Position numbers and translations under genes: made by a program
Source: Cenarchaeum sp.
GTDB lineage: Archaea > Thermoproteota > Nitrososphaeria > Nitrososphaerales > Nitrosopumilaceae
Assembly (NCBI GenBank): GCA_965212015.1
Contig: OZ243037.1
Span: 384,001-448,000, forward strand
Direction of reading: 5' to 3'
DNA: 64,000 bases
The notes under the pieces: model-generated
The model's database searches: none
The model's input: the letters and a program-made list of their open reading frames with translations, nothing else
What the model was told of the DNA's origin: nothing
Part shown: in pieces, positions 1 to 64,000 of the stretch
Position numbering within the stretch: the stretch's first letter is position 1
How the letters are laid out: each line of letters begins with the position of its first letter

Positions 1-3000
1 TGTGCCGTCAGATGAAAGGGTAAACCCGACTATGCCCCCCGATATGCCAGTCAGCCTGTGCGAGTTTACCAGCGAGAGGGATTCCACATCATAGGGCGAA
101 TCCATGCTGTATTCATGGAGGGATCTGGGGGTTCCCAGCACAAACATGGTGCGTCCGTCGTTTGAGAATTCCGCATCCGACGGCTCTGTAGTCCCCGGCA
201 GTACGGCCACGGGGCCGCGCACAATGTCGCTGTTGGGGTTGCCCGTCGTGTTTGCAAAGACAAACGGCGTTCCGCTGGTGGAGTATGTGGTGATATCGCG
301 ATCATTGGCCTCCATTATGAACATGAGCGTGCCGTTCCTTGAAAAGTCCACGTTGCGCGGAGTGTCACCCGGCGTCGACCTCTCAAATGTCTGGTCAAAT
401 ACGAGCGTGTTGTTCAGGGTAAGGGTCCTGACGGCATCCACTATGCGGAGTGTTACGGGTTCGACGTCCGTATTACTTGGACCGGTGGCAACGACGTTAA
501 ATTCAACGTTCCCGACGGTATCTGGCGTCCATGTGAACGCGCCGCCGGGCGTTATCGCAGCAGATGCCGGCGCGCCGTCGAGTGCAAGGGTTGCCGACCG
601 GCCCGATACCAGGCCGAACTGCAGCGAGATCGGCCCGTCAACCACGTATTGGTGCGATATTACCGGCAGTATGATTACGGGCGGCAGTCCGGCGGCAAAT
701 GTGGCCGTACGAACTTCGGATGCCGCATTGCCGTGTGGAGTGCGATCCACATCAACGGCGGCGCCCTCCGGAATGCTCACATTTATTGTACCGTCCGTGC
801 CGTTGCGCTGCACATCAAAGGTGAATGTGTCTGCCTGGCCGGTGGCGGGCAAAAGATTCGACGCCTTGTGGGTGCCGGCAGGCGCGGTGCTAACCACGGT
901 AATCTCGTCTACTGAAAATTGCGTCACGGGCTCGCTGAACTCGGCCATAAACCGTATGGTCTCCAGGTTGGCGGTCCCCTCGTGTTCCACATCATCACTG
1001 GTTACGTTCACGGTGGGCGTGGTGACAAATGTAAAGGAGTACGGGGCAGTTGACTCCTCATTGAGGTTGCCTTGCAGATCCGTGAACGCACCGGCGTCAA
1101 TGCGTATGATCAAGTTAGCTTCGATGTCTTCGCTGTCTATCTGAAAGCTGTATACGAGGTTGTTTACCCGGGCAACGTTCGTTGCCATGTGGACTCCGGG
1201 GGGGCCGACGAAGGTAATGTCATCTTCTGTAAACGTGCTTGCGACTATGCGCTCGCTGAACTCGGCCCTAAAAGTGGCCACATCCAAGGTCGTCTCGCCG
1301 CGATCCTCCACGTCGGTGCTGGTGATTGTGACTGTGGGCGGGATCTCATCAAGGACCAGCTGGACAACAGGCGCATCGTCAAACTCGAGCCTGTATGACG
1401 TAAACACCACCACATCAACAGGGTCGTCTGCAAACCTTACATCAAACGTTATTACTTCAAATCCGATAACGTCATTCGTGCCGGGGGCTATTTGGTAATG
1501 GGTGGCATTGAGCCTGGTTGCAGTGATGTGAGAGTTATCCCGGGCGCCACTACCGTCCTCGGGCAGCTGAACGTTACTGATCGTAACATGCTCTGCAAAG
1601 GCGGCATCCCCCCTGGCGACCAGATCTGGAAGATTTAGGAGGAACGGCTCAAATCCGGGTGTCAAAAAGAGCCGGCCTACCGGGGATTGTGGAAATCCCA
1701 GCGGTACGGTTCCGGCAGGATCCGACTCGAATCGGAATAACAGTTGTTCGCTTTGGGGCAGATTTACCCCGTCATCCAGGGCAAAGGTAAACCTGGTCTG
1801 GCAGTTACACCCGGGACCGGGGGGCGTTACGATGAGACGATCGCCCACTATACTGGCGGATAACGCCTGGTTGCTCTGGCCCGTTATGGTAACATCAAGG
1901 CGGGGCCTGCTGTTGTCATTATCCACAAACAGGTCATTCAGTGGGATGGCAAACCGGTCATTGACGGCGTTGCGCGGTCCAAACTTTAGGCCACTATGCA
2001 GTTCCCCGGGTGCCGCGTCGGTGTTACGGGTGACAATTGTGTAATTGACTATCAGGCTGTCGTGGACCAGCGGAATGATATCTCCTACAACAACCCCCGT
2101 GGACGGGATTATTGTCGGACCGTGCAGGACGGCAGTGAACGTTACAGAATCCGTGGGGGTTGTAAAGTCGGATGTCGGATTATACGATATGGACCCAGAG
2201 CCGTTGGATGGGAATACTCTAATCTGGACTGTGGTCCCGTTCGAGGTCAGCTCGGGAACAAGGGTGGCGGGATCGGTCTGGTTGATTCGAATCTCCCCCG
2301 TTGCATCCGCATTGTCGGCAGTTATTATAATGTGGTTAAACGCCACCCTCGGGTCTATGGCAAAGTCGTCCCAGTTCAGGACGACATCCTCAGCCAAAAG
2401 GTCATGGTTTACATTAATTGAGGAGTCCAGGAATATGCCGGACTCGGTCGTCTCTATGTCCCGCACTGTAACCGTTATAGTCTCACAGGTGATAGCGTTT
2501 GGCACGCCCGTGGCCTGGCTTTCGGCGCACAGCTCGGCGGCCACTATACCTGATGATACCGGGTCTATGGACAGTATATCTCCTGTAATGCTCAAATCTA
2601 CGATTCCGGGATCCAGGTTGGTCACAGTGTATATGATGTCATCGCCCTCCGGATCCATAAAAAATTCGTTCAACATTACCGTCATGTCCGCATCCGAGGA
2701 ATCAACTATGTATCCTGCCGTCAGGTTGGATATGGGGGCCGCATCGGTCTTGTTTACAGTTATATCAAATATGCCAGAGAACATGCTTCCGTCCTGTAAG
2801 GCAAACGTATAGGTTATCGGGATGGGATCCGACTGTATGCCGGTGGTCACAAATGTGTCGGATATCGTGTGTCTTGTTCTTTCGTCCGTTTCTTCGTCTA
2901 TCGTCTGGCTGACTATCTGAAATCCATTTATGAATATTACACCTGTGGTGTCGTTAAACTGCAGAGGGTCGGCGCCACTCGCTACAAGTTCTTGTATCGT

Positions 3001-6000
3001 CTGTAGATCCAGGTTTTGTAGGTCTACCACCCTAGAAAAATTAATTACACTTAGCGGTATTCCCAGCTCGCCGGTTACCACCGGAATAGTGTCCCTGTCG
3101 ATGGGGGATTCGGTATGGGAGATAATAGCCAAATTCAGGGAATTCAGCGTCTGCCCCTCGTTTATCGACTGGGCTGGTATTATCTCAAGCGCGGGAGGGG
3201 CCGACTGTGTATTCACCATCAAAGTCGCAAGGCTAGAGCCGTCACACACGTCATAACTAATGTTGGCCACCCCGCCGGCGCCGGTCGTCCTAAAGGTCGC
3301 CAGGCCCTCGGAGGTAATCTGGAGCGAGGTTGAGTCAATTGCGGCATTGACATCTGAGCGTATGTTGGAATATGTCAGTATGTCCTCGGCATCGGCATCG
3401 CTGGTATGCATGGCAAGATCCAGCACTCTTGCATTTGTGGCAATCGGGATGCCCAAACCGTCAACGACTGTCGGCAGTGCATTGGGCGATCTTTCATTGT
3501 TCATTATATCAACGGTATAGGTGCGCTCGACATTGTCCAGAGTACCGTCGGCAAATTCAGGCTGATTAATGTCACGAAAATTGTCATCAGATACCGTCAC
3601 GGTAAACGATACAGAGCCGTCAATAGTGCACCTTGCCGGAGTGTCCTCGGCCCTGAAATCAGGCGAGTTGTCCTGCGGAACCGCGCCGGACAGCTGTCCC
3701 GTGGCAGCATCGATGCTCATCCAGTCAGGGTGCTCGGAGATGCGGAATCCCAGTACGGTGCCGTCGGGTTCGGATACCGGAATCGGCGTCGAGCTGGAGA
3801 CGTCCACGTCCTCGGTAAAGACAAAGTCCAGATCCTCAAGGACGGGAGGTCCTGTGTTTAGCGCTTGTGCGACTATCTCAAAGTTTTGAGGGGGATTCCC
3901 TACAATGTACAGGGATTCAAAGTCTGGCGTGAACGTCATTCCCCTGGTCGGAAAGCTTACTATCGGATGTGCGGCCACTTGGGTCATGGTTCTCACGTCA
4001 TATGCCACACCTAACGAATACAAATCAAGGACGCGGGTGTTGTGGAAATTATGATTGCCCAGAGTGTATATTGCCGTGCCGTCATCGCTGATTGCCATAG
4101 CAATCCCGCTGGGGTCGAAAAGGGCCGGGCTCCTTTCAAAATTGTCCGCAGAACCCGACGTCACGTTAAAGGCCGTCTCGAGCGGGAATCCGTATATGCG
4201 GCCGCCGCCATGAATGCTTTCTATCACGTACATGTAGAGGCCGTCGCGCGAGAATTCTATTCCATGCGCGTTGACAGTGGCACTGGCGACGGACAGGGAT
4301 TCGCCATCATACATGGGGTTTGGAGAAATGCTGAAGGGCGAGTCCAGAACGTACGCGTCTACGGTGTCGCTGCTGGCACCTAGCACGAACATCTTTAGGC
4401 GGTCGGCAGAGAACTCTATTGATCTGGGTTCCGGATCCCGGGTGATGGTAAATGTCTGATCGGGCGTAGCTGGCGCCGTCGTTATATCAAAGTCCGTGCC
4501 AAGATTATACCTATGTATAGCGTCGGTGTCTCCGCCGTTCAATAGGAACATCAGGCCGCCGCTGCGTGAAAAGTCTATATCCAGTGTGCGATCAATCGTT
4601 CTTGGCTCAAAGCCTACCAGGTCATAATCGGCCGAGATGTCAAACTCTAGGTCGACTGTATAGCTGTTCGATGCCATGTTGTTCCCCACCGCATTCGCCA
4701 GAATCATGACGGTGATGGTGGCATCGGCTGGCCCGCGCAGCACGTCAAAGGCGTACATTGTGCCGGAGCCGGTAAGGTTTGACGGCACGTGGGTGCCGGC
4801 AGACAGGGCAGTGCCGTCAGGTGCAACGCTAGATATTGTAATGTCACTCAGCTCAAATCCGGTCACCGGATTGCCAAATTCGACGTTAAACGATGCAATG
4901 CCGTCGGCGGTAGTCGCCCCCGGCGGATTGCTGTCGATTTCCGTCGTAAACGAGCCAGAGACGACGGAATACCTAAAGATGTCGTCTACTGTGTTATCGA
5001 GTACAAACAGGTGCAGGCCGTTATCAGCAACTACCATGCTGCTGGGACCCACGGTGGGAATCGTTTGGGAGATGCCGCTGTACGATATGGAGGAGGGGTC
5101 CACGGCATACTCGTGCAACGCACCGTCAGCTCCTACGACAAGCATGGCCGTACTGTTGTAAAATGCCACGTCCTGCGGCGTGGCCGGATTACTGCCCAAA
5201 TTAAGGGATCTGTTGTATGTCACATCGGAGACTGAAAAGGGGATTGCCAGCGTGTGCTCGTGGACCTGGCTGTTGACAGAGGCCGTACCCGCCACTGCAA
5301 ACAGCTTTGTACCGTCAGATGAAATGGTGAATCCGGTGGGACGCTGCGACGACAGATCGGTCAGCGTGTGCGTGTTTACCTGCGTGCGCGGATCTAGGAC
5401 ATATGGTGCATCCAGGGCATATTCATAGAGTGTGCCGGAAAATAAATCCATTAGAATCATGGTGCGCCCGTCGTTTGAGAACTCTAGATCCGTTGCGGAA
5501 AGACTCCGCGGTACCGAAGACTCAAAGTCAAGTGTGATGTCGCTGTTGATGTCAGATGTCGTGTTTGCAAAGTCAAACGGCGTGATTGTCGTGTACCGGG
5601 TAATGTCGCTGTCGGCACTTTCCAGTACGAACATGTGCAGCCCGTCGTTTGAGAATTGTATGGCATTAGGGTCGTCACCAAACGGCCTATCAAAGGTGTC
5701 ATCAGGTTCGAGCTCGCCTGCGACAAAGGGCGTTATGGAATTCACCACGCGGAGTATTATTGGCTCGGTGTCAGAGCCGTCGGTATTTGTGGCGGTGACG
5801 TTAAAGGAGAACGTGCCTGCGGCGTTTGGCGTCCAAATGAACGAGCCGGTGTTCGTTTCTGCTGCAAGTGGCGGGCTGCCGGGGAACGTAAATTCGGCCG
5901 CCGGCCTGCCCGATACCTGCCCGAACTGCAGGCTGAGCTCCTCGTTTATCACGTACTGTGACTGTATTATCGGCAGTATGATTACGGGCGGCATGGTACC

Positions 6001-7500
6001 AGCGGGCGGGGTAACCGGCGCGTTTGCAAAGTCGTACTGGAATGATTCAGAGGCCGCCGTGTTGGCGTTCCCATTCACGTCCTCGAACGAGCCTGAAAGA
6101 ACGAATATGCTTATGTTCTGATCCGCGGCAGAGTGCACTACCTGAAAGTCATACGTGATGTCATTCTCCCGTTCGATATTCATCACGGAGTGTGACGAGG
6201 AATCACCACTCGCGCTAATGTCACCTGCGGTAAACGTGCTTTCCATTATGGGCTCGCTGAATGTCGCAGTGAAATTGGCCGTAACCAAGTTCGTGACGGT
6301 ACTTTCTGTCACCTGGGTGCTAGAGATTGTAACTGTGGGCGGGGTGTTATCCGGCCCAATTATGGCGGTAAATGTAGGGGCCGCCAAACTGTCGATACCG
6401 CCAGATACGCTGCTTGCCGCGCCTGCGTCAATCGATACGATTACGGTACCGACCGAGAATCCCCTAATGACTTCAAACGTGTACTGGGCTGCGTTGACCT
6501 CCGTAAAGGACCCCGCCACTATCCGTGGATTGCCGCCGTCTGCGGTACCCGACAGGACAATGTCGGTGTCCGCAAATCCCGTCACATCCTCGCTGAATTG
6601 GACGGTAAATGTTAAACTACTAGAGCTCGTGGCGCCGCCGTTTACCAGGTCGTTCGTCCCGTCATTGGCGGTGATTGTAGGGGTGGGCGGTGCAATGATC
6701 AGGGTAAAGGGGTCGGCGAACGTATACTGGTAGACGAGATCGTTGCCGCTATCCAAAACATACATGTTCCTGCCGTCAGATGAAAAGTCCATGTCGCGTG
6801 CAATAAAACCACTTATCCCGATATCAAAAGTATCAACGGGCGTTGTGTTGATACTACTCACGACATAGGGCGTACTCAGTGCATACTGGCGGACCGTAGC
6901 TCCATTAATAGTAAACAGGCTCGTGCCGTCATTGGAGATTGACGCGCCGTGGAAGGACGCGGGTTGGGCAGACGTGCTGTTTTGAGTAACGCCGGAGGAT
7001 ATGTCAAAGGCGGTACTGAGCTCATATGACGCGATACCGGGGCCATCACCCCCGGTTATTAGCCACATGCCGTCACGAGAGATTGTCATGCCGGCAGCTC
7101 TGAATTCGCAGCAGTTTGGTGGATTGCTCGGGGTGGCAATCGAACGATCTGCCATAACTGGCACCTGGACGACCTCGGGCGCGGAAAAGGTATTAGTGCC
7201 AAGAAATATTCTGCTGCCGTCATTAGAGATCGCCACGGCTTGTACACCAAATGTCGTGGCAGAGGTAAAAGACTGCCTCGGGTGCACGGTGGCACTGGTT
7301 ATATCAAAGGCGGAACTGAGATCGAGTCTGATAATACCGGTATTATCTACAACATACACCTCCGTGCCGTCGTCGGATATGGTCATGCCCGAGGGAAAAT
7401 TCTCTCCAAGAGGAGGTGATTGGGCCTGCGCATAGGCCGAGACGGGGATCAGAACCAACAATGGCAACAGTAAAGCTGCGAACAGCAGGGTCTTTTGCAT
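1..7500 (-). CDS. Giant secreted surface/adhesin-like protein, copy 1 (partial, >=2500 aa, runs off the window start); beta-propeller repeats and Ig-like domains
   Basis: ATG at 7500 gives the signal peptide MQKTLLFAALLLPLLVLIPVSAYAQ, as in copies 2-5. The same frame still reads GIVGFTLSSDGT at base 1. It is missing from the ORF track, consistent with having no stop inside the window. It shares long sequence blocks with copies 2-5. Confidence 0.9.
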   Translation of the reverse strand, partial: MQKTLLFAALLLPLLVLIPVSAYAQAQSPPLGENFPSGMTISDDGTEVYVVDNTGIIRLDLSSAFDITSATVHPRQSFTSATTFGVQAVAISNDGSRIFLGTNTFSAPEVVQVPVMADRSIATPSNPPNCCEFRAAGMTISRDGMWLITGGDGPGIASYELSTAFDISSGVTQNSTSAQPASFHGASISNDGTSLFTINGATVRQYALSTPYVVSSINTTPVDTFDIGISGFIARDMDFSSDGRNMYVLDSGNDLVYQYTFADPFTLIIAPPTPTITANDGTNDLVNGGATSSSSLTFTVQFSEDVTGFADTDIVLSGTADGGNPRIVAGSFTEVNAAQYTFEVIRGFSVGTVIVSIDAGAASSVSGGIDSLAAPTFTAIIGPDNTPPTVTISSTQVTESTVTNLVTANFTATFSEPIMESTFTAGDISASGDSSSHSVMNIERENDITYDFQVVHSAADQNISIFVLSGSFEDVNGNANTAASESFQYDFANAPVTPPAGTMPPVIILPIIQSQYVINEELSLQFGQVSGRPAAEFTFPGSPPLAAETNTGSFIWTPNAAGTFSFNVTATNTDGSDTEPIILRVVNSITPFVAGELEPDDTFDRPFGDDPNAIQFSNDGLHMFVLESADSDITRYTTITPFDFANTTSDINSDITLDFESSVPRSLSATDLEFSNDGRTMILMDLFSGTLYEYALDAPYVLDPRTQVNTHTLTDLSSQRPTGFTISSDGTKLFAVAGTASVNSQVHEHTLAIPFSVSDVTYNRSLNLGSNPATPQDVAFYNSTAMLVVGADGALHEYAVDPSSISYSGISQTIPTVGPSSMVVADNGLHLFVLDNTVDDIFRYSVVSGSFTTEIDSNPPGATTADGIASFNVEFGNPVTGFELSDITISSVAPDGTALSAGTHVPSNLTGSGTMYAFDVLRGPADATITVMILANAVGNNMASNSYTVDLEFDISADYDLVGFEPRTIDRTLDIDFSRSGGLMFLLNGGDTDAIHRYNLGTDFDITTAPATPDQTFTITRDPEPRSIEFSADRLKMFVLGASSDTVDAYVLDSPFSISPNPMYDGESLSVASATVNAHGIEFSRDGLYMYVIESIHGGGRIYGFPLETAFNVTSGSADNFERSPALFDPSGIAMAISDDGTAIYTLGNHNFHNTRVLDLYSLGVAYDVRTMTQVAAHPIVSFPTRGMTFTPDFESLYIVGNPPQNFEIVAQALNTGPPVLEDLDFVFTEDVDVSSSTPIPVSEPDGTVLGFRISEHPDWMSIDAATGQLSGAVPQDNSPDFRAEDTPARCTIDGSVSFTVTVSDDNFRDINQPEFADGTLDNVERTYTVDIMNNERSPNALPTVVDGLGIPIATNARVLDLAMHTSDADAEDILTYSNIRSDVNAAIDSTSLQITSEGLATFRTTGAGGVANISYDVCDGSSLATLMVNTQSAPPALEIIPAQSINEGQTLNSLNLAIISHTESPIDRDTIPVVTGELGIPLSVINFSRVVDLQNLDLQTIQELVASGADPLQFNDTTGVIFINGFQIVSQTIDEETDERTRHTISDTFVTTGIQSDPIPITYTFALQDGSMFSGIFDITVNKTDAAPISNLTAGYIVDSSDADMTVMLNEFFMDPEGDDIIYTVTNLDPGIVDLSITGDILSIDPVSSGIVAAELCAESQATGVPNAITCETITVTVRDIETTESGIFLDSSINVNHDLLAEDVVLNWDDFAIDPRVAFNHIIITADNADATGEIRINQTDPATLVPELTSNGTTVQIRVFPSNGSGSISYNPTSDFTTPTDSVTFTAVLHGPTIIPSTGVVVGDIIPLVHDSLIVNYTIVTRNTDAAPGELHSGLKFGPRNAVNDRFAIPLNDLFVDNDNSRPRLDVTITGQSNQALSASIVGDRLIVTPPGPGCNCQTRFTFALDDGVNLPQSEQLLFRFESDPAGTVPLGFPQSPVGRLFLTPGFEPFLLNLPDLVARGDAAFAEHVTISNVQLPEDGSGARDNSHITATRLNATHYQIAPGTNDVIGFEVITFDVRFADDPVDVVVFTSYRLEFDDAPVVQLVLDEIPPTVTITSTDVEDRGETTLDVATFRAEFSERIVASTFTEDDITFVGPPGVHMATNVARVNNLVYSFQIDSEDIEANLIIRIDAGAFTDLQGNLNEESTAPYSFTFVTTPTVNVTSDDVEHEGTANLETIRFMAEFSEPVTQFSVDEITVVSTAPAGTHKASNLLPATGQADTFTFDVQRNGTDGTINVSIPEGAAVDVDRTPHGNAASEVRTATFAAGLPPVIILPVISHQYVVDGPISLQFGLVSGRSATLALDGAPASAAITPGGAFTWTPDTVGNVEFNVVATGPSNTDVEPVTLRIVDAVRTLTLNNTLVFDQTFERSTPGDTPRNVDFSRNGTLMFIMEANDRDITTYSTSGTPFVFANTTGNPNSDIVRGPVAVLPGTTEPSDAEFSNDGRTMFVLGTPRSLHEYSMDSPYDVESLSLVNSHRLTGISGGIVGFTLSSDGT

Positions 7501-7536
7501 ATACCGTCCCCCCCCCCGATTGCTTATAAAAGTATA
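7501..7536 (-). promoter_or_regulatory. Core promoter of copy 1: TATACTTTTATAAG-CAATC-G10-ACGGTAT-ATG
   Basis: TATA-like TTTTATAA ends 23 nt before the ATG. The motif is conserved upstream of all five paralogs. C10 on the + strand at 7508-7517. Confidence 0.75.
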
Positions 7537-7550
7537 ATCATCGGTTTTTT

Positions 7551-7610
7551 GTAATCGGTTAGGTTCAAGCGGGATATTTGGATCCGCAGGCACCGGACCT
7601 AACCGGTTAC
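7551..7610. repeat. About 60-bp MITE-like element with 14-bp terminal inverted repeats; inverted copy at 38830-38888
   Basis: Termini GTAATCGGTTAGGT...ACCTAACCGGTTAC (one mismatch). 7552-7610 matches the reverse complement of 38830-38888 at 56/59 nt by manual alignment. Confidence 0.8.
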
Positions 7611-7663
7611 GAACCGGTTCTTGACTGCGATCATGCGGGATCAGGGCGAACATGGCGTCAGGA

Positions 7664-7912
7664 CTAGAACTTCCATTCTTCACACAATCCGTTCCACAGG
7701 GGACGGAACACGTCCGGATCCTTTCCAATCTCCTGCGTGATGCGGTTTTTGAGCACGAATGAAAAGTTCTCCAGCGCATCAATGCCGCCGTCATTATACA
7801 GCTCTTCTCCAATCTCGGAGATCCGTGGTGCACGCAAAAATGTCGGCCCTGATGAGCGCGATTCGTATGGGAGTATCTGTCACAGGTTGCACGATGTACC
7901 GTACTTTTCCAT
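7664..7912 (-). pseudogene. Probable pseudogene of a small hypothetical protein
   Basis: Manual translation: MEKYGTSCNL*QILPYESRSSGPTFLRAPRISEIGEELYNDGGIDALENFSFVLKNRITQEIGKDPDVFRPLWNGLCEEWKF*, with an in-frame TGA at 7880-7882. The C-terminal half looks like a real helical protein and, from memory, resembles small thaumarchaeal hypotheticals (unverified). Confidence 0.5.
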
Positions 7913-8130
7913 GCCATATCTGCGCCAAGCACATAATTGCAGGCGGCGCCGGAAGGCAGACTGGCATTCCCGGGGGCCGTCCCCGTCACGGCCGGGATCC
8001 ATCCCGGCTGCTCAAAAGGTCTTCATTTTGGAGCCGGTCTTGTTCCAGATGGGTTCGTACCAGCTATCATAATCAGGGCATCGTTGCCTGCATTTTACGC
8101 AAGATGCGGATTTGTTCGGCGTATGTTCAA

Positions 8131-11100
8131 CTAGGGATCCTGCATGCCGTGAAGAACCAAAAAGGCCTCGCGTGAGTCGCCGTCGGCATTATGGATGCCG
8201 ACTGTCTTTTCCAGGTCATCAAAGGCGGGCATCGTGTATGCCTTGCCGTACAGCGAGTCGCGCAGATTTTCCATCTGTACGTTGTAGGCTGCCAGCTTTT
8301 GGGCAAAGGCGTCGCACGCACGATTGTCCTCGTCGGTACACGCACTCGACATGTCGACTGGCGGCGCATCCACGTACGACCACGTGCCAAACGCGTTCTT
8401 TGTCCACTGGTGTCCCAGCTGGTCGGTCCACACGTCTGCAAGCTTGTCGGTCCGAGTCAGGTGCAGCTTTACTGCGTCGCCCTGGTTTGAGTGCCTCTCG
8501 CTGAGCTCGTGCGTGGGGGGCGCGTTTAGCGAGTCACCATACACCAGCAGCCCCTCGTTCATATAGTGGGTGGTGCCGCGCCTCTTTGAATCCAGCGCGT
8601 TTATTGCAAACGGCTCGTCGTACAGCGTCTCGCGGAACAGTACGCCATCTATGCTCAGCCGCACGCACAGCTCGTTTTTGTCTGTAGGCAGGCACTGTAC
8701 GCGCGATATCTCAAAGGTGGCGTCCTCGCCTATCACGCGATTCTCGTTTGAATATTCCACAGAGTCTATCATGTACGTGGAGTTTATGGAATAGTCACGT
8801 ATCAGGTTTACGTTAATCTGCGCCTCTGCAGCATTCAGGGGCGAGCCTATTCCGGGCAGGCCAAAGCCGATGTTAAACGAGCGCAGGCCGTTTTGTGCGT
8901 ACGCCGTTAGCGCAAAGTCGTGAAGCGAGTCAGTCTCTATGGTATTGCGTTTGTAATCGACGTGATAGTCAGTTACGTCGCGGCAGACATTGTCCATGGA
9001 ATAGCCGCAGTCCACTATTTTTTGGCCAGTCGTGTACGACTTGCCAAACGTCGGCTTTGTCTTCCACTGCGTGTCGTCATCGCCGCCTCCCGAAGAGACC
9101 TGCTGCTGGGCAGTCTCAGGCGCATCGGCAAACTCGAACCTGTATGACGTAAACACATTCGCATTAACAGGGTCTTCTACAAACCCTACATCAAACGTTA
9201 TTATTTCAGATCCAATAAGGTCATTCGTGCCGGGGGCTATTTGGTAATGGGTGGCATTGTGCATGGTTGCAGTGATGTGAGAGTTATCCGTGACGCCATT
9301 ACCGTCCTCTGGCAGCTGAACGTTACTGATCATAACATTCTCCGCAAAGGCGGCATCCCCCCTGACGACCTGATCTGCAAGGTTTATGAGGAACGGCTCA
9401 AATCCGGGTGGCAAAAAGAACCTGCCTACCGGGGATTGTGGAAATCCCACCGGTACGGTTCCGGCAGGATCCGACTCGAATCGGAATAACAGTTGTTCGG
9501 GTTGGGGCGGATTTACCCCGTCATCCAGGGCAAAGGTAAACAGGGTCTGGCAGTTACAGTTGGGACCGGGGGGCGTTACGATGAGACGATCGCCCACTAT
9601 ACTGGCGGTTAACGCCTGGTTGCTCTGGCCCATTATGGTAACATCAAGGTGGGGCCTGCTGTTGTCAACATCCACAAACAGGTCATCCAGTGGGATGGCA
9701 AACCGGTCAGAGGTGTGGCGCGGTCCAAAAGCCAGGTCCCCTTGCAGTGGCCCGGGTGCCGCGTCAGTGTTAACGGTGACAATTATGTAATTGACCGTCA
9801 GGCTGTCATGGAACAGCGCAATGACCTCTTCTGTAACAATCCTCTCTTCTGTGCCAACCCCCGCGGCCTGGACTACTGCCGGACCGTGCAGGACTGCAGT
9901 GAACGTTACAGAATCCGAGGTGGATGTAAAGTCGGATGTCGGATCATACGATATGGACCCAGAGCCGTTGGATGGGAATATTCTAGTGTGGATTGTGGTC
10001 CCGTTCGAGGCCAGCTCGGGAACAAGGGTGGCGCGATCGGTCTGGTTGATTCGAATCTCCCCCGTTGCAGACGCATTGTTGGCAGTTATTATAATGTGGT
10101 TAAACGCCACCGTCGGGTCTATGGCAAAGTCGTCCCAGTTCAGGACGACATCCGCATCCAAAAGGCCATGGTTTACATTAACTGAAGAGTCCTGAAATAT
10201 GCCGGACTCGGTCGTCGGTATGCCCAGCACTAAAACCGTAATAGCCTCACAGGTGGCAGCTGTTGCTATGCCCGGTGCCATGCTTTCGGCGCACAGCCTA
10301 GCTACCACTATGCCTGACGATACCGGATCTATGATCAATATGTTTGATGATGACAAAATGGACAAATCTACGATTCCGGGATCCGGGTTGGTCACATTAT
10401 ACATAATGTCATCGCCATCCGGATCCTCAAAAAACTGGTCCAAGAATACAAGCGTGTTCGCATCCCGGGGACCAACTACATATTCTGCCGGCAGGGTGGA
10501 ATTGGCGGCCACATCGGTCTTGTTTACAGTTATATCAAATCCGCCAAAAAACATGCTTCCGTCCTCTAAGGCAAACGTATAGGTTATCGGGATGGGCGGC
10601 GACTGTATGCCGGTGGTCACAAATGTGTCGGATATCGTGTGTCTTGTTCTTTCGTCCGTTTCTTCGTCTATCGTCTGGCTGACTATCTGAAATCCATCTA
10701 TGAATATTACACCTGTGGTGTCGTTAAACTGCAGAGGGTCGGCGCCACTCGCTACAAGTTCTTGTATCGACTGTAGATCCAGTTTTTCCAGGTCTACCAC
10801 CCTAGAAAAATTAATTACACTTAGCGGTATTCCCAGCTCGCCGGTTACCACCGGAATAGTGCCCCTGTCGATGGGGGATTCGGTATGGGAGAGGATATAC
10901 AATGGCAGGGAATTCAGCGTCTGTCCCTCGTTTATCGACTGGTCAGGGATGCCACTGATCACAGCGGAAGTACTAGTCGTTACCGTCAAAGTGATTTCGT
11001 GTGAGCCGTCACATATCCTATACATGATGGTGGCCGGACCGGCATCACCGGTCGGCGTAAAGGCAAGCAGGCCGGTATCGACATCAAGCGTGGCAGAGTC

Positions 11101-14046
11101 AGGAACAACGGGGTCGCCTGTCGCACTCACAAGGAAATACGTCAGGGTGTCCTCGGTATCGGCATCAACAGTATACAGGGAGAGATCCAGCTGTTCTGCG
11201 GTTGTGGCGAGTGGAACGCCCGTGCCGCCTGCGACTACAGGTACCGTGTTGGCGAGCCTCTGTTGGTTGTTTATAGTAACGGTATAGTCGCGCGAGACAT
11301 CATCGGCATCATTGCCATCAAAGCCGTCATCAGATACCGTAACTGTAAACGATACAGAGCCGGTATCGAAGCACCTTGCCGGCGTGTCCGTGTTTCTGAA
11401 ATCAGGCGAGTTGTCCTGTGGAACCACACCGGAGAGATCTCCCGTGTCGGAATCTATGCTCAGCCAGCCCGGATGGTTCGAGAGGCGGTATTCCAGTGTG
11501 TCACCGTCGGGATCGGATGCGGGAATGGCGAGGCCAGAGACGTCGTTGCCCTCCTCAAAGAAGCTAAAGGTGGGAGCCCCAAGGACGGGTTCCGCGTTTA
11601 GCGTGAACTCGTGTACGGTGTTGGCGCCGTCGTTTCTTACAAAGGACATTGTTGTAAAGTCAGTCGAGAACGCAAGGCCCTGTGCCGAATTGGCCGTCCC
11701 CAGCGGCTGCGTGGCCTCTAGGGACAGGGTACTCACGTCATATGCCACACCGAACGTATACGCATAGAGGTCTCTGGCAGTAAGGACATACATTACCGTG
11801 CCGTCATCGTTGACTGCAAGCGACCTCTGGAATGCTTGAATTATCGGGGACGTGACAAAGTCGTTTGCATCACCGGATGATACGTCAAAGGCGACGTCGA
11901 GCGAAAAGCCATATATGCGGCCGCCGCCGCTGGCGCTGTCTATCACGTACAGGTGGGTGCCGTCGCGCGAGAATTCCATTCCCTGCGCGCCGGTAGTGGC
12001 AGCCGAGATGTCCAGGTCGTCGTTCAGATAGGTGGGACTTGAAATGTCAAAGGCGCCCCCCAGATCGTACTCTAGTATTTCATTAGCTGTGGTGCCCAGC
12101 ACGAACATCTTTGTACCGTTAGTCGAGAACTCTAGTGCACGGGGCGAGTTGTCCTGGGCTACCGCATATGCCAGGTCGCTGTTTGCCGCCGTGGATGAGT
12201 TAAAGTTTGTAGAAAGCGCATACCGGCGTATCATGTCGTCGCCGTCATTTGTTATAAACATCGCATCGCCGCTGCCTGAGAAATCAATGTCTGCGGCGCC
12301 GGTGGGCGATCTTGTTATGGAGGAGCTCGAGGCATAGTCGATCATGACATTCAGCGACAGATCAAAGGAACGGTCATTTGACACCGAGTTGGTTCTCGCC
12401 CCGGCCATGACTGCACCTGCCTGAATCGACACCGTTATGGTGGCATCAGTGGCCCCGCGCAGCACGTCAAATGTGTACATATTGCCGGAGACTTGAACAA
12501 GGTTTGACGGCACGTGGGTGCCCATGCTGCTGAGCACCGTAATGTCGTCCAGTCCAAATCCCGTCACTGCAGCGCCAAACAGGACGGTAAACGTCGCCTT
12601 GCCGTTGGCGTCAGCCGGGGTAGTATCGGTGAGTAACACCGAGATTGGCTGGCCGGTGTCAAATATGACGGTATAGACGTTGGAGTCCTCGTTGATAAAG
12701 TCGTCAGTATGAACTATGCTATCTTCGGGAATGCTCACCCTTATTATGCCGTCGACATTGTTGCGCAACACGTCAAAGGTGTACGTATCGCCAGAGCCGG
12801 CAAGAACGGTTGCCATATGGGTGCCGGCAGGCGCGGTGCTGTCCACGATAATGTCGTCTAATTCAAACGTAGCCGGACGTATGGGAGTGCGGAATGTGGC
12901 AGTAAACGTTACGGTATCCATAGTCGTAATGTCATTATCACCCACATCAGCCGTAATCACCACGGGCCGGACGCCAAAGCTAACCTGATGGGCGGTGGAT
13001 GCAGTATTGTCGTTTCCTGCAAAGTCCGTGACCGCACCTTCCGGAATCGATACCGTTATGATGCCTTCGGCATTGTTGCGCTGGACCTCAAAGGTGTAGG
13101 TGCGGTCTGTGTCGGAGGCCACGGGTGCGGATACCGTGTAGGTGCCGGCAGGCGCGGTACTAGACAGGACAATGTCGTCTTGTGTAAACGAGCCTTCCGG
13201 TATGACCTCGCTGAATGTTGCGGTAAATCTTACACGATCAGCAATCGTGCCGGTGTTGTTTGCCACATCGGCGCTAAGTAGCACGGTGGGCGGCTCGTTA
13301 TCCTGCGGGCCAAAAGTGGCGATATAAACATTGGATGCGGTATTGTTGACTTTGTTCAAATCAATAGCCCCGTTTGCCGGCATCTGCACCCTTATTGTAC
13401 CGTCCACACCGCCGCGTTCTACACGAAAGTTAAATGAGGTGCCAGAGGTATCAATCGGAAAGTCCGATACCGTGTGGGTGCCGGCAGGCGCAGTACTGGT
13501 CACAGAAATATCGTCGTCTTCAAGGCTAGATATATGCTCGTTGAATCTGACGTTAAACTGTATGACATCTGCATCGGTGGCACCACGATGAGCCACAGTA
13601 GTACTGGAGATTGTAGGTACGGGCGCGGGGGAAAGGGAAATGGTGTACGTGTTGGTTTGTACCGTGTGGGGGTTTCCAGCCAGATCAAAGACATTGGCAA
13701 CGTTGAGCCGCACAGACACCTGATCGCTTTGACCCTGATTCACTGTTACCGGAAGTGTGTATACGGCACCAGAGCCGGTAAGAGGCTGGAATTGGCCATT
13801 TCCAAGGACGAAAACGTGCGTGATGTCAGCTAATGTAAATCCCGTCACGGGCTCGCTGAACGTAATGGTAATAATGGCCATGTTGGCGCCGGCACCAGCA
13901 TTGTTTCGTATATTGATCGTCTCACCGTCGATTATCACCGTGCCGGTAATCTCTGCCGTGATCGTGGAGGCCTGGCCATGGGCCAAGACTGGGATCATGG
14001 CCAACAATGGCAATAGGAAAGCTGCCATCAGCATGCTCTTTTGCAT
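8131..14046 (-). CDS. Giant secreted surface protein, copy 2 (about 1970 aa; Ig-like repeats, one beta-propeller, conserved C-terminal domain)
   Basis: ORF 8131..14136. The start is placed at MQKSMLMAAF (14046) by homology to the other copies and the promoter position. Contains Ig-like PTVTIS...FTATFSE modules and FSxDGT propeller blades. Confidence 0.9.
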   Translation of the reverse strand: MQKSMLMAAFLLPLLAMIPVLAHGQASTITAEITGTVIIDGETINIRNNAGAGANMAIITITFSEPVTGFTLADITHVFVLGNGQFQPLTGSGAVYTLPVTVNQGQSDQVSVRLNVANVFDLAGNPHTVQTNTYTISLSPAPVPTISSTTVAHRGATDADVIQFNVRFNEHISSLEDDDISVTSTAPAGTHTVSDFPIDTSGTSFNFRVERGGVDGTIRVQMPANGAIDLNKVNNTASNVYIATFGPQDNEPPTVLLSADVANNTGTIADRVRFTATFSEVIPEGSFTQDDIVLSSTAPAGTYTVSAPVASDTDRTYTFEVQRNNAEGIITVSIPEGAVTDFAGNDNTASTAHQVSFGVRPVVITADVGDNDITTMDTVTFTATFRTPIRPATFELDDIIVDSTAPAGTHMATVLAGSGDTYTFDVLRNNVDGIIRVSIPEDSIVHTDDFINEDSNVYTVIFDTGQPISVLLTDTTPADANGKATFTVLFGAAVTGFGLDDITVLSSMGTHVPSNLVQVSGNMYTFDVLRGATDATITVSIQAGAVMAGARTNSVSNDRSFDLSLNVMIDYASSSSITRSPTGAADIDFSGSGDAMFITNDGDDMIRRYALSTNFNSSTAANSDLAYAVAQDNSPRALEFSTNGTKMFVLGTTANEILEYDLGGAFDISSPTYLNDDLDISAATTGAQGMEFSRDGTHLYVIDSASGGGRIYGFSLDVAFDVSSGDANDFVTSPIIQAFQRSLAVNDDGTVMYVLTARDLYAYTFGVAYDVSTLSLEATQPLGTANSAQGLAFSTDFTTMSFVRNDGANTVHEFTLNAEPVLGAPTFSFFEEGNDVSGLAIPASDPDGDTLEYRLSNHPGWLSIDSDTGDLSGVVPQDNSPDFRNTDTPARCFDTGSVSFTVTVSDDGFDGNDADDVSRDYTVTINNQQRLANTVPVVAGGTGVPLATTAEQLDLSLYTVDADTEDTLTYFLVSATGDPVVPDSATLDVDTGLLAFTPTGDAGPATIMYRICDGSHEITLTVTTSTSAVISGIPDQSINEGQTLNSLPLYILSHTESPIDRGTIPVVTGELGIPLSVINFSRVVDLEKLDLQSIQELVASGADPLQFNDTTGVIFIDGFQIVSQTIDEETDERTRHTISDTFVTTGIQSPPIPITYTFALEDGSMFFGGFDITVNKTDVAANSTLPAEYVVGPRDANTLVFLDQFFEDPDGDDIMYNVTNPDPGIVDLSILSSSNILIIDPVSSGIVVARLCAESMAPGIATAATCEAITVLVLGIPTTESGIFQDSSVNVNHGLLDADVVLNWDDFAIDPTVAFNHIIITANNASATGEIRINQTDRATLVPELASNGTTIHTRIFPSNGSGSISYDPTSDFTSTSDSVTFTAVLHGPAVVQAAGVGTEERIVTEEVIALFHDSLTVNYIIVTVNTDAAPGPLQGDLAFGPRHTSDRFAIPLDDLFVDVDNSRPHLDVTIMGQSNQALTASIVGDRLIVTPPGPNCNCQTLFTFALDDGVNPPQPEQLLFRFESDPAGTVPVGFPQSPVGRFFLPPGFEPFLINLADQVVRGDAAFAENVMISNVQLPEDGNGVTDNSHITATMHNATHYQIAPGTNDLIGSEIITFDVGFVEDPVNANVFTSYRFEFADAPETAQQQVSSGGGDDDTQWKTKPTFGKSYTTGQKIVDCGYSMDNVCRDVTDYHVDYKRNTIETDSLHDFALTAYAQNGLRSFNIGFGLPGIGSPLNAAEAQINVNLIRDYSINSTYMIDSVEYSNENRVIGEDATFEISRVQCLPTDKNELCVRLSIDGVLFRETLYDEPFAINALDSKRRGTTHYMNEGLLVYGDSLNAPPTHELSERHSNQGDAVKLHLTRTDKLADVWTDQLGHQWTKNAFGTWSYVDAPPVDMSSACTDEDNRACDAFAQKLAAYNVQMENLRDSLYGKAYTMPAFDDLEKTVGIHNADGDSREAFLVLHGMQDP

Positions 14047-14084
14047 ATACCACCCCCCCCCCCCCGATTGCTTATAAAAGTATA
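14047..14084 (-). promoter_or_regulatory. Core promoter of copy 2 with a G13 tract
   Basis: TATACTTTTATAAGCAATC-G13-TGGTAT-ATG; C13 on the + strand at 14053-14065. Confidence 0.75.
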
Positions 14085-14202
14085 CGGCAATACTGTCTGT
14101 TGCACAATCACGCCTGAATCCATACAGATCATACAACTTTGACCCAGAACCGCAAAATACTATACCGAAGAAGCTTTAGATCAGCGGGGTATTTGTCACG
14201 GT

Positions 14203-14466
14203 GTGACCTCGGCAGACGACAAATACGTGTCGCGCGGCAGGCAGCTGATGCTGCATGATGATTCGGACATGATGCGCGAGCTAAAAAAGGCAAATCGCAA
14301 CAAAATCGGACATCCGTTTGAATATGCCGACTCGCTGTTTGCAGGAATTGCCACCATAAAGGCAATGACAAATCTGTCGTACAGGTGCCTGCAGGGACTG
14401 GCAGGCGAGATGCTGCAATATGCAGGCGAGACGGCACCGGATAACACGGCCATATACAGGAGCTGA
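14203..14466 (+). pseudogene. Truncated IS5-family (IS903-group-like) transposase N-terminal fragment
   Basis: KIGHPFEYADSLF...LSYRCLQG...APDNTAIYR resembles the GRPxxY...LPYRQxEG...PDYTTIxRR N-terminus of IS5/IS903-type transposases. No DDE core follows. Confidence 0.65.
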
Positions 14467-14619
14467 AAATCAAGGCCGACGTGTACAGGATGGTGGAACT
14501 GTCGACGGCCAGATAGGAACATGGGCCAAAGTGGGATATCAGGCTTGATCGGGTGAGTTGCGCAACAGACTAGTAAGATGCGGCATGCTTTTGGATCAGG
14601 CATGAAAAAACCGGGCGCC

Positions 14620-17600
14620 CTATTCGAGCAGCCACAGCAGGTCGTTATCTGCCAGGAACCTCTCGCGCGAGTCCCCGTCGATATCATATATGGTGACAGT
14701 CTCGTGCAGGTCATCAAAGGCGGGCATTGTGTATGCCTTGTCGTACAGCGAGTCGCGCAGATTTTCCATCTGTACGTTGTAGGCTGCCAGCTTTTGGGCA
14801 AAGGCGTTGCAGACGCGCTTGTCCGGATCGTCGCATATCGGCGAGACGACAATCTTTGGGCCCTCCACGTACGACCACGTGCCAAACGCGTTTTTGGTCC
14901 ACTGGTGTCCCAGCTGGTCGGTCCACACGTCTGCAAGCTTGTCGGTCCGAGTCAGGTGCAGCTTTACTGCGTCGCCCTGGTTTGAGTGCCTCTCGCTGAG
15001 CTCGTGCGTGGGGGGCGCGTTTAGCGAGTCGCCAAACACCAGCAGCCCCTCGTTCATATAGTGGGTGGTGCCGCGCCTCTTTGAGTCCAGCGCGTTTATT
15101 GCAAACGGCTCGTCGTACAGCGTCTCGCGGAACAGTACGCCATCTATGCTCAGCCGCACGCACAGCTCGTTGTTGTCTGCGGGCAGGCACTGTACGCGCG
15201 ATATCTCAAAGGTGGCGTCCTCGCCTATCACGCGATTCTCGTTTGAATATTCCACAGAGTCTATCCTGTACGTGGAGTTTATGGAATAGTCACGTATCAG
15301 GTTTACGTTAATCTGCGCCTCTGCAGCATTCAGGGGCGAGCCTACTCCGGGCAGGCCAAAGCCGATGTTAAACGAGCGCAGGCCGTTTTGTGCGTACGCC
15401 TTTAGCGCAAAGTCGTGAAGCGAGTCAGTCTCTATGGTATTGCGTTTGTAATCGACGTGATAGTCAGTTACGTCGCGGCAGACATTGTCCATGGAATAGC
15501 CGCAGTCCACTATTTTTTGGCCAGTCGTGTACGACTTGCCAAACGTCGGCTTTGTCTTCCACTGCGTGTCGTCATCGCCGCCTCCCGAAGAGGCCTGCGG
15601 CGGGGGCGAGTCAGTGGAAAACGCCACCCTGTAATTTTCAAACAGTGTAACGGAGGCATCATCTTGACGCACCACATCAAGCATCATCGTCTCGGACTCA
15701 AAATTAGAGGTGCCGGTCACCCTATGATGGGTGGCATTGAACTCACTGACGCCGATAGAGCTGTCATCTGGCAGCCGGAGGTTGGTAATCGAGATGGCCT
15801 CCACAAAGGTGGCGTTTCCTCCTGCGATCAGATCCTCAAAGTCTATTACAAACGGCTCAAAGTCCCGGTCCAAAAAGAACCGGCTTATCGGGGACTGTGG
15901 AAAGTCCACCGGTACCGTTCCAGAGTCATCCGTCTCGAACCGGAACAGTATCGAGGTCTCCAAGGGTGTGCTTGTCCCGTCATCGACTATAAAGTTAAAG
16001 TTGGTCTGGCCGTTATGGTTCGGGCCCGGGGGCCTTATAACGACAAAGTTGCCCAGTATGCTGCCTGAAAATTCAGCGTCAGGGTCGTCTCCTACCACGG
16101 CAGTCAACCCCGTGTTGCTCTGGCCTGCTATGGTGACATCAAGGGGGCCCGGCCTGCTGTTGTCGGGATCCTCAAACAGGTCGTGCACTGCGAGGGCAAA
16201 GTAGTCAGAGGCGTGTCGCGGCCCAAAAGGCATGCCGTTTGACACCAGCTTTACGGGCGACAAATCATCGGTGACAAACTCGTAATTGACAGTCAGCGTA
16301 TCGTGGAGTCGCGGAACAATCTGACTTGTAACGGTACTGTTATCCCTCGGGGCCGTCCTCGTGTCCTGAACGGCCGGATTATACAGAACGGCATTAAACG
16401 TTATAGTGTCTACGGGCGATGCCGCATCGGATGACGGATTGTACGATATGGTACCGGAATTGTTGCTCAGAGTCAGAGTCTTGTCGATTATGGCCCTGTC
16501 AGGGAGGCGCAGATCAAGGACATGGATCGTACCCGTACTGTTGATTCGGATACTCCCCGTTGCGGCCGCATCATTGGCAGTTATGATAATGTGGTCAAAG
16601 AGTACCGTCGGGTCAATAATGGTATTGTTGCCGTTCAGGACGATGGTCGCTGCCGTATCGGTATGGCGTACGGTGATTGAGGATTCCTGGAATATCCTGC
16701 TCTGTATCGTATCTGCGCCCCGCACAAAAACTGCAATGCCATCGCAGGTGGAGCCGTTTGGCACGGATCCCCCGCCGCCATCGCTTTCGGCGCACAGCGT
16801 GAGGAGGGTCAGACCCGGCGATTCAGGGTTTATGGTCAGCACGTTTGCATCAAGGGTTATCACCACGGATTCGGAAAGTGAGTCACTTGTCATGTTATAC
16901 GTGATGGTATCACCCTCGGGATCCGTAAAATGATCGGCCAGATCTATCACCATGTCCGGATCCGAGGGATTAAACACATATTGTGCCGGCAGGGACGATA
17001 TGGGGGCAGCATCTGTCCTGTTTACAACTAAATCAAAGATGGCCTGATGCGAGGTTCCATCCTCCAGGACAAACGTATAGTCTATCCGGACGGGCGGCGA
17101 TCGTTCAAGGTTCGCATCCACGAAATCGACAGGTATCGTGTGTATTATTTCAAATGGGTCTATCTGCTCATCAGGCGGCACCCCATCTGCCTCTTGCTGA
17201 AAGAGCTCAAGGAACCGCGCGTCTATCTGGTCTGCGTTATCCATGAAATTTAGTGCTTCGGTGCTTGATATCTGCCACGCCCTTTGATCACCGGCAGTCA
17301 GTGATCCGCCGCCCGGCGCCGTACCGTTAAGGTCCGGATCTCCCGGCATCAACATATCAAACTCCTCTGTGGTCAGAGATCCGTTCGATGCAAATATCGG
17401 CACTAAATCCCCTGCTATTGTTATTTCCGTGACGTTAAAGAGCGGAGACTCGGTGTGGGATATGATATACAAATCCAGGGAATCCAGCGTCTGCCCCTCG
17501 TTTATCGACTGGTCTGGTATTATCTCAAGCGCTGGAGGGGCCGACTGTGTAGACACCATCAAAGTCTCAAGGATAGAGCCGTCACACACGTCATAACTAA

Positions 17601-20600
17601 TGTTGGCCACCCCGCCGGCGCCGGTCGTCATAAAGGTCGCCAGGCCCTCGGGGGTAATCTGGAGCGAGCTCGCTACAATGGCGGCATTTACATCCGAGCG
17701 TATGTTGGAATATGTCAGGGTGTCTGCGGTATCGGCATCGCTGGTATGCATGGCAAGATCCAGCTCTCTTGCATTTGTGGCAACTAGGACGGGCATAATG
17801 ATAGCCATCGGCGGCGCGTTGGGCGATCTTTCGTTGTTCATTATATCAACGGTATAGGTGCGCGCGGTATTGTCCGTACCATCAGAATCAAAGCCGTCAT
17901 CGGATGCCATCACGGTAAACGATACAGAGCCGTCAGTAGAGCACCTTGCTGGCGTGTCCTCGGCCCTATAGAGGCCCGTGTTGTCCTGCGGGACAGTGCC
18001 CGACAGATGACCCGTGCTGTTTATTGTCAGCCAGGAGGGATTATCAGTGATGCGGTATTCCAGTGCGGCGCCGTCGACATCTGATCCCGGAATCTGTATG
18101 GAGACATCCTCGTCCTCGGCGACCTCAATGCTCAGAGCACCAAGGACCGGAGGCGCGGTGTTTTCGACGAACCGGTAGATTCTGCCGCTGGGATCGTTCC
18201 CTGTCACGTGCAGGGTCATAAAGTCGGACGTAAACTCTATCTCTGTTGGCTGTATGAGTATGCTATGGAATAACGGCTGCGGCCCGCTTATGAGCACAAG
18301 GGAGCTCGCATCATACGCGGGATTCATGGAATACGCATAGAGGTTGCGGGTGCCGCCGATGTTCTGCGCGCCCATGACGTACAGTATGCTGCCGTCATCA
18401 TTGACTGCGGATCCCGTCGGGTTATCATCGGACAGTTGCGGGGACGTTGCGACCGGTTGCGAGATGGATGAGAGATCAAAGCCCGTACCCAGCGTGTACC
18501 CGTATATGCGGTCGGCACCGGTGCCCGTGACATACATGCGGGTGCCGTCGCGCGAGAATTCCAGTCCGGTGGGCAGGGTATCTGGCAGGTTTGGAGGCAT
18601 GTCAGGAAATGCATCTATCGAAGAATCCGTTGCGGATGCCTGGCCGACTAGCTGGTAGGCGCTTGTGAGCAAAAGCTCGTGTATGCGGTCCGCCGAGGTG
18701 CCTATAACAAAGAGCTTCATACCGTTATCAGAGAATTCAATCCCGGACGGCTGAGAGTCCAAACCGCCCACGGCGTACTCGATAGACGGCGACGAGGCCC
18801 TGGTCGATATGTCAAAGGCCGTCCCAAGGTCGTACTGGAGTATGTTGTCCGACCCGGCGGACTGGAGCACAAACAGGCGCATGCCGTCGCCGGAGAATTC
18901 CACGTCGACGGACGCAGTATATGTGTCAGGAATCGATGGCAACTGGAAATAGTCAAGTGATGGCGGATCCGGTTCCGGCACATCAAATGTGGCGGTAAAA
19001 ACTGCGGATGCCGTATTTCCGTTGTCGTCTATATCGGCGGCGGCGCCGTCCGGGATGCTCACATTTATGGTACCGCCAGTATTGTTGCGCGCGACATCAA
19101 AGGTGAATACGGTTGCAGAGCCGGTATCTGGCGAAAGGTTCGATGCCTTGTGGGTGCCGGCGTCAGGCGCGGTGCTCTCCACGGTAATCTCTGTTGCAAG
19201 CAATCCCGACACTGGCTCGCTAAATGTGGCCGTAAACGATATGGTATCCGTATCGGCGGAGGTGCCGTTTGCCAGATTGCCCGAGCCGTCACTCGCAGTG
19301 ATTGACACGACGGTGGGCAGGATCGCAAAGTCGTACGTATACGTGTTGGAAGGTACCGGGTTGGTGGTTCCCTCCAGGTCCGCAAACATACCGGCGGCAA
19401 TGCTCACGTTTATGTTTTGATCCTCGCCGCTGTGATCTACCTGAAAGGTGTACATTAGGTCTGACATTCGCTCGACATTCGTTACCGTGTGGGTCGCACC
19501 GTCGCCGACTGCGGTAATGTCATTTGCCGTAAACGTACCGTCCATTACGGGCCTGTTGAATGTCGCGGTAAAATTGACCACATCCTGGGCAGTGCCACCG
19601 TCTGGCACGTCGGTGCTGGAGATTGTAACGATGGGGGGGCGGGTATCCAGCGAGGTGAAAGCGACGGCAAATGGAATGACTTTCGAACTGCCGGTACTAT
19701 CCGATGTACTTTTCGCCGCATTTGCGCCAATCGATACTGTCACAGTACCAATGGAGGATCCCACAGCGACCTGAAACGTGTACAGGGAGGCGTCGTCCGG
19801 GTCTGGCGTAAAGCTCCCCGGTATTATCTGGGGATTGTTGTTGTTTGCGGTACCCGTCAGGGTAATGTCTTTTTCCTCAAATCCCATCACATCCTCGTTG
19901 AACGTAACGGTAAATCTTATGGCCGGCTGGGCCGTGGATGTGCCGTTTGCCAGATTGCCCGCGGAATTGGCGGTGATTGTAGCTATGGTGGGCAGCGTAA
20001 AGGCGGCGGTGAGCGGATACTGGATGACGCGGTCACCGCCGTTGGTATCCAAAAGATACATGACCATGCCGTCATTTGAAAAGTCCATCCCGCGTGCGGT
20101 AACAGCTGATCCGGCAATAGATGGCGCGAGAAAAGTGTCATCAGCTGATTGAGTGACAGAGTCTACCAGAGTAAAGGCCGTATCCAGGTCGTACTGTCGA
20201 ACCGCATTTCCAGAAAAAGTAAACAGCCTCATGCCGTCATTGGAGATTGCCAGGCCGTCGGCAGTCTCGGATGTGTCATGGGTGGTGCGTGGAGTAACGG
20301 TGCCGGATATATCAAAGGGGGTTCCGAGCTGAAATGAGTCGACTTGGCCGCTGCGTCCAAGAAATAGCCAGTCACCGTTACGAGAGATTGCAACATCAAG
20401 ATTGCCGCCCCCACAACAGTCTGGAGAACTGCTGGGAGTGCTAATCGCACGATCTGCCCCGATTGGTATCTGGACAACGTTGTTTTCGGTTCCACCATTA
20501 CTGGCCAGAAACATTCTGGTGGTGTCATTGGAGATCGTCACGCCCTGTACATTATCCGTACGAGTTAGGAAACTCTGCATTGTGCCATCTCCAACGCTGG

Positions 20601-20802
20601 TTATATCAAAGGGGGTACTGAGCGTGAATCGGGTAACTGCGCCAGGTCCTGCAACATACATTGTCATGCCGTCGTGGGACATTGCTATTCCCACGGGCTG
20701 CACGGCAGGCAGTATGGGGACGGCAGACTGCGCATATGCCGAGACGGGGATCAAAACCAACAGTGGCAATAGGAAGGCTGCTGCCAGCATGCTCTTTTGC
20801 AT
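14620..20802 (-). CDS. Giant secreted surface protein, copy 3 (2060 aa)
   Basis: Signal peptide, N-terminal propeller, Ig-like modules, a second propeller, a diverged central region and the shared C-terminal domain. A T-rich tract follows the stop (GGGCGCCCGGTTTTTT). Confidence 0.92.
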   Translation of the reverse strand: MQKSMLAAAFLLPLLVLIPVSAYAQSAVPILPAVQPVGIAMSHDGMTMYVAGPGAVTRFTLSTPFDITSVGDGTMQSFLTRTDNVQGVTISNDTTRMFLASNGGTENNVVQIPIGADRAISTPSSSPDCCGGGNLDVAISRNGDWLFLGRSGQVDSFQLGTPFDISGTVTPRTTHDTSETADGLAISNDGMRLFTFSGNAVRQYDLDTAFTLVDSVTQSADDTFLAPSIAGSAVTARGMDFSNDGMVMYLLDTNGGDRVIQYPLTAAFTLPTIATITANSAGNLANGTSTAQPAIRFTVTFNEDVMGFEEKDITLTGTANNNNPQIIPGSFTPDPDDASLYTFQVAVGSSIGTVTVSIGANAAKSTSDSTGSSKVIPFAVAFTSLDTRPPIVTISSTDVPDGGTAQDVVNFTATFNRPVMDGTFTANDITAVGDGATHTVTNVERMSDLMYTFQVDHSGEDQNINVSIAAGMFADLEGTTNPVPSNTYTYDFAILPTVVSITASDGSGNLANGTSADTDTISFTATFSEPVSGLLATEITVESTAPDAGTHKASNLSPDTGSATVFTFDVARNNTGGTINVSIPDGAAADIDDNGNTASAVFTATFDVPEPDPPSLDYFQLPSIPDTYTASVDVEFSGDGMRLFVLQSAGSDNILQYDLGTAFDISTRASSPSIEYAVGGLDSQPSGIEFSDNGMKLFVIGTSADRIHELLLTSAYQLVGQASATDSSIDAFPDMPPNLPDTLPTGLEFSRDGTRMYVTGTGADRIYGYTLGTGFDLSSISQPVATSPQLSDDNPTGSAVNDDGSILYVMGAQNIGGTRNLYAYSMNPAYDASSLVLISGPQPLFHSILIQPTEIEFTSDFMTLHVTGNDPSGRIYRFVENTAPPVLGALSIEVAEDEDVSIQIPGSDVDGAALEYRITDNPSWLTINSTGHLSGTVPQDNTGLYRAEDTPARCSTDGSVSFTVMASDDGFDSDGTDNTARTYTVDIMNNERSPNAPPMAIIMPVLVATNARELDLAMHTSDADTADTLTYSNIRSDVNAAIVASSLQITPEGLATFMTTGAGGVANISYDVCDGSILETLMVSTQSAPPALEIIPDQSINEGQTLDSLDLYIISHTESPLFNVTEITIAGDLVPIFASNGSLTTEEFDMLMPGDPDLNGTAPGGGSLTAGDQRAWQISSTEALNFMDNADQIDARFLELFQQEADGVPPDEQIDPFEIIHTIPVDFVDANLERSPPVRIDYTFVLEDGTSHQAIFDLVVNRTDAAPISSLPAQYVFNPSDPDMVIDLADHFTDPEGDTITYNMTSDSLSESVVITLDANVLTINPESPGLTLLTLCAESDGGGGSVPNGSTCDGIAVFVRGADTIQSRIFQESSITVRHTDTAATIVLNGNNTIIDPTVLFDHIIITANDAAATGSIRINSTGTIHVLDLRLPDRAIIDKTLTLSNNSGTISYNPSSDAASPVDTITFNAVLYNPAVQDTRTAPRDNSTVTSQIVPRLHDTLTVNYEFVTDDLSPVKLVSNGMPFGPRHASDYFALAVHDLFEDPDNSRPGPLDVTIAGQSNTGLTAVVGDDPDAEFSGSILGNFVVIRPPGPNHNGQTNFNFIVDDGTSTPLETSILFRFETDDSGTVPVDFPQSPISRFFLDRDFEPFVIDFEDLIAGGNATFVEAISITNLRLPDDSSIGVSEFNATHHRVTGTSNFESETMMLDVVRQDDASVTLFENYRVAFSTDSPPPQASSGGGDDDTQWKTKPTFGKSYTTGQKIVDCGYSMDNVCRDVTDYHVDYKRNTIETDSLHDFALKAYAQNGLRSFNIGFGLPGVGSPLNAAEAQINVNLIRDYSINSTYRIDSVEYSNENRVIGEDATFEISRVQCLPADNNELCVRLSIDGVLFRETLYDEPFAINALDSKRRGTTHYMNEGLLVFGDSLNAPPTHELSERHSNQGDAVKLHLTRTDKLADVWTDQLGHQWTKNAFGTWSYVEGPKIVVSPICDDPDKRVCNAFAQKLAAYNVQMENLRDSLYDKAYTMPAFDDLHETVTIYDIDGDSRERFLADNDLLWLLE

Positions 20803-20839
20803 ATGTCACCCCAACCCCCCGATTACTTATAAAAGTATA
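20803..20839 (-). promoter_or_regulatory. Core promoter of copy 3 with an interrupted G6-TT-G4 tract
   Basis: TATACTTTTATAAGTAATC-GGGGGGTTGGGG-TGACAT-ATG. Confidence 0.72.
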
Positions 20840-20843
20840 AAGC

Positions 20844-22539
20844 AGTAGGGCGTTGTCCAGTAATTTCACTTTCTGACACTCCACACGGCGCATTATGAGG
20901 CATCAGAGCTAACCCGATTCCGGTTCGAAGGACATACTGGCAGCAGATCCGTGCAAATGGGCCTGCCAATCCGGCATATCACGAATGCCACAGGCCAGAG
21001 ACGTGCTATCTTGAAATCTGTTCGCCTTTTACCGGACATCGTACATCTCTTCTGACTTGCCGTCAATAACCGTTGCCCCTTGGGAGGGGGCATCTTGCGC
21101 TTAAATGCCCGGGCCGGCGCCGAGTATTAGCGAAACTCGCAACAATTCTGCATGACTTGTGTACAACCACACGTCTCAAAGTTACAAAACACGGCAAAAT
21201 ACGATCCGTAACACACAAAAAATATACAATTTCACAAAATCATGCGCAGAAATACAGCGCTTCGTGCTCCCTGCGTTATGTGATCAAAAACCGTACTTGA
21301 GGCATTCCCGCCGTTCATCCCACAACAGATCAAAGTTTGCAAGACCCGTCACTATTAGTAAATCCCTGTACAACGCTTCGTCTGTTCCGACATACAGCTT
21401 TGCCAGTATTTTATACTGCTTTTGCCGGCATATGGCGTGCTCTACTTTTATTCCAATATTGCAAATCTTTCCGTTTTCATCCTTTTGTACGTCGTCCAGC
21501 TCGGCATTTTTCGGTTTCTTGGTGGGTTTTTGGATGTTGGCACCGGGTAGATCTTCCTCGATGGCCTGATATCCCTTGTCCACGTATGCCGTAACCTCGT
21601 CCTTTTTTAGAATATTTTCATCATTCATGCTCTTGCTTAGCGGCCCCAGATCAATCTCGTTGTCGCAGAACATGTCAAGATCCTGCATCGATTCAGGCAC
21701 CGGTTTTCCTGCTGCGATAACCAGCTTGTCGCAGTTGGCCACTATGGTGGTGTTTATAGCGTGCTTTTTTTTCCTGCCGGCATAGTCTTTGCTTGCAACA
21801 GGATCAGACGGCCGCTCTATGGCTATGTACGTGCCGTCGATGTATATCTCACCTCCGTTGTTGTCCGGAACCAGATATTTTATCTTCCCTATATTTTTTG
21901 CATTCTGTATCTCTTTGGAGATATTTTCTGCAGGCAGAATCGCCAACAGAATTACCTTGGCAAACTCGAGATATCGTGCTTTGATCCACGTCGAATATGG
22001 AGTTGAATCCGTCCTGGGTTGTGCCGAGCCTTTCGCTCATCAGTGCCAGTAATAGTACGTGCCGAATGTGCAGCTTGCACCTGTTTCCGCGGCGGATCTT
22101 GTCGCTTGAAAACAGCTGGGCGTCCGGATATTTCTTTATCGCATCCGTGAATATTTTTAGAATGTAATCGAACTGTTTGCAGGTCTTTTTTGTCGCCTTG
22201 AGCAGCCTTTTTTTATCGTTGATAATTCCATCAAACGTCTCATAGGCGTGCATGAATTGGGATTTTCCTGGCTTTTTACGCCTGTCTGTGTTCTCGTAAG
22301 CGTACCACCGTCGGTCTTTACTGTCCAGTTTGTTCTCGAGTACCGTGATTTTTTGGTCTTTTTCTTTGATTAACCGGTCTTTTCTCACGAGTGCATTGTA
22401 TTTTTCCTTGATTAATGCTGTAATTCGTGCATTGTCTTGTTCTTGTAGCCAGACACCAGGCAAATGCGGCGATCATGCCTGATCTAAACCTGTTGGTTGA
22501 AAATAATTGTGGGCATTGTCAATACGCATGAGCCCTACT
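20844..22539 (-). mobile_element. IS5-family (ISL2/DDE_Tnp_4-like) insertion sequence; boundaries tentative
   Basis: Contains a split transposase and is more AT-rich than its flanks. A short 8-bp inverted repeat AGTAGGGC (20844-20851)/GCCCTACT (22532-22539) fills the gap between the copy 3 promoter and the copy 4 stop codon. Confidence 0.6.
21284..22463 (-). pseudogene. Frameshifted IS5-family transposase (HTH part 21849-22463, DDE part 21284-21946)
   Basis: HTH-like RGNRCKL..RHVLLLAL...FDVDQSTISR; DDE motifs IDGTYIAIERP, YAGRKKKHAIN, DKGYQ and VEHAI; frame change near 21965. Confidence 0.8.
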
Positions 22540-25500
22540 AGGGATCCTGCATGCCGTGAAGAACCAAAAAGGCCTCGCGTGAGTCGCCGTCGGCATTATG
22601 GATGCTGACTGTCGTTTCCAGGTCGTCAAAGGCCGGAACGGTATAGATGCCGCCGTAATAGAAATCACGCAGCTCCTCCATCTGAATAATGTGCGCGTCG
22701 CGCTTTTGGGCAAAGGCATCACACGCACGATTGTCCTCGTCGGTACACGCACTCGACATGTCGACTGGCGGCGCATCCACGTACGACCACGTGCCAAACG
22801 CGTTCTTTGTCCACTGGTGTCCCAGCTGGTCGGTCCACACGTCTGCAAGCTTGTCGGTCCGAGTCAGGTGCAGCTTTACTGCGTCGCCCTGGTTTGAGTG
22901 CCTCTCGCTGAGCTCGTGCGTGGGGGGCGCGTTTAGCGAGTCACCATACACCAGCAGCCCCTCGTTCATATAGTGGGTGGTGCCGCGCCTCTTTGAATCC
23001 AGCGCGTTTATTGCAAACGGCTCGTCGTACAGCGTCTCGCGGAACAGTACGCCATCTATGCTCAGCCGCACGCACAGCTCGTTTTTGTCTGTAGGCAGGC
23101 ACTGTACGCGCGATATCTCAAAGGTGGCGTCCTCGCCTATCACGCGATTCTCGTTTGAATATTCCACAGAGTCTATCATGTACGTGGAGTTTATGGAATA
23201 GTCACGTATCAGGTTTACGTTAATCTGCGCCTCTGCAGCATTCAGGGGCGAGCCTATTCCGGGCAGGCCAAAGCCGATGTTAAACGAGCGCAGGCCGTTT
23301 TGTGCGTACGCCGTTAGCGTAAAGTCGTGAAGCGAGTCAGTCTCTATGGTATTGCGTTTGTAATCGACGTGATAGTCAGTTACGTCGCGGCAGACATTGT
23401 CCATGGAATAGCCGCAGTCCACTATTTTTTGGCCAGTCGTGTACGACTTGCCAAACGTCGGCTTTGTCTTCCACTGCGTGTCGTCATCGCCGCCTCCCGA
23501 AGAGACCTGCTGCTGGGCAGTCTCAGGCGCATCGGCAAACTCGAACCTGTATGACGTAAACACATTCGCATTAACAGGGTCTTCTACAAACCCTACATCA
23601 AACGTTATTATTTCAGATCCAATAAGGTCATTCGTGCCGGGGGCTATTTGGTAATGGGTGGCATTGTGCATGGTTGCAGTGATGTGAGAGTTATCCGTGA
23701 CGCCATTACCGTCCTCTGGCAGCTGAACGTTACTGATCATAACATTCTCCGCAAAGGCGGCATCCCCCCTGACGACCTGATCTGCAAGGTTTATGAGGAA
23801 CGGCTCAAATCCGGGTGGCAAAAAGAACCTGCCTACCGGGGATTGTGGAAATCCCACCGGTACGGTTCCGGCAGGATCCGACTCGAATCGGAATAACAGT
23901 TGTTCGGGTTGGGGCGGATTTACCCCGTCATCCAGGGCAAAGGTAAACAGGGTCTGGCAGTTACAGTTGGGACCGGGGGGCGTTACGATGAGACGATCGC
24001 CCACTATACTGGCGGTTAACGCCTGGTTGCTCTGGCCCATTATGGTAACATCAAGGTGGGGCCTGCTGTTGTCAACATCCACAAACAGGTCATCCAGTGG
24101 GATGGCAAACCGGTCAGAGGTGTGGCGCGGTCCAAAAGCCAGGTCCCCTTGCAGTAGCCCGGGTGCCGCGTCAGTGTTAACGGTGACAATTATGTAATTG
24201 ACCGTCAGGCTGTCATGGAACAGCGCAATGACCTCTTCTGTAACAATCCTCTCTTCTGTGCCAACCCCTGCGGCCTGGACTACTGCCGGACCGTGCAGGA
24301 CTGCAGTGAACGTTACAGAATCCGAGGTGGATGTAAAGTCGGATGTCGGATCATACGATATGGACCCAGAGCCGTTGGATGGGAATATTCTAGTGTGGAT
24401 TGTGGTCCCGTTCGAGGCCAGCTCGGGAACAAGGGTGGCGCGATCGGTCTGGTTGATTCGAATCTCCCCCGTTGCAGACGCATTGTTGGCAGTTATTATA
24501 ATGTGGTTAAACGCCACCGTCGGGTCTATGGCAAAGTCGTTCCAGTTCAGGACGACATCCGCATCCAAAAGGCCATGGTTTACATTAACTGAGGAGTCCT
24601 GGAATATGCCGGACTCGGTCGTCGGTATGCCCAGCACTAAAACCGTAATAGCCTCACAGGTGGCAGCTGTTGCTATGCCCGGTGCCATGCTTTCGGCGCA
24701 CAGCCTAGCTACCACTATGCCTGGCGATACCGGATCTATGATCAATATGTTTGATGATGACAAAATGGACAAATCTACGATTCCGGGATCCGGGTTGGTC
24801 ACATTATACATAATGTCATCGCCATCCGGATCCTCAAAAAACTGGTCCAAGAATACAAGCGTGTTCGCATCCCGGGGACCAACTACATATTCTGCCGGCA
24901 GGGTGGAATTGGCGGCCACATCGGTCTTGTTTACAGTTATATCAAATCCGCCAAAAAACATGCTTCCGTCCTCTAAGGCAAACGTATAGGTTATCGGGAT
25001 GGGCGGCGACTGTATGCCGGTGGTCACAAATGTGTCGGATATCGTGTGTCTTGTTCTTTCGTCCGTTTCTTCGTCTATCGTCTGGCTGACTATCTGAAAT
25101 CCATCTATGAATATTATACCTGTGGTGTCGTTAAACTGCAGAGGGTCGGCGCCACTCGCTACAAGTTCTTGTATCGACTGTAGATCCAGTTTTTCCAGGT
25201 CTACCACCCTAGAAAAATTAATTACACTTAGCGGTATTCCCAGCTCGCCGGTTACCACCGGAATAGTGTCCCTGTCGATGGGGGATTCGGTATGGGAGAG
25301 GATATACAATGGCAGGGAATTCAGCGTCTGTCCCTCGTTTATCGACTGGTCAGTGATGCCACTGATCACAGCGGTAGTACTAGTCATCACTTGCAAAGAC
25401 GAGATGACAGAGCCGTCACACACGATATAATCGATGGTGGCCGTACCGGTGTTGCCAGTCGACATAAAGGTCGCAAGGCCCGTATCGGAATCAATCGCAA

Positions 25501-28500
25501 GGGAGCCCGGAGTGATGGTGTTGCCTGCCAGGCCCGTAAAGGAATACGTCAGGATGTCCCCGGCATCGGTATCACTGGTATACAGGGAGAGATCCAGCTG
25601 TGTGGAAGTTGAGACAAGCGGAATGTTCATGTTGTTCACGTTCACGGGAGCGTTGTTGGGCGACCTCTCATTGCCGAATACACCAACGGTATAGTCGCGC
25701 GAGACATCATCGGTATCATCGCCATCAAAGCCGTCATCAGATACCGTAACTGTAAACGATACAGAGCCGGTAGCGGCGCACCTTGCTGGTGTGTCCTCGG
25801 CCCTATAGAGGCCCGTGTTGTCCTGCGGGACAATACCGGAGAGCTGTCCCGTGTCGGAATCTATGCTCAGCCAGTCCGGATGGTTCGAGAGGCTGTATTC
25901 CAGTGTGTCACCGTCGAGATCGGATCCCGGAATCTGATTGGAGAGATTCTCGTCCTCTGTAAATCCAAAGTTCAGGTCCCCAAGGACGGGTTCCGCGTTT
26001 AGCGTGAATTCGTGTACGGTGTTGCTGGGGTCGTTTCTTACAAAGGACATTGTTGTAAAGTCAGTCGAGAACGCAAGGCCCTGTGCCGAATTGGCCGTCC
26101 CCAGCGGCTGCGTGGCCTCTAGGGACAGGGTACTCACGTCATATGCCACACCGAACGTATACGCATAGAGGTCTCTGGCAGTAAGGACGTACATTACCGT
26201 GCCGTCGTCGTTGACTGCAAGCGACCTCTGGAATGCTTGAATTATCGGGGACGTGACAAAGTCGTTTGCATCACCGGATGATACGTCAAAGGCGACGTCG
26301 AGCGAAAAGCCATATATGCGGCCGCCGCCGCTGGCGCTGTCTATCACGTACAGGTGGGTGCCGTCGCGCGAGAATTCCATTCCCTGCGCGCCGGTAGTGG
26401 CAGCCGAGATGTCCAGGTCGTCGTTCAGATAGGTGGGATTTGAAATGTCAAAGGCGCCGGACAGATCGTACTCTAGTATTTCATTAGCTGTGGTGCCCAG
26501 CACGAACATCTTTTGGCCGTTAGTCGAGAACTCTAGTGCACGGGGCGAGGTGTCCTGGGTTACCGAATATATCGGCGGACCTATGTTGCTCGTCGCCGTG
26601 GATGAGTTAAAGTTTGTAGAAAGCGCATACCGGTGTATCTGGTCGCCGCCGTCATTTATTATAAATATCGCATCGCCGCTGCCTGAGAAATCAATGTCTG
26701 CGGAGAAGGCGAACGCTGTTGTTATGGAGGAGCTCGAGGTATAGTCGAGCATGACATTCAGCGACAGATCAATTGAATAGGCATTCGATGCCTCGTTGCT
26801 TCCCACCGCGTTTGCCGGTATTGACACCGTTATGGTGGCATCGTCTGCCCCGCGCAGCACGTCAAAGGCGTACTCGGCACCGGAGCCGGTAAGGTTTGAC
26901 GGCACGTGGGTGCCGGCAGACAGGGCGGTGCCGTTAGGTGCAACGCTAGATATTGTAATGTCACTCAGCTCAAATCCGGTCACCGAACGGCCAAATTCGA
27001 CGTTAAACGATGCAATGCCGTCAGCAGCAGTCGCCCCCGGCGGATTGCTGTCGATTTCCGTCGTAAACGAGCTAGTGGCGACGGAATACCTAAAGATGTC
27101 GACTGTTGTGCTTTCTACTGCAAACAGGTGCAGGCCGTTATCAGCAACTGCCATGCTGCGGGGACCCACGATGGGAAGCGTTTGGAAGATGCCGCTGTAC
27201 GATATGGAGGAGGAGTCCACGGCATACTCGTGCAACACACTGTCAGCTCCTACGACAAGCATGGCCGTACTGTTGTAAAATGCCACGTCCTGCGGCGTGG
27301 CCGGATTACTGCCCAAATTAAGGGATCTGTCGTATGTCACATCAGAGATTGAAAAGGGGATTGCCAGCGTGTGCTCGTGGACCCGGCTGTTGGCAGGGGT
27401 CAAGCCCTCCACTATAAACAGCTTTGTGCCATCAGATGAAATGGTGAATCCGTTGGGGCCGCCCGCCAGATTGGTCGGCGTGAGCGTGTTTACCTGCGTG
27501 CGCGGATCCAGGACATATGGCGCATCCAGGGCAAATTCATAGAGCTCGCCGGAAAATTCATTCATTAGAATCATGGTGCGCCCGTCGTTTGAGAACTCTA
27601 GATCCGTTGCGGAAAGACTCCGCGGTACCGAAGACTCAAAGTCACGTGTGATGTCGCTGTTGGTGTCAGATGTCGTGTTTGCAAAGTCAAACGGCGTGAT
27701 TGTCGTGTACCGGGTAATGTCGCTGTCGCCACTTTCCAGGACGAACATGTGCAGCCCGTCGTTTGAGAATTGTATGCCGGCAGGCTGGTCACCAAACAGC
27801 CTATCAAAGGTGTCATCAGCTACGAGCTCGCCTGCGACAAAGGGCGTTATGGAATTCACCACGCGGAGTATTATTGGCTCGATGTCAGAGCCGCCGGTAT
27901 TTGTGGCGGTGACGTTAAAGGAGAACGTGCCTGCGGTATCCGGCGTCCAGCTGAATGCGCCGCCGGGCGTTATCGCGGCATCTTCCAGCGCACCGCCGGG
28001 CGCAAAGTCCGCCGGCACACCATCAAGTGTGAATCCAGCCGCCGGCCTGCCCGCTACCTGCCCGAACTGCAGGCTGATCCCCTCGTTTATCACGTACTGT
28101 GGCTGTATTATCGGCAGTACGATTATGGGCGGAACGAGTTTTCGCGTGAATTCGATTATGGTGTTGGTGGCACCATCTCCTACAACGTACATTCTTTCAC
28201 GGTCAGGCGAGAACACAAATCCCTGTGCAGGTTGGGTTATGCCCAGCGGCTGCGTGGCCTCTAGGGACAGGGTACTCACGTCATATGCCACACCGAACGT
28301 ATACGCATAGAGGTCGCTGACACCAAGGACGTACATTACCGTGCCGTCATCGTTGACTGCAAGCGACCTCTGATTGCGTTGAAGTGCAGGGGACGTGACA
28401 AGGTCGTTTGCATCACCGGATGACAAGTCAAAGCCAACATCGAGCGGAAAGCCATATATGCGGCCGCTGTCGTCGGTGGAGTCTATCACGTACATGTGGG

Positions 28501-30643
28501 TGCCGTCACGCGAGAATGCCAGTCCTTGCACGCCGGAAGCGGCAGTGACGGGCAAGGTGTCTACTGTACCGGGATTTGAAATATCAAAATCGCCTCCCAG
28601 ATTGTACTCGCGTACATCTCTATCGTCGGCGTCTAGCACGAACATTTTTTGGCCGTTGGCCGAAAACTCTACTTCTCTAGGTAAGTTGTCCAGGATAACA
28701 GTATACGACTGATCGGCGTCTGAATCAGCCGAGAGTGGGTTAAAGTTCGTACCAAGCGCATACCGGTTTATCGTATTGGTGACGTCATGATTTAGTATAA
28801 ATATTCTATTGCCGGTATTTGTGAAATCTATGTCTTGGGCGTCCCTAACCGTTCTTAGTAAACCGTTACTCCGGGTATAGTCGATCGAGAGAAACAGCTC
28901 CAGATCGACGGAAAGAGTGTTCGATGCCTCGTTGCCTCCCGTCACGTTTGCCGGTATTGACACCGTTATGGTGGCATCGTTGGCCCCGCGCAGCACGTCA
29001 AAGGCGTACTCGGCACCGGAGCCCGTAAGGTTTGACGGCACATGGGTGCCCATATCACTGTCCACTATAATGCCATCCAGTCCAAATCCCGTCACTATAT
29101 CGCTAAATGTGGCGTTAAACGAAGCCTTGCCGTTGGCGTCAGCCGGGGTAGTATCGGTAATTTGCACCGTGGCCGACGTGCCAAAAGTGGTGACATAGTT
29201 ATTCGATGCCTCATTGTCGTTGGTTTGAGAATCGACGGCCACGCCCGCAGGAACGGATACCGTTATGGTGCCTTCGACGCCGTTGCGCTGCACCTCAAAG
29301 GAGAATCTGGTACCTTCAGATGGGTTCTCCAGCATAAAGCTTGATGCCATGTGGGTGCCGTCAGGCGCAGTGCTAGACACCATAATATCATCCTCCGTAA
29401 ATCCCGACACGCTCTCGCTGAACGTGGCGTTAAACCGTATTGTATTCCTACTGCTGATGCCGTTATTTGGCACGTCGGTGCTGGAGATTGTAACTGTTGG
29501 CAGGTCGGCATTCAGCACAGTAAAAGTGGCGGTAAAGGGAATTGGCGCCGAATTGGCAGTACTGTCCGATATGCTTGTCGCCATGCCTGCGGGAATCGAT
29601 ACGGTCACATCGCCAATGGTGGATCCCACATTGACGTCAAACGTGTACAGGGCGGCGTCGTCGGGGTCTGCCACAAATTCAGATACCATGGGACTGCCGC
29701 CGTTTACGGTACCAGTCAAGACAATGCCGTTTTCATCAAATCCGCTCACATCCTCGTTGAACCTGACGGTAAACCTTATGTTTGGCTCGGCCGTGGAGCT
29801 GCCGTTTGTAATCCCGGCATTGGCGGTGATTACCGCCGTAGTGGGCAGGGTAAAGGCGGCAGGAAGCACGTATTGTCTGATAGCATCGATGCCAGTAGAA
29901 TCAAGCAAATACATCATGGTACCATCAGGCGAGAAATCCATTCCGCGATAACTTGCCGTGTCAAGGGGGACAAATGTGTCATCCGGTGAATTCCAGAGGG
30001 TGCCGTTTATGTGATAGGCAGGATTTAGATTAAACTGGCGGATCTCCGTAGCGATCATGACGAACAGTCTTGTGCCGTCAGTGGAGATTGACATGCCTTG
30101 AACCATCCCGGCTGGATTAAAACTGCCGTGGGGACGGTTATTGGGAGTTGACTGGGTGCTTATATCATAGGGCGTCCCGAGTTGGTATGATCGGACATTT
30201 CCTTCTCCGATAAATACCCAGTTGCCGTCATTTGATAACGTGCCTCCAAACCCTCGGGGGAGGTGGCCGCCAAGGGAATTTCCAAGCGAATAATCCGAAT
30301 CATCGAGTTCAAATGCGGCTATGTGGCCCCTCCCAGTATTTGGAAAATATATGCGGTCATTTGTAGATGAGAGTATTACATCCTGTATCATGCGGGCATT
30401 GGCGTCGGGCACCGCGACTGCGCTGTCAAGCGATGCAGTCGTAATATCAAATGGGGTACCGAGTGTGTGTACAAAGTACTGGCTGCTTCGCACAATAAGC
30501 ATCGTAGACCCGTCATCTGAGATGGCCACCCCCGTTCCTCCACCTATATCTGGGATGGGAAAGTTGGACTGCGCATGGGCCGAAATAGGGATTATAACCA
30601 ACAATGGCAATAGTAATGCTGCGACTAGCAGGGTCTTTTGCAT
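22538..30643 (-). CDS. Giant secreted surface protein, copy 4 (2701 aa; four propeller regions)
   Basis: Signal peptide MQKTLLVAALLLPLL, repeated FSxDG blades and Ig-like modules; the last ~900 aa are nearly identical to copy 2. Confidence 0.92.
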   Translation of the reverse strand: MQKTLLVAALLLPLLVIIPISAHAQSNFPIPDIGGGTGVAISDDGSTMLIVRSSQYFVHTLGTPFDITTASLDSAVAVPDANARMIQDVILSSTNDRIYFPNTGRGHIAAFELDDSDYSLGNSLGGHLPRGFGGTLSNDGNWVFIGEGNVRSYQLGTPYDISTQSTPNNRPHGSFNPAGMVQGMSISTDGTRLFVMIATEIRQFNLNPAYHINGTLWNSPDDTFVPLDTASYRGMDFSPDGTMMYLLDSTGIDAIRQYVLPAAFTLPTTAVITANAGITNGSSTAEPNIRFTVRFNEDVSGFDENGIVLTGTVNGGSPMVSEFVADPDDAALYTFDVNVGSTIGDVTVSIPAGMATSISDSTANSAPIPFTATFTVLNADLPTVTISSTDVPNNGISSRNTIRFNATFSESVSGFTEDDIMVSSTAPDGTHMASSFMLENPSEGTRFSFEVQRNGVEGTITVSVPAGVAVDSQTNDNEASNNYVTTFGTSATVQITDTTPADANGKASFNATFSDIVTGFGLDGIIVDSDMGTHVPSNLTGSGAEYAFDVLRGANDATITVSIPANVTGGNEASNTLSVDLELFLSIDYTRSNGLLRTVRDAQDIDFTNTGNRIFILNHDVTNTINRYALGTNFNPLSADSDADQSYTVILDNLPREVEFSANGQKMFVLDADDRDVREYNLGGDFDISNPGTVDTLPVTAASGVQGLAFSRDGTHMYVIDSTDDSGRIYGFPLDVGFDLSSGDANDLVTSPALQRNQRSLAVNDDGTVMYVLGVSDLYAYTFGVAYDVSTLSLEATQPLGITQPAQGFVFSPDRERMYVVGDGATNTIIEFTRKLVPPIIVLPIIQPQYVINEGISLQFGQVAGRPAAGFTLDGVPADFAPGGALEDAAITPGGAFSWTPDTAGTFSFNVTATNTGGSDIEPIILRVVNSITPFVAGELVADDTFDRLFGDQPAGIQFSNDGLHMFVLESGDSDITRYTTITPFDFANTTSDTNSDITRDFESSVPRSLSATDLEFSNDGRTMILMNEFSGELYEFALDAPYVLDPRTQVNTLTPTNLAGGPNGFTISSDGTKLFIVEGLTPANSRVHEHTLAIPFSISDVTYDRSLNLGSNPATPQDVAFYNSTAMLVVGADSVLHEYAVDSSSISYSGIFQTLPIVGPRSMAVADNGLHLFAVESTTVDIFRYSVATSSFTTEIDSNPPGATAADGIASFNVEFGRSVTGFELSDITISSVAPNGTALSAGTHVPSNLTGSGAEYAFDVLRGADDATITVSIPANAVGSNEASNAYSIDLSLNVMLDYTSSSSITTAFAFSADIDFSGSGDAIFIINDGGDQIHRYALSTNFNSSTATSNIGPPIYSVTQDTSPRALEFSTNGQKMFVLGTTANEILEYDLSGAFDISNPTYLNDDLDISAATTGAQGMEFSRDGTHLYVIDSASGGGRIYGFSLDVAFDVSSGDANDFVTSPIIQAFQRSLAVNDDGTVMYVLTARDLYAYTFGVAYDVSTLSLEATQPLGTANSAQGLAFSTDFTTMSFVRNDPSNTVHEFTLNAEPVLGDLNFGFTEDENLSNQIPGSDLDGDTLEYSLSNHPDWLSIDSDTGQLSGIVPQDNTGLYRAEDTPARCAATGSVSFTVTVSDDGFDGDDTDDVSRDYTVGVFGNERSPNNAPVNVNNMNIPLVSTSTQLDLSLYTSDTDAGDILTYSFTGLAGNTITPGSLAIDSDTGLATFMSTGNTGTATIDYIVCDGSVISSLQVMTSTTAVISGITDQSINEGQTLNSLPLYILSHTESPIDRDTIPVVTGELGIPLSVINFSRVVDLEKLDLQSIQELVASGADPLQFNDTTGIIFIDGFQIVSQTIDEETDERTRHTISDTFVTTGIQSPPIPITYTFALEDGSMFFGGFDITVNKTDVAANSTLPAEYVVGPRDANTLVFLDQFFEDPDGDDIMYNVTNPDPGIVDLSILSSSNILIIDPVSPGIVVARLCAESMAPGIATAATCEAITVLVLGIPTTESGIFQDSSVNVNHGLLDADVVLNWNDFAIDPTVAFNHIIITANNASATGEIRINQTDRATLVPELASNGTTIHTRIFPSNGSGSISYDPTSDFTSTSDSVTFTAVLHGPAVVQAAGVGTEERIVTEEVIALFHDSLTVNYIIVTVNTDAAPGLLQGDLAFGPRHTSDRFAIPLDDLFVDVDNSRPHLDVTIMGQSNQALTASIVGDRLIVTPPGPNCNCQTLFTFALDDGVNPPQPEQLLFRFESDPAGTVPVGFPQSPVGRFFLPPGFEPFLINLADQVVRGDAAFAENVMISNVQLPEDGNGVTDNSHITATMHNATHYQIAPGTNDLIGSEIITFDVGFVEDPVNANVFTSYRFEFADAPETAQQQVSSGGGDDDTQWKTKPTFGKSYTTGQKIVDCGYSMDNVCRDVTDYHVDYKRNTIETDSLHDFTLTAYAQNGLRSFNIGFGLPGIGSPLNAAEAQINVNLIRDYSINSTYMIDSVEYSNENRVIGEDATFEISRVQCLPTDKNELCVRLSIDGVLFRETLYDEPFAINALDSKRRGTTHYMNEGLLVYGDSLNAPPTHELSERHSNQGDAVKLHLTRTDKLADVWTDQLGHQWTKNAFGTWSYVDAPPVDMSSACTDEDNRACDAFAQKRDAHIIQMEELRDFYYGGIYTVPAFDDLETTVSIHNADGDSREAFLVLHGMQDP

Positions 30644-30713
30644 ATACCGTCCCCCCCCCCCGATTGCTTATAAAAGTATGCGGTCAAGACAGGTGATTGA
30701 TCAGGTCGTACAC
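30644..30713 (-). promoter_or_regulatory. Core promoter of copy 4 with a G11 tract, plus an upstream motif shared with copy 5
   Basis: ATACTTTTATAAGCAATC-G11-ACGGTAT-ATG. 30685-30712 (CAAGACAGGTGATTGATCAGGTCGTACA) matches 38549-38576 at 26/28. Confidence 0.72.
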
Positions 30714-31109
30714 GAGGGCAGGTTTTTCATCATACGGCCGATCTAAGTAATTTTGAGGCCAGACCATACCCGACATCTTGGAATTCTGGATTTTACGCGA
30801 ATCCGATCATGGCAACATACGTAACCTGCCATGTCCCGTACCTGTAGATTCCATGCATTCTTGGAACCTGTTCCTGAACGTGTGATGCGCCTTTTCCTCC
30901 CGTATCATACCATGATCGCATCACAATAATGGGCATTTTGCCCTTTTTGACGCTATACAAGACAGGGCCCGGAATTCCAAAAGATATGCCTTGCCGCGAT
31001 TCGTCACACGCAGACCCTTGATGCGCGCGCCATACCTATAGTCCGGTTCCGCACCACGGGCCTTTTTTGTTTGAGAGCACGAAAATGGCACACAAAGAAA
31101 CCCGGTATT

Positions 31110-34100
31110 TTATTCGAGCAGCCACAGCAGGTCGTTATCTGCCAGGAACCGCTCGCGCGAGTCCCCGTCTATATCCTGTAGGGTTACGGTCTCGTGCAGG
31201 TCATCAAAGGCGGGCATCGTGTATGCCTTGCCGTACAGCGAGTCGCGCAGATTTTCCATCTGTACGTTGTAGGCTGCCAGCTTTTGGGCAAAGGCGTTGC
31301 AGACGCGCTTGTCCGGATCGTCGCATATCGGCGAGACGGCAATCTTTGGGCCCTCCACGTACGACCACGTGCCAAACGCGTTCTTTGTCCACTGGTGTCC
31401 CAGCTGGTCGGTCCACACGTCTGCAAGCTTGTCGGTCCGAGTCAGGTGCAGCTTTACTGCGTCGCCCTGGTTTGAGTGCCTCTCGCTGAGCTCGTGCGTG
31501 GGGGGCGCGTTTAGCGAGTCGCCAAACACCAGCAGTCCCTCGTTCATATAGTGGGTGGTGCCGCGCCTCTTTGAGTCCAGCGCGTTTATTGCAAACGGCT
31601 CGTCGTACAGCGTCTCGCGGAACAGTACGCCATCTATGCTCAGCCGCACGCACAGCTCGTTTTTGTCTGTAGGCAGGCACTGTACGCGCGATATCTCAAA
31701 GGTGGCGTCCTCGCCTATCACGCGATTCTCGTTTGAATATTCCACAGAGTCTATCATGTACGTGGAGTCCAGGGAATAGTCACGTATCAGGTTTACGTTA
31801 ATCTGCGCCTCTGCAGCATTCAGGGGCGAGCCTATTCCGGGCAGGCCAAAGCCGATGTTAAACGAGCGCAGGCCGTTTTGTGCGTACGCCGTTAGCGTAA
31901 AGTCGTGAAGCGAGTCAGTCTCTATGGTATTGCGTTTGTAATCGACGTGATAGTCAGTTACGTCGCGGCAGACATTGTCCATGGAATAGCCGCAGTCCAC
32001 TATTTTTTGGCCAGTCGTGTACGACTTGCCAAACGTCGGCTTTGTCTTCCACTGCGTGTCGTCATCGCCGCCTCCCGAAGAGACCTGCTGCTGGGCAGTC
32101 TCAGGCGCATCGGCAAACTCGAACCTGTATGACGTAAACACATTCGCATTAACAGGGTCTTCTACAAACCCTACATCAAACGTTATTATTTCAGATCCAA
32201 TAAGGTCATTCGTGCCGGGGGCTATTTGGTAATGGGTGGAATTGAACACGGTTGCAGTGATGTGAGAGTTATCCGTGACGCCATTACCGTCCACGGGCAG
32301 CTGAACGTTACTGATCATAACATTCTCCGCAAAGGCAGCATCCCCCCTGACGACCTGATCTGCAAGATTTATGAGGAACGGCTCAAATCCGGGTGGCAAA
32401 AAGAACCTGCCTACCGGGGATTGTGGAAATCCCACCGGTACGGTTCCGGCAGGATCCGACTCGAATCGGAATAACAGTTGTTCGGGTTGGGGTAGATTTA
32501 CCCCGTCATCCAGGGAAAAGGTAAACAGGGTCTGGCAGTTACAATTGGGACCGGGGGGCGTTACGATGAGACGATCGCCCACTATACTGGCGGTTAACGC
32601 CTGGTTGCTCTGGCCCATTATGGTAACATCAAGGTGGGGCCTGCTGTTGTCAACATCCACAAACAGGTCATCCAGTGGGATGGCAAACCGGTCAGAGGTG
32701 TGGCGCGGTCCAAAAGCCAGGTCCCCTTGCAGTGGCCCGGGTGCCGCGTCAGTGTTAACGGTGACAATTATGTAATTGACCGTCAGGCTGTCATGGAACA
32801 GCGCAATGACCTCTTCTGTAACAATCCTCTCTTCTGTGCCAACCCCCGCGGCCTGGACTACTGCCGGACCGTGCAGGACGGCAGTGAACGTTACAGAATC
32901 CGAGGTGGATGTAAAGTCGGATGTCGGATCATACGATATGGACCCAGAGCCGTTGGATGGGAATATTCTAGTGTGGATTGTGGTCCCGTTCGAGGTCAGC
33001 TCGGGAACAAGGGTGGCGCGATCGGTCTGGTTGATTCGAATCTCCCCCGTTGCAGACGCATTGTTGGCAGTTATTATAATGTGGTTAAACGCCACCGTCG
33101 GGTCTATGGCAAAGTCGTCCCAGTTCAGGACGACATCCGCATCCAAAAGGCCATGGTTTACATTAACTGAGGAGTCCTGAAATATGCCGGACTCGGTCGT
33201 CGGTATGCCCAGCACTAAAACCGTAATAGCCTCACAGGTGGCAGCTGTTGCTATGCCCGGTGCCATGCTTTCGGCGCACAGCCTAGCTACCACTATGCCT
33301 GACGATACCGGATCTATGATCAATATGTTTGATGATGACAAAATGGACAAATCTACGATTCCGGGATCCGGGTTGGTCACATTATACATAATGTCATCGC
33401 CATCCGGATCAACAAAAAACTGGTCCAAGAATACAAGCGTGTTCGCATCCCGGGGACCAACTACATATTCTGCCGGCAGGGTGGAATTGGCGGCCACATC
33501 GGTCTTGTTTACAGTTATATCAAATCCGCCAAAAAACATGCTTCCGTCCTCTAAGGCAAACGTATAGGTTATCGGGATGGGCGGCGACTGTATGCCGGTG
33601 GTCACAAATGTGTCGGATATCGTGTGTCTTGTTCTTTCGTCCGTTTCTTCGTCTATCGTCTGGCTGACTATCTGAAATCCATCTATGAATATTATACCTG
33701 TGGTGTCGTTAAACTGCAGAGGGTCGGCGCCACTCGCTACAAGTTCTTGTATCGACTGTAGATCCAGTTTTTCCAGGTCTACCACCCTAGAAAAATTAAT
33801 TACACTTAGCGGTATTCCCAGCTCGCCGGTTACCACCGGAATAGTGCCCCTGTCGATTGGGGATTCGGTATGGGAGAGGATATACAATGGCAGGGAATTC
33901 AGCGTCTGTCCCTCGTTTATCGACTGGTCAGGGATGCCACTGATCACAGCGGCAGTGCTAGTCGTTACCGTCAAAGGGACTTCGTGTGAGCCGTCACATA
34001 CCCTATACACGATGGTGGCCGGACCGGCATCACCGGTCGGCGTAAAGGCAAGCAGGCCGGTATCGGCATCAAGCGTGGCAGAGCCAGAAACAACGGGGTC

Positions 34101-37100
34101 GCCTGTCGCACTAACAAGGGAATACGTCAGGGTGTCTGCGGCATCGGCATCAACAGTATACAGGGAGAGATCCAGCTGTCCGACATTTGTGGCAAGTGAA
34201 ACGCCCGTGCCGCCTGCGACTACAGGTACCGTGTTGACGGGCCTCGGTTGGTTGTTTATAGTAACGGCATAGTCGCGCGAGACATCATCGGTATCATCGC
34301 CATCAAAGCCGTCATCAGATACCGTAACTGTAAACGATACAGAGCCGGTAGCGGCGCACCTTGCCGGCGTGTCCGTGTTTCTGAAATCAGGCGAGTTGTC
34401 CTGTGGAACCACACCGGAGAGATCTCCCGTGGCGGAATCTATGCTCAGCCAGCCCGGGTTATTCGAGATGCGGTATGTGATCGTATCTGCGTCGCGATCG
34501 GTTGCGGGAATGGCGAGGCCAGAGACGTCGATGCCCTCCTCAAAGAAGCTAAAGGTGGGAGTCCCAAGGACAGGGGCCGAGTTTCGCGTGAATTCGTGTA
34601 TGGTGTTGGCGCCGTCGTTTCTTACAAAGGACATTGTTGTAAGGTCAGTCGAGAACGCAAGGCCCTGTGCCGAATTGGTCGTCCCCAGCGGCTGCGTGGC
34701 CTCTAGGGACAGGGTATTCACGTCATATGCCACACCGAACGTATACGCATGGAGGTCTCTGGCAGTAAGGACGTACATTACCGTGCCGTCATCGTTGACT
34801 GCAAGCGACCTCTGGAATTCTTGAAGTATAGCGGACGTGACAAAGTCGTTTGCATCACCGGATGATACGTCAAAGCCGACGTCGAGCGGAAAGTCATATA
34901 TGTGACCGCCGCCGCTGCCGCTGTCTATCACGTACAGGTGGGTGCCGTCGCGCGAGAATTCCATTCCCTGCGCGCCGGTAGCGGCAGCCGAGATGTCCAG
35001 GTCGTCGTTCAGATAGGTGGGACTTGAAATGTCAAAGGCGCCCCCCAGATCGTACTCTAGTATCTCGTTAGTCGTTTGGCCCAGCACGAACATCTTTTGG
35101 CCGTTAGTCGAGAACTCTAGTGCACGGGGCGTGTCGTTATCGGTTATCGTATATGCCAGGCCGCCGGCTGCCGCCGTGGATGAGTTAAAGTTTGTAGAAA
35201 GCGCATACCGGCGTATCATGTCGTCGCCGTCATTTGTTATAAATATCGCATCGCCGCTGCCTGAGAAATCAATGTCTGCGGCGCCGGTGGGCGTTCTTGT
35301 TATGGAGGAGCTCGAGGTATAGTCGATCATGACATTCAGCGACAGATCAATTGAATAGGCATTCGATGCCTCGTTGCTTCCCGTCGCGTTTGCCGGTATT
35401 GACACCGTTATGGTGGCATCGTCTGCCCCGCGCAGCACGTCAAAGGCGTACATTGTGCCGGAGCCGGTAAGGTTTGACGGCACGTGGGTGCCCATGCTGC
35501 TGAGCACCGTAATATCGTCCAGTTCAAAGTCCGTCACCGGATCGCCAAATTCGACGTTAAACGATGCAATGCCGTCAGCAGCAGTCGCCCCCGGCGGATT
35601 GCTGTCTATTTCCGTCGTAAACGGGTCAAAGACGGAATACCTAAAGATGTCTTTTAGTACGTTTTCGAGTACAAACAGGTGAAGGCCGTTGTCTGCAACT
35701 GCTATACTGTTGGTATCCGTGATGGGAAGCGTTTGGGAACTGCCGCTGTACGATATGGAGGAGGGGGCCACGGTATACTCGTACAACACATTGTCAAATC
35801 CCATGACAAGCATGGCCGTACTGTTGTAAAATGCCACGTCCTGCGGCTGGCGTGGATTATTGCCCAAATTAAGGGATCTGTCGTATGTCACATCGGAGAC
35901 TGAAAAGGGGATTGCCAGCGTGTGCTCGTGGACCTGGCTGGTGGCAGAGGTCAAGCCCTCCACTACAAACAGCTTTGTGCCATCAGATGAAATGGTGAAT
36001 CCGGTGGGGAGCTGTCCCAGATTGGTCAGCGTGTGCGTGTTTACCAGCGTGCGCGGATCTAGGACATATGGCGCATCCAGGGCATATTCATAGAGTATGC
36101 CGATAATTAGATCCATTAGAATCATGGTGCGCCCGTCGTTTGAGAACTCTAGATCCGTTGCGGAAAGACTCTCCGGTACCGAAGACACAAAGTCAAGTGT
36201 GATGTCGCTGTTGGTGTCAGATGTCGTGTTTGCAAAGTCAAACGGCGTGTTTGTCGTGTACCGGGTAATGTCGTTGTCTTCAATTTCCAGGACGAACATG
36301 TGCAGCCCGTCGTTTGAGAATTGTATGGCACTAGGTGAGTCACGAAGCGGCCTCTCAAAGATGGCATCAGGTACGAGGTCGCCCGTGACAAAGGGCGCAA
36401 TCGAATCCGCTATGCGGAGTATTACAGGCTCGAGGTCTGTGCCGTCGGCATTTGTGGCATTGACATTAAAGGAGAACGTGCCTGCGGCGTTTGGCGTCCA
36501 GCTGAATGCGCCGCCGGGCGTTATCGCGGCATCTTCCAGCGCACCGCCGGGCGCAAAGTCCGCCGGCACACCATCAAGTGTGAATCCAGCCGCCGGCCTG
36601 CCCGCTACCTGCCCGAACTGCAGGATGATCTCCTCGTTTATCACGTACTGTGGCTGTATTGCCGGCAGTATGATTATGGGCGGCATGGTACCAGCGGGCG
36701 GGGTAACCGGCGCGTTTGCAAAGTCGTACTGGAATGATTCAGAGGCCGCCGTGTTGGCGTTCCCATTCACGTCCTCGAACGAGCCTGAAAGAACGAATAT
36801 GCTTATGTTCTGATCCGCGGCGGAGTGCACTATCTGAAAGTCATACGTGATGTCAGTCTTCCGTTCGATATTCATCACGGAGTGTGACGCGGAATCACCA
36901 CTCGCATCAATGTCACCTGCGGTAAACGTGCTTTCCATTATGGGCTCGCTGAATGTCGCAGTGAAATTGGCCGTAACCAAGTTCGTGACGGTACTTTCTG
37001 TCACCTGGGTGCTAGAGATTGTAACTGTGGGCGGGGTGTTATCCGGCGCGTTTGCAAAGTCGTACTGGAATGATTCAGAGGCCGCCGTGTTGGCGTTCCC

Positions 37101-38510
37101 ATTCACGTCCTCGAACGAGTTTCCACGAACGAATATGCTTATGTTCTGATCCGCGGCAGAGTGCACTATCTGAAAGTCATACGTGATGTCAGTCTTCCGT
37201 TCGATATTCATTGCGGTGTGTATCGAGGAATCACCACTCGCATCAATGTCACCTGCGGTAAACGTGCTTTCCATTATGGGCTCGCTGAATGTCGCAGTGA
37301 AATTGGCCGTAACCAAGTTCGTGGTGCTACTTTCTGTCACCTGGGTGCTAGAGATTGTAACTGTGGGCGGGGTGTTATCCACTTGGGAAAAAGTGGCGGT
37401 AAATGGAATTGCCGCAGAGTTGAAGTTATTCTGACCCACACTACGCGCCCTGTCTACGGGAATCGACACGGTCAGATCACCGATGGAGGATCCGATACCG
37501 ACGACAAACGTGTACCGGGAGGGGTTGATTTGATTAAAGCTCGATACTTGGGGATCGCCGCCGTTTACGGTACCTGACAGTTCGATCCCCGTTGCGTTAA
37601 ATCCCGTTACAGGCTCGTTGAATCGGACGTCAAATGTTATGGACGATGCGGCCGTGGATGTGCCGTTTGCCAGAGGCGAACCGTCATTGGCCGTGATTGT
37701 CGGGATGGTGGGCAGCGTAAAGGCGGCGCGGAGCGGATACTGGAGGACGGTGTCGGTAGTCGAGGAGACGGTATACATGGTCATGCCGTCAACTGAAAAG
37801 TCTATTCCGCCGTTATTAGTAGATGGCAGGTTAAAAGTGTCAACGGCTGCACCGAGACCGTCCAGGTTAAAGGGCGGATTCAGGTTGAACTGACTAAGCG
37901 TAGTCACACCTATCACAAACAGCCTTGTGCCGTCAGTGGAGATTGCCACGCCGCGAGCACCACCAAGCACGTTTGGATTAAAACTGCTGTCGGCTGCACC
38001 GGCGGAGTCAGGCGTTACATCAAAGGGCGTTGAGAGCCGGTATCCAGAAATACTACCCCCTCCAAGAAACACCCAATCGCCGTTAGCAGAGAATGTAGCA
38101 CCTGTTGCGCCGCCGATGCAGCAGCCGGGGTTTTCGAGCGGAGTGTATGAATTACCACCATCGATGCTGTACGGGACAAGAGCGTTTCGCCCGGTATTTA
38201 GAACATACAAGGTACTCCCGTCATTGGAGACTAGCACGTCCTGAAACTCGAATGCGTGAGAAGAGGGAAAGTTTCCGCTAGCCGTGCCGGGTACGGTGGC
38301 GCTAGCTATGTCAAAGGGGGTACTGAGCGAGAATGTAATGATCTGATTGGTTCCTGAAACATACAATGTCATGCCGTCGTTGGACATGGTCAGCCCCGTG
38401 GGTATGCCTTCAGGAGGATTGACGCTGATGGATGTCTGGGCATAAGCCGAGACTGGGATCAAAACCAACAGTGGCAACAGAAAGGCTACCATCAGCATGC
38501 TCTTTTGCAT
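31110..38510 (-). CDS. Giant secreted surface protein, copy 5 (about 2466 aa)
   Basis: ORF 31110..38522; start placed at MQKSMLMVAF (38510) by homology; same modular architecture as the other copies. Confidence 0.92.
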   Translation of the reverse strand: MQKSMLMVAFLLPLLVLIPVSAYAQTSISVNPPEGIPTGLTMSNDGMTLYVSGTNQIITFSLSTPFDIASATVPGTASGNFPSSHAFEFQDVLVSNDGSTLYVLNTGRNALVPYSIDGGNSYTPLENPGCCIGGATGATFSANGDWVFLGGGSISGYRLSTPFDVTPDSAGAADSSFNPNVLGGARGVAISTDGTRLFVIGVTTLSQFNLNPPFNLDGLGAAVDTFNLPSTNNGGIDFSVDGMTMYTVSSTTDTVLQYPLRAAFTLPTIPTITANDGSPLANGTSTAASSITFDVRFNEPVTGFNATGIELSGTVNGGDPQVSSFNQINPSRYTFVVGIGSSIGDLTVSIPVDRARSVGQNNFNSAAIPFTATFSQVDNTPPTVTISSTQVTESSTTNLVTANFTATFSEPIMESTFTAGDIDASGDSSIHTAMNIERKTDITYDFQIVHSAADQNISIFVRGNSFEDVNGNANTAASESFQYDFANAPDNTPPTVTISSTQVTESTVTNLVTANFTATFSEPIMESTFTAGDIDASGDSASHSVMNIERKTDITYDFQIVHSAADQNISIFVLSGSFEDVNGNANTAASESFQYDFANAPVTPPAGTMPPIIILPAIQPQYVINEEIILQFGQVAGRPAAGFTLDGVPADFAPGGALEDAAITPGGAFSWTPNAAGTFSFNVNATNADGTDLEPVILRIADSIAPFVTGDLVPDAIFERPLRDSPSAIQFSNDGLHMFVLEIEDNDITRYTTNTPFDFANTTSDTNSDITLDFVSSVPESLSATDLEFSNDGRTMILMDLIIGILYEYALDAPYVLDPRTLVNTHTLTNLGQLPTGFTISSDGTKLFVVEGLTSATSQVHEHTLAIPFSVSDVTYDRSLNLGNNPRQPQDVAFYNSTAMLVMGFDNVLYEYTVAPSSISYSGSSQTLPITDTNSIAVADNGLHLFVLENVLKDIFRYSVFDPFTTEIDSNPPGATAADGIASFNVEFGDPVTDFELDDITVLSSMGTHVPSNLTGSGTMYAFDVLRGADDATITVSIPANATGSNEASNAYSIDLSLNVMIDYTSSSSITRTPTGAADIDFSGSGDAIFITNDGDDMIRRYALSTNFNSSTAAAGGLAYTITDNDTPRALEFSTNGQKMFVLGQTTNEILEYDLGGAFDISSPTYLNDDLDISAAATGAQGMEFSRDGTHLYVIDSGSGGGHIYDFPLDVGFDVSSGDANDFVTSAILQEFQRSLAVNDDGTVMYVLTARDLHAYTFGVAYDVNTLSLEATQPLGTTNSAQGLAFSTDLTTMSFVRNDGANTIHEFTRNSAPVLGTPTFSFFEEGIDVSGLAIPATDRDADTITYRISNNPGWLSIDSATGDLSGVVPQDNSPDFRNTDTPARCAATGSVSFTVTVSDDGFDGDDTDDVSRDYAVTINNQPRPVNTVPVVAGGTGVSLATNVGQLDLSLYTVDADAADTLTYSLVSATGDPVVSGSATLDADTGLLAFTPTGDAGPATIVYRVCDGSHEVPLTVTTSTAAVISGIPDQSINEGQTLNSLPLYILSHTESPIDRGTIPVVTGELGIPLSVINFSRVVDLEKLDLQSIQELVASGADPLQFNDTTGIIFIDGFQIVSQTIDEETDERTRHTISDTFVTTGIQSPPIPITYTFALEDGSMFFGGFDITVNKTDVAANSTLPAEYVVGPRDANTLVFLDQFFVDPDGDDIMYNVTNPDPGIVDLSILSSSNILIIDPVSSGIVVARLCAESMAPGIATAATCEAITVLVLGIPTTESGIFQDSSVNVNHGLLDADVVLNWDDFAIDPTVAFNHIIITANNASATGEIRINQTDRATLVPELTSNGTTIHTRIFPSNGSGSISYDPTSDFTSTSDSVTFTAVLHGPAVVQAAGVGTEERIVTEEVIALFHDSLTVNYIIVTVNTDAAPGPLQGDLAFGPRHTSDRFAIPLDDLFVDVDNSRPHLDVTIMGQSNQALTASIVGDRLIVTPPGPNCNCQTLFTFSLDDGVNLPQPEQLLFRFESDPAGTVPVGFPQSPVGRFFLPPGFEPFLINLADQVVRGDAAFAENVMISNVQLPVDGNGVTDNSHITATVFNSTHYQIAPGTNDLIGSEIITFDVGFVEDPVNANVFTSYRFEFADAPETAQQQVSSGGGDDDTQWKTKPTFGKSYTTGQKIVDCGYSMDNVCRDVTDYHVDYKRNTIETDSLHDFTLTAYAQNGLRSFNIGFGLPGIGSPLNAAEAQINVNLIRDYSLDSTYMIDSVEYSNENRVIGEDATFEISRVQCLPTDKNELCVRLSIDGVLFRETLYDEPFAINALDSKRRGTTHYMNEGLLVFGDSLNAPPTHELSERHSNQGDAVKLHLTRTDKLADVWTDQLGHQWTKNAFGTWSYVEGPKIAVSPICDDPDKRVCNAFAQKLAAYNVQMENLRDSLYGKAYTMPAFDDLHETVTLQDIDGDSRERFLADNDLLWLLE
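36709..37380 (-). repeat. Tandem duplication of a 336-bp (112-aa) Ig-like module in copy 5; a single copy occurs in copy 1 at 6017-6352
   Basis: DNTPPTVTISSTQVTES...SFQYDFANAP occurs twice, at 36709-37044 and 37045-37380, and the two units are near-identical. Confidence 0.9.
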
Positions 38511-38577
38511 ATACCGTCCCACCCCGATTGCTTATAAAAGTATACGACCAAGACGGGTGATCGATCAGGTCGTACAT
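38511..38577 (-). promoter_or_regulatory. Core promoter of copy 5 with a short interrupted G4-T-G3 tract
   Basis: TATACTTTTATAAGCAATC-GGGGTGGG-ACGGTAT-ATG; palindrome TGATCGATCA at 38558-38567. Confidence 0.72.
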
Positions 38578-38829
38578 GCGGCAGTATCTTGATCCGCCGG
38601 CATATGGATTCCGGCCGAACTTTCCCCTCAAGCTCCCACGATCCCATATGACCCGATCTGCACCCATGCCGTCTCGCTCCCACGGAATTTTACGGATTTA
38701 CAGGAAATGATCCGCCGCATTTTTGTACCATGGCCGTTGGGCGCAGATACGGCGGTGTGTGCAAGTTCTAGCTGGAACTGCCGGTATGCATGGGTTAAAA
38801 CCTGCGCCGGGATAAATCAGGTAGTTTGT

Positions 38830-38888
38830 GTAACCGGTTAGGTTCGGTGCCTGCGGATCCAAATATCCCTCTTGAAGCTAACCGATTA
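38830..38888. repeat. Inverted second copy of the about 60-bp element at 7551-7610
   Basis: Its reverse complement matches 7552-7610 with 3 mismatches. Confidence 0.8.
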
Positions 38889-38938
38889 GCAGTTTGTGAC
38901 AGAGCGGTTTTTATAACTACCATCCAGACCAGCATCTG

Positions 38939-39739
38939 TTGATCTCCGTGGCAATTCCCGACTCGTGTCTGGTCGACGAATCCACCAGGCTGGACAAGTC
39001 CAGAAAGATTTCAAGCATCGCCAGGTCGTGTGCAATCTTTGGGATAGACCACATATACATATACGACAACGGGGGATCCGAACAGGACAAAAACCTGCTT
39101 GTCACGATTTTAAAATACCTAGAGACGCCGCCTTTTTTGCGAAAGAGGCTTTTTGCCAGGGTAAACGAGCTAAAATACGCCGGGGTGCTCAGCCCGCTAA
39201 AGATTCCCAGCCACGTGACTCCCACAAACCCCAAAAAGATCTCCGGCGGCGACATCAGGGAGGGAATCATAATGTCATACAAGGGCAGAAGATTCGTAGA
39301 TGTGGGAATAAACCAGCTGATTGCATACCACGGATCAAGGGAGCTCGGAAAGAGGGCAACCATACAGTTCAAGTCGGGATTTCCCGAGCTTTCAATCAAG
39401 GAGGTCTCAAGGCAGGATGCGGCACAATACTGGGGATACCAAGTCCGCCAGAGGGCGCTGTCCGGTCTGGTCACAAGCTGGGAGGGAAAGATGATTCTCA
39501 CATCCAGAAAGGGCAAGGCCGCAGGACTCCAGGCGGTGCGCGAGTACGCAGGATATGCGGGGCCCGTACTAGTGGTGTTTGGCTCCACGGACATGGGGAT
39601 ACACGAGATTCTCGGCGGTACGATCAAGCAGGTACAAAACGCGCGGGTTTTGAACTTTTTTCCCGATCAAAAGACCGAGACAGTACGTCTGGAAGAAGCG
39701 GTGCTCGGGGTGCTGTCAATACTTGGATCAGGGGTATGA
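38939..39739 (+). CDS. SPOUT-family RNA methyltransferase (DUF171/MTH1-like)
   Basis: SVAIPDS, YLETPPFLRK, LKYAGVLSPL, YWGY and NFFPDQKTETVRLEEA motifs; TTTTTATAA about 23 nt upstream of the TTG start. Confidence 0.88.
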   Translation: MISVAIPDSCLVDESTRLDKSRKISSIARSCAIFGIDHIYIYDNGGSEQDKNLLVTILKYLETPPFLRKRLFARVNELKYAGVLSPLKIPSHVTPTNPKKISGGDIREGIIMSYKGRRFVDVGINQLIAYHGSRELGKRATIQFKSGFPELSIKEVSRQDAAQYWGYQVRQRALSGLVTSWEGKMILTSRKGKAAGLQAVREYAGYAGPVLVVFGSTDMGIHEILGGTIKQVQNARVLNFFPDQKTETVRLEEAVLGVLSILGSGV

Positions 39740-39840
39740 AAGGCGACAGGTTTTTTCTTTTGGCAATAGCCGTGGGCATTGCAGGGGTGGTCATCGGGGG
39801 GATCAGCTTGTGGAAGATAATCGGCGATTTTCAGCCGTGA
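39736..39840 (+). CDS. Small single-TM membrane protein (34 aa)
   Basis: MKGDRFFLLAIAVGIAGVVIGGISLWKIIGDFQP; ATGA overlap with the upstream stop codon. Confidence 0.55.
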   Translation: MKGDRFFLLAIAVGIAGVVIGGISLWKIIGDFQP

Positions 39841-39843
39841 GGT

Positions 39844-40041
39844 TCAGTCCGCCGTGCGCCCGGACGCCCTGCCTCGCGGCCCGGATCTGAGCCTGGTCTT
39901 GCAGCACGGGCACATTATCTCTTTTGTGCTAAAGAACATGGCACACAGCGAGCACCATTTCTGCCCTATTTTGTACCGGAGATGGCCTGCAAAAGACTCG
40001 GCCCGGAACCGCACGCACACCCCCTTGCATGTCTGTGTCAA
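39844..40041 (-). CDS. Small Cys-rich zinc-ribbon protein (about 65 aa)
   Basis: CKGVC...RYKIGQKWCSLC...CPCCKTRLR; TTG start with TTAAATA about 25 nt upstream. Confidence 0.7.
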   Translation of the reverse strand: MTQTCKGVCVRFRAESFAGHLRYKIGQKWCSLCAMFFSTKEIMCPCCKTRLRSGPRGRASGRTAD

Positions 40042-40322
40042 CGGTACGTCTTTTGTGCGCGAATATTTAAGAAAACATCCAAATCGGCGGCACGTGGCCT
40101 GCAAGCTGCCAATGACGCAAAACCTGCGCACGTGTCGCAGCGGGACCAGAAACGACTGACAGGCAGTTTGTGTAAAAACAGCAGTCAGGCCTTGGGCTCT
40201 GCCTAGTACCGCCCAAAAAGCGCGCCGCATCTGGCCACCCTCGTTTAGTGGTCCACGCCAAATCCCGACCCGTGCCGGGGGAGTTGGCAGACGAATCCCG
40301 GTCCGGGAGGCGGGGCCCTGAT

Positions 40323-40775
40323 CTAGTCAAACTCTACTGTCGCGTCAATCTCTGTCATCGAGTCCAGCGGCAGGCTTGAGACGCCTACTGCAATCCTCGA
40401 GTGCCTGCCGCGCTCCCCGAATATCTCAAAAAGCATGTCAGAGGCGGCGTTGATCACCTCCGGATGCCGCGTAAACTCTGGGGATGCGTTTACAAACCCG
40501 GAAATCCTGACAAATTTGGCAATCCTGTCGAGCGTTCCCAGCTCCCTTTTGAGCTGTGCCAGGATGTTGACTGCGCATATCCTTGCTGATGCTCTGGCAT
40601 CGTCAATGTTCCCATCGTTTGTCTTTCCGCCGTATGCAATCCTGCCGTCAACTACGGGGATCTGGCCGGAGACAAACGCCGTGCCGTCCAGTACGCTTAC
40701 CGGCACGTACGAGCCTGCCGGTGCTGGCGGATCCGGAATCACGATTCCGAGCTGTTCGAGTCTTTCGTCTATCAT
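40323..40775 (-). CDS. RidA/YjgF/UK114-family protein
   Basis: PAPAGSYVP, VSGQIP, GFVN, INAASD and GRHSRIAVGVSSLP motifs. Confidence 0.9.
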   Translation of the reverse strand: MIDERLEQLGIVIPDPPAPAGSYVPVSVLDGTAFVSGQIPVVDGRIAYGGKTNDGNIDDARASARICAVNILAQLKRELGTLDRIAKFVRISGFVNASPEFTRHPEVINAASDMLFEIFGERGRHSRIAVGVSSLPLDSMTEIDATVEFD

Positions 40776-40800
40776 GACATGCCCGTGCCGCCTCGTGCTT

Positions 40801-41961
40801 TTAGTTTTTTGCACCGAACTTTAGGTGCACCCTTTCGCCTTTTTGCACCTGGTTCTGGTATGTCATCTTTGTCTTGTATCCCGACTTTTTCAGGTATCCG
40901 TCAAGGAGCGCCACCCACGGAAGCGAGTGGCCGTTGTTTATCCTTGATTCGACAGAGATGTTTTTTGCCTTGGCATCCAGGATGGCATGCCCGGAGCACG
41001 TTATTTGCAGCGCGGAATCCACCATCTCGATTACCTCGCCGACGGATCTGTCCACGAGGCTTATGCCGTTTTTGTCAAGGATTCTCAGCAGGTCGAACCG
41101 GTTTTTTGATATCATCTCAGAGTCAAGCATGTGGCCCAGCGCGTTTTCATCGATTATGCGTATCATCCGGTAGATCTCTTGCGCCTCTGACTTGTTCATG
41201 TCAGACAGGCCGTATGTTTTTACGGCGTGCTTCCATGCGTGTGCAAACATTCCCGACTCGTTTGAGCCCAGAATGCCGGCAGACGGGAATATCTCACCGT
41301 TGCCGCTAGAGCCGTCGACTACCAGCAGGTCTGCCCCGTCAAAGATAAAGCAGTTCCGGACAGTCTCCGACGCCCTGATCTTTATTCCGCCAGGCAGCAT
41401 CCGGAATGACTCTGATCCCAGCTGCGATGCCGGAATTATCACCCCAACTTCGAGGTTTCTGCGCAGCGTCGCAAGAAGCTGCTCCTTGCACCCAGCAAGA
41501 AGCCCCAGCCCCCACTGATCCACCGTTATGTGAATCGAGTATTTCGCCCCCTCGATCATGGCGCCAAGCTGATCCTGGATGCTGCTTGCGGCCAGGTGAA
41601 AATACCTCTTTTCCTCAGTGCCGCGCGATTTCCTGCCGGCATCGCTTATCCTCTTTAGGCCAGAGACTAGCGCGTTCATGGCGTTTACCCTGCCCACCTG
41701 ATCCCGTATGACGCCATCAAATGCGTCTTCGGGGGCGATTGCAGTATACGTTATGGTTTTTTTTCTGGAAATGATTGCAAGCTTTTTGTCCTTTAGTTTG
41801 AGCAGGGTGGGATAGATTTTGGTTCTCGGCAGGCCCGAATAGTATGCAAGCTCGCTTGCCGACATTGTGCCCCTGGACAGGAGCGAAACGTATGCCTGCG
41901 ACTCGTACCTGCCAAGTCCGAACTCCTCCAGGCTGACTGCCAGCGCCTTTTCGTCGACCAC
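40801..41961 (-). CDS. TrmB-family transcriptional regulator
   Basis: LEEFGLGRYESQAYVSLL...ASELAYYSGLPRTKIYPTLLKL winged HTH; start placed at GTG 41961. Confidence 0.88.
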   Translation of the reverse strand: MVDEKALAVSLEEFGLGRYESQAYVSLLSRGTMSASELAYYSGLPRTKIYPTLLKLKDKKLAIISRKKTITYTAIAPEDAFDGVIRDQVGRVNAMNALVSGLKRISDAGRKSRGTEEKRYFHLAASSIQDQLGAMIEGAKYSIHITVDQWGLGLLAGCKEQLLATLRRNLEVGVIIPASQLGSESFRMLPGGIKIRASETVRNCFIFDGADLLVVDGSSGNGEIFPSAGILGSNESGMFAHAWKHAVKTYGLSDMNKSEAQEIYRMIRIIDENALGHMLDSEMISKNRFDLLRILDKNGISLVDRSVGEVIEMVDSALQITCSGHAILDAKAKNISVESRINNGHSLPWVALLDGYLKKSGYKTKMTYQNQVQKGERVHLKFGAKN

Positions 41962-42174
41962 GTGGCATTCTTTTCTAGTTGTTAGGTAAGAGCGGGTGTA
42001 AAATCCCTTTACCAAACTGCTCAAAAAAAGTGCCAGTTGTACCTGTAGGGGCGGCAGGGCACAGTTAACGTGCAAAACCGCAGTCTGCCGTATCGTACTA
42101 AAGCAATTTTGATCGCATGCTCTAAATTAAGCAATCCCCGTGCTAATCAAAGCCCTCGTACAGGTTAATGCCAG

Positions 42175-42561
42175 TTGGGCATCATAAAAGGCAGGAATCA
42201 GGGGGACGCAGTCAAAAACACGTCAGAGATGGTCAAAAGGCATCTCGCGAGGATTACAAGGTCCAAAGAAGAGCAGGTATCAAGGCTTAGCGCAGAGGAG
42301 CTGCGGGATTTCGACAAAATCCTCCAGATAACGAGCTTTCTCTTGTGCAAATACGAGGACAAAAAGGCGGTTTATTCGCTGTTAAGCGAGTTCGTATCGA
42401 CGATTCACGCCTCTATTGACTCGCTAGACAGAATAGACGACAAAATCAGCGAGATTGTGCTGTCTGCGGACTGCGGCGTACGGGGCATAAAAGAGATTCA
42501 TGCCAGGGTCTCTGAGAACCTGATGGCAAGGCCGTCCCCCGAACCTCCCGCCGCCCCGTAG
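42175..42561 (+). CDS. Hypothetical helical protein upstream of cdvC
   Basis: 128-aa ORF with protein-like composition; no recognisable motif. Confidence 0.6.
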   Translation: MGIIKGRNQGDAVKNTSEMVKRHLARITRSKEEQVSRLSAEELRDFDKILQITSFLLCKYEDKKAVYSLLSEFVSTIHASIDSLDRIDDKISEIVLSADCGVRGIKEIHARVSENLMARPSPEPPAAP

Positions 42562-42660
42562 GGCCGGAAAGTGGTGGAAATAATTTAACCAATTCTTCGA
42601 TAGCAGTTTACACCCATGAATACCAACCAAGATCAACAGTTAATGCCTGACAGGTAATTT

Positions 42661-43857
42661 ATGATGAGTTTAGCCCCACAAGAGTTGGAAAACAGCGCAA
42701 GCAGGCACGCATCTGAGGCCATAAAGTGCGATTCGCAGGGCGCGCGCGGCATGGCCATAACAAACTATCAAAAGGCCATCGACTCGCTGATGAAGCTGTT
42801 GCGGCTTTATCCGCACAGCAAGCTCAACCCCATCTACAAGGAGCGAGCCGCATCATACCAAAAGAGGATAAAGATACTGCGCGAGTCAAGCTCAGTCGAG
42901 CCGGCAGTGGATCCTAGCGCGTCTCCCTCGGAGAGAAAGGCCAGCCTGGAGGGCCAGCAGGCAAAAAACGACTTTGAGGACATGATAATGAAGGAAAAGC
43001 CAAACATCAGCTGGACAGAGGTAATCGGGCTGGATGATGCGAAAAACGCGCTGCGCGAGTCAATCGTATATCCGTCGCAGAGACCCGACCTGTTTCCGCT
43101 GGGCTGGCCCCGCGGAATGCTGCTGTACGGCCCCCCCGGATGCGGAAAGACGATTCTGGCCGCCGCGACTGCAAGCGAGATTGACGGTTATTTTATCAAT
43201 GTTGATGCCGCATCGATGATGAGCAAGTGGCTCGGCGAGGCAGAAAAAAACGTCTCGAATCTTTTCAAAATGGCCCGCAGCAACGCAGAAAAGGAGGACA
43301 AGCCGGTCATACTGTTCGTCGACGAGGTGGACTCGCTTTTGGGATCAAGGAACAGCGAGGTGGGCGGCGAGATCAGGGTAAAGAACCAGTTTTTGACCGA
43401 GATGGACGGGGTGAACGGAAAGGGCAAAAACATAATGATGTATGTAATCGGGGCGACTAACAAGCCGTGGAGCCTGGACTGGCCGTTTTTGAGAAGGTTC
43501 CAGAAAAGAATCTATGTAAACCTGCCCACGATAAAGGCAAGGGAGAGCCTGTTTGAACTGTACACAAAGCCGCTCAAAAAGGACGCAAAGCTCAGGGTGC
43601 AGATGCTGGCAAAGCTCTTCGAGGGATACAGTGCAAGCGACATCAAGGACGTCTGCCAGTCCGCACAGCTAAAGGTGGTCCACGAACTGTTCGACTCTAG
43701 CGGGTATCACGAGCCAATCAAAGGCGAGGTGGCCACAAAGCCGCGAGACATTACGGTCTCGGACTTTAGGGAGATAATAACCCGGAGAAGGCCAAGCGTT
43801 TCAAACGAGATGCTGCGCGCATACTCAAAGTGGAGCGACGAGTTCAAGGCGCTATAG
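42661..43857 (+). CDS. cdvC: Vps4/CdvC AAA+ ATPase (MIT + AAA), ESCRT-like cell division
   Basis: N-terminal MIT domain (AIKCD...AITNYQKAI...Y.ERAASY..RI), Walker A GPPGCGKT, SKWLGEAEK pore loop, Walker B FVDEVD, GATNKPW and RRFQKRIY. Confidence 0.92.
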   Translation: MMSLAPQELENSASRHASEAIKCDSQGARGMAITNYQKAIDSLMKLLRLYPHSKLNPIYKERAASYQKRIKILRESSSVEPAVDPSASPSERKASLEGQQAKNDFEDMIMKEKPNISWTEVIGLDDAKNALRESIVYPSQRPDLFPLGWPRGMLLYGPPGCGKTILAAATASEIDGYFINVDAASMMSKWLGEAEKNVSNLFKMARSNAEKEDKPVILFVDEVDSLLGSRNSEVGGEIRVKNQFLTEMDGVNGKGKNIMMYVIGATNKPWSLDWPFLRRFQKRIYVNLPTIKARESLFELYTKPLKKDAKLRVQMLAKLFEGYSASDIKDVCQSAQLKVVHELFDSSGYHEPIKGEVATKPRDITVSDFREIITRRRPSVSNEMLRAYSKWSDEFKAL

Positions 43858-43897
43858 CCTGCGCGTCCGGACACGGGGGTTTCCGCAATTGCGATCA

Positions 43898-44700
43898 ATT
43901 ACCACGGGCACGTTTAGCGAGTCGCCATACCGGCGGTCCCTCGTTCATATAGCGGGTGGTGCCGCGCCTCTTTGAGTCCGGCGCGTTTATTGCAAACGGC
44001 TCGTCGTACAGCGTCTCGCAGAACGGTACGCCATCTATGTTCAGCCGCACGCACAGCTCGTCTTTGTCTGCGGGCAGGCACCGTACGCGCGATACCACAA
44101 ATGCGGCGTCCTGGACTATCACGCTGTTTTCGCTTGAATATTCCAGTCCATCCTGTACGTGGAGTCCAGGTTAGTTGCGTATCAGGTTTACGTTAATCTG
44201 CGCCTCTGCCAGGTTTAGGGGCGAGCCTATTCCGGGCGTGCCAAAGCCGATGTTAAACGGGCGCAGGCCGTTTTGCGCGTACGCCTTGGCGCAAAGTCGC
44301 AAAGCGAGTCAGTCCATGGTATTGCCGTTTGTAATCGACGTGATAGTCAGTTACGTCGCGGCAGACATTGTCCATGGAATAGCCGCAGTCCACTGTTTTT
44401 TGGCCAGTCGTGTACGACTTGGCAAACGTCGGCTTTGTCCCCCACTGCGTGCCGTCATCGCCGTCTGGCGATGTGCACTCGCCAAAGACGATGGTGTCGG
44501 TTATAATAGCCGTGTTGCCGTCCGCATCGGTGGCAGTAATGGCGACCGTATTTCACACCAGATCGACACAGGTGTGCCCCTCATTGGCCAGGACAAGACA
44601 CGGCATCTCGTCGGCGTTCTGTGCCGTCATGGGCACGACTTTGATCAGATCACCGCCCGTGTCAATTACCGTCACATAGGACGCTGCGGCAAAGGCGGCA
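43898..44700 (-). pseudogene. Degenerate sixth copy of the giant surface protein (C-terminal domain plus an Ig fragment)
   Basis: About 43910-44460 aligns by eye to the shared C-terminal domain (KPTF.KSYTTGQK.VDCGYSMDNVCRDVTDYHVDYK; LYDEPFAINA.DSKRRGTT.YMNEG) with indels and stops. The upstream remnant VAITATDADGNT is Ig-like. Confidence 0.85.
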
Positions 44701-44988
44701 TTCTTTGGAGGGGCCGGCATGGAATGCGCAATCTCGAATCCCCCATCCGGGCGGCAATAGAAAGGCTGCCATCGGCAGGCTCCTGCATATGCCCTTGCCA
44801 GAAAACGCCTTTCCTGTGTGCCAGACGGCATATTTTCCAGCATCCGCCCCTTCCTTGACTATACATTAGGGGGCACGCACGCTCGTGATCCAAACATGTG
44901 CTAGCCGAAAAGGCCGGATCTCCCGTTTAAATGAAATTAGGCACAACTTTCAATTATCCAAAAAACATAAATTCGCAACTCTAACCAC

Positions 44989-46161
44989 TTGACGAGGGTC
45001 ACAATTTCCACTAAAAAATCACAACACGCAGGCAAAAACGCCAAACTGATCTTCGATGACGGGACGGTTTTGGAGGGGAGCGGATTTGGCCATCCGGCCA
45101 CCGTTTATGGTGAGATCGTCTTTAACACGGGGATGGTCGGATATACAGAGACCCTCACCGATCCGTCATATCGCGGTCAAATCCTGACCATTACGTACCC
45201 GCTTGTCGGAAACTATGGCGTGCCAGACGGCAGCCAGAAGGACGGGGACGGCATATCAAGATACTTTGAGTCAGACAAAATCCAGATCCGCGGCCTGGTA
45301 GTCCACGAGCTCTCCACCACTGCAAGCCACTGGAATCTTGCAATGACGCTAGACGAATGGATGTACAACGAGAAAATTCCCGGAATATCGGGCATCGACA
45401 CGAGGCAGCTGACAAAAAAACTCCGGGACGGCGGCGTGAGGATGGCCGCCCTGGCAGTATCAGACGGCCAGATATCCCCAGACGGAATAGCCGGTGATCT
45501 CAGGCGCGCAAAAAAATACGATTCAGAGGAGTTTATGGATGCAGTGTCCACAAAAAAGACACAGTCGTTTGGCAGCAGCGCAGATGCCGTGGTGGTGATA
45601 GACACGGGTGCAAAAAACGCAATACTGCGAAACGTCTGCGAGATGGGATACAGGGCAGTCAAGGTGCCGTGGAACGCGCCGATTGAGGACATACTATGCC
45701 ACAACCCGAGCGGCGTGATAATCAGCAACGGCCCCGGAGACCCGCAAAAATGCCCCGACACCATAAGGACTGCAAAGTCGCTGATTCAAAAAAACATACC
45801 CACGCTCGGAATCTGTCTTGGCGCGCAGATAATAGGACTGGCAGGAGGTGCGGAGACGTACAAGCTAAAGTACGGACACCGCGGACAGAACAAGTCGTGC
45901 CTCAACCTGGGGGACGGCCAGGTATATGTGACCAGCCAGAACCACGGATACGGCATCAGCCCGCAGTCACTTGACGGCTCCGAGTTTGACCTGTGGTTTA
46001 CAAACACCGACGATCACACAGTGGAGGGAATAAGGCACAGGACCCAAAACTGCATCGCCGTCCAGTTCCATCCCGAGGCGTCCCCGGGACCTTACGATTG
46101 CAAATTCGTTTTCAAACAACTGCAAGCCATGATGGAGGAGGGAAACCCTGCCAAAAAATGA
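44989..46161 (+). CDS. carA: Carbamoyl-phosphate synthase small subunit
   Basis: GEIVFNTGMVGY.E.LTDPSY.GQI, GIDTR, SNGPGDP, GICLG, GHRGQN, SQNHGY and QFHPEASPGP motifs. Confidence 0.97.
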   Translation: MTRVTISTKKSQHAGKNAKLIFDDGTVLEGSGFGHPATVYGEIVFNTGMVGYTETLTDPSYRGQILTITYPLVGNYGVPDGSQKDGDGISRYFESDKIQIRGLVVHELSTTASHWNLAMTLDEWMYNEKIPGISGIDTRQLTKKLRDGGVRMAALAVSDGQISPDGIAGDLRRAKKYDSEEFMDAVSTKKTQSFGSSADAVVVIDTGAKNAILRNVCEMGYRAVKVPWNAPIEDILCHNPSGVIISNGPGDPQKCPDTIRTAKSLIQKNIPTLGICLGAQIIGLAGGAETYKLKYGHRGQNKSCLNLGDGQVYVTSQNHGYGISPQSLDGSEFDLWFTNTDDHTVEGIRHRTQNCIAVQFHPEASPGPYDCKFVFKQLQAMMEEGNPAKK

Positions 46162-49100
46162 GACGCTGAAAAAGATTCTCGTTCTAGGCAGCGGGGCAAT
46201 AAAAATCGGAGAAGCCGGCGAAAGTCGCTAAAACGACCGCAAATTTGACTACTCCGGTAGCCAGTGCCTCAAGGCAATTCGCGAGGACGGACTGCAAAGT
46301 GTGCTGATAAACCCAAACATCGCCACGATTCAGACGGACACCAGGTTTGTGGACAAGGTGTATTTGCTTCCAGTCGACAGGCAGTATGCGGGATCCATAA
46401 TAGAGTCCGAGCGGCCCGACGGCCTGATGCTTGCCTTTGGCGGCCAGACTGCGCTCAACTGCGGCGTGGCCCTAGACGAGTCGGGAATCCTCAAAAAATA
46501 CGGAATCAAGGTCCTGGGAACGCAGGTGTCCGGAATCAAAAGGACCGAAAACAGGCAGCTCTTCAAGGACTCGATGAAGGAATGCGGAATGCCGGTCCTC
46601 AAGAGCAGCACCGTCACCAGCTTTGATGACGCAAAAAAGGCCGCAAAAGGCCTGGGATACCCCGTCATCGTGCGAGTCGCATACACGCTGGGCGGAAAGG
46701 GCGGCGGCGTGGCATACAACGAGATTGAGCTACACGAGATAGTAGAGCGCGGCATCAATGCGAGCCTTGTCGGGCAGGTCCTCATCGAGGAGTATATCGG
46801 CCACTGGAAGCAGATAGAGTACGAGGTGATGCAGGACTGCTCTGCAAACAGCGTCATCGTATGCAACATGGAAAACGTGCTTTCGATGAGGGTGCATACG
46901 GGCGACAACATTGTGGTGGCCCCCTCGCAGACCATCAACAACCGCGAATACCACATGATGCGCTCCGCTGCGCTGCGTGCCACAAGGCACGTGGGCATAA
47001 TCGGCGAGTGCAACATACAGTACGCCCTTGATCCCGGCTCGGACAGGTATGTCGCAATAGAGATAAACCCGCGCCTTTCGCGCTCCTCTGCGCTTGCCAG
47101 CAAGGCCACGGGGTATCCGATAGCGTACATGGCAGCAAAGATCGGGCTGGGCTACTCGCTGCCGGAGCTCTCAAACCACATTACAAAGTCGACTACGGCG
47201 TGCTTTGAGCCGTCGCTTGACTATATAGTCTGCAAGCATCCGCGCTGGGATTTCTCAAAGTTCGAGCAGGTAAACCGAAGGATAGGTGTCACCATGAAGT
47301 CAGTAGGCGAGGTAATGGCAGTGGGCAGGACGTTTGAGGAGTCGCTTCAAAAGGCGATTCGCATGCTCGATATCGGGCGCGACGGCCTAGTCCTGAACAG
47401 GACCGACGGCAGCACGTACGACGAGGAACAGATAGAAAACCACCTTGGCAATCCCGATGATCTCATACTGTACCATGTCGCAGCAGCGCTAAAGAAGGGG
47501 ATTTCAGTCCAAAAGATATACGCGCTCTCCTCCATCGATCCGTGGTTTATAGAAAAGATAAAAAACATTGTCTGCGTCGAGGAGCAGATCAAAGGCGGGC
47601 TGGATGCAGGAATGCTGCGCCGGGCCAAGGCGTCCGGATTTTCTGACAGGCAGATTGCGCACGCCGTCAGCTCCACGCCCGAGGAGATACGCAAGATGCG
47701 CAAGGAGCACCGCATAGTGCCGTGCGTCAAGCAAATAGACACGCTGGCAGCAGAATGGCCCGCAAAGACGAACTATCTCTACCTTACCTACGGGGGATGC
47801 GCCAACGACATCAAAGTCGAGCAGGACAAAAAGGGGATAATGGTGCTAGGTGCCGGCCCGTACAGGATTGGCAGCAGCGTAGAGTTCGACTGGGGGACAG
47901 TCAACATGGTAGGCGGCCTCAAAGAGCACGGCGAAAAAAACGTCTCCATAGTAAACTGCAACCCCGAGACTGTCTCGACTGATTACGACATTTGCGACAG
48001 GCTGTACTTTGAGGAGATTACCGACGAGAGGATTCTGGACATTGTAGAGTTTGAGGATCCAAGGGGGGTGATAACGTGCGTGGGCGGCCAGACGGCAAAC
48101 AACCTTACGCCAAAGCTTGCAGAGTGCGGCATAAGCATACTTGGAACCAGCGCAAAAAACGTCGATTCGGCGGAGAACCGCTCAAAGTTCAGCAGCGTGC
48201 TAGACACGCTGCACATAAAGCAGCCGCTGTGGCAAGAGTTCACAAGTTTGGGCGAGGCCAAGAGCTTTGCCCAGCAGGTGGGCTATCCGGTAATCGTGAG
48301 GCCATCGTACGTCCTGAGCGGCGCGGCGATGAAGACCGTATGGTCGCAGGGGGAGCTCAAGACGTACGTCAAGGAGGCAACTGACGTCTCGCCGGATCAC
48401 CCCGTCGTCATATCAAAGTTCATGCTAGACTCGCTAGAGGTGGACGTCGACGGCGTCTGCGACGGCAAAAACATAGTCATCGGTGCAATCGTCGAGCACA
48501 TCGACAGCGCCGGCGTCCACTCGGGTGATGCAATGATGTGCATTCCGCCGTGGAGGCTAAGCAACAAGGTAATCGAGACCATAACTGACTATACCAACAA
48601 GATTGCGCTGCGCTTTGACATACGCGGCCCGTTTAACCTGCAGTTTCTGGTGCACGAGGGGCACGTATACGTGATAGAGCTAAACATACGCGCGTCGCGA
48701 TCCATGCCGTTTGTCTCAAAGCTCGTAAGGCTGAACCTCATTCATCTTGCGGCAGGAGCGATTTTGGGCAAGGGCCTGCCGGATATTCCCAACGACCGGT
48801 GGAAAAAGACCAACAACTATGGGATAAAGGTGCCGCAGTTCTCATTCATGCAGCTAGACGGGGCCGACATTGTGCTCGGAGTGGAGATGCAGTCCACCGG
48901 CGAGGCCGCCTGCTTTGGCACCAGCTTTTATGACGCGCTATCCAAGGGACTCACCTCCGTGGGGTACAACCTGCCAAAGTCCGGCACCGCCCTAATCACG
49001 ATAGGCGGCACGAAAAACAAGGAAAAGCTGCTCTCCACCGTGGCGCACCTGAAAAGCCTGGGATTCGAAATCCTGGCCACCGAGCACACTGCAGAGTTTT

Positions 49101-49471
49101 TCCAGGAAAAGATACCGGACATAAAGATAGTGCACAAGATAAGCGAGCCGGAGCGAAAGCCGAACATATCGGATCTTCTGCATGGCAGAAAAATCGACTT
49201 TATCATCAACATTCCGAGCACGTCGACTCTGGAAAAATACGTGGGCATGCTGTACGACGAGTACCAGATAAGAAGAAAGGCCCTCGAGCTGGGAATCCCG
49301 GTCCTTACCACCACCGAGCTTGCCGAGTCGTTCGTAAAGACGCTGGAATGGCTCCAAAACAACGAGACTACAAAGCTGCCACTGGCCCCCTACAAGGAGG
49401 TGTTCTATGACCGTGGAACACGAGGGACGGAGGATGCGCGCCCGTCCGGCACGAAGCATTCAGCAGACTAA
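46148..49471 (+). CDS. carB: Carbamoyl-phosphate synthase large subunit, interrupted by a putative 21-nt intron (exons 46148-46222 and 46244-49471; 1100 aa if spliced)
   Basis: From CTG at 46148 the frame reads PKNETLKKILVLGSGAIKIGEAGE[SR*NDRK]FDYSGSQCLKAIREDG, in frame with the 46301 ORF. Two ATP-grasp halves (GAGPYRIGSSVEFDW, RPSYVLSG) and an MGS domain follow. Confidence 0.95.
46223..46243 (+). other. Putative archaeal bulge-helix-bulge(-like) mini-intron in carB mRNA
   Basis: AGTCGCTAAAACGACCGCAAA, containing an in-frame TAA. Predicted fold: GGCG/CGCA central helix, AAA and AAU bulges, GUCG/CGAC intron stem, and exon-exon stem CGGAG/CUCCG. Confidence 0.8.
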
Positions 49472-49508
49472 TTTTTATAGTAATTTGGCGTACAGTTGGC
49501 AGGTAAAA

Positions 49509-49592
49509 ATGAAAAGATTCAAGCATACGAATTTAGAGTTGGAACTGGCCAAGATAAAGGCAGAAAAGGCCAAAGACAAAAAGAGGAAATAG
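49509..49592 (+). CDS. Putative 27-aa highly basic small protein
   Basis: MKRFKHTNLELELAKIKAEKAKDKKRK; TTTTTATA about 30 nt upstream and a T-tract after the stop. Confidence 0.45.
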   Translation: MKRFKHTNLELELAKIKAEKAKDKKRK

Positions 49593-49694
49593 GCGCCGCC
49601 TCTGATTTTTTTTATGCCGGCACATTGACGGTTTCAGGCCCCCCATGGCAGGCGTTTGAAAAAGCACATAAGGTGCGATTGGCACAAATAGGGA

Positions 49695-50111
49695 TTGGCA
49701 GTCTGGCTTGGCCCCATATTTTTAAAAGAAGAGGGCGGATACGAGATAGTCATGCGGGCCCTTGAGCACTATACCAGGAGGCTAAGGACCGTCGGCGCGT
49801 CCCCGGAGCTGGAATCAGCCGCAATGTTTTCGCAGATCGTGCTACAAGAGGCGCGCAAAAAGCACCCAGAGGTCGCAGGCCTGCTGTCCCGCATGCGGCG
49901 GTGCCTTGGCGACGCATCAGGCCTCGGGACGCTGGAAAAAGACATTCCCGTGTTTGTTGCCGCCCTAGAGTCGTACAATGCCGACATGCTCAAGGCCAGG
50001 GACTCCCGGCACGAGTACTATCAAAGGCTGGTCGACGCATCCCGCATCACCGAAGACGAGATGGCCGCAGTCCGGACGGCCCTGAAAAAGATCCGGTCGT
50101 ATGCTGAATGA
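49695..50111 (+). CDS. Hypothetical helical protein
   Basis: 138-aa ORF (WLGPIFLKEEGGYEIVMRALEHY..RL). Confidence 0.7.
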   Translation: MAVWLGPIFLKEEGGYEIVMRALEHYTRRLRTVGASPELESAAMFSQIVLQEARKKHPEVAGLLSRMRRCLGDASGLGTLEKDIPVFVAALESYNADMLKARDSRHEYYQRLVDASRITEDEMAAVRTALKKIRSYAE

Positions 50112-50123
50112 CTGCATTGTCCG

Positions 50124-50246
50124 CTATGTTCTTTTTAAAGTCATAAAATCAACCGTTTTGATTGTGCCGTCTCTGACACCCTTCAAAAAGGCCTCTGCTT
50201 CTTTGGAGTCTTTCTCGGTCCAAAAGAGTTTTTCCCTTGGAATCAT
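50124..50246 (-). CDS. Putative 40-aa small protein, possibly antitoxin-like
   Basis: Manual translation: MIPREKLFWTEKDSKEAEAFLKGVRDGTIKTVDFMTLKRT*; AAATATATAAAA about 22-33 nt upstream. Confidence 0.4.
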   Translation of the reverse strand: MIPREKLFWTEKDSKEAEAFLKGVRDGTIKTVDFMTLKRT

Positions 50247-50432
50247 GTGTGATAATTGAATCCGCTGTTTTATATATTTTCCATATAAAATCATCGTCTG
50301 TCAGTTCCGTTTTGACATCCCGGCGCCTGCCTTTCTGCCGGCAGGCGTGCCGCAGCCGCGCGCGTCCGGGAAAAAAACGTGCATTGCTGCGGGCAAAACC
50401 ATTAAACTGGCAGGCATCCGCACGTGTCCTGT

Positions 50433-51107
50433 ATGACGCTGTTTGTCACAGGAACCGATACCGACGTGGGCAAGACCGTAATCTCTGCCGGGCTTGCAAG
50501 GGCCATGTCGGATTCGGGAATCGACGTCGGGGTGATGAAGCCATTTGCCGCAGCACAGATCGATTCCGGACACGAGTCAGATGCGGGGATTCTGGCAAAG
50601 GCCGCGCGCGTCACAGACCCGGAATCGTCAATCACGCCGCAGTTTTTTTCCATTCCTGCATCGCCTTACACCGCATCCAGGATGCTTGGCGTACAGGTGG
50701 ATCTAAAGCTGGTGCTAGATGAGTTCGGCAGGCTGAGCAAATCCCACGATATGATGCTAGTGGAGGGAATGGGCGGCATAATGACGCCGATATTAAAGGA
50801 CTATTTTGTGGCCGACCTGATCTGCGACATGGATGCAAGGGCAGTAATCGTCATCAAGAACAGCATTGGAACCATAAGCCATACAGTAATGACGCATAAA
50901 ATGTGCCAGAGTTACGGACTGCAGGTGGCAGGCGTCATCATTAACGAGATTGACTCGCGCGGGTACGCGACAGGCGGGCTAAAGCGCGACATTGAGGGCC
51001 TTACCGGGCTTTGCGTGCTAGGCTCCGTTCCGAGGATGGAGCGGCCCGATGCAGACCGCACCGCCGGCGTGATCAAGAAAGAAATCCTGCCGGCAATACT
51101 GGGCTAG
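50433..51107 (+). CDS. bioD: Dethiobiotin synthase
   Basis: LFVTGTDTDVGKT, MKPF, PASPYTA, LVEGMGG and GTISHT motifs. Confidence 0.95.
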   Translation: MTLFVTGTDTDVGKTVISAGLARAMSDSGIDVGVMKPFAAAQIDSGHESDAGILAKAARVTDPESSITPQFFSIPASPYTASRMLGVQVDLKLVLDEFGRLSKSHDMMLVEGMGGIMTPILKDYFVADLICDMDARAVIVIKNSIGTISHTVMTHKMCQSYGLQVAGVIINEIDSRGYATGGLKRDIEGLTGLCVLGSVPRMERPDADRTAGVIKKEILPAILG

Positions 51108-51158
51108 TCCCCGCATACACATTCAAATTGCCTCAGGAATTGCCTGCGGTAAATATTC

Positions 51159-51671
51159 TCACGCCAAAAACCTGAATTTGGAGCCGGCCGAGGCAGCAGA
51201 CCCCAGTATGTCATCCAGAATGCCCGGAAATGTCCCGTCGCCCAGCGAGTATGTCTTTTCATCCAGGCTCCTCTCTGTCACGTACCAGATGTTCTGCCGG
51301 TGCGGCTGGAGCGCCCGCATCGATTCAATTTGCTGCCCTATGTCCGAGTCGTGCAGATCGGGAATGCAGATCAGAATGGCGTTGCGCGGGTCTTTTTTTA
51401 GCGCCGCAAGGCCGGGAATCACAATGTCAACCTGCGTGCCCTGCGCGCACACCTTTCTCTGGCTGGGCACCAGCGTAATGGCAAGCAGATAGTGCAATAG
51501 TGACGTCAAAAGCGCAGCAGTCCGGACGGGGGGCTCTTTTGTGGCACAGGATATTATCTCGCAAATTACGCGGCGGCTCTGTCCTGCCAGTATGCCCCTT
51601 TGGATGTTTTTTTCGCCAACCATACAGATTGCGTCATACAGCGCCTGCTTTGCCGGATCAGGGTGTTCCAT
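51159..51671 (-). CDS. Hypothetical protein (possible PD-(D/E)XK-like fold)
   Basis: LLHYLLAITLVPSQRKV...VDIVIP...LQPHRQNIW; ATG adjacent to the upstream stop codon. Confidence 0.65.
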   Translation of the reverse strand: MEHPDPAKQALYDAICMVGEKNIQRGILAGQSRRVICEIISCATKEPPVRTAALLTSLLHYLLAITLVPSQRKVCAQGTQVDIVIPGLAALKKDPRNAILICIPDLHDSDIGQQIESMRALQPHRQNIWYVTERSLDEKTYSLGDGTFPGILDDILGSAASAGSKFRFLA

Positions 51672-51672
51672 C

Positions 51673-53067
51673 CTACTCGTTGAATACGTACCTGCGCTGT
51701 CCCCTGGACTCTGTTCTGGTGTCAACATCCACCAGCAGGAACTCTTTTTTCGTGCCAAGTATGGAATCCGCTATTGAGAGCTTGTTTGCGTGAATCTGCT
51801 CGTACTGGTCTAGTGACAGCCTTTTTCTGGGGCCAATCTCGGCCTCCAGGTTCATGTCTTTTACCATCTGGCGGTACCCTGGCCGGATCAGTCCCGAAAA
51901 GACCATGGCTGAGCTGCCCGAGCCGTACGAGCCAAAGCCAAAGCGCTTTCCCTCCAGGTCTATTCCCTTTTGGAACTCAAACTCAAGCGTGCTCCGGAAC
52001 CCCAGGTACAGCGACGCCGTGTACAGGTTTCCAACCACCGACGATGCCACAAGGGAGCTTGCCAGCTTTGACTCGTAAATCTCTTGGAACTCGTCTGTCT
52101 TTGTAAACCGCTTTTGGAACTCGTGATCCCTTTCCATAAACTCCCTGTCCCCCAGCACGGACTCTATCGTGCCGCGCGGATCCTTTGGTGTGGGTTCTGT
52201 CATTCCGACCTTGTCGATTATGCCCTTCCACCTCGAGAGTCCCCTCCATTCGTGCCTCACCAGGTACGCCAGCGCCTTTTTGCCCATGTTAGAGTACGGC
52301 AGGTGCATGTTCAGATAGTCGATATAGTCCAGAATCGAGTCGTCTGCCCCCACCTCGATCAGTCCGGAGGATATTGCCTTTTTCTTGTAGGCCTCTAGTG
52401 CCTTTCTTACCTGGATGAGATACAGCAGGTTGGAGTACTGTCCGTGGACTATTGGCGTCTCTTTTCCAAACGGGCGGTAAAAGTCATACTCGTCCTTGAT
52501 GGATGTCGCAGTCGCCCTGGGATCAAATGAGAGCAGCCGCGGCTCGTCGTTGAGCAGCATCGCCACCGCACCGGCACCCTGCGTCATCTCGCCGGATGAT
52601 CCCATGTCGTATTTTGCAATGTCAGATACCACCACAAGTGCGTGCTTGCCCTCTGCCTCGCCTGCGCGAATCCAGTTCGTATTGTCGTACAGCGCATACG
52701 AGCCGCTCACGCATGCGAACTTTGTCTCCACGCCGCCGCAGTGCTCAAAGGCGCCCTGGCCGTACACCTGTTCCAGCATTCCGACCACGTACGAGTTCAT
52801 CGCCTTTGACTCATCAAAGGAGGACTCTGTCGAGACGTACAGCCTGCCGATATCCTCCGGCGAGAGCTTGTTTTTCTGCATTATCTTCAGGCAGGCATTT
52901 GCCGCAAAGCACGCGGGATCCTGGTTGCTGTCCACTATTGCCATCTGGTACACGCCCAGACCCTTTTGGAGCTTTGTGGCGTCCACCCCGCGAAGCTTTG
53001 CATAGTCGTTTGCGTCCAGGTACAGTTTTGGAATGTATACCGAAATGTCGTCGATTCCCGCAGCCAT
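51673..53067 (-). CDS. mvaS: Hydroxymethylglutaryl-CoA synthase
   Basis: GIDDISVYIP, STESSFD, KFACVSG (catalytic Cys), EMTQGAGAVA, DFYRP, HLPY, GNLYTAS and SYGSG motifs. Confidence 0.93.
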   Translation of the reverse strand: MAAGIDDISVYIPKLYLDANDYAKLRGVDATKLQKGLGVYQMAIVDSNQDPACFAANACLKIMQKNKLSPEDIGRLYVSTESSFDESKAMNSYVVGMLEQVYGQGAFEHCGGVETKFACVSGSYALYDNTNWIRAGEAEGKHALVVVSDIAKYDMGSSGEMTQGAGAVAMLLNDEPRLLSFDPRATATSIKDEYDFYRPFGKETPIVHGQYSNLLYLIQVRKALEAYKKKAISSGLIEVGADDSILDYIDYLNMHLPYSNMGKKALAYLVRHEWRGLSRWKGIIDKVGMTEPTPKDPRGTIESVLGDREFMERDHEFQKRFTKTDEFQEIYESKLASSLVASSVVGNLYTASLYLGFRSTLEFEFQKGIDLEGKRFGFGSYGSGSSAMVFSGLIRPGYRQMVKDMNLEAEIGPRKRLSLDQYEQIHANKLSIADSILGTKKEFLLVDVDTRTESRGQRRYVFNE

Positions 53068-53205
53068 ACAAGCTAGCCGCAGGCCGTCTAAATAAAAGCA
53101 TATCACGTCTAAAAAAACACCGCAAACGGCGATATTGTGCCAGTATGGTGCGATTTCACCGCGGATTAACCCGGTTTGTGCCTGTAATTGGTGGGGATTG
53201 CGCGC

Positions 53206-53922
53206 CTATTTTGCAAGCTCGGACTCGAATATCCTCTGAAATACCTCGTATGGCTGCGCGCCGCCTATCTTGGTCACCGCATTATCCGGGCCTATCACAA
53301 AAAAGATCGGCGTGCCGTCCAGCCCCAGGGCCTCCGCATCGCCCCTGCTTGCCGCCACGAGCTGCCCGTGATCGCCTCTGGACATGCACATTCCCCACTG
53401 CTCCTCATCAAGGCCGATCTCGCCTGCAAACGAGGCCAGATTCTCCATCGACGCCCATCCGTTGTTCTCGCCGTCCCAGTTCTCGTACAGGACGTCGTGA
53501 TACTCCCAGAAAAACCCCTGATCTTCTGCACAGTGCGCCCCGCGCGCGGCAGCCTCCGAGTCGGGGCCTATTATCACATTGTCCTTAAAGATTAGCTTGA
53601 CTTTGCCCGTCGAGACATAGTCTGCCAATAGCTCCTTTTCTGTCCCGTGGAAAAACTTGTTGCAAAAAAAGCACTGGTAATCGCCAAACTCGACTAGCGT
53701 TACGGGTGCGTCCGGACTGCCCAGGACGGGTGATCCGTTGCCGGTCAGCACCGACAGCGTCACAGCATCTGCCTTTGGGGGATCATTGGCAAACTGTAGT
53801 TCCGTCTCTGGCTGTCCGGAGAATGCAAAAAACGCAAGCACTATTACGGCAGAGGCCGCAGCCGCACCGATTCCGATTGACGGCCCGTGGATATCCATGG
53901 TTGGGCGGTTTTTTTGTGACAT
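53206..53922 (-). CDS. DsbA-family thioredoxin-fold protein with an N-terminal TM
   Basis: LGSPDAPVTLVEFGDYQCFFC, GFFWEYHD and GTPIFFV motifs. Confidence 0.92.
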   Translation of the reverse strand: MSQKNRPTMDIHGPSIGIGAAAASAVIVLAFFAFSGQPETELQFANDPPKADAVTLSVLTGNGSPVLGSPDAPVTLVEFGDYQCFFCNKFFHGTEKELLADYVSTGKVKLIFKDNVIIGPDSEAAARGAHCAEDQGFFWEYHDVLYENWDGENNGWASMENLASFAGEIGLDEEQWGMCMSRGDHGQLVAASRGDAEALGLDGTPIFFVIGPDNAVTKIGGAQPYEVFQRIFESELAK

Positions 53923-53967
53923 TTAGCCCTTTGTAATTTATTAAGTGGGCGTGCAGTTCCCAATAGC

Positions 53968-55008
53968 ATGAAAAAGGTCTTTGTCAACGGGTTTGGCTCC
54001 ATCGGCAGCAGGATTGCGTCCTTTATCTGCGATGATCCGCAGATCAGCGTCATCGGCGTCGGAAAGCACACCCCCGGCGGGGGCGTCGGCGCCGCAGTCT
54101 CCGAGGGCTATGACGTCTATGTCCCGGAAAAAAGACTCGGCGAGTTTGACGGGTGCCGCATTGCAGGCACCATCGAGTCCGCAGTGGATCAAAGCGATCT
54201 GGTAATTGACGCATCGCCTGCGGGGCAGGGATACAAAAACAAGACAGAGCTGTATGTGCCAAGAAAAAAGGCCGCAATATACCAGGGCGGCGAGACCGTA
54301 TACGGGGACTGTGCAGTGTCGGATTTGCTGTTCAACTCTAGGGCAAACTATGACGAGGCCATCGGCAGGACACATGTCATGCAGGGAAGCTGCAACGTGA
54401 CTGGAATGGGGAGGATTCTGCAGCCGCTGCGGGAACGATTCGGCGACAGGCTGGAAAGGTTTGATGTGACACTGGTGCGCAGGTGGGCAGACATTGGACA
54501 GTCCGGCGAGCTCAAGGATACAGTCGAGATGACGCCGGATCCGCACCACGGCGACGATGTAAAGTCGTACATGGGCGAGGAGACGCCGCTGTTTTTGCGC
54601 GCAATCAAGGTCCCAAGCAGGCAGATGCACCTGCACATACTCGACATAAGGTTCAAGGGTGTAGCGCCAAGGCCCTCGGAGATACTGGCATTGTTCAAAA
54701 ACGAGTACGGCGTGGCCACACTGCGGACTGCCAGGGGGACGAGGGACGTCAGGGAGTTTGCCGATTCCATGGGGTTTGGCTTTGGGGACACCAACATGAT
54801 ACACATTCACGCAGACATGACTGTGTCTGCCGGCGACACTATACAAATGATGTATTCAGACGATCAGACCGGAATCGTGATTCCAGAGAACCACATGCTG
54901 ATGCAGGCCATGCTGTTTGAGAGGCCGCGCGGGGAGGCATCTGCACACACAGAAAGCCTGTTTCACATGGACGAGAAAAAGCAAAAGCTCGAAGAGCACT
55001 TTGCCTAG
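53968..55008 (+). CDS. gap: Type II (archaeal) glyceraldehyde-3-phosphate dehydrogenase
   Basis: VFVNGFGSIGSRIA, YQGGE, SCNVTGM, RRWAD, HHGDDV and GIVIPEN motifs. Confidence 0.93.
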   Translation: MKKVFVNGFGSIGSRIASFICDDPQISVIGVGKHTPGGGVGAAVSEGYDVYVPEKRLGEFDGCRIAGTIESAVDQSDLVIDASPAGQGYKNKTELYVPRKKAAIYQGGETVYGDCAVSDLLFNSRANYDEAIGRTHVMQGSCNVTGMGRILQPLRERFGDRLERFDVTLVRRWADIGQSGELKDTVEMTPDPHHGDDVKSYMGEETPLFLRAIKVPSRQMHLHILDIRFKGVAPRPSEILALFKNEYGVATLRTARGTRDVREFADSMGFGFGDTNMIHIHADMTVSAGDTIQMMYSDDQTGIVIPENHMLMQAMLFERPRGEASAHTESLFHMDEKKQKLEEHFA

Positions 55009-56258
55009 CCTTTGATCCGCTCTATCCTGATTTTATCCGGCCTGTTTTTGCCCACCTTTTCTACGATTATTCTCAGCGAGTCGACTATCACCCTGTCGCC
55101 CTCCTGCGGTATGTCCTGGAGCTTTTCGTGCAGCAGGCCGTTTAGCGTCGCATAGTCGTCGCCCTCCGGCACGTCGGTCTTGAAGTATTCGTTGATCTTG
55201 TCGATTTCAACATCGCCGTTGGTGATTATGGTGTCCCGGTCAATGCTTTGAATGTCAGCCGGCCTTGCCTTGTCAGTCTCGTCCTCTATCTCGCCTACAA
55301 TCTCCTCGAGCAGATCCTCCAGCGTCACCAGCCCCTCTACTCCCTTGTGCTCGTCAACTACCATGGCCATGTGGACCTTGCGGCCCTTCATCTCTAAAAG
55401 CAGTGCAGAGACCATCTTTTCTTGCGACGCAAACACCGGCTGCCGCGCAATCCGTTCTAGCACCACCATCTTGTTGTCGCGCTCCAGCTCCTTGAGCACG
55501 TCCCTTACGTGGATGAATCCCACAATGTCGTCCTTGTTTTTGCCATAGATTGGGATTCTCGAGTGGCCGCTCTGGTTGATCAGCGGCAGCGCCTCAAAGA
55601 GCATCATCTTTGAGTTGAGCGTAAACATCCTGGTCCGTGGCGTCATTACCGTCCTTATCACCGTGTCGTCAAACTCTAGCGCCCCGCGGACCAGCTCCCT
55701 TTCCTCCTTTTCTATGGCCTTGTCTGCCAGCCCCTGCTCCACGATTCCCTTGATCTCCTCTTCTGTGATGGGCGGGGCGTGATAGCTGCTTCCCGTGAGC
55801 CTCACCATGCCCCTCGTTATGATCTCAAACATCTTTACGACCGGCCAGAACGCATAGCTGAACGCAAGCAGCACCGGGGCAAACCGCAGCGCGATTTTTG
55901 TCGCGTTTGCATTGCAGTACGTCTTTGGGGTAATCTCGCCGAAGACCAGTATAAGAAACGTCATGATTCCCACGGCGATTCCCAGGCCGTCGTTGCCAAA
56001 GAGCCGGATTGCGATGCTGGTGGCAAGCGCAGACGATCCCACGTTTACGAGATTGTTGCCAAGGTTCACACTCGACATCATCCAGCCGGGGTTGGACTTT
56101 AGCTTGTGCAGTGCTACGGCGCCCTTTGTCTTTTTTTTGAGGAGCTGGTTTACCTTGGAGCTCCTGGTGCCCACCAGCGCGACTTCGAGCCCGCTGAAAA
56201 ACCCGGACAGACCGATTAATACTGCCAGCGTCGCAAGCTCAACCCACAGATCTACCAT
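55005..56258 (-). CDS. CNNM/CBS/CorC hemolysin-family (HlyC/CorC) transporter
   Basis: SGFFSGLEVAL, GNNLVN, FGEITPK, VMTPR, HSRIPIY and VVDEHKGVEGLVTLEDLLEEIVGEI motifs. Confidence 0.93.
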   Translation of the reverse strand: MVDLWVELATLAVLIGLSGFFSGLEVALVGTRSSKVNQLLKKKTKGAVALHKLKSNPGWMMSSVNLGNNLVNVGSSALATSIAIRLFGNDGLGIAVGIMTFLILVFGEITPKTYCNANATKIALRFAPVLLAFSYAFWPVVKMFEIITRGMVRLTGSSYHAPPITEEEIKGIVEQGLADKAIEKEERELVRGALEFDDTVIRTVMTPRTRMFTLNSKMMLFEALPLINQSGHSRIPIYGKNKDDIVGFIHVRDVLKELERDNKMVVLERIARQPVFASQEKMVSALLLEMKGRKVHMAMVVDEHKGVEGLVTLEDLLEEIVGEIEDETDKARPADIQSIDRDTIITNGDVEIDKINEYFKTDVPEGDDYATLNGLLHEKLQDIPQEGDRVIVDSLRIIVEKVGKNRPDKIRIERIKG

Positions 56259-56396
56259 TCCGGCCTCCACAGGACGTGAGAACAATAGTCCTTCATTTTG
56301 TTATTATCTTCACCATTTCGGGTTGGGTGTATTTGGTGAAAATTCCTCTTAAACATTGCCTTTTTTGACCATCCGCCCTGTGACTGGGCCTGCCAG

Positions 56397-56726
56397 TCAC
56401 CGTTTTGCGGAATCATCCTTAAAGCCGGGTCCGGTCATCTCCTCTGGCCTGACCCTTTGATCCCAGTCGCCCCTTGCACCCAGGACCAGCATGAACACGC
56501 CTGTTGCGATAATGCCGACGACAAGGGAGAAAAATGCCGCCTTGCCGTACAGTCCGGCCTCGCACGATACCGGCACGGGCGCCCTCTCCTCGGAATACTC
56601 GTAGCAGTCAGAAAACTCTTGGGCCTCCGCAGAGAGGGCAAAAAAGGCAGAGCCGAATATCCCGAGTACCAGAAACCCCGCAAAGACCAGTCCGACTCCA
56701 ATCAGCGTGAGGCGCGTATCGCTCAT
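56397..56726 (-). CDS. Two-TM hypothetical membrane protein
   Basis: Two hydrophobic segments flanking a C..C loop; GDWDQ.V.PE.M.GP tail. Confidence 0.7.
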   Translation of the reverse strand: MSDTRLTLIGVGLVFAGFLVLGIFGSAFFALSAEAQEFSDCYEYSEERAPVPVSCEAGLYGKAAFFSLVVGIIATGVFMLVLGARGDWDQRVRPEEMTGPGFKDDSAKR

Positions 56727-56787
56727 GGGACAGCTTTGCGCCGGCCATATTTACACCTTGAGCGGATCGCACAATCTGCGTGCGGCA

Positions 56788-57423
56788 CTAGGTGATTGTG
56801 ACTTTTCTGCCGGAGATTTTGATCCTTCCCCTCGCATAAAGATCCACTGCCTTTGGGTAAATCCTGTGCTCCTGTGCGAGGATTCTTTTGGAGAGCGAGT
56901 CCCGCGTGTCCCCGTCTTTTACCCTTACCGTCGACTGTATGATTATGGCGCCCGAATCCACCCCGTCATCCACAAAGTGCACGGTGCATCCGGAGACCTT
57001 TACGCCGTGCCTTATGGCCTGGCCCTGCGCATCAAGGCCGCCAAATGCCGGCAGGAGCGCCGGATGTATGTTTAGGATCCTGTTTTTGTATTCCCTTACA
57101 AACTCTGGGCTGATAATTCTCATGAATCCGGCAAGGCACACCAGCCCGTTTGTCCTAGTCACGCCGTGCCTTTTCAGGACGGCGATAACCTTTTGGTCGT
57201 ACTCGCTCCTGCTGCCAGAAAACCCCGCGCCGGGAACCGTCTCTGTCTCTATCTGCATTTTTTTTGCGATTTTCAGCCCCCCCGCGCGCGCATTGTCAGA
57301 TATGACGACTGCCGGCCTGATTGGGGTTTTTTTGCGTTTTACCGCCCTGAGAATCGCCTCCATGTTACTCCCCCTGCCGGAGATTAGTATTCCGAGTCTT
57401 AGCAACAGGTTCGTGTATAGCAT
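56788..57423 (-). CDS. purN: Phosphoribosylglycinamide formyltransferase
   Basis: ILISGRGSNM, CLAGFMRI, LNIHPALLP.F.G, SGCTVHFVD.GVDSG.II and EHRIYP motifs. Confidence 0.96.
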   Translation of the reverse strand: MLYTNLLLRLGILISGRGSNMEAILRAVKRKKTPIRPAVVISDNARAGGLKIAKKMQIETETVPGAGFSGSRSEYDQKVIAVLKRHGVTRTNGLVCLAGFMRIISPEFVREYKNRILNIHPALLPAFGGLDAQGQAIRHGVKVSGCTVHFVDDGVDSGAIIIQSTVRVKDGDTRDSLSKRILAQEHRIYPKAVDLYARGRIKISGRKVTIT

Positions 57424-57680
57424 GCCTGCATTTTAAAGATTAGATTTTTGCGCGCCGGCGGCGTCTGGCAGACAAGCTTGCAAAGCCGTAACTGCCGCAC
57501 CTGCACGGACTACAGGAAACCCGGCGTGGATTATATAATGGCCGCACATCGGAGTCCTGCATTAGGCGTGTGGTTTCCCATATGTGAAAAGGAGATTATG
57601 ATACATGTTAATATCTCCGAAAAAACAGGAAAATATGCTATAAATTAATATATACGAAAAAACAAGAAATTATGATATAA

Positions 57681-58304
57681 ATGAAAACCACAGCAATATT
57701 GAAAAGGGCCCACATCGAGAACAAAGAGTTTCTGACCGGCGATGATCTCAGGCTATACTGCAAGGAGGGCAAGTTTGACTACAAGTATGCGGTAAAGTAT
57801 CTGGTAGAGAGGGGCTATCTGGTAAGGATATTTCGCGGAATATTCTATGTAAAGGGCTCCAGAGCAGGGATAAGGGAATATGATCGCCGCGAGTTGGTGG
57901 GAAAGGGAATGGAGCTAAAGGGCGTAAAAGACTGGTATTTTGCGCTATACAGCGCATTAAAGCTCAACAACATGACGCACGAGCACTTTACCACAGAGTA
58001 CGTGATCAATGATTTTGTTTTCAGGCCAACGCCGATGAGAATAGCTGGCTACAAGTTCAAGTTTCTCAAGATAACACCCAAACTGCTTGATTTCGGGATA
58101 AAGGGCAAGATTGTCAGGTATTCGGATGCAGAAAAGACGATACTTGATTTTATCTATGTCTGGCAGTACAACAGCGTTCCGCCAGAAAAGATACTGATGG
58201 ACGTATCAGAGTGGGCGGAGGGAATCTCAAAAGTAAAGATCAGGCGTTATTCGACAAGATACCCAAAGTCGGTGGGAAGGATAGTGGAGAGGATGTACAA
58301 GTGA
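57681..58304 (+). CDS. AbiEi-like type IV antitoxin / transcriptional regulator
   Basis: wHTH YLVERGYLVRIFRGIFYV, YFALYSAL...NMTHE and YSDAEKTILDF motifs; overlaps the toxin gene. Confidence 0.82.
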   Translation: MKTTAILKRAHIENKEFLTGDDLRLYCKEGKFDYKYAVKYLVERGYLVRIFRGIFYVKGSRAGIREYDRRELVGKGMELKGVKDWYFALYSALKLNNMTHEHFTTEYVINDFVFRPTPMRIAGYKFKFLKITPKLLDFGIKGKIVRYSDAEKTILDFIYVWQYNSVPPEKILMDVSEWAEGISKVKIRRYSTRYPKSVGRIVERMYK

Positions 58305-59230
58305 GAAAAACCACGATAGACGGCATAGCAAACGTGCTCAAAATCAATATGCCAGACCGGTTAGAAAAAGACATCATAATCCATGAAATTCTTGCGGATT
58401 TGTCAGACGATGATTTTTTTTCAGGCAATCTAGTGTTTAAAGGCGGCACCTGCCTAGTAAAGGCATATCTCGGATATTACAGGTTTTCGGAAGATATGGA
58501 TTTTACTTGGAAAAATCAAGATATATTCAAAGAAAAGTCAGGAAAAGATATTCGGCGAGAGATTTCCAAACACATTGAAAAGATCGGAAAAATTCTTGAA
58601 GGCATTGCGGCAAAAAGAGGGCTCTATTTCAAGTATGAAAAAAATAATCTAAAATATGTTAATCTTGGCGGAAGTAACAAGATGATAACTTTTTTTATAT
58701 TGTATGACTCTGAAGTGACGGGGGAGGAAATATCTATAAAAATACAAATAAATTTTATAGAGTGCTTGCTGTATCCTTTACAAAATAAGACATTGAAGAG
58801 TTTGGCATCAGACAAGAAGGAATTGGAATTCTTTACAAAATCAAACCAATACAATAACGAGATCAAATTTGAGGTTTATGATATCAAGGAAATACTGTGT
58901 GAAAAAATCAGGGCAATTCTGACTAGAAGAGGCATAAAAACAAGGGATTTTCTAGATGTTTACCTGATATGCAAAAGATATGATGTGGATCTTGATGAAA
59001 TAAATGTGAACGCAACTAAAAAACTAAATTTTTCCCTACAAATGTATGCCAAATACCGGGAAAACCTGAAAAACAAGAGGGATTATATCAATACTGGGAA
59101 AGGTCTTTTTGTGTGGGAGAACGAGATGAATCTATTAGAGAAAATAGACGTGAATGAATTTTATTCCTTTAACAAAAAATTGGAATCCTTTCTTGGAGAG
59201 ATTATTCAAAACATCATTCACACTAAATGA
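58301..59230 (+). CDS. AbiEii/AbiGii nucleotidyltransferase toxin
   Basis: EKD, LVFKGGTCL.K.Y..YYRFSEDMDF, EKIRAIL.R and RDFLD motifs; GTG start overlapping the antitoxin stop; AT-rich. Confidence 0.9.
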   Translation: MRKTTIDGIANVLKINMPDRLEKDIIIHEILADLSDDDFFSGNLVFKGGTCLVKAYLGYYRFSEDMDFTWKNQDIFKEKSGKDIRREISKHIEKIGKILEGIAAKRGLYFKYEKNNLKYVNLGGSNKMITFFILYDSEVTGEEISIKIQINFIECLLYPLQNKTLKSLASDKKELEFFTKSNQYNNEIKFEVYDIKEILCEKIRAILTRRGIKTRDFLDVYLICKRYDVDLDEINVNATKKLNFSLQMYAKYRENLKNKRDYINTGKGLFVWENEMNLLEKIDVNEFYSFNKKLESFLGEIIQNIIHTK

Positions 59231-59302
59231 CAGAAAAGGCATCTTACACACGGTGAGAAATACGGTCGGGTGCAAGAGATCACCGGCCCCGGATTGCGCG
59301 CA

Positions 59303-60307
59303 CTAGGCCTGCTTTGGCCTTTCGGGTATCAGGCCGCTCGGCCTAAAGAGCAGCACCAGCAGCATCACGCCGCCCAGCAGCAGATAGTCAAGCCAGATTA
59401 TGTCAAAGGGCACGTATCCGTCCAAAAAGTCGTTATAGTATATGACCAGCTTTCTTGTCACGACAAAGATCAGCGTTCCTAGCAGCACCCCCTTGTTGTT
59501 TGCCATGCCGCCCACTATTACCATCACGAATGGAAGAAAAGTCCAGTTCAGCCTAGTGTATCCGAACGCCACGACGCTCTCTACGTACGACGCATAAAGC
59601 AGGCCGCCCAGGGCGCCTATCATCCCGCCCAGCATTAGCACCTTTGTCTTAATCCGGGTGGTATCGCGCCCCAGCGCCTCGACGGCTATCTCGTCATCAC
59701 GCATGGCGCGCATCAGCCGGCCCACCGGCGCGCTCGTAAACTTTGATACAAACAGGTACACGGCGCCTGCAAATCCCAGCAGCACAAAGCTGATTGCCAG
59801 AAACCTAAACTCGTTGGGCACAAACGAGAGCATGTCAGGTACTGTAACGCCCAGCGTCCCGCCCACCAAATCAGGATAGTTCACCCCGACAATCCTGATT
59901 ATCTCGCCAAAAGCCAGCAGCGTGATTGCCAGATAGTCCCCGCGCAGCCGTATTGCCGGATACGATGCGACCAGCCCAAGTAGTGCGCCGGCAACCATCG
60001 CTATTGCGACCGTTACGCCAAAGACCAGAAAGCCCAGCGCCGGATCGACCCCGAGGTGCGCGTTTATCTGCGAGACCATGTCCAGGTTGTCATCTATGGG
60101 ATCCAGGCCAATGTCCAGAATCAGGCCGTACAGGTGAATCGGGATTATCCCCATGACAAACGCCCCGGCGCCGACTGTGAGGACCTTGCCAAAGTTGGGT
60201 ATGCCGGCAAAGCCGAACTCCAGATTCAGGCTGAGGTTGATTATCAGGTATATGGAGAATATCGCTATCAAATCTGACAGGAATATGATCTCGGATCCTA
60301 GTGCCAT
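59303..60307 (-). CDS. livM: Branched-chain amino acid ABC transporter permease
   Basis: LRGDYLAITLLAFGEIIR, GRLMRAMRDDE.A..ALG and IVGG motifs. Confidence 0.9.
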   Translation of the reverse strand: MALGSEIIFLSDLIAIFSIYLIINLSLNLEFGFAGIPNFGKVLTVGAGAFVMGIIPIHLYGLILDIGLDPIDDNLDMVSQINAHLGVDPALGFLVFGVTVAIAMVAGALLGLVASYPAIRLRGDYLAITLLAFGEIIRIVGVNYPDLVGGTLGVTVPDMLSFVPNEFRFLAISFVLLGFAGAVYLFVSKFTSAPVGRLMRAMRDDEIAVEALGRDTTRIKTKVLMLGGMIGALGGLLYASYVESVVAFGYTRLNWTFLPFVMVIVGGMANNKGVLLGTLIFVVTRKLVIYYNDFLDGYVPFDIIWLDYLLLGGVMLLVLLFRPSGLIPERPKQA

Positions 60308-61206
60308 CTTTCACGCACCCTCGATATTATATCGGATATCCCCTTGGGGGAGAGCATCAGCGTCAGAATTATGAACAAAAACGGTATCATCGGGCGGTAC
60401 GGGGTTATCCAGTATCCCAGAGTCGACGCAAGTATGTTGGTTCCTATTATCTCGCTGATGCCGATTACCAGCCCGCCGAGGATTGCGCCGTAAATGCTCG
60501 TAAAGCCGCCGACTATGCTTCCGGCAAACACGCTCGGAAGCAGTATTCCTGACAAGCTCGGATCCCCCTGGAACCACAGCGCCATGAGCACGCCGGCTAT
60601 TCCGCCAAGGCCGCCGCTTAGAAACCACGACACGCAAAACACCCTCTTTGTGTTTATTCCAAAGACCGACGCAAGCGACTCGTTTTCGATTGACGCCCTC
60701 ATCTGTATTCCGAACCTGGTCCTGTACAGCAGATAGTACAGGCCCAGAACCAGGCAGGCCATCACCGCCATGGATACGAACAGTATCATCGGAAGATCCA
60801 GTATCATGCCGTCAAAGCTGCGCAGCGTGAAATCCCGGGACGTGACGTGGAACTCGTTTGAGATATAGTCTGCCAGTATGTTGAGCACGCCTATCATGAA
60901 TATGTCAAAGGACAGCGTGGCAATTATCAGCGTGAGAAACGACGACTTTTTCTCCTGTAGCACCCGGATTATCGCATAGTACAAAAACAGCGCAGTCGCG
61001 CCAGAGACTGCAAACGCAAGCGGCATGGCCAGGTACGGGCTGTTGCCAGTCACGTTGGTTATTATCAGCGCCATGTACATGCCCAGGACGGCAAATGATG
61101 CGTGCGCAAAGTTTGGGACCTTGGTTATCTTGTACGTGAGTGTCAGGCCCACGCACAGCACCGCAAGCACGGATGCGTATATCAGCCCGTCAAAGAATAT
61201 TATCAT
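60298..61206 (-). CDS. livH: Branched-chain amino acid ABC transporter permease
   Basis: GLTLTY..TKVPNFAH, TRFGIQMRASIENESLA..GIN and GGFTSIYGA motifs. Confidence 0.9.
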   Translation of the reverse strand: MIIFFDGLIYASVLAVLCVGLTLTYKITKVPNFAHASFAVLGMYMALIITNVTGNSPYLAMPLAFAVSGATALFLYYAIIRVLQEKKSSFLTLIIATLSFDIFMIGVLNILADYISNEFHVTSRDFTLRSFDGMILDLPMILFVSMAVMACLVLGLYYLLYRTRFGIQMRASIENESLASVFGINTKRVFCVSWFLSGGLGGIAGVLMALWFQGDPSLSGILLPSVFAGSIVGGFTSIYGAILGGLVIGISEIIGTNILASTLGYWITPYRPMIPFLFIILTLMLSPKGISDIISRVRERWH

Positions 61207-61207
61207 C

Positions 61208-61900
61208 TCAAACACCCAGGTATTTTTTTGCAAGCTCCTCATCGGCTAGCAGTGATGCCGGCTCGCCGTGGTATATTATGTTCCCGCTGGAAAAGAGATA
61301 GCACGTATCGCACGCGCCAAGCGCGTTTTTGACGTTCTGCTCGACTAGTATGATGCAGTTTCCAAGCTTGCGCTGGATCTCCTTTATCTTCTCCAGCACC
61401 AGTGTGGCGTTTTTTGGCGACAGGTTTGCAGTCGGCTCGTCAAAGAGTATGACCCTCGGCTTTTTTGTCAGCGTCATTGCGATTGCAAGCATCTGCCTCT
61501 GCCCCCCGCTGAGATCCCGCGCCTTTTTGGACATGCTGGGCCTCAGCGCCGGAAACAGCTCAAAGAGATCCTCAAGGGGGGGCTCATCAGGAAGGCTTGC
61601 AATCACCAGGTTCTCGCGGATGCTGAGATCATAAAAGACGTTGTTTGTCTGCGACATGTAGGATATGCCGGTCTTTGTAATCCGATGAGTCGACATGCCA
61701 GTAATGTCCCTCTCCTCGAGCATTATTCTGCCCGATGTAATGTCGCACAGGCCGAATATCGACTTTAGCATGGTGCTTTTTCCAGAGCCGTTAGAGCCCA
61801 CTATAACTGTGAGCTCGTCGCCTGCCGCAAAGTCGACGCCGTGCAGTATCTGGTTTTTGCCGTATCCGCTGTGCAGTGACTGGATGGTGATGGTGCTCAT
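61208..61900 (-). CDS. livF: Branched-chain amino acid ABC transporter ATPase
   Basis: GSNGSGKST, LSGGQRQMLAIA, FDEPT and LVEQN motifs. Confidence 0.9.
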   Translation of the reverse strand: MSTITIQSLHSGYGKNQILHGVDFAAGDELTVIVGSNGSGKSTMLKSIFGLCDITSGRIMLEERDITGMSTHRITKTGISYMSQTNNVFYDLSIRENLVIASLPDEPPLEDLFELFPALRPSMSKKARDLSGGQRQMLAIAMTLTKKPRVILFDEPTANLSPKNATLVLEKIKEIQRKLGNCIILVEQNVKNALGACDTCYLFSSGNIIYHGEPASLLADEELAKKYLGV

Positions 61901-62643
61901 TGCAGGTATGACTCTATTACCTTTTTGTTGGAAAGTATCCGGTCTGGCGCATCATCGGCAATAATGCGCCCGCCGTCTAGCACGAATGCGTGATCTGCGT
62001 ACTGTAATGCAATGTCAAGCCTGTGCTCTATTATCAGAAACGCCGTCCCCGTCTCCTTGCATATCGAGGTTATCTGCGAAAAGATGCTGTGTGCCAGAGT
62101 CGGGTTTATCCCGGCTATCGGCTCGTCTAGTATCACCAGACTAGCATCGCTCATCAGGGCCTTGCCCAGCTCGAGGAGCTTTATCTGCCCCCCGCTGCAG
62201 TCGTACGCCAGGGTGTTTTTCAGGTGCGAGAGGCCCAGGCGCTCCATTATCTTTGTCGCCCTAGAGACGGTTTCGGACTCTTGTCTCTGCCATTTTCTGC
62301 GCCACAGCGCAAGTGCAAAGGACTCGCCGGGGCTCTTGTGGGCAAGCAGCAGGTTTTCTAGGACTGACAGGTTTGAAAAGAGCCGGGGCGTCTGAAAGGT
62401 CCTGATTATCCCGTGCCGGAACACCCCGTGAAGCGGCATTCCGGATATGTCCACGTCTGAGAATATCACGCGTCCGGTATAGTCAGTTATCAGCCCGGTG
62501 ACGCAGTTTATCAGCGTGGTCTTGCCCGAGCCGTTTGCCCCCATCAGCAGGTTTATCCTGTCCGGTATTATCCTTATACTCGCGCCGTCAAGCGCCTTGT
62601 TGCCCCCGAACTTTTTCTCTAGATTATCGATTACCAGACTCAA
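61897..62643 (-). CDS. livG: Branched-chain amino acid ABC transporter ATPase
   Basis: KFGGNKAL, GANGSGKTT, RTFQ..RLF, LDEPIAGINP and IEH motifs. Confidence 0.9.
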   Translation of the reverse strand: MSLVIDNLEKKFGGNKALDGASIRIIPDRINLLMGANGSGKTTLINCVTGLITDYTGRVIFSDVDISGMPLHGVFRHGIIRTFQTPRLFSNLSVLENLLLAHKSPGESFALALWRRKWQRQESETVSRATKIMERLGLSHLKNTLAYDCSGGQIKLLELGKALMSDASLVILDEPIAGINPTLAHSIFSQITSICKETGTAFLIIEHRLDIALQYADHAFVLDGGRIIADDAPDRILSNKKVIESYLQ

Positions 62644-63935
62644 GATAGCGTGATAGAGTTAGACGAGGAATCGTAATGGCCGTACCCTATCCACTCCCCG
62701 TCAGACACGGTAAACAGCTCGTAATCTGCAATTTCCAGGTCGCCTGCATCGTTGAACTTTATGCTTCCGATGGCGCCAGTATACGACTCTGCAGTCTCTG
62801 ACAGCCCGTCTGCGATTATTTGGTGATCCAGGGTCTGCTTTTCTAGCATTGTGAGGCCCAAGAGCCACACCGAATCATACGAAGAGTATGCGTAAGAGTT
62901 GGGAGCGGAGCCTATCGTCTCTATCAGGTGGTCACGGACGCGCTCGTATTTTTCGTTTTTTGCAGCGGAAAACTGCGCTGCCACAAAGGTAACGTCGGTT
63001 GCAAACTCGGAGGATATGCGGTCCTCAGTTATGGCATCGTCGTTTGCAGATCCGTCAGAGCCGTACCAGCGCACGCTGTGCAAAACGTCGTAAGAGTTTG
63101 CAGAGTTCATAAAGTGCACCACCTCGCTGAATCCGATCATCAGTACTGCCACCTCTTCGGCAGAATACTCCTCGATGTACCGCTCTACAGAGTCCGCCAG
63201 CAGCGAGGCCTCTGTGGAGAAAACCGTAATCTCCGGATTGTACCGGATGCCCTCATCAAAGGCGCCGCCCAGCTGCACGTAGGAATCCTGCGTGGACTGG
63301 AAGAGTCCGTCGCCCCACACATCGCCCCTGTATATCGGCACGACCACCTTTATGCCGTCGGCAGTCAGCAGTTCTGCTAGCACCTTGCCCTGCTTTGTGT
63401 CATCAGGGATTAGCCGGAATATGTTGTCCGGTATTGCGAGCTTTGGCGACGTGGAGCTCGGCGATATCATTAGCATGTCGTTGGAATCGGCGTATGACTT
63501 TACATTGAGCAGCTCGGCGCTCGTCTCTGTGCCCAGAATGAACTTTATTCCCTTTGAGTTCAGGGACTGGATCTTTTCTAGCGCGACTATGGGGTCTGTC
63601 TGCGTGTCCTCGTGTATCAGGTTCATCTGCCACGGCTCGCCGTTATCGCTCAGGTACGCGTTAAAGTCATCCGCCCCCAGCTGCGTGGCGATGATATTGT
63701 CCTCGCCGTGGCTTGCAATGTCTCCCGTGGCAGGCAGCAGCACGCCGACGTTCACCGTTTCGGGCAGTCCGGATGCCTCTGACTCGCCGCCTGTAACTGC
63801 AGGCTCGGCATCCTGCTCGTCAATTATTATGCCGGCATCCGGCTTGTTCATCTCAATCTGTGAAAAGCCAATAGAGCCTGCAACTATGCCGCCTATAATC
63901 ACTATAAAGATAATTCTCTTGTCCAATATGGTCAC
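62640..63935 (-). CDS. livK: Branched-chain amino acid ABC transporter substrate-binding protein (N-terminal TM anchor)
   Basis: VGVLLPATG, EDTQTDP, ISPSST, FRLIPDD, YDSVWLL and GSIKFNDAGD motifs. Confidence 0.88.
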   Translation of the reverse strand: MTILDKRIIFIVIIGGIVAGSIGFSQIEMNKPDAGIIIDEQDAEPAVTGGESEASGLPETVNVGVLLPATGDIASHGEDNIIATQLGADDFNAYLSDNGEPWQMNLIHEDTQTDPIVALEKIQSLNSKGIKFILGTETSAELLNVKSYADSNDMLMISPSSTSPKLAIPDNIFRLIPDDTKQGKVLAELLTADGIKVVVPIYRGDVWGDGLFQSTQDSYVQLGGAFDEGIRYNPEITVFSTEASLLADSVERYIEEYSAEEVAVLMIGFSEVVHFMNSANSYDVLHSVRWYGSDGSANDDAITEDRISSEFATDVTFVAAQFSAAKNEKYERVRDHLIETIGSAPNSYAYSSYDSVWLLGLTMLEKQTLDHQIIADGLSETAESYTGAIGSIKFNDAGDLEIADYELFTVSDGEWIGYGHYDSSSNSITLS

Positions 63936-64000
63936 GGTTTTTGGTGCATATTTAATATTTTGGATCGCAGCGGGGCAAGCGCGGATACAGTTACAGCTGC

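Follow-up and report, generated by a model that had tools for sequence, protein, structure and literature searches.

Removal of a short intron from a coding mRNA without the spliceosome is known in eukaryotes from HAC1/XBP1, where the nuclease IRE1 acts together with an RtcB-type or tRNA ligase. In Archaea, the bulge-helix-bulge (BHB) introns of tRNA and rRNA are built around a central helix of 4 bp, and their two splice sites lie on opposite strands; according to a footnote in PMC7714728, both unpaired segments are 3-nt bulges in the canonical hBHBh′ form. Among protein-coding genes, a comparable intron is described for cbf5 of the Crenarchaeota (Desulfurococcales and Sulfolobales), which encodes an RNA-modification enzyme (pseudouridine synthase). 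The passages on this gene in PMC2738675 report that most cbf5 introns have a relaxed BHB, that the cut falls between the second and third bulge residue, that cDNA and in vitro cleavage experiments demonstrated the splicing, and that, as of 2009, no other gene was confirmed to carry such an intron. In the relevant part of a report from 2020, cbf5 is the only additional reported BHB intron beside that paper's own case in a 5′ UTR (PMC7714728).

Here, we analyze a 64,000-nt stretch of contig OZ243037.1 from Cenarchaeum sp. (the window) and propose that its positions 46223–46243 are an archaeal endonuclease-type mini-intron in the coding region of carB, a reading that we hold at a probability of about 0.85. 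As far as the cbf5 intron is portrayed in the passages cited, the two share a short length (16–44 bp in cbf5, 17–52 nt in carB) and a location in the coding region, an unconventional (relaxed) BHB where exon and intron meet, cut sites (predicted, for carB) that separate the second unpaired residue from the third, a patchy distribution with gains and losses, and frequent mis-annotation of the intron-bearing gene; the dependence of cbf5 on a hetero-oligomeric endonuclease is expected to hold for carB as well (PMC2738675). They differ in lineage, the carB intron being found in Nitrososphaeria, and in host gene, carB encoding a central metabolic enzyme; moreover, the carB intron is deduced from comparison of DNA sequences whereas cbf5 splicing has experimental backing, and all in-frame carB introns carry a stop codon (37/37) whereas some cbf5 introns, in the same account, merely keep the frame (PMC2738675). 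With tRNA and rRNA introns, carB has in common the central helix and the opposite-strand splice sites, and the same enzymes are expected to act on it, whereas the coding mRNA context, an exon helix made of codons and a 3′ site in a 5-nt loop set it apart. The likeness to HAC1/XBP1 lies in removal by an endonuclease and a ligase that changes what the mRNA encodes, as proposed for carB; the difference lies in the nuclease, IRE1 rather than the tRNA splicing endonuclease, and in the regulated stress switch that it serves. Finally, Haloferax volcanii HVO_1309 is also an mRNA substrate of the splicing endonuclease, but its intron, as described in part of PMC7714728, occupies an untranslated leader, and the euryarchaeal enzyme that cuts it is a homodimer, whereas the carB intron breaks a reading frame.

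Structure of the carB locus

The 3′ end of carA and the start of carB overlap by 14 nt, and the products of both genes match CPSase families in Pfam (Table 1). The 21-nt insert separates the Glu codon GAA (46220–46222) from the Phe codon TTT (46244–46246) and contains an in-frame TAA at 46229–46231. Re-reading of the window bore out the coordinates of the insert, of its flanking codons and of the stop given in the initial annotation, which had also correctly described carA and the rest of carB as intact. On the 5′ side of the insert the frame reads ...LKKILVLGSGAIKIGEAGE, then S, R and the stop; on the 3′ side it begins FDYSGSQCLK and stays open for 1075 codons up to a stop that ends at 49471, with a match of 1.5e-97 to the CPSase ATP-binding domain. 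An intronless relative has CPSase_L_D1 at residues 8–124, which places the break (residue 25|26) inside this domain.

Table 1. Features of the carB locus and of the predicted RNA structure (positions in the window).
Feature	Start	End	Strand	Remarks
carA (carbamoyl-phosphate synthase small subunit)	44989	46161	+	390 aa, intact; Pfam CPSase_sm_chain 1e-47, GATase 9.7e-47
Shine-Dalgarno-like GGAGGAGGG	46134	46142	+	5 nt upstream of the presumed carB start; putative function
carB exon 1	46148	46222	+	25 codons, from CTG 46148 (presumed non-canonical start) to GAA 46220–46222
Outer exon-exon helix, 5′ strand	46205	46215	+	MFE, RNAalifold, covariation, third-codon constraint
Central 4-bp helix, exonic strand GGCG	46217	46220	+	pairs with 46238–46241; MFE, RNAalifold, covariation
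5′ three-nucleotide bulge AAA	46221	46223	+	unpaired in MFE and RNAalifold; predicted cut 46222/46223
carB intron (predicted)	46223	46243	+	21 nt, in-frame TAA; same-boundary inserts in relatives
Intronic hairpin	46224	46237	+	stem 46224–46227/46234–46237, loop 46228–46233
Central helix, intronic strand CGCA	46238	46241	+	A46241 faces G46217, unpaired in this genome
3′ unpaired 5-nt asymmetric loop	46242	46246	+	predicted cut 46243/46244, at the same distance from the central helix (2 nt) as the 5′ one; loop at 46241–46245 in the MFE fold
carB exon 2	46244	49471	+	1075 codons and stop; Pfam CPSase_L_D2, D1, D3, MGS
Outer exon-exon helix, 3′ strand	46247	46258	+	MFE, RNAalifold, covariation, third-codon constraint

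The carB frame contains no ATG, GTG or TTG between the stop at 46130–46132 and the insert. The position of the presumed CTG start aligns with ATG or TTG in relatives and is common to 31 of the 69 named loci, and a GGAGG/GGGAGG block stands at equal spacing before carB in the listed relatives. Thus, the 27-residue peptide that had been attributed to the unspliced transcript holds if translation starts at CTG 46148, while a conventional start codon for it is missing from the frame.

These traits, a 21-nt insertion with an in-frame TAA and the lack of an ATG, GTG or TTG start, could also be those of a carB pseudogene, and gene decay would be plausible in a clade that, judged from named relatives, includes symbionts. 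The missing canonical start would fit a decaying gene only if the comparative data were ignored. The one-contig genome, 99.74% complete, has a single carB (the next match is an ATP-grasp protein, 23% identical), so that the intact second copy considered in the initial annotation is not found there; the other 1075 codons are open and match their family strongly; the site is interrupted in most relatives across the order, with covarying stems and intact exons; and the start position is shared as described above. Lost constraint, a lesion specific to this lineage and another functional copy were all absent, and we consider decay of this gene extremely improbable.

The interruption in sequencing data and in relatives

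That the 21 nt are an assembly or sequencing artefact, a concern raised from the outset, is barely conceivable. Logan contigs of two sequencing runs (X1 and X2) cross the insert site without inserted or deleted letters, and a 3643-nt contig from an assembly of X1 has 0 differences and no indels over 45978–46600; the two runs possibly stem from the source sample, which makes the contigs less than fully independent of the assembly, and homologous inserts are present in dozens of independently assembled genomes. The search for this stretch yielded four runs from two studies, none of them recorded as RNA, and their contig sets show the DNA form only. A related strain in runs X1–X3 combines T46225C with A46236G, a compensatory pair. 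Short contigs that reach 46222 and continue with exon-2-like sequence were considered as possible cDNA; they differ from the window at 4–7 of 47–54 aligned bases and are read as intronless relatives.

Among 27 readable related genomes, an insert separates the Glu codon directly from the Phe codon in 19 and is absent from 8. Named Nitrososphaerota loci, which span Nitrosotenuis, Nitrosarchaeum, Nitrosotalea, Cenarchaeum, some Nitrosopumilus and Nitrososphaera, yielded the insert in 61 of the 79 scored (18 without); cultured intron-bearing strains, e.g., those of loci L044 and L048, are among them. In a class-wide sample, carB is interrupted in 51 of 81 genomes of the host's family, in 3 of 6 from two other families of the order, and in 1 of 20 from other orders (G075, 23 nt); outside the class, 66 of the 67 genomes with a match have an uninterrupted gene. 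A second break of carB in a genus-mate (G001) comes down to small indels in a variable stretch, with no insert.

The 71 distinct intron-bearing sequences have inserts of 17–52 nt, of which 34 shift the frame and 37 preserve it, the latter with a stop codon in every case. Because all 71 versions either shift the frame or carry a stop, the unspliced RNA cannot encode full-length CarB. Furthermore, intron-bearing genomes preserve the amino acids encoded by exon 1 (25 codons) and by the beginning of exon 2, and in the intronless alleles the two parts meet at precisely the predicted junction. In the gene tree, intronless genes are nested within intron-bearing clades, with a minimum of 11 state changes, 4 of them forced by well-supported branches. 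This pattern fits an old intron with repeated exact losses; that the intron persists may reflect how seldom deletions are exact, together with selection for spliceability.

Alternatively, the insert might be kept, with CarB made in two pieces (a peptide of 25–27 residues and a protein started downstream, e.g., at GTG 46301) or truncated at the N-terminus, or the RNA might be processed by an enzyme other than EndA/RtcB. A mechanically called ORF of 1056 aa does begin at GTG 46301; however, besides exon 1, this start would forfeit 19 conserved residues (FDYSGSQCLK...), within a pre-ATP-grasp domain of residues 8–124. The protein-level conservation on both sides of the insert in all intron-bearing genomes, and a conserved geometry that predicts the exact junction of the intronless genes, likewise argue against these arrangements, which we consider very unlikely.

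Conserved RNA structure

The MFE fold of 46199–46264 has −16.2 kcal/mol (z = −1.97), and 8 of 200 shuffled sequences fold as well; the single-sequence fold thus beats chance weakly, and it is the comparison with relatives that lifts the feature above chance. The fold recovers the helices proposed in the initial annotation, namely, the inner stem (46224–46227 with 46234–46237) and the central helix (46218–46220 with 46238–46240), and G46217 faces A46241 as stated there for the terminal G·A. Since these two residues stand opposite each other, the 3′ unpaired segment is a 5-nt loop rather than a 3-nt bulge: both the MFE and the RNAalifold structure place the 3′ site in an asymmetric 1x5 internal loop (alignment columns 41–45 versus 14). 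The two-bulge geometry first envisaged is accordingly retained for the 5′ site, in its 3-nt bulge, and revised for the 3′ site, where 5 nt lie opposite 1 unpaired nucleotide. The modeled carB motif is therefore a relaxed BHB, outside the canonical hBHBh′ form.

The covariation set comprises 57 distinct rows. In these, 93.7% of the cells are paired, versus 21–54% when the partners are slid, and 48 cells carry double changes, versus 14.9±2.6 in shuffles, a value reached in 0 of 500, although the rows of related genomes are not independent and the shuffle statistics overstate significance. Four of the five inner-stem pairs show compensatory changes, and pairs 22–25 are without an unpaired cell in all 57 rows; the central helix is 97.4% paired, with one compensatory change from C-G to U-A; and the 10 pairs of the outer exon helix are 95.3% paired and mostly invariant. 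RNAalifold gives the same helices with no structure imposed. Thus, the alignment of relatives brought out what the initial annotation had proposed to look for, inserts at the same codon with covarying stems. When the 71 sequences were counted in gap-free coordinates anchored to the exon ends, the inner three pairs of the central helix were present in 71/71 and all four in 63/71, and an inner stem (h′) of 3–8 bp in 71/71. The elements of a relaxed BHB are all in place: the 4-bp central helix is flanked at either end by an unpaired segment, the two lying on opposite strands, and helices close the motif on the intron side (h′) and the exon side (h).

Constraint on the exons points in the same direction. 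Paired four-fold sites are nearly fixed in intron-bearing genes (entropy 0.47 and 0.30 bits), an unpaired four-fold site in these genes has 1.32 bits, and the same paired sites in intronless genes have 1.87 and 1.83 bits. Much of the outer helix is invariant and is also under coding constraint. Intronless genes form 6–10 of its 10 pairs with G·U allowed, mostly 8 (15/23 rows), and the exon-flank motif occurs uninterrupted in distant carB genes as well, so that the exon helix in part follows the amino-acid sequence.

A hairpin and a stop in a short insert are also what ribosomal recoding would lead one to expect, with the insert staying in the mRNA and being bypassed by hopping, as in phage T4 gene 60, or by another programmed event. 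A short gap, a hairpin and a stop near the take-off site are typical of known bypass sites, and the carB insert is short, has a hairpin and often has its stop near the would-be take-off site. Against this, the take-off codon is GAA or GAG, and the last intron triplet starts with C, U or A in 57/57 rows, leaving no Glu landing codon, so that the matching take-off and landing codons of bypassing elements are not found here. Moreover, an exon-intron central helix that covaries together with unpaired segments at a fixed distance has the geometry of an endonuclease substrate rather than of a bypass element, and the same end architecture is kept in inserts of up to 52 nt. We regard recoding, too, as very improbable.

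Predicted splice sites and candidate processing enzymes

Returning to the mini-intron, the Glu|Phe junction of the protein puts both exon borders 2 nt beyond the central helix, one on each strand, and does so in every aligned row and at any intron length. A cut between the second and third unpaired residue, the rule stated for cbf5 in the account cited above (PMC2738675), agrees with these borders; applied to both strands, as in the initial annotation, it places the cuts after 46222 and 46243, and this matches the junction deduced from the protein. The last bases of exon 1 and of the intron are both A, so that in this window the predicted cuts and cuts shifted by one base would give the same product.

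The genome encodes two EndA paralogues as ORFs of 177 and 201 aa, each with tRNA_int_endo_N and tRNA_int_endo domains, and one RtcB; the host is thus equipped with a splicing endonuclease of a presumably broad-specificity type and an RNA ligase. We infer a heterotetramer of the two paralogues from a passage in a review that assigns the Thaumarchaeota an α2β2 endonuclease accepting relaxed motifs (PMC4090602). ARAGORN calls tRNA genes with short introns (13–47 nt) in this genome, and the folds around five of these introns gave no clean BHB at the coordinates given. The TruB_N match that marks cbf5 is uninterrupted, and the intron location of the cbf5 family, at the catalytic Asp codon, is accordingly unoccupied here; a table in PMC2738675 lists cbf5 as intronless in Cenarchaeum and Nitrosopumilus.

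We propose that the carB pre-mRNA would fold with exon 1 paired to exon 2 in the outer helix, while the exonic GGCG would pair with the 3′ part of the intron to form the central helix and the remaining intron would form a small hairpin. A 3-nt bulge would thereby present the 5′ splice site and a 5-nt loop on the other strand the 3′ splice site, both at a distance of two nucleotides from the central helix. Cleavage at both would fall to the two-subunit tRNA splicing endonuclease of this genome and ligation of the exons to RtcB, so that the Glu-Phe junction within the conserved pre-ATP-grasp domain would be re-formed and a CarB of 1100 residues obtained; the unspliced RNA would yield the 27-residue peptide only. 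Presumably, then, cleavage and ligation of carB mRNA by EndA and RtcB do occur.

Genome-wide and metagenomic searches

The initial annotation had suggested looking for other split genes with BHB-shaped inserts. A core BHB descriptor run over the whole genome gave 12,913 matches on the two real strands versus 12,900 on reversed and complemented controls, and a filter that retains sites where splicing opens a long ORF that is broken in the unspliced form passed 1411 of the 12,913 matches versus 4591 of 38,739 random positions. With no enrichment over controls, such a scan cannot discriminate further mini-introns. In metagenome collections, a degenerate motif for the spliced junction was found in 14 contigs, 3 of them 91–98% identical to an intronless locus (L098) and the other 11 at most about 74% identical to any compared locus (best segments 65–74%); none of the 14 is close to an intron-bearing genome, and as a search for spliced carB cDNA this gives no support either way.

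Discussion

The central claim of the initial annotation, a BHB-type mini-intron to be removed from carB mRNA, is supported by several lines of comparative evidence: the shared site, the often non-triplet lengths, the covariation and the constraint on the exons, together with the exactly joined intronless alleles, the single carB and the EndA and RtcB genes, all of which argue for a splicing substrate. In the literature searched, outside which most subscription journals lie, we found no report of a carB intron in Thaumarchaeota or Nitrososphaerota. After that of cbf5, this is probably the second intron of the BHB kind in a protein-coding region in Archaea, and with it a metabolic enzyme and the Nitrososphaeria would each have their first case.

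Whether splicing is also put to regulatory use is a more speculative matter. The carB intron could act as a checkpoint that couples arginine and pyrimidine synthesis, at its first committed step, to EndA/RtcB activity; we think this unlikely. If it were true, the obligatory stop or frameshift (71/71) would keep the unspliced mRNA silent, the weak non-AUG start would be a second throttle, and Archaea would possess a regulated, spliceosome-free mRNA splicing switch with a logic like that of HAC1/XBP1.

The Nitrososphaeria are among the most abundant microbial groups on Earth, ammonia oxidisers that dominate the archaeal communities of ocean and soil. In most of their genomes, automated gene calling will give a truncated carB or a pseudogene, and metabolic reconstructions could wrongly infer arginine or pyrimidine auxotrophy. 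Furthermore, the 71 natural variants, with their covariation and the exact losses, constitute a data set on the mRNA substrates of relaxed-specificity splicing endonucleases, and may inform how such introns are gained and lost.

The interrupted carB gene

Reading of the window DNA and translation of its frames bore out both the coordinates and the sequence description that the initial annotation had given for carB, a gene whose product, together with that of carA, is assigned to the carbamoyl-phosphate synthase families (Pfam). The upstream frame, ...LKKILVLGSGAIKIGEAGE in translation, runs into a short insert, behind which it reopens as FDYSGSQCLK.... Because the pre-ATP-grasp domain spans residues 8-124 (in the CarB of an intronless relative), the break between residues 25 and 26 falls within a domain. 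A split or N-terminally truncated CarB would lose conserved residues inside this domain, and we regard such a product, or RNA processing by an enzyme other than EndA/RtcB, as very improbable.

Features of the carA-carB region and their coordinates in the window
Feature	Position	Remark
carA	44989-46161	intact ORF
stop in the carB frame	46130-46132	upstream of exon 1
CTG	46148-46150	aligns with the ATG or TTG carB start of relatives; preceded by GGAGGAGGG
GAA (Glu)	46220-46222	last codon of exon 1
insert	46223-46243	21 nt; translates S R stop
TAA	46229-46231	stop within the insert
TTT (Phe)	46244-46246	first codon of exon 2; 1075 open codons
carB stop	ends 49471

Between the upstream stop and the insert (46133-46222) there is no in-frame ATG, GTG or TTG. 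At the carB start position, 31 of 69 named loci (those drawn from a collection of species-representative genomes) likewise have CTG; 22 of these lack any canonical start owing to an upstream in-frame stop, and ATT, ATA or ATC is found near this position in loci labelled Nitrosotenuis. Such start codons suggest that translation of carB either initiates at a non-AUG codon or is coupled to carA by reinitiation.

The initial annotation had named two ways in which the interruption might be trivial, namely a simple pseudogene beside an intact second carB and an assembly error, and neither survived inspection. In the genome of the window (one contig, 1.76 Mb, 99.74% complete), carB is single-copy and the next match is an ATP-grasp protein with 23% identity. 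The 21 nt are present, with no indel, in contigs independently assembled from public runs, which may be the source sample of the window; one such contig of 3643 nt shows 0 differences from the window over 45978-46600. These indel-free contigs, with the same proviso as to their source, contradict an assembly artefact.

Other irregularities of carB were seen in members of the same genus. In one genome (locus L025 of G001), carB is split into two frames at about exon-2 residue 670; we rejected a second insert here, since the aligned DNA differs by small indels within a variable stretch, and either an error of sequencing or a genuine frameshift may lie behind the split. In two others (G003 and G004), the match is split by ~57-94 nt at exon-2 residues ~455-467 inside one open frame of 1131-1172 aa, which we take for additional protein sequence inserted in frame behind the oligomerisation domain rather than for an interruption of the intron kind.

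Distribution and coding consequences

Comparison with carB of relatives revealed an insert at the same codon boundary, with covarying stems, as the initial annotation had anticipated for a genuine intron. Among 30 relatives searched, 28 gave a carB match, and reading of the junction DNA (unscorable in G004, which is cut at the junction) showed the insert to lie precisely at the Glu-Phe codon boundary in 19 genomes and to be absent from 8. The best 80 named loci included 79 scorable ones, 61 with the insert and 18 with none; the carriers are labelled Nitrosotenuis, Nitrosarchaeum, Nitrosotalea, Cenarchaeum, Nitrosomaritimum and Nitrososphaera/Nitrososphaeraceae (the Nitrososphaera-type inserts measuring 27-52 nt), along with some Nitrosopumilus and one Nitrosopelagicus. 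Carriers with cultured strains include Candidatus Nitrosotenuis chungbukensis MY2 (insert of 21 nt) and Candidatus Nitrosopumilus salarius BD31 (22 nt). A 2484-nt contig labelled Candidatus Heimdallarchaeota MAG also encodes a carB 85% identical to that of the window, with a 21-nt intron typical of Nitrosopumilaceae, and is probably mis-binned.

A class-wide sample, queried with the CarB N-terminus of an intronless relative, comprised 151 genomes, 107 of them with a match. Within the family of the window, carB is uninterrupted in 30/81 genomes and carries an in-frame insert with a stop in 31/81 (the window and the unpublished genome G153 counted), while in 20/81 the match begins only at residues 19-25, eight of these being confirmed as frame-shifting inserts. 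Two other families of the order are uniform, with 3/3 genomes uninterrupted in one and 3/3 interrupted in the other. Elsewhere in the class 19/20 genomes are uninterrupted, the exception (G075) having an insert of 23 nt that is built in the same way; in the rest of the phylum this holds for 66/67 genomes with a match, the exception (G189) being judged by the match alone.

Pooling of the loci yielded 91 carriers with 71 distinct insert-bearing sequences, in which the insert measures 17, 20-23, 25-28, 30 or 52 nt. Frame-shifting inserts account for 34 of the 71, and all 37 in-frame inserts contain a stop; nevertheless, the 25 codons of exon 1 are conserved at the protein level whatever their frame relative to exon 2. 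This combination rules out that the insert is tolerated as extra peptide or that the gene is decaying, and exact removal of the insert is therefore required. The position of the stop differs among the 37 in-frame introns (TAA in the loop, TAA or TAG at the last codon, or TGA). Its universality may reflect an A-rich loop or selection against translation of unspliced RNA, in rows that are not phylogenetically independent.

A conserved RNA structure that predicts the junction

In the minimum free energy fold of the 66 nt at 46199-46264, weak by itself (z = -1.97), the exons pair with each other in an outer helix, exonic GGCG pairs with the 3' portion of the insert in a central helix, and the intron forms a hairpin of its own; a bulge of 3 nt and an unpaired segment of 5 nt complete the structure. 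We aligned 57 distinct rows, the window among them; of 62 distinct relatives 56 entered, and the six whose inserts measure 17, 27, 28, 28, 30 and 52 nt were dropped to keep gaps few. Across these rows, 93.7% of the cells of this structure are paired, as against 21-54% with slid partners, and 48 double-change cells were observed, as against 14.9±2.6 in shuffles (0/500 reach 48). The inner stem shows compensatory changes in 4/5 pairs and no unpaired cell in its four core pairs. Pairing in the central helix reaches 97.4%; G-C and G-U alternate there, and in one case U-A replaces C-G through a change that is synonymous on the exon side. Unguided RNAalifold recovered the same helices and unpaired segments. 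Moreover, an alignment-free check anchored at the exon ends, which includes the six dropped rows, found the inner three pairs of the central helix and an inner stem of 3-8 bp in 71/71 sequences, with A as the first intron base in 69/71 and as the penultimate one in 71/71. A related strain that co-occurs in three public runs (X1-X3), with 74 differences over 490 nt, has T>C at 46225 plus A>G at 46236, so that C-G replaces U-A in the intron hairpin.

Protein homology places the borders of the insert after the Glu and before the Phe codon. For the cbf5 intron, the endonuclease is described as cutting between the second and third unpaired residue (PMC2738675). Under the same rule, which the initial annotation had invoked for carB, each strand would be cut 2 nt beyond the central helix, in the window after 46222 and after 46243, and these positions coincide with the protein-deduced borders in every row and at any insert length. 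Furthermore, intronless genes are joined exactly at the predicted junction. Ribosomal bypassing of the insert is hardly credible, given that a landing codon is lacking in 57/57 rows.

The exon bases are constrained as well. At the paired four-fold sites in columns 8 and 17, third-codon entropy is 0.47 and 0.30 bits in intron-bearing genes and 1.87 and 1.83 bits in intronless ones, whereas at the unpaired four-fold site in column 14 the respective values are 1.32 and 1.77 bits; the contrast between paired and unpaired sites inside intron-bearing genes is independent of phylogeny and GC content. Intronless genes allow 6-10 of the 10 outer pairs with G·U permitted, mostly 8 (15/23 rows), and the exon-flank motif occurs without an insert in metagenome contigs (among L153-L166) whose carB is ~65-74% identical, in the best segments, to the Nitrososphaeria loci compared. 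Because intronless and distant uninterrupted genes share this pairing or motif, the outer helix is in part a consequence of how the conserved peptide is encoded, and the exon-exon complementarity may pre-date the intron.

Candidate splicing machinery and precedents

The genome of the window encodes two EndA ORFs of 177 and 201 aa, each with both tRNA-intron-endonuclease domains, and one RtcB. The EndA ORFs lie at L112:1246-1779 on the plus strand and L113:1435-2040 on the minus strand, RtcB on L114. A review associates the α2β2 type of endonuclease found in Thaumarchaeota with non-canonical sites (PMC4090602). The 45 tRNA genes predicted by ARAGORN include several in which a short intron is called; around five of its introns, folding gave no clean bulge-helix-bulge at the predicted positions. 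Some of its tRNA introns are implausibly long (177, 613 and 740 nt) and isoacceptors are duplicated, e.g., three Ser(gga); such calls are probably false or mis-delimited.

An endonuclease and ligase of the EndA/RtcB type would splice a relaxed bulge-helix-bulge intron out of carB RNA. We consider this the best explanation, with a probability of roughly 0.85. A pseudogene is contradicted by the single copy, the shared insert, the covarying structure and the conserved exon 1. A scan of metagenome contigs for the spliced-junction motif gave no match usable as spliced carB. A scan of the genome of the window for further mini-introns showed no enrichment, a core bulge-helix-bulge descriptor matching 12,913 times on the two real strands and 12,900 times on reversed and complemented controls.

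The closest known case in kind is the cbf5 intron of Crenarchaeota, described as a relaxed bulge-helix-bulge of 16-44 bp with the same cut rule, dependence on a hetero-oligomeric enzyme, patchy distribution and frequent mis-annotation (PMC2738675). The carB intron differs from it in gene and lineage, and cbf5 is uninterrupted in the genome of the window. A 2020 paper names cbf5 as the only other reported intron of this type outside tRNA and rRNA, besides its own 5'-UTR case (PMC7714728). A full-text literature search of incomplete coverage retrieved no report of a carB intron, which is probably unreported.

History and possible role

In a quick maximum-likelihood tree of 300 exon-2 residues (104 rows), intronless carB is nested within intron-bearing clades. 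The distribution of the intron takes no fewer than 11 state changes, of which well-supported branches force 4; shuffled labels take 22.5. Since the intronless outgroups are basal and one carrier belongs to another order, the simplest reading would be that the intron was gained long ago within the class and has since been lost repeatedly and exactly, gain and loss not being formally separated by a single-gene tree for which no root was inferred. The biggest block of losses is in Nitrosopumilus/Nitrosopelagicus. The intronless L098, from a named Thaumarchaeota MAG, keeps the pairing-competent exon flanks of its intron-bearing neighbours (10/10 outer pairs) and lies in an unresolved fork with one intron-bearing and two other intronless loci (L086, L087 and L096). 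It appears to have lost the intron recently and exactly; its closest metagenome matches, two contigs, show 91-98% identity.

The observed features show no regulation, and a role of the intron as a regulated switch appears unlikely. The repeated losses argue that it is dispensable, and the universal stop or frameshift, together with the non-AUG start, is equally compatible with a throttle on carB and with a passive intron that must be spliced.
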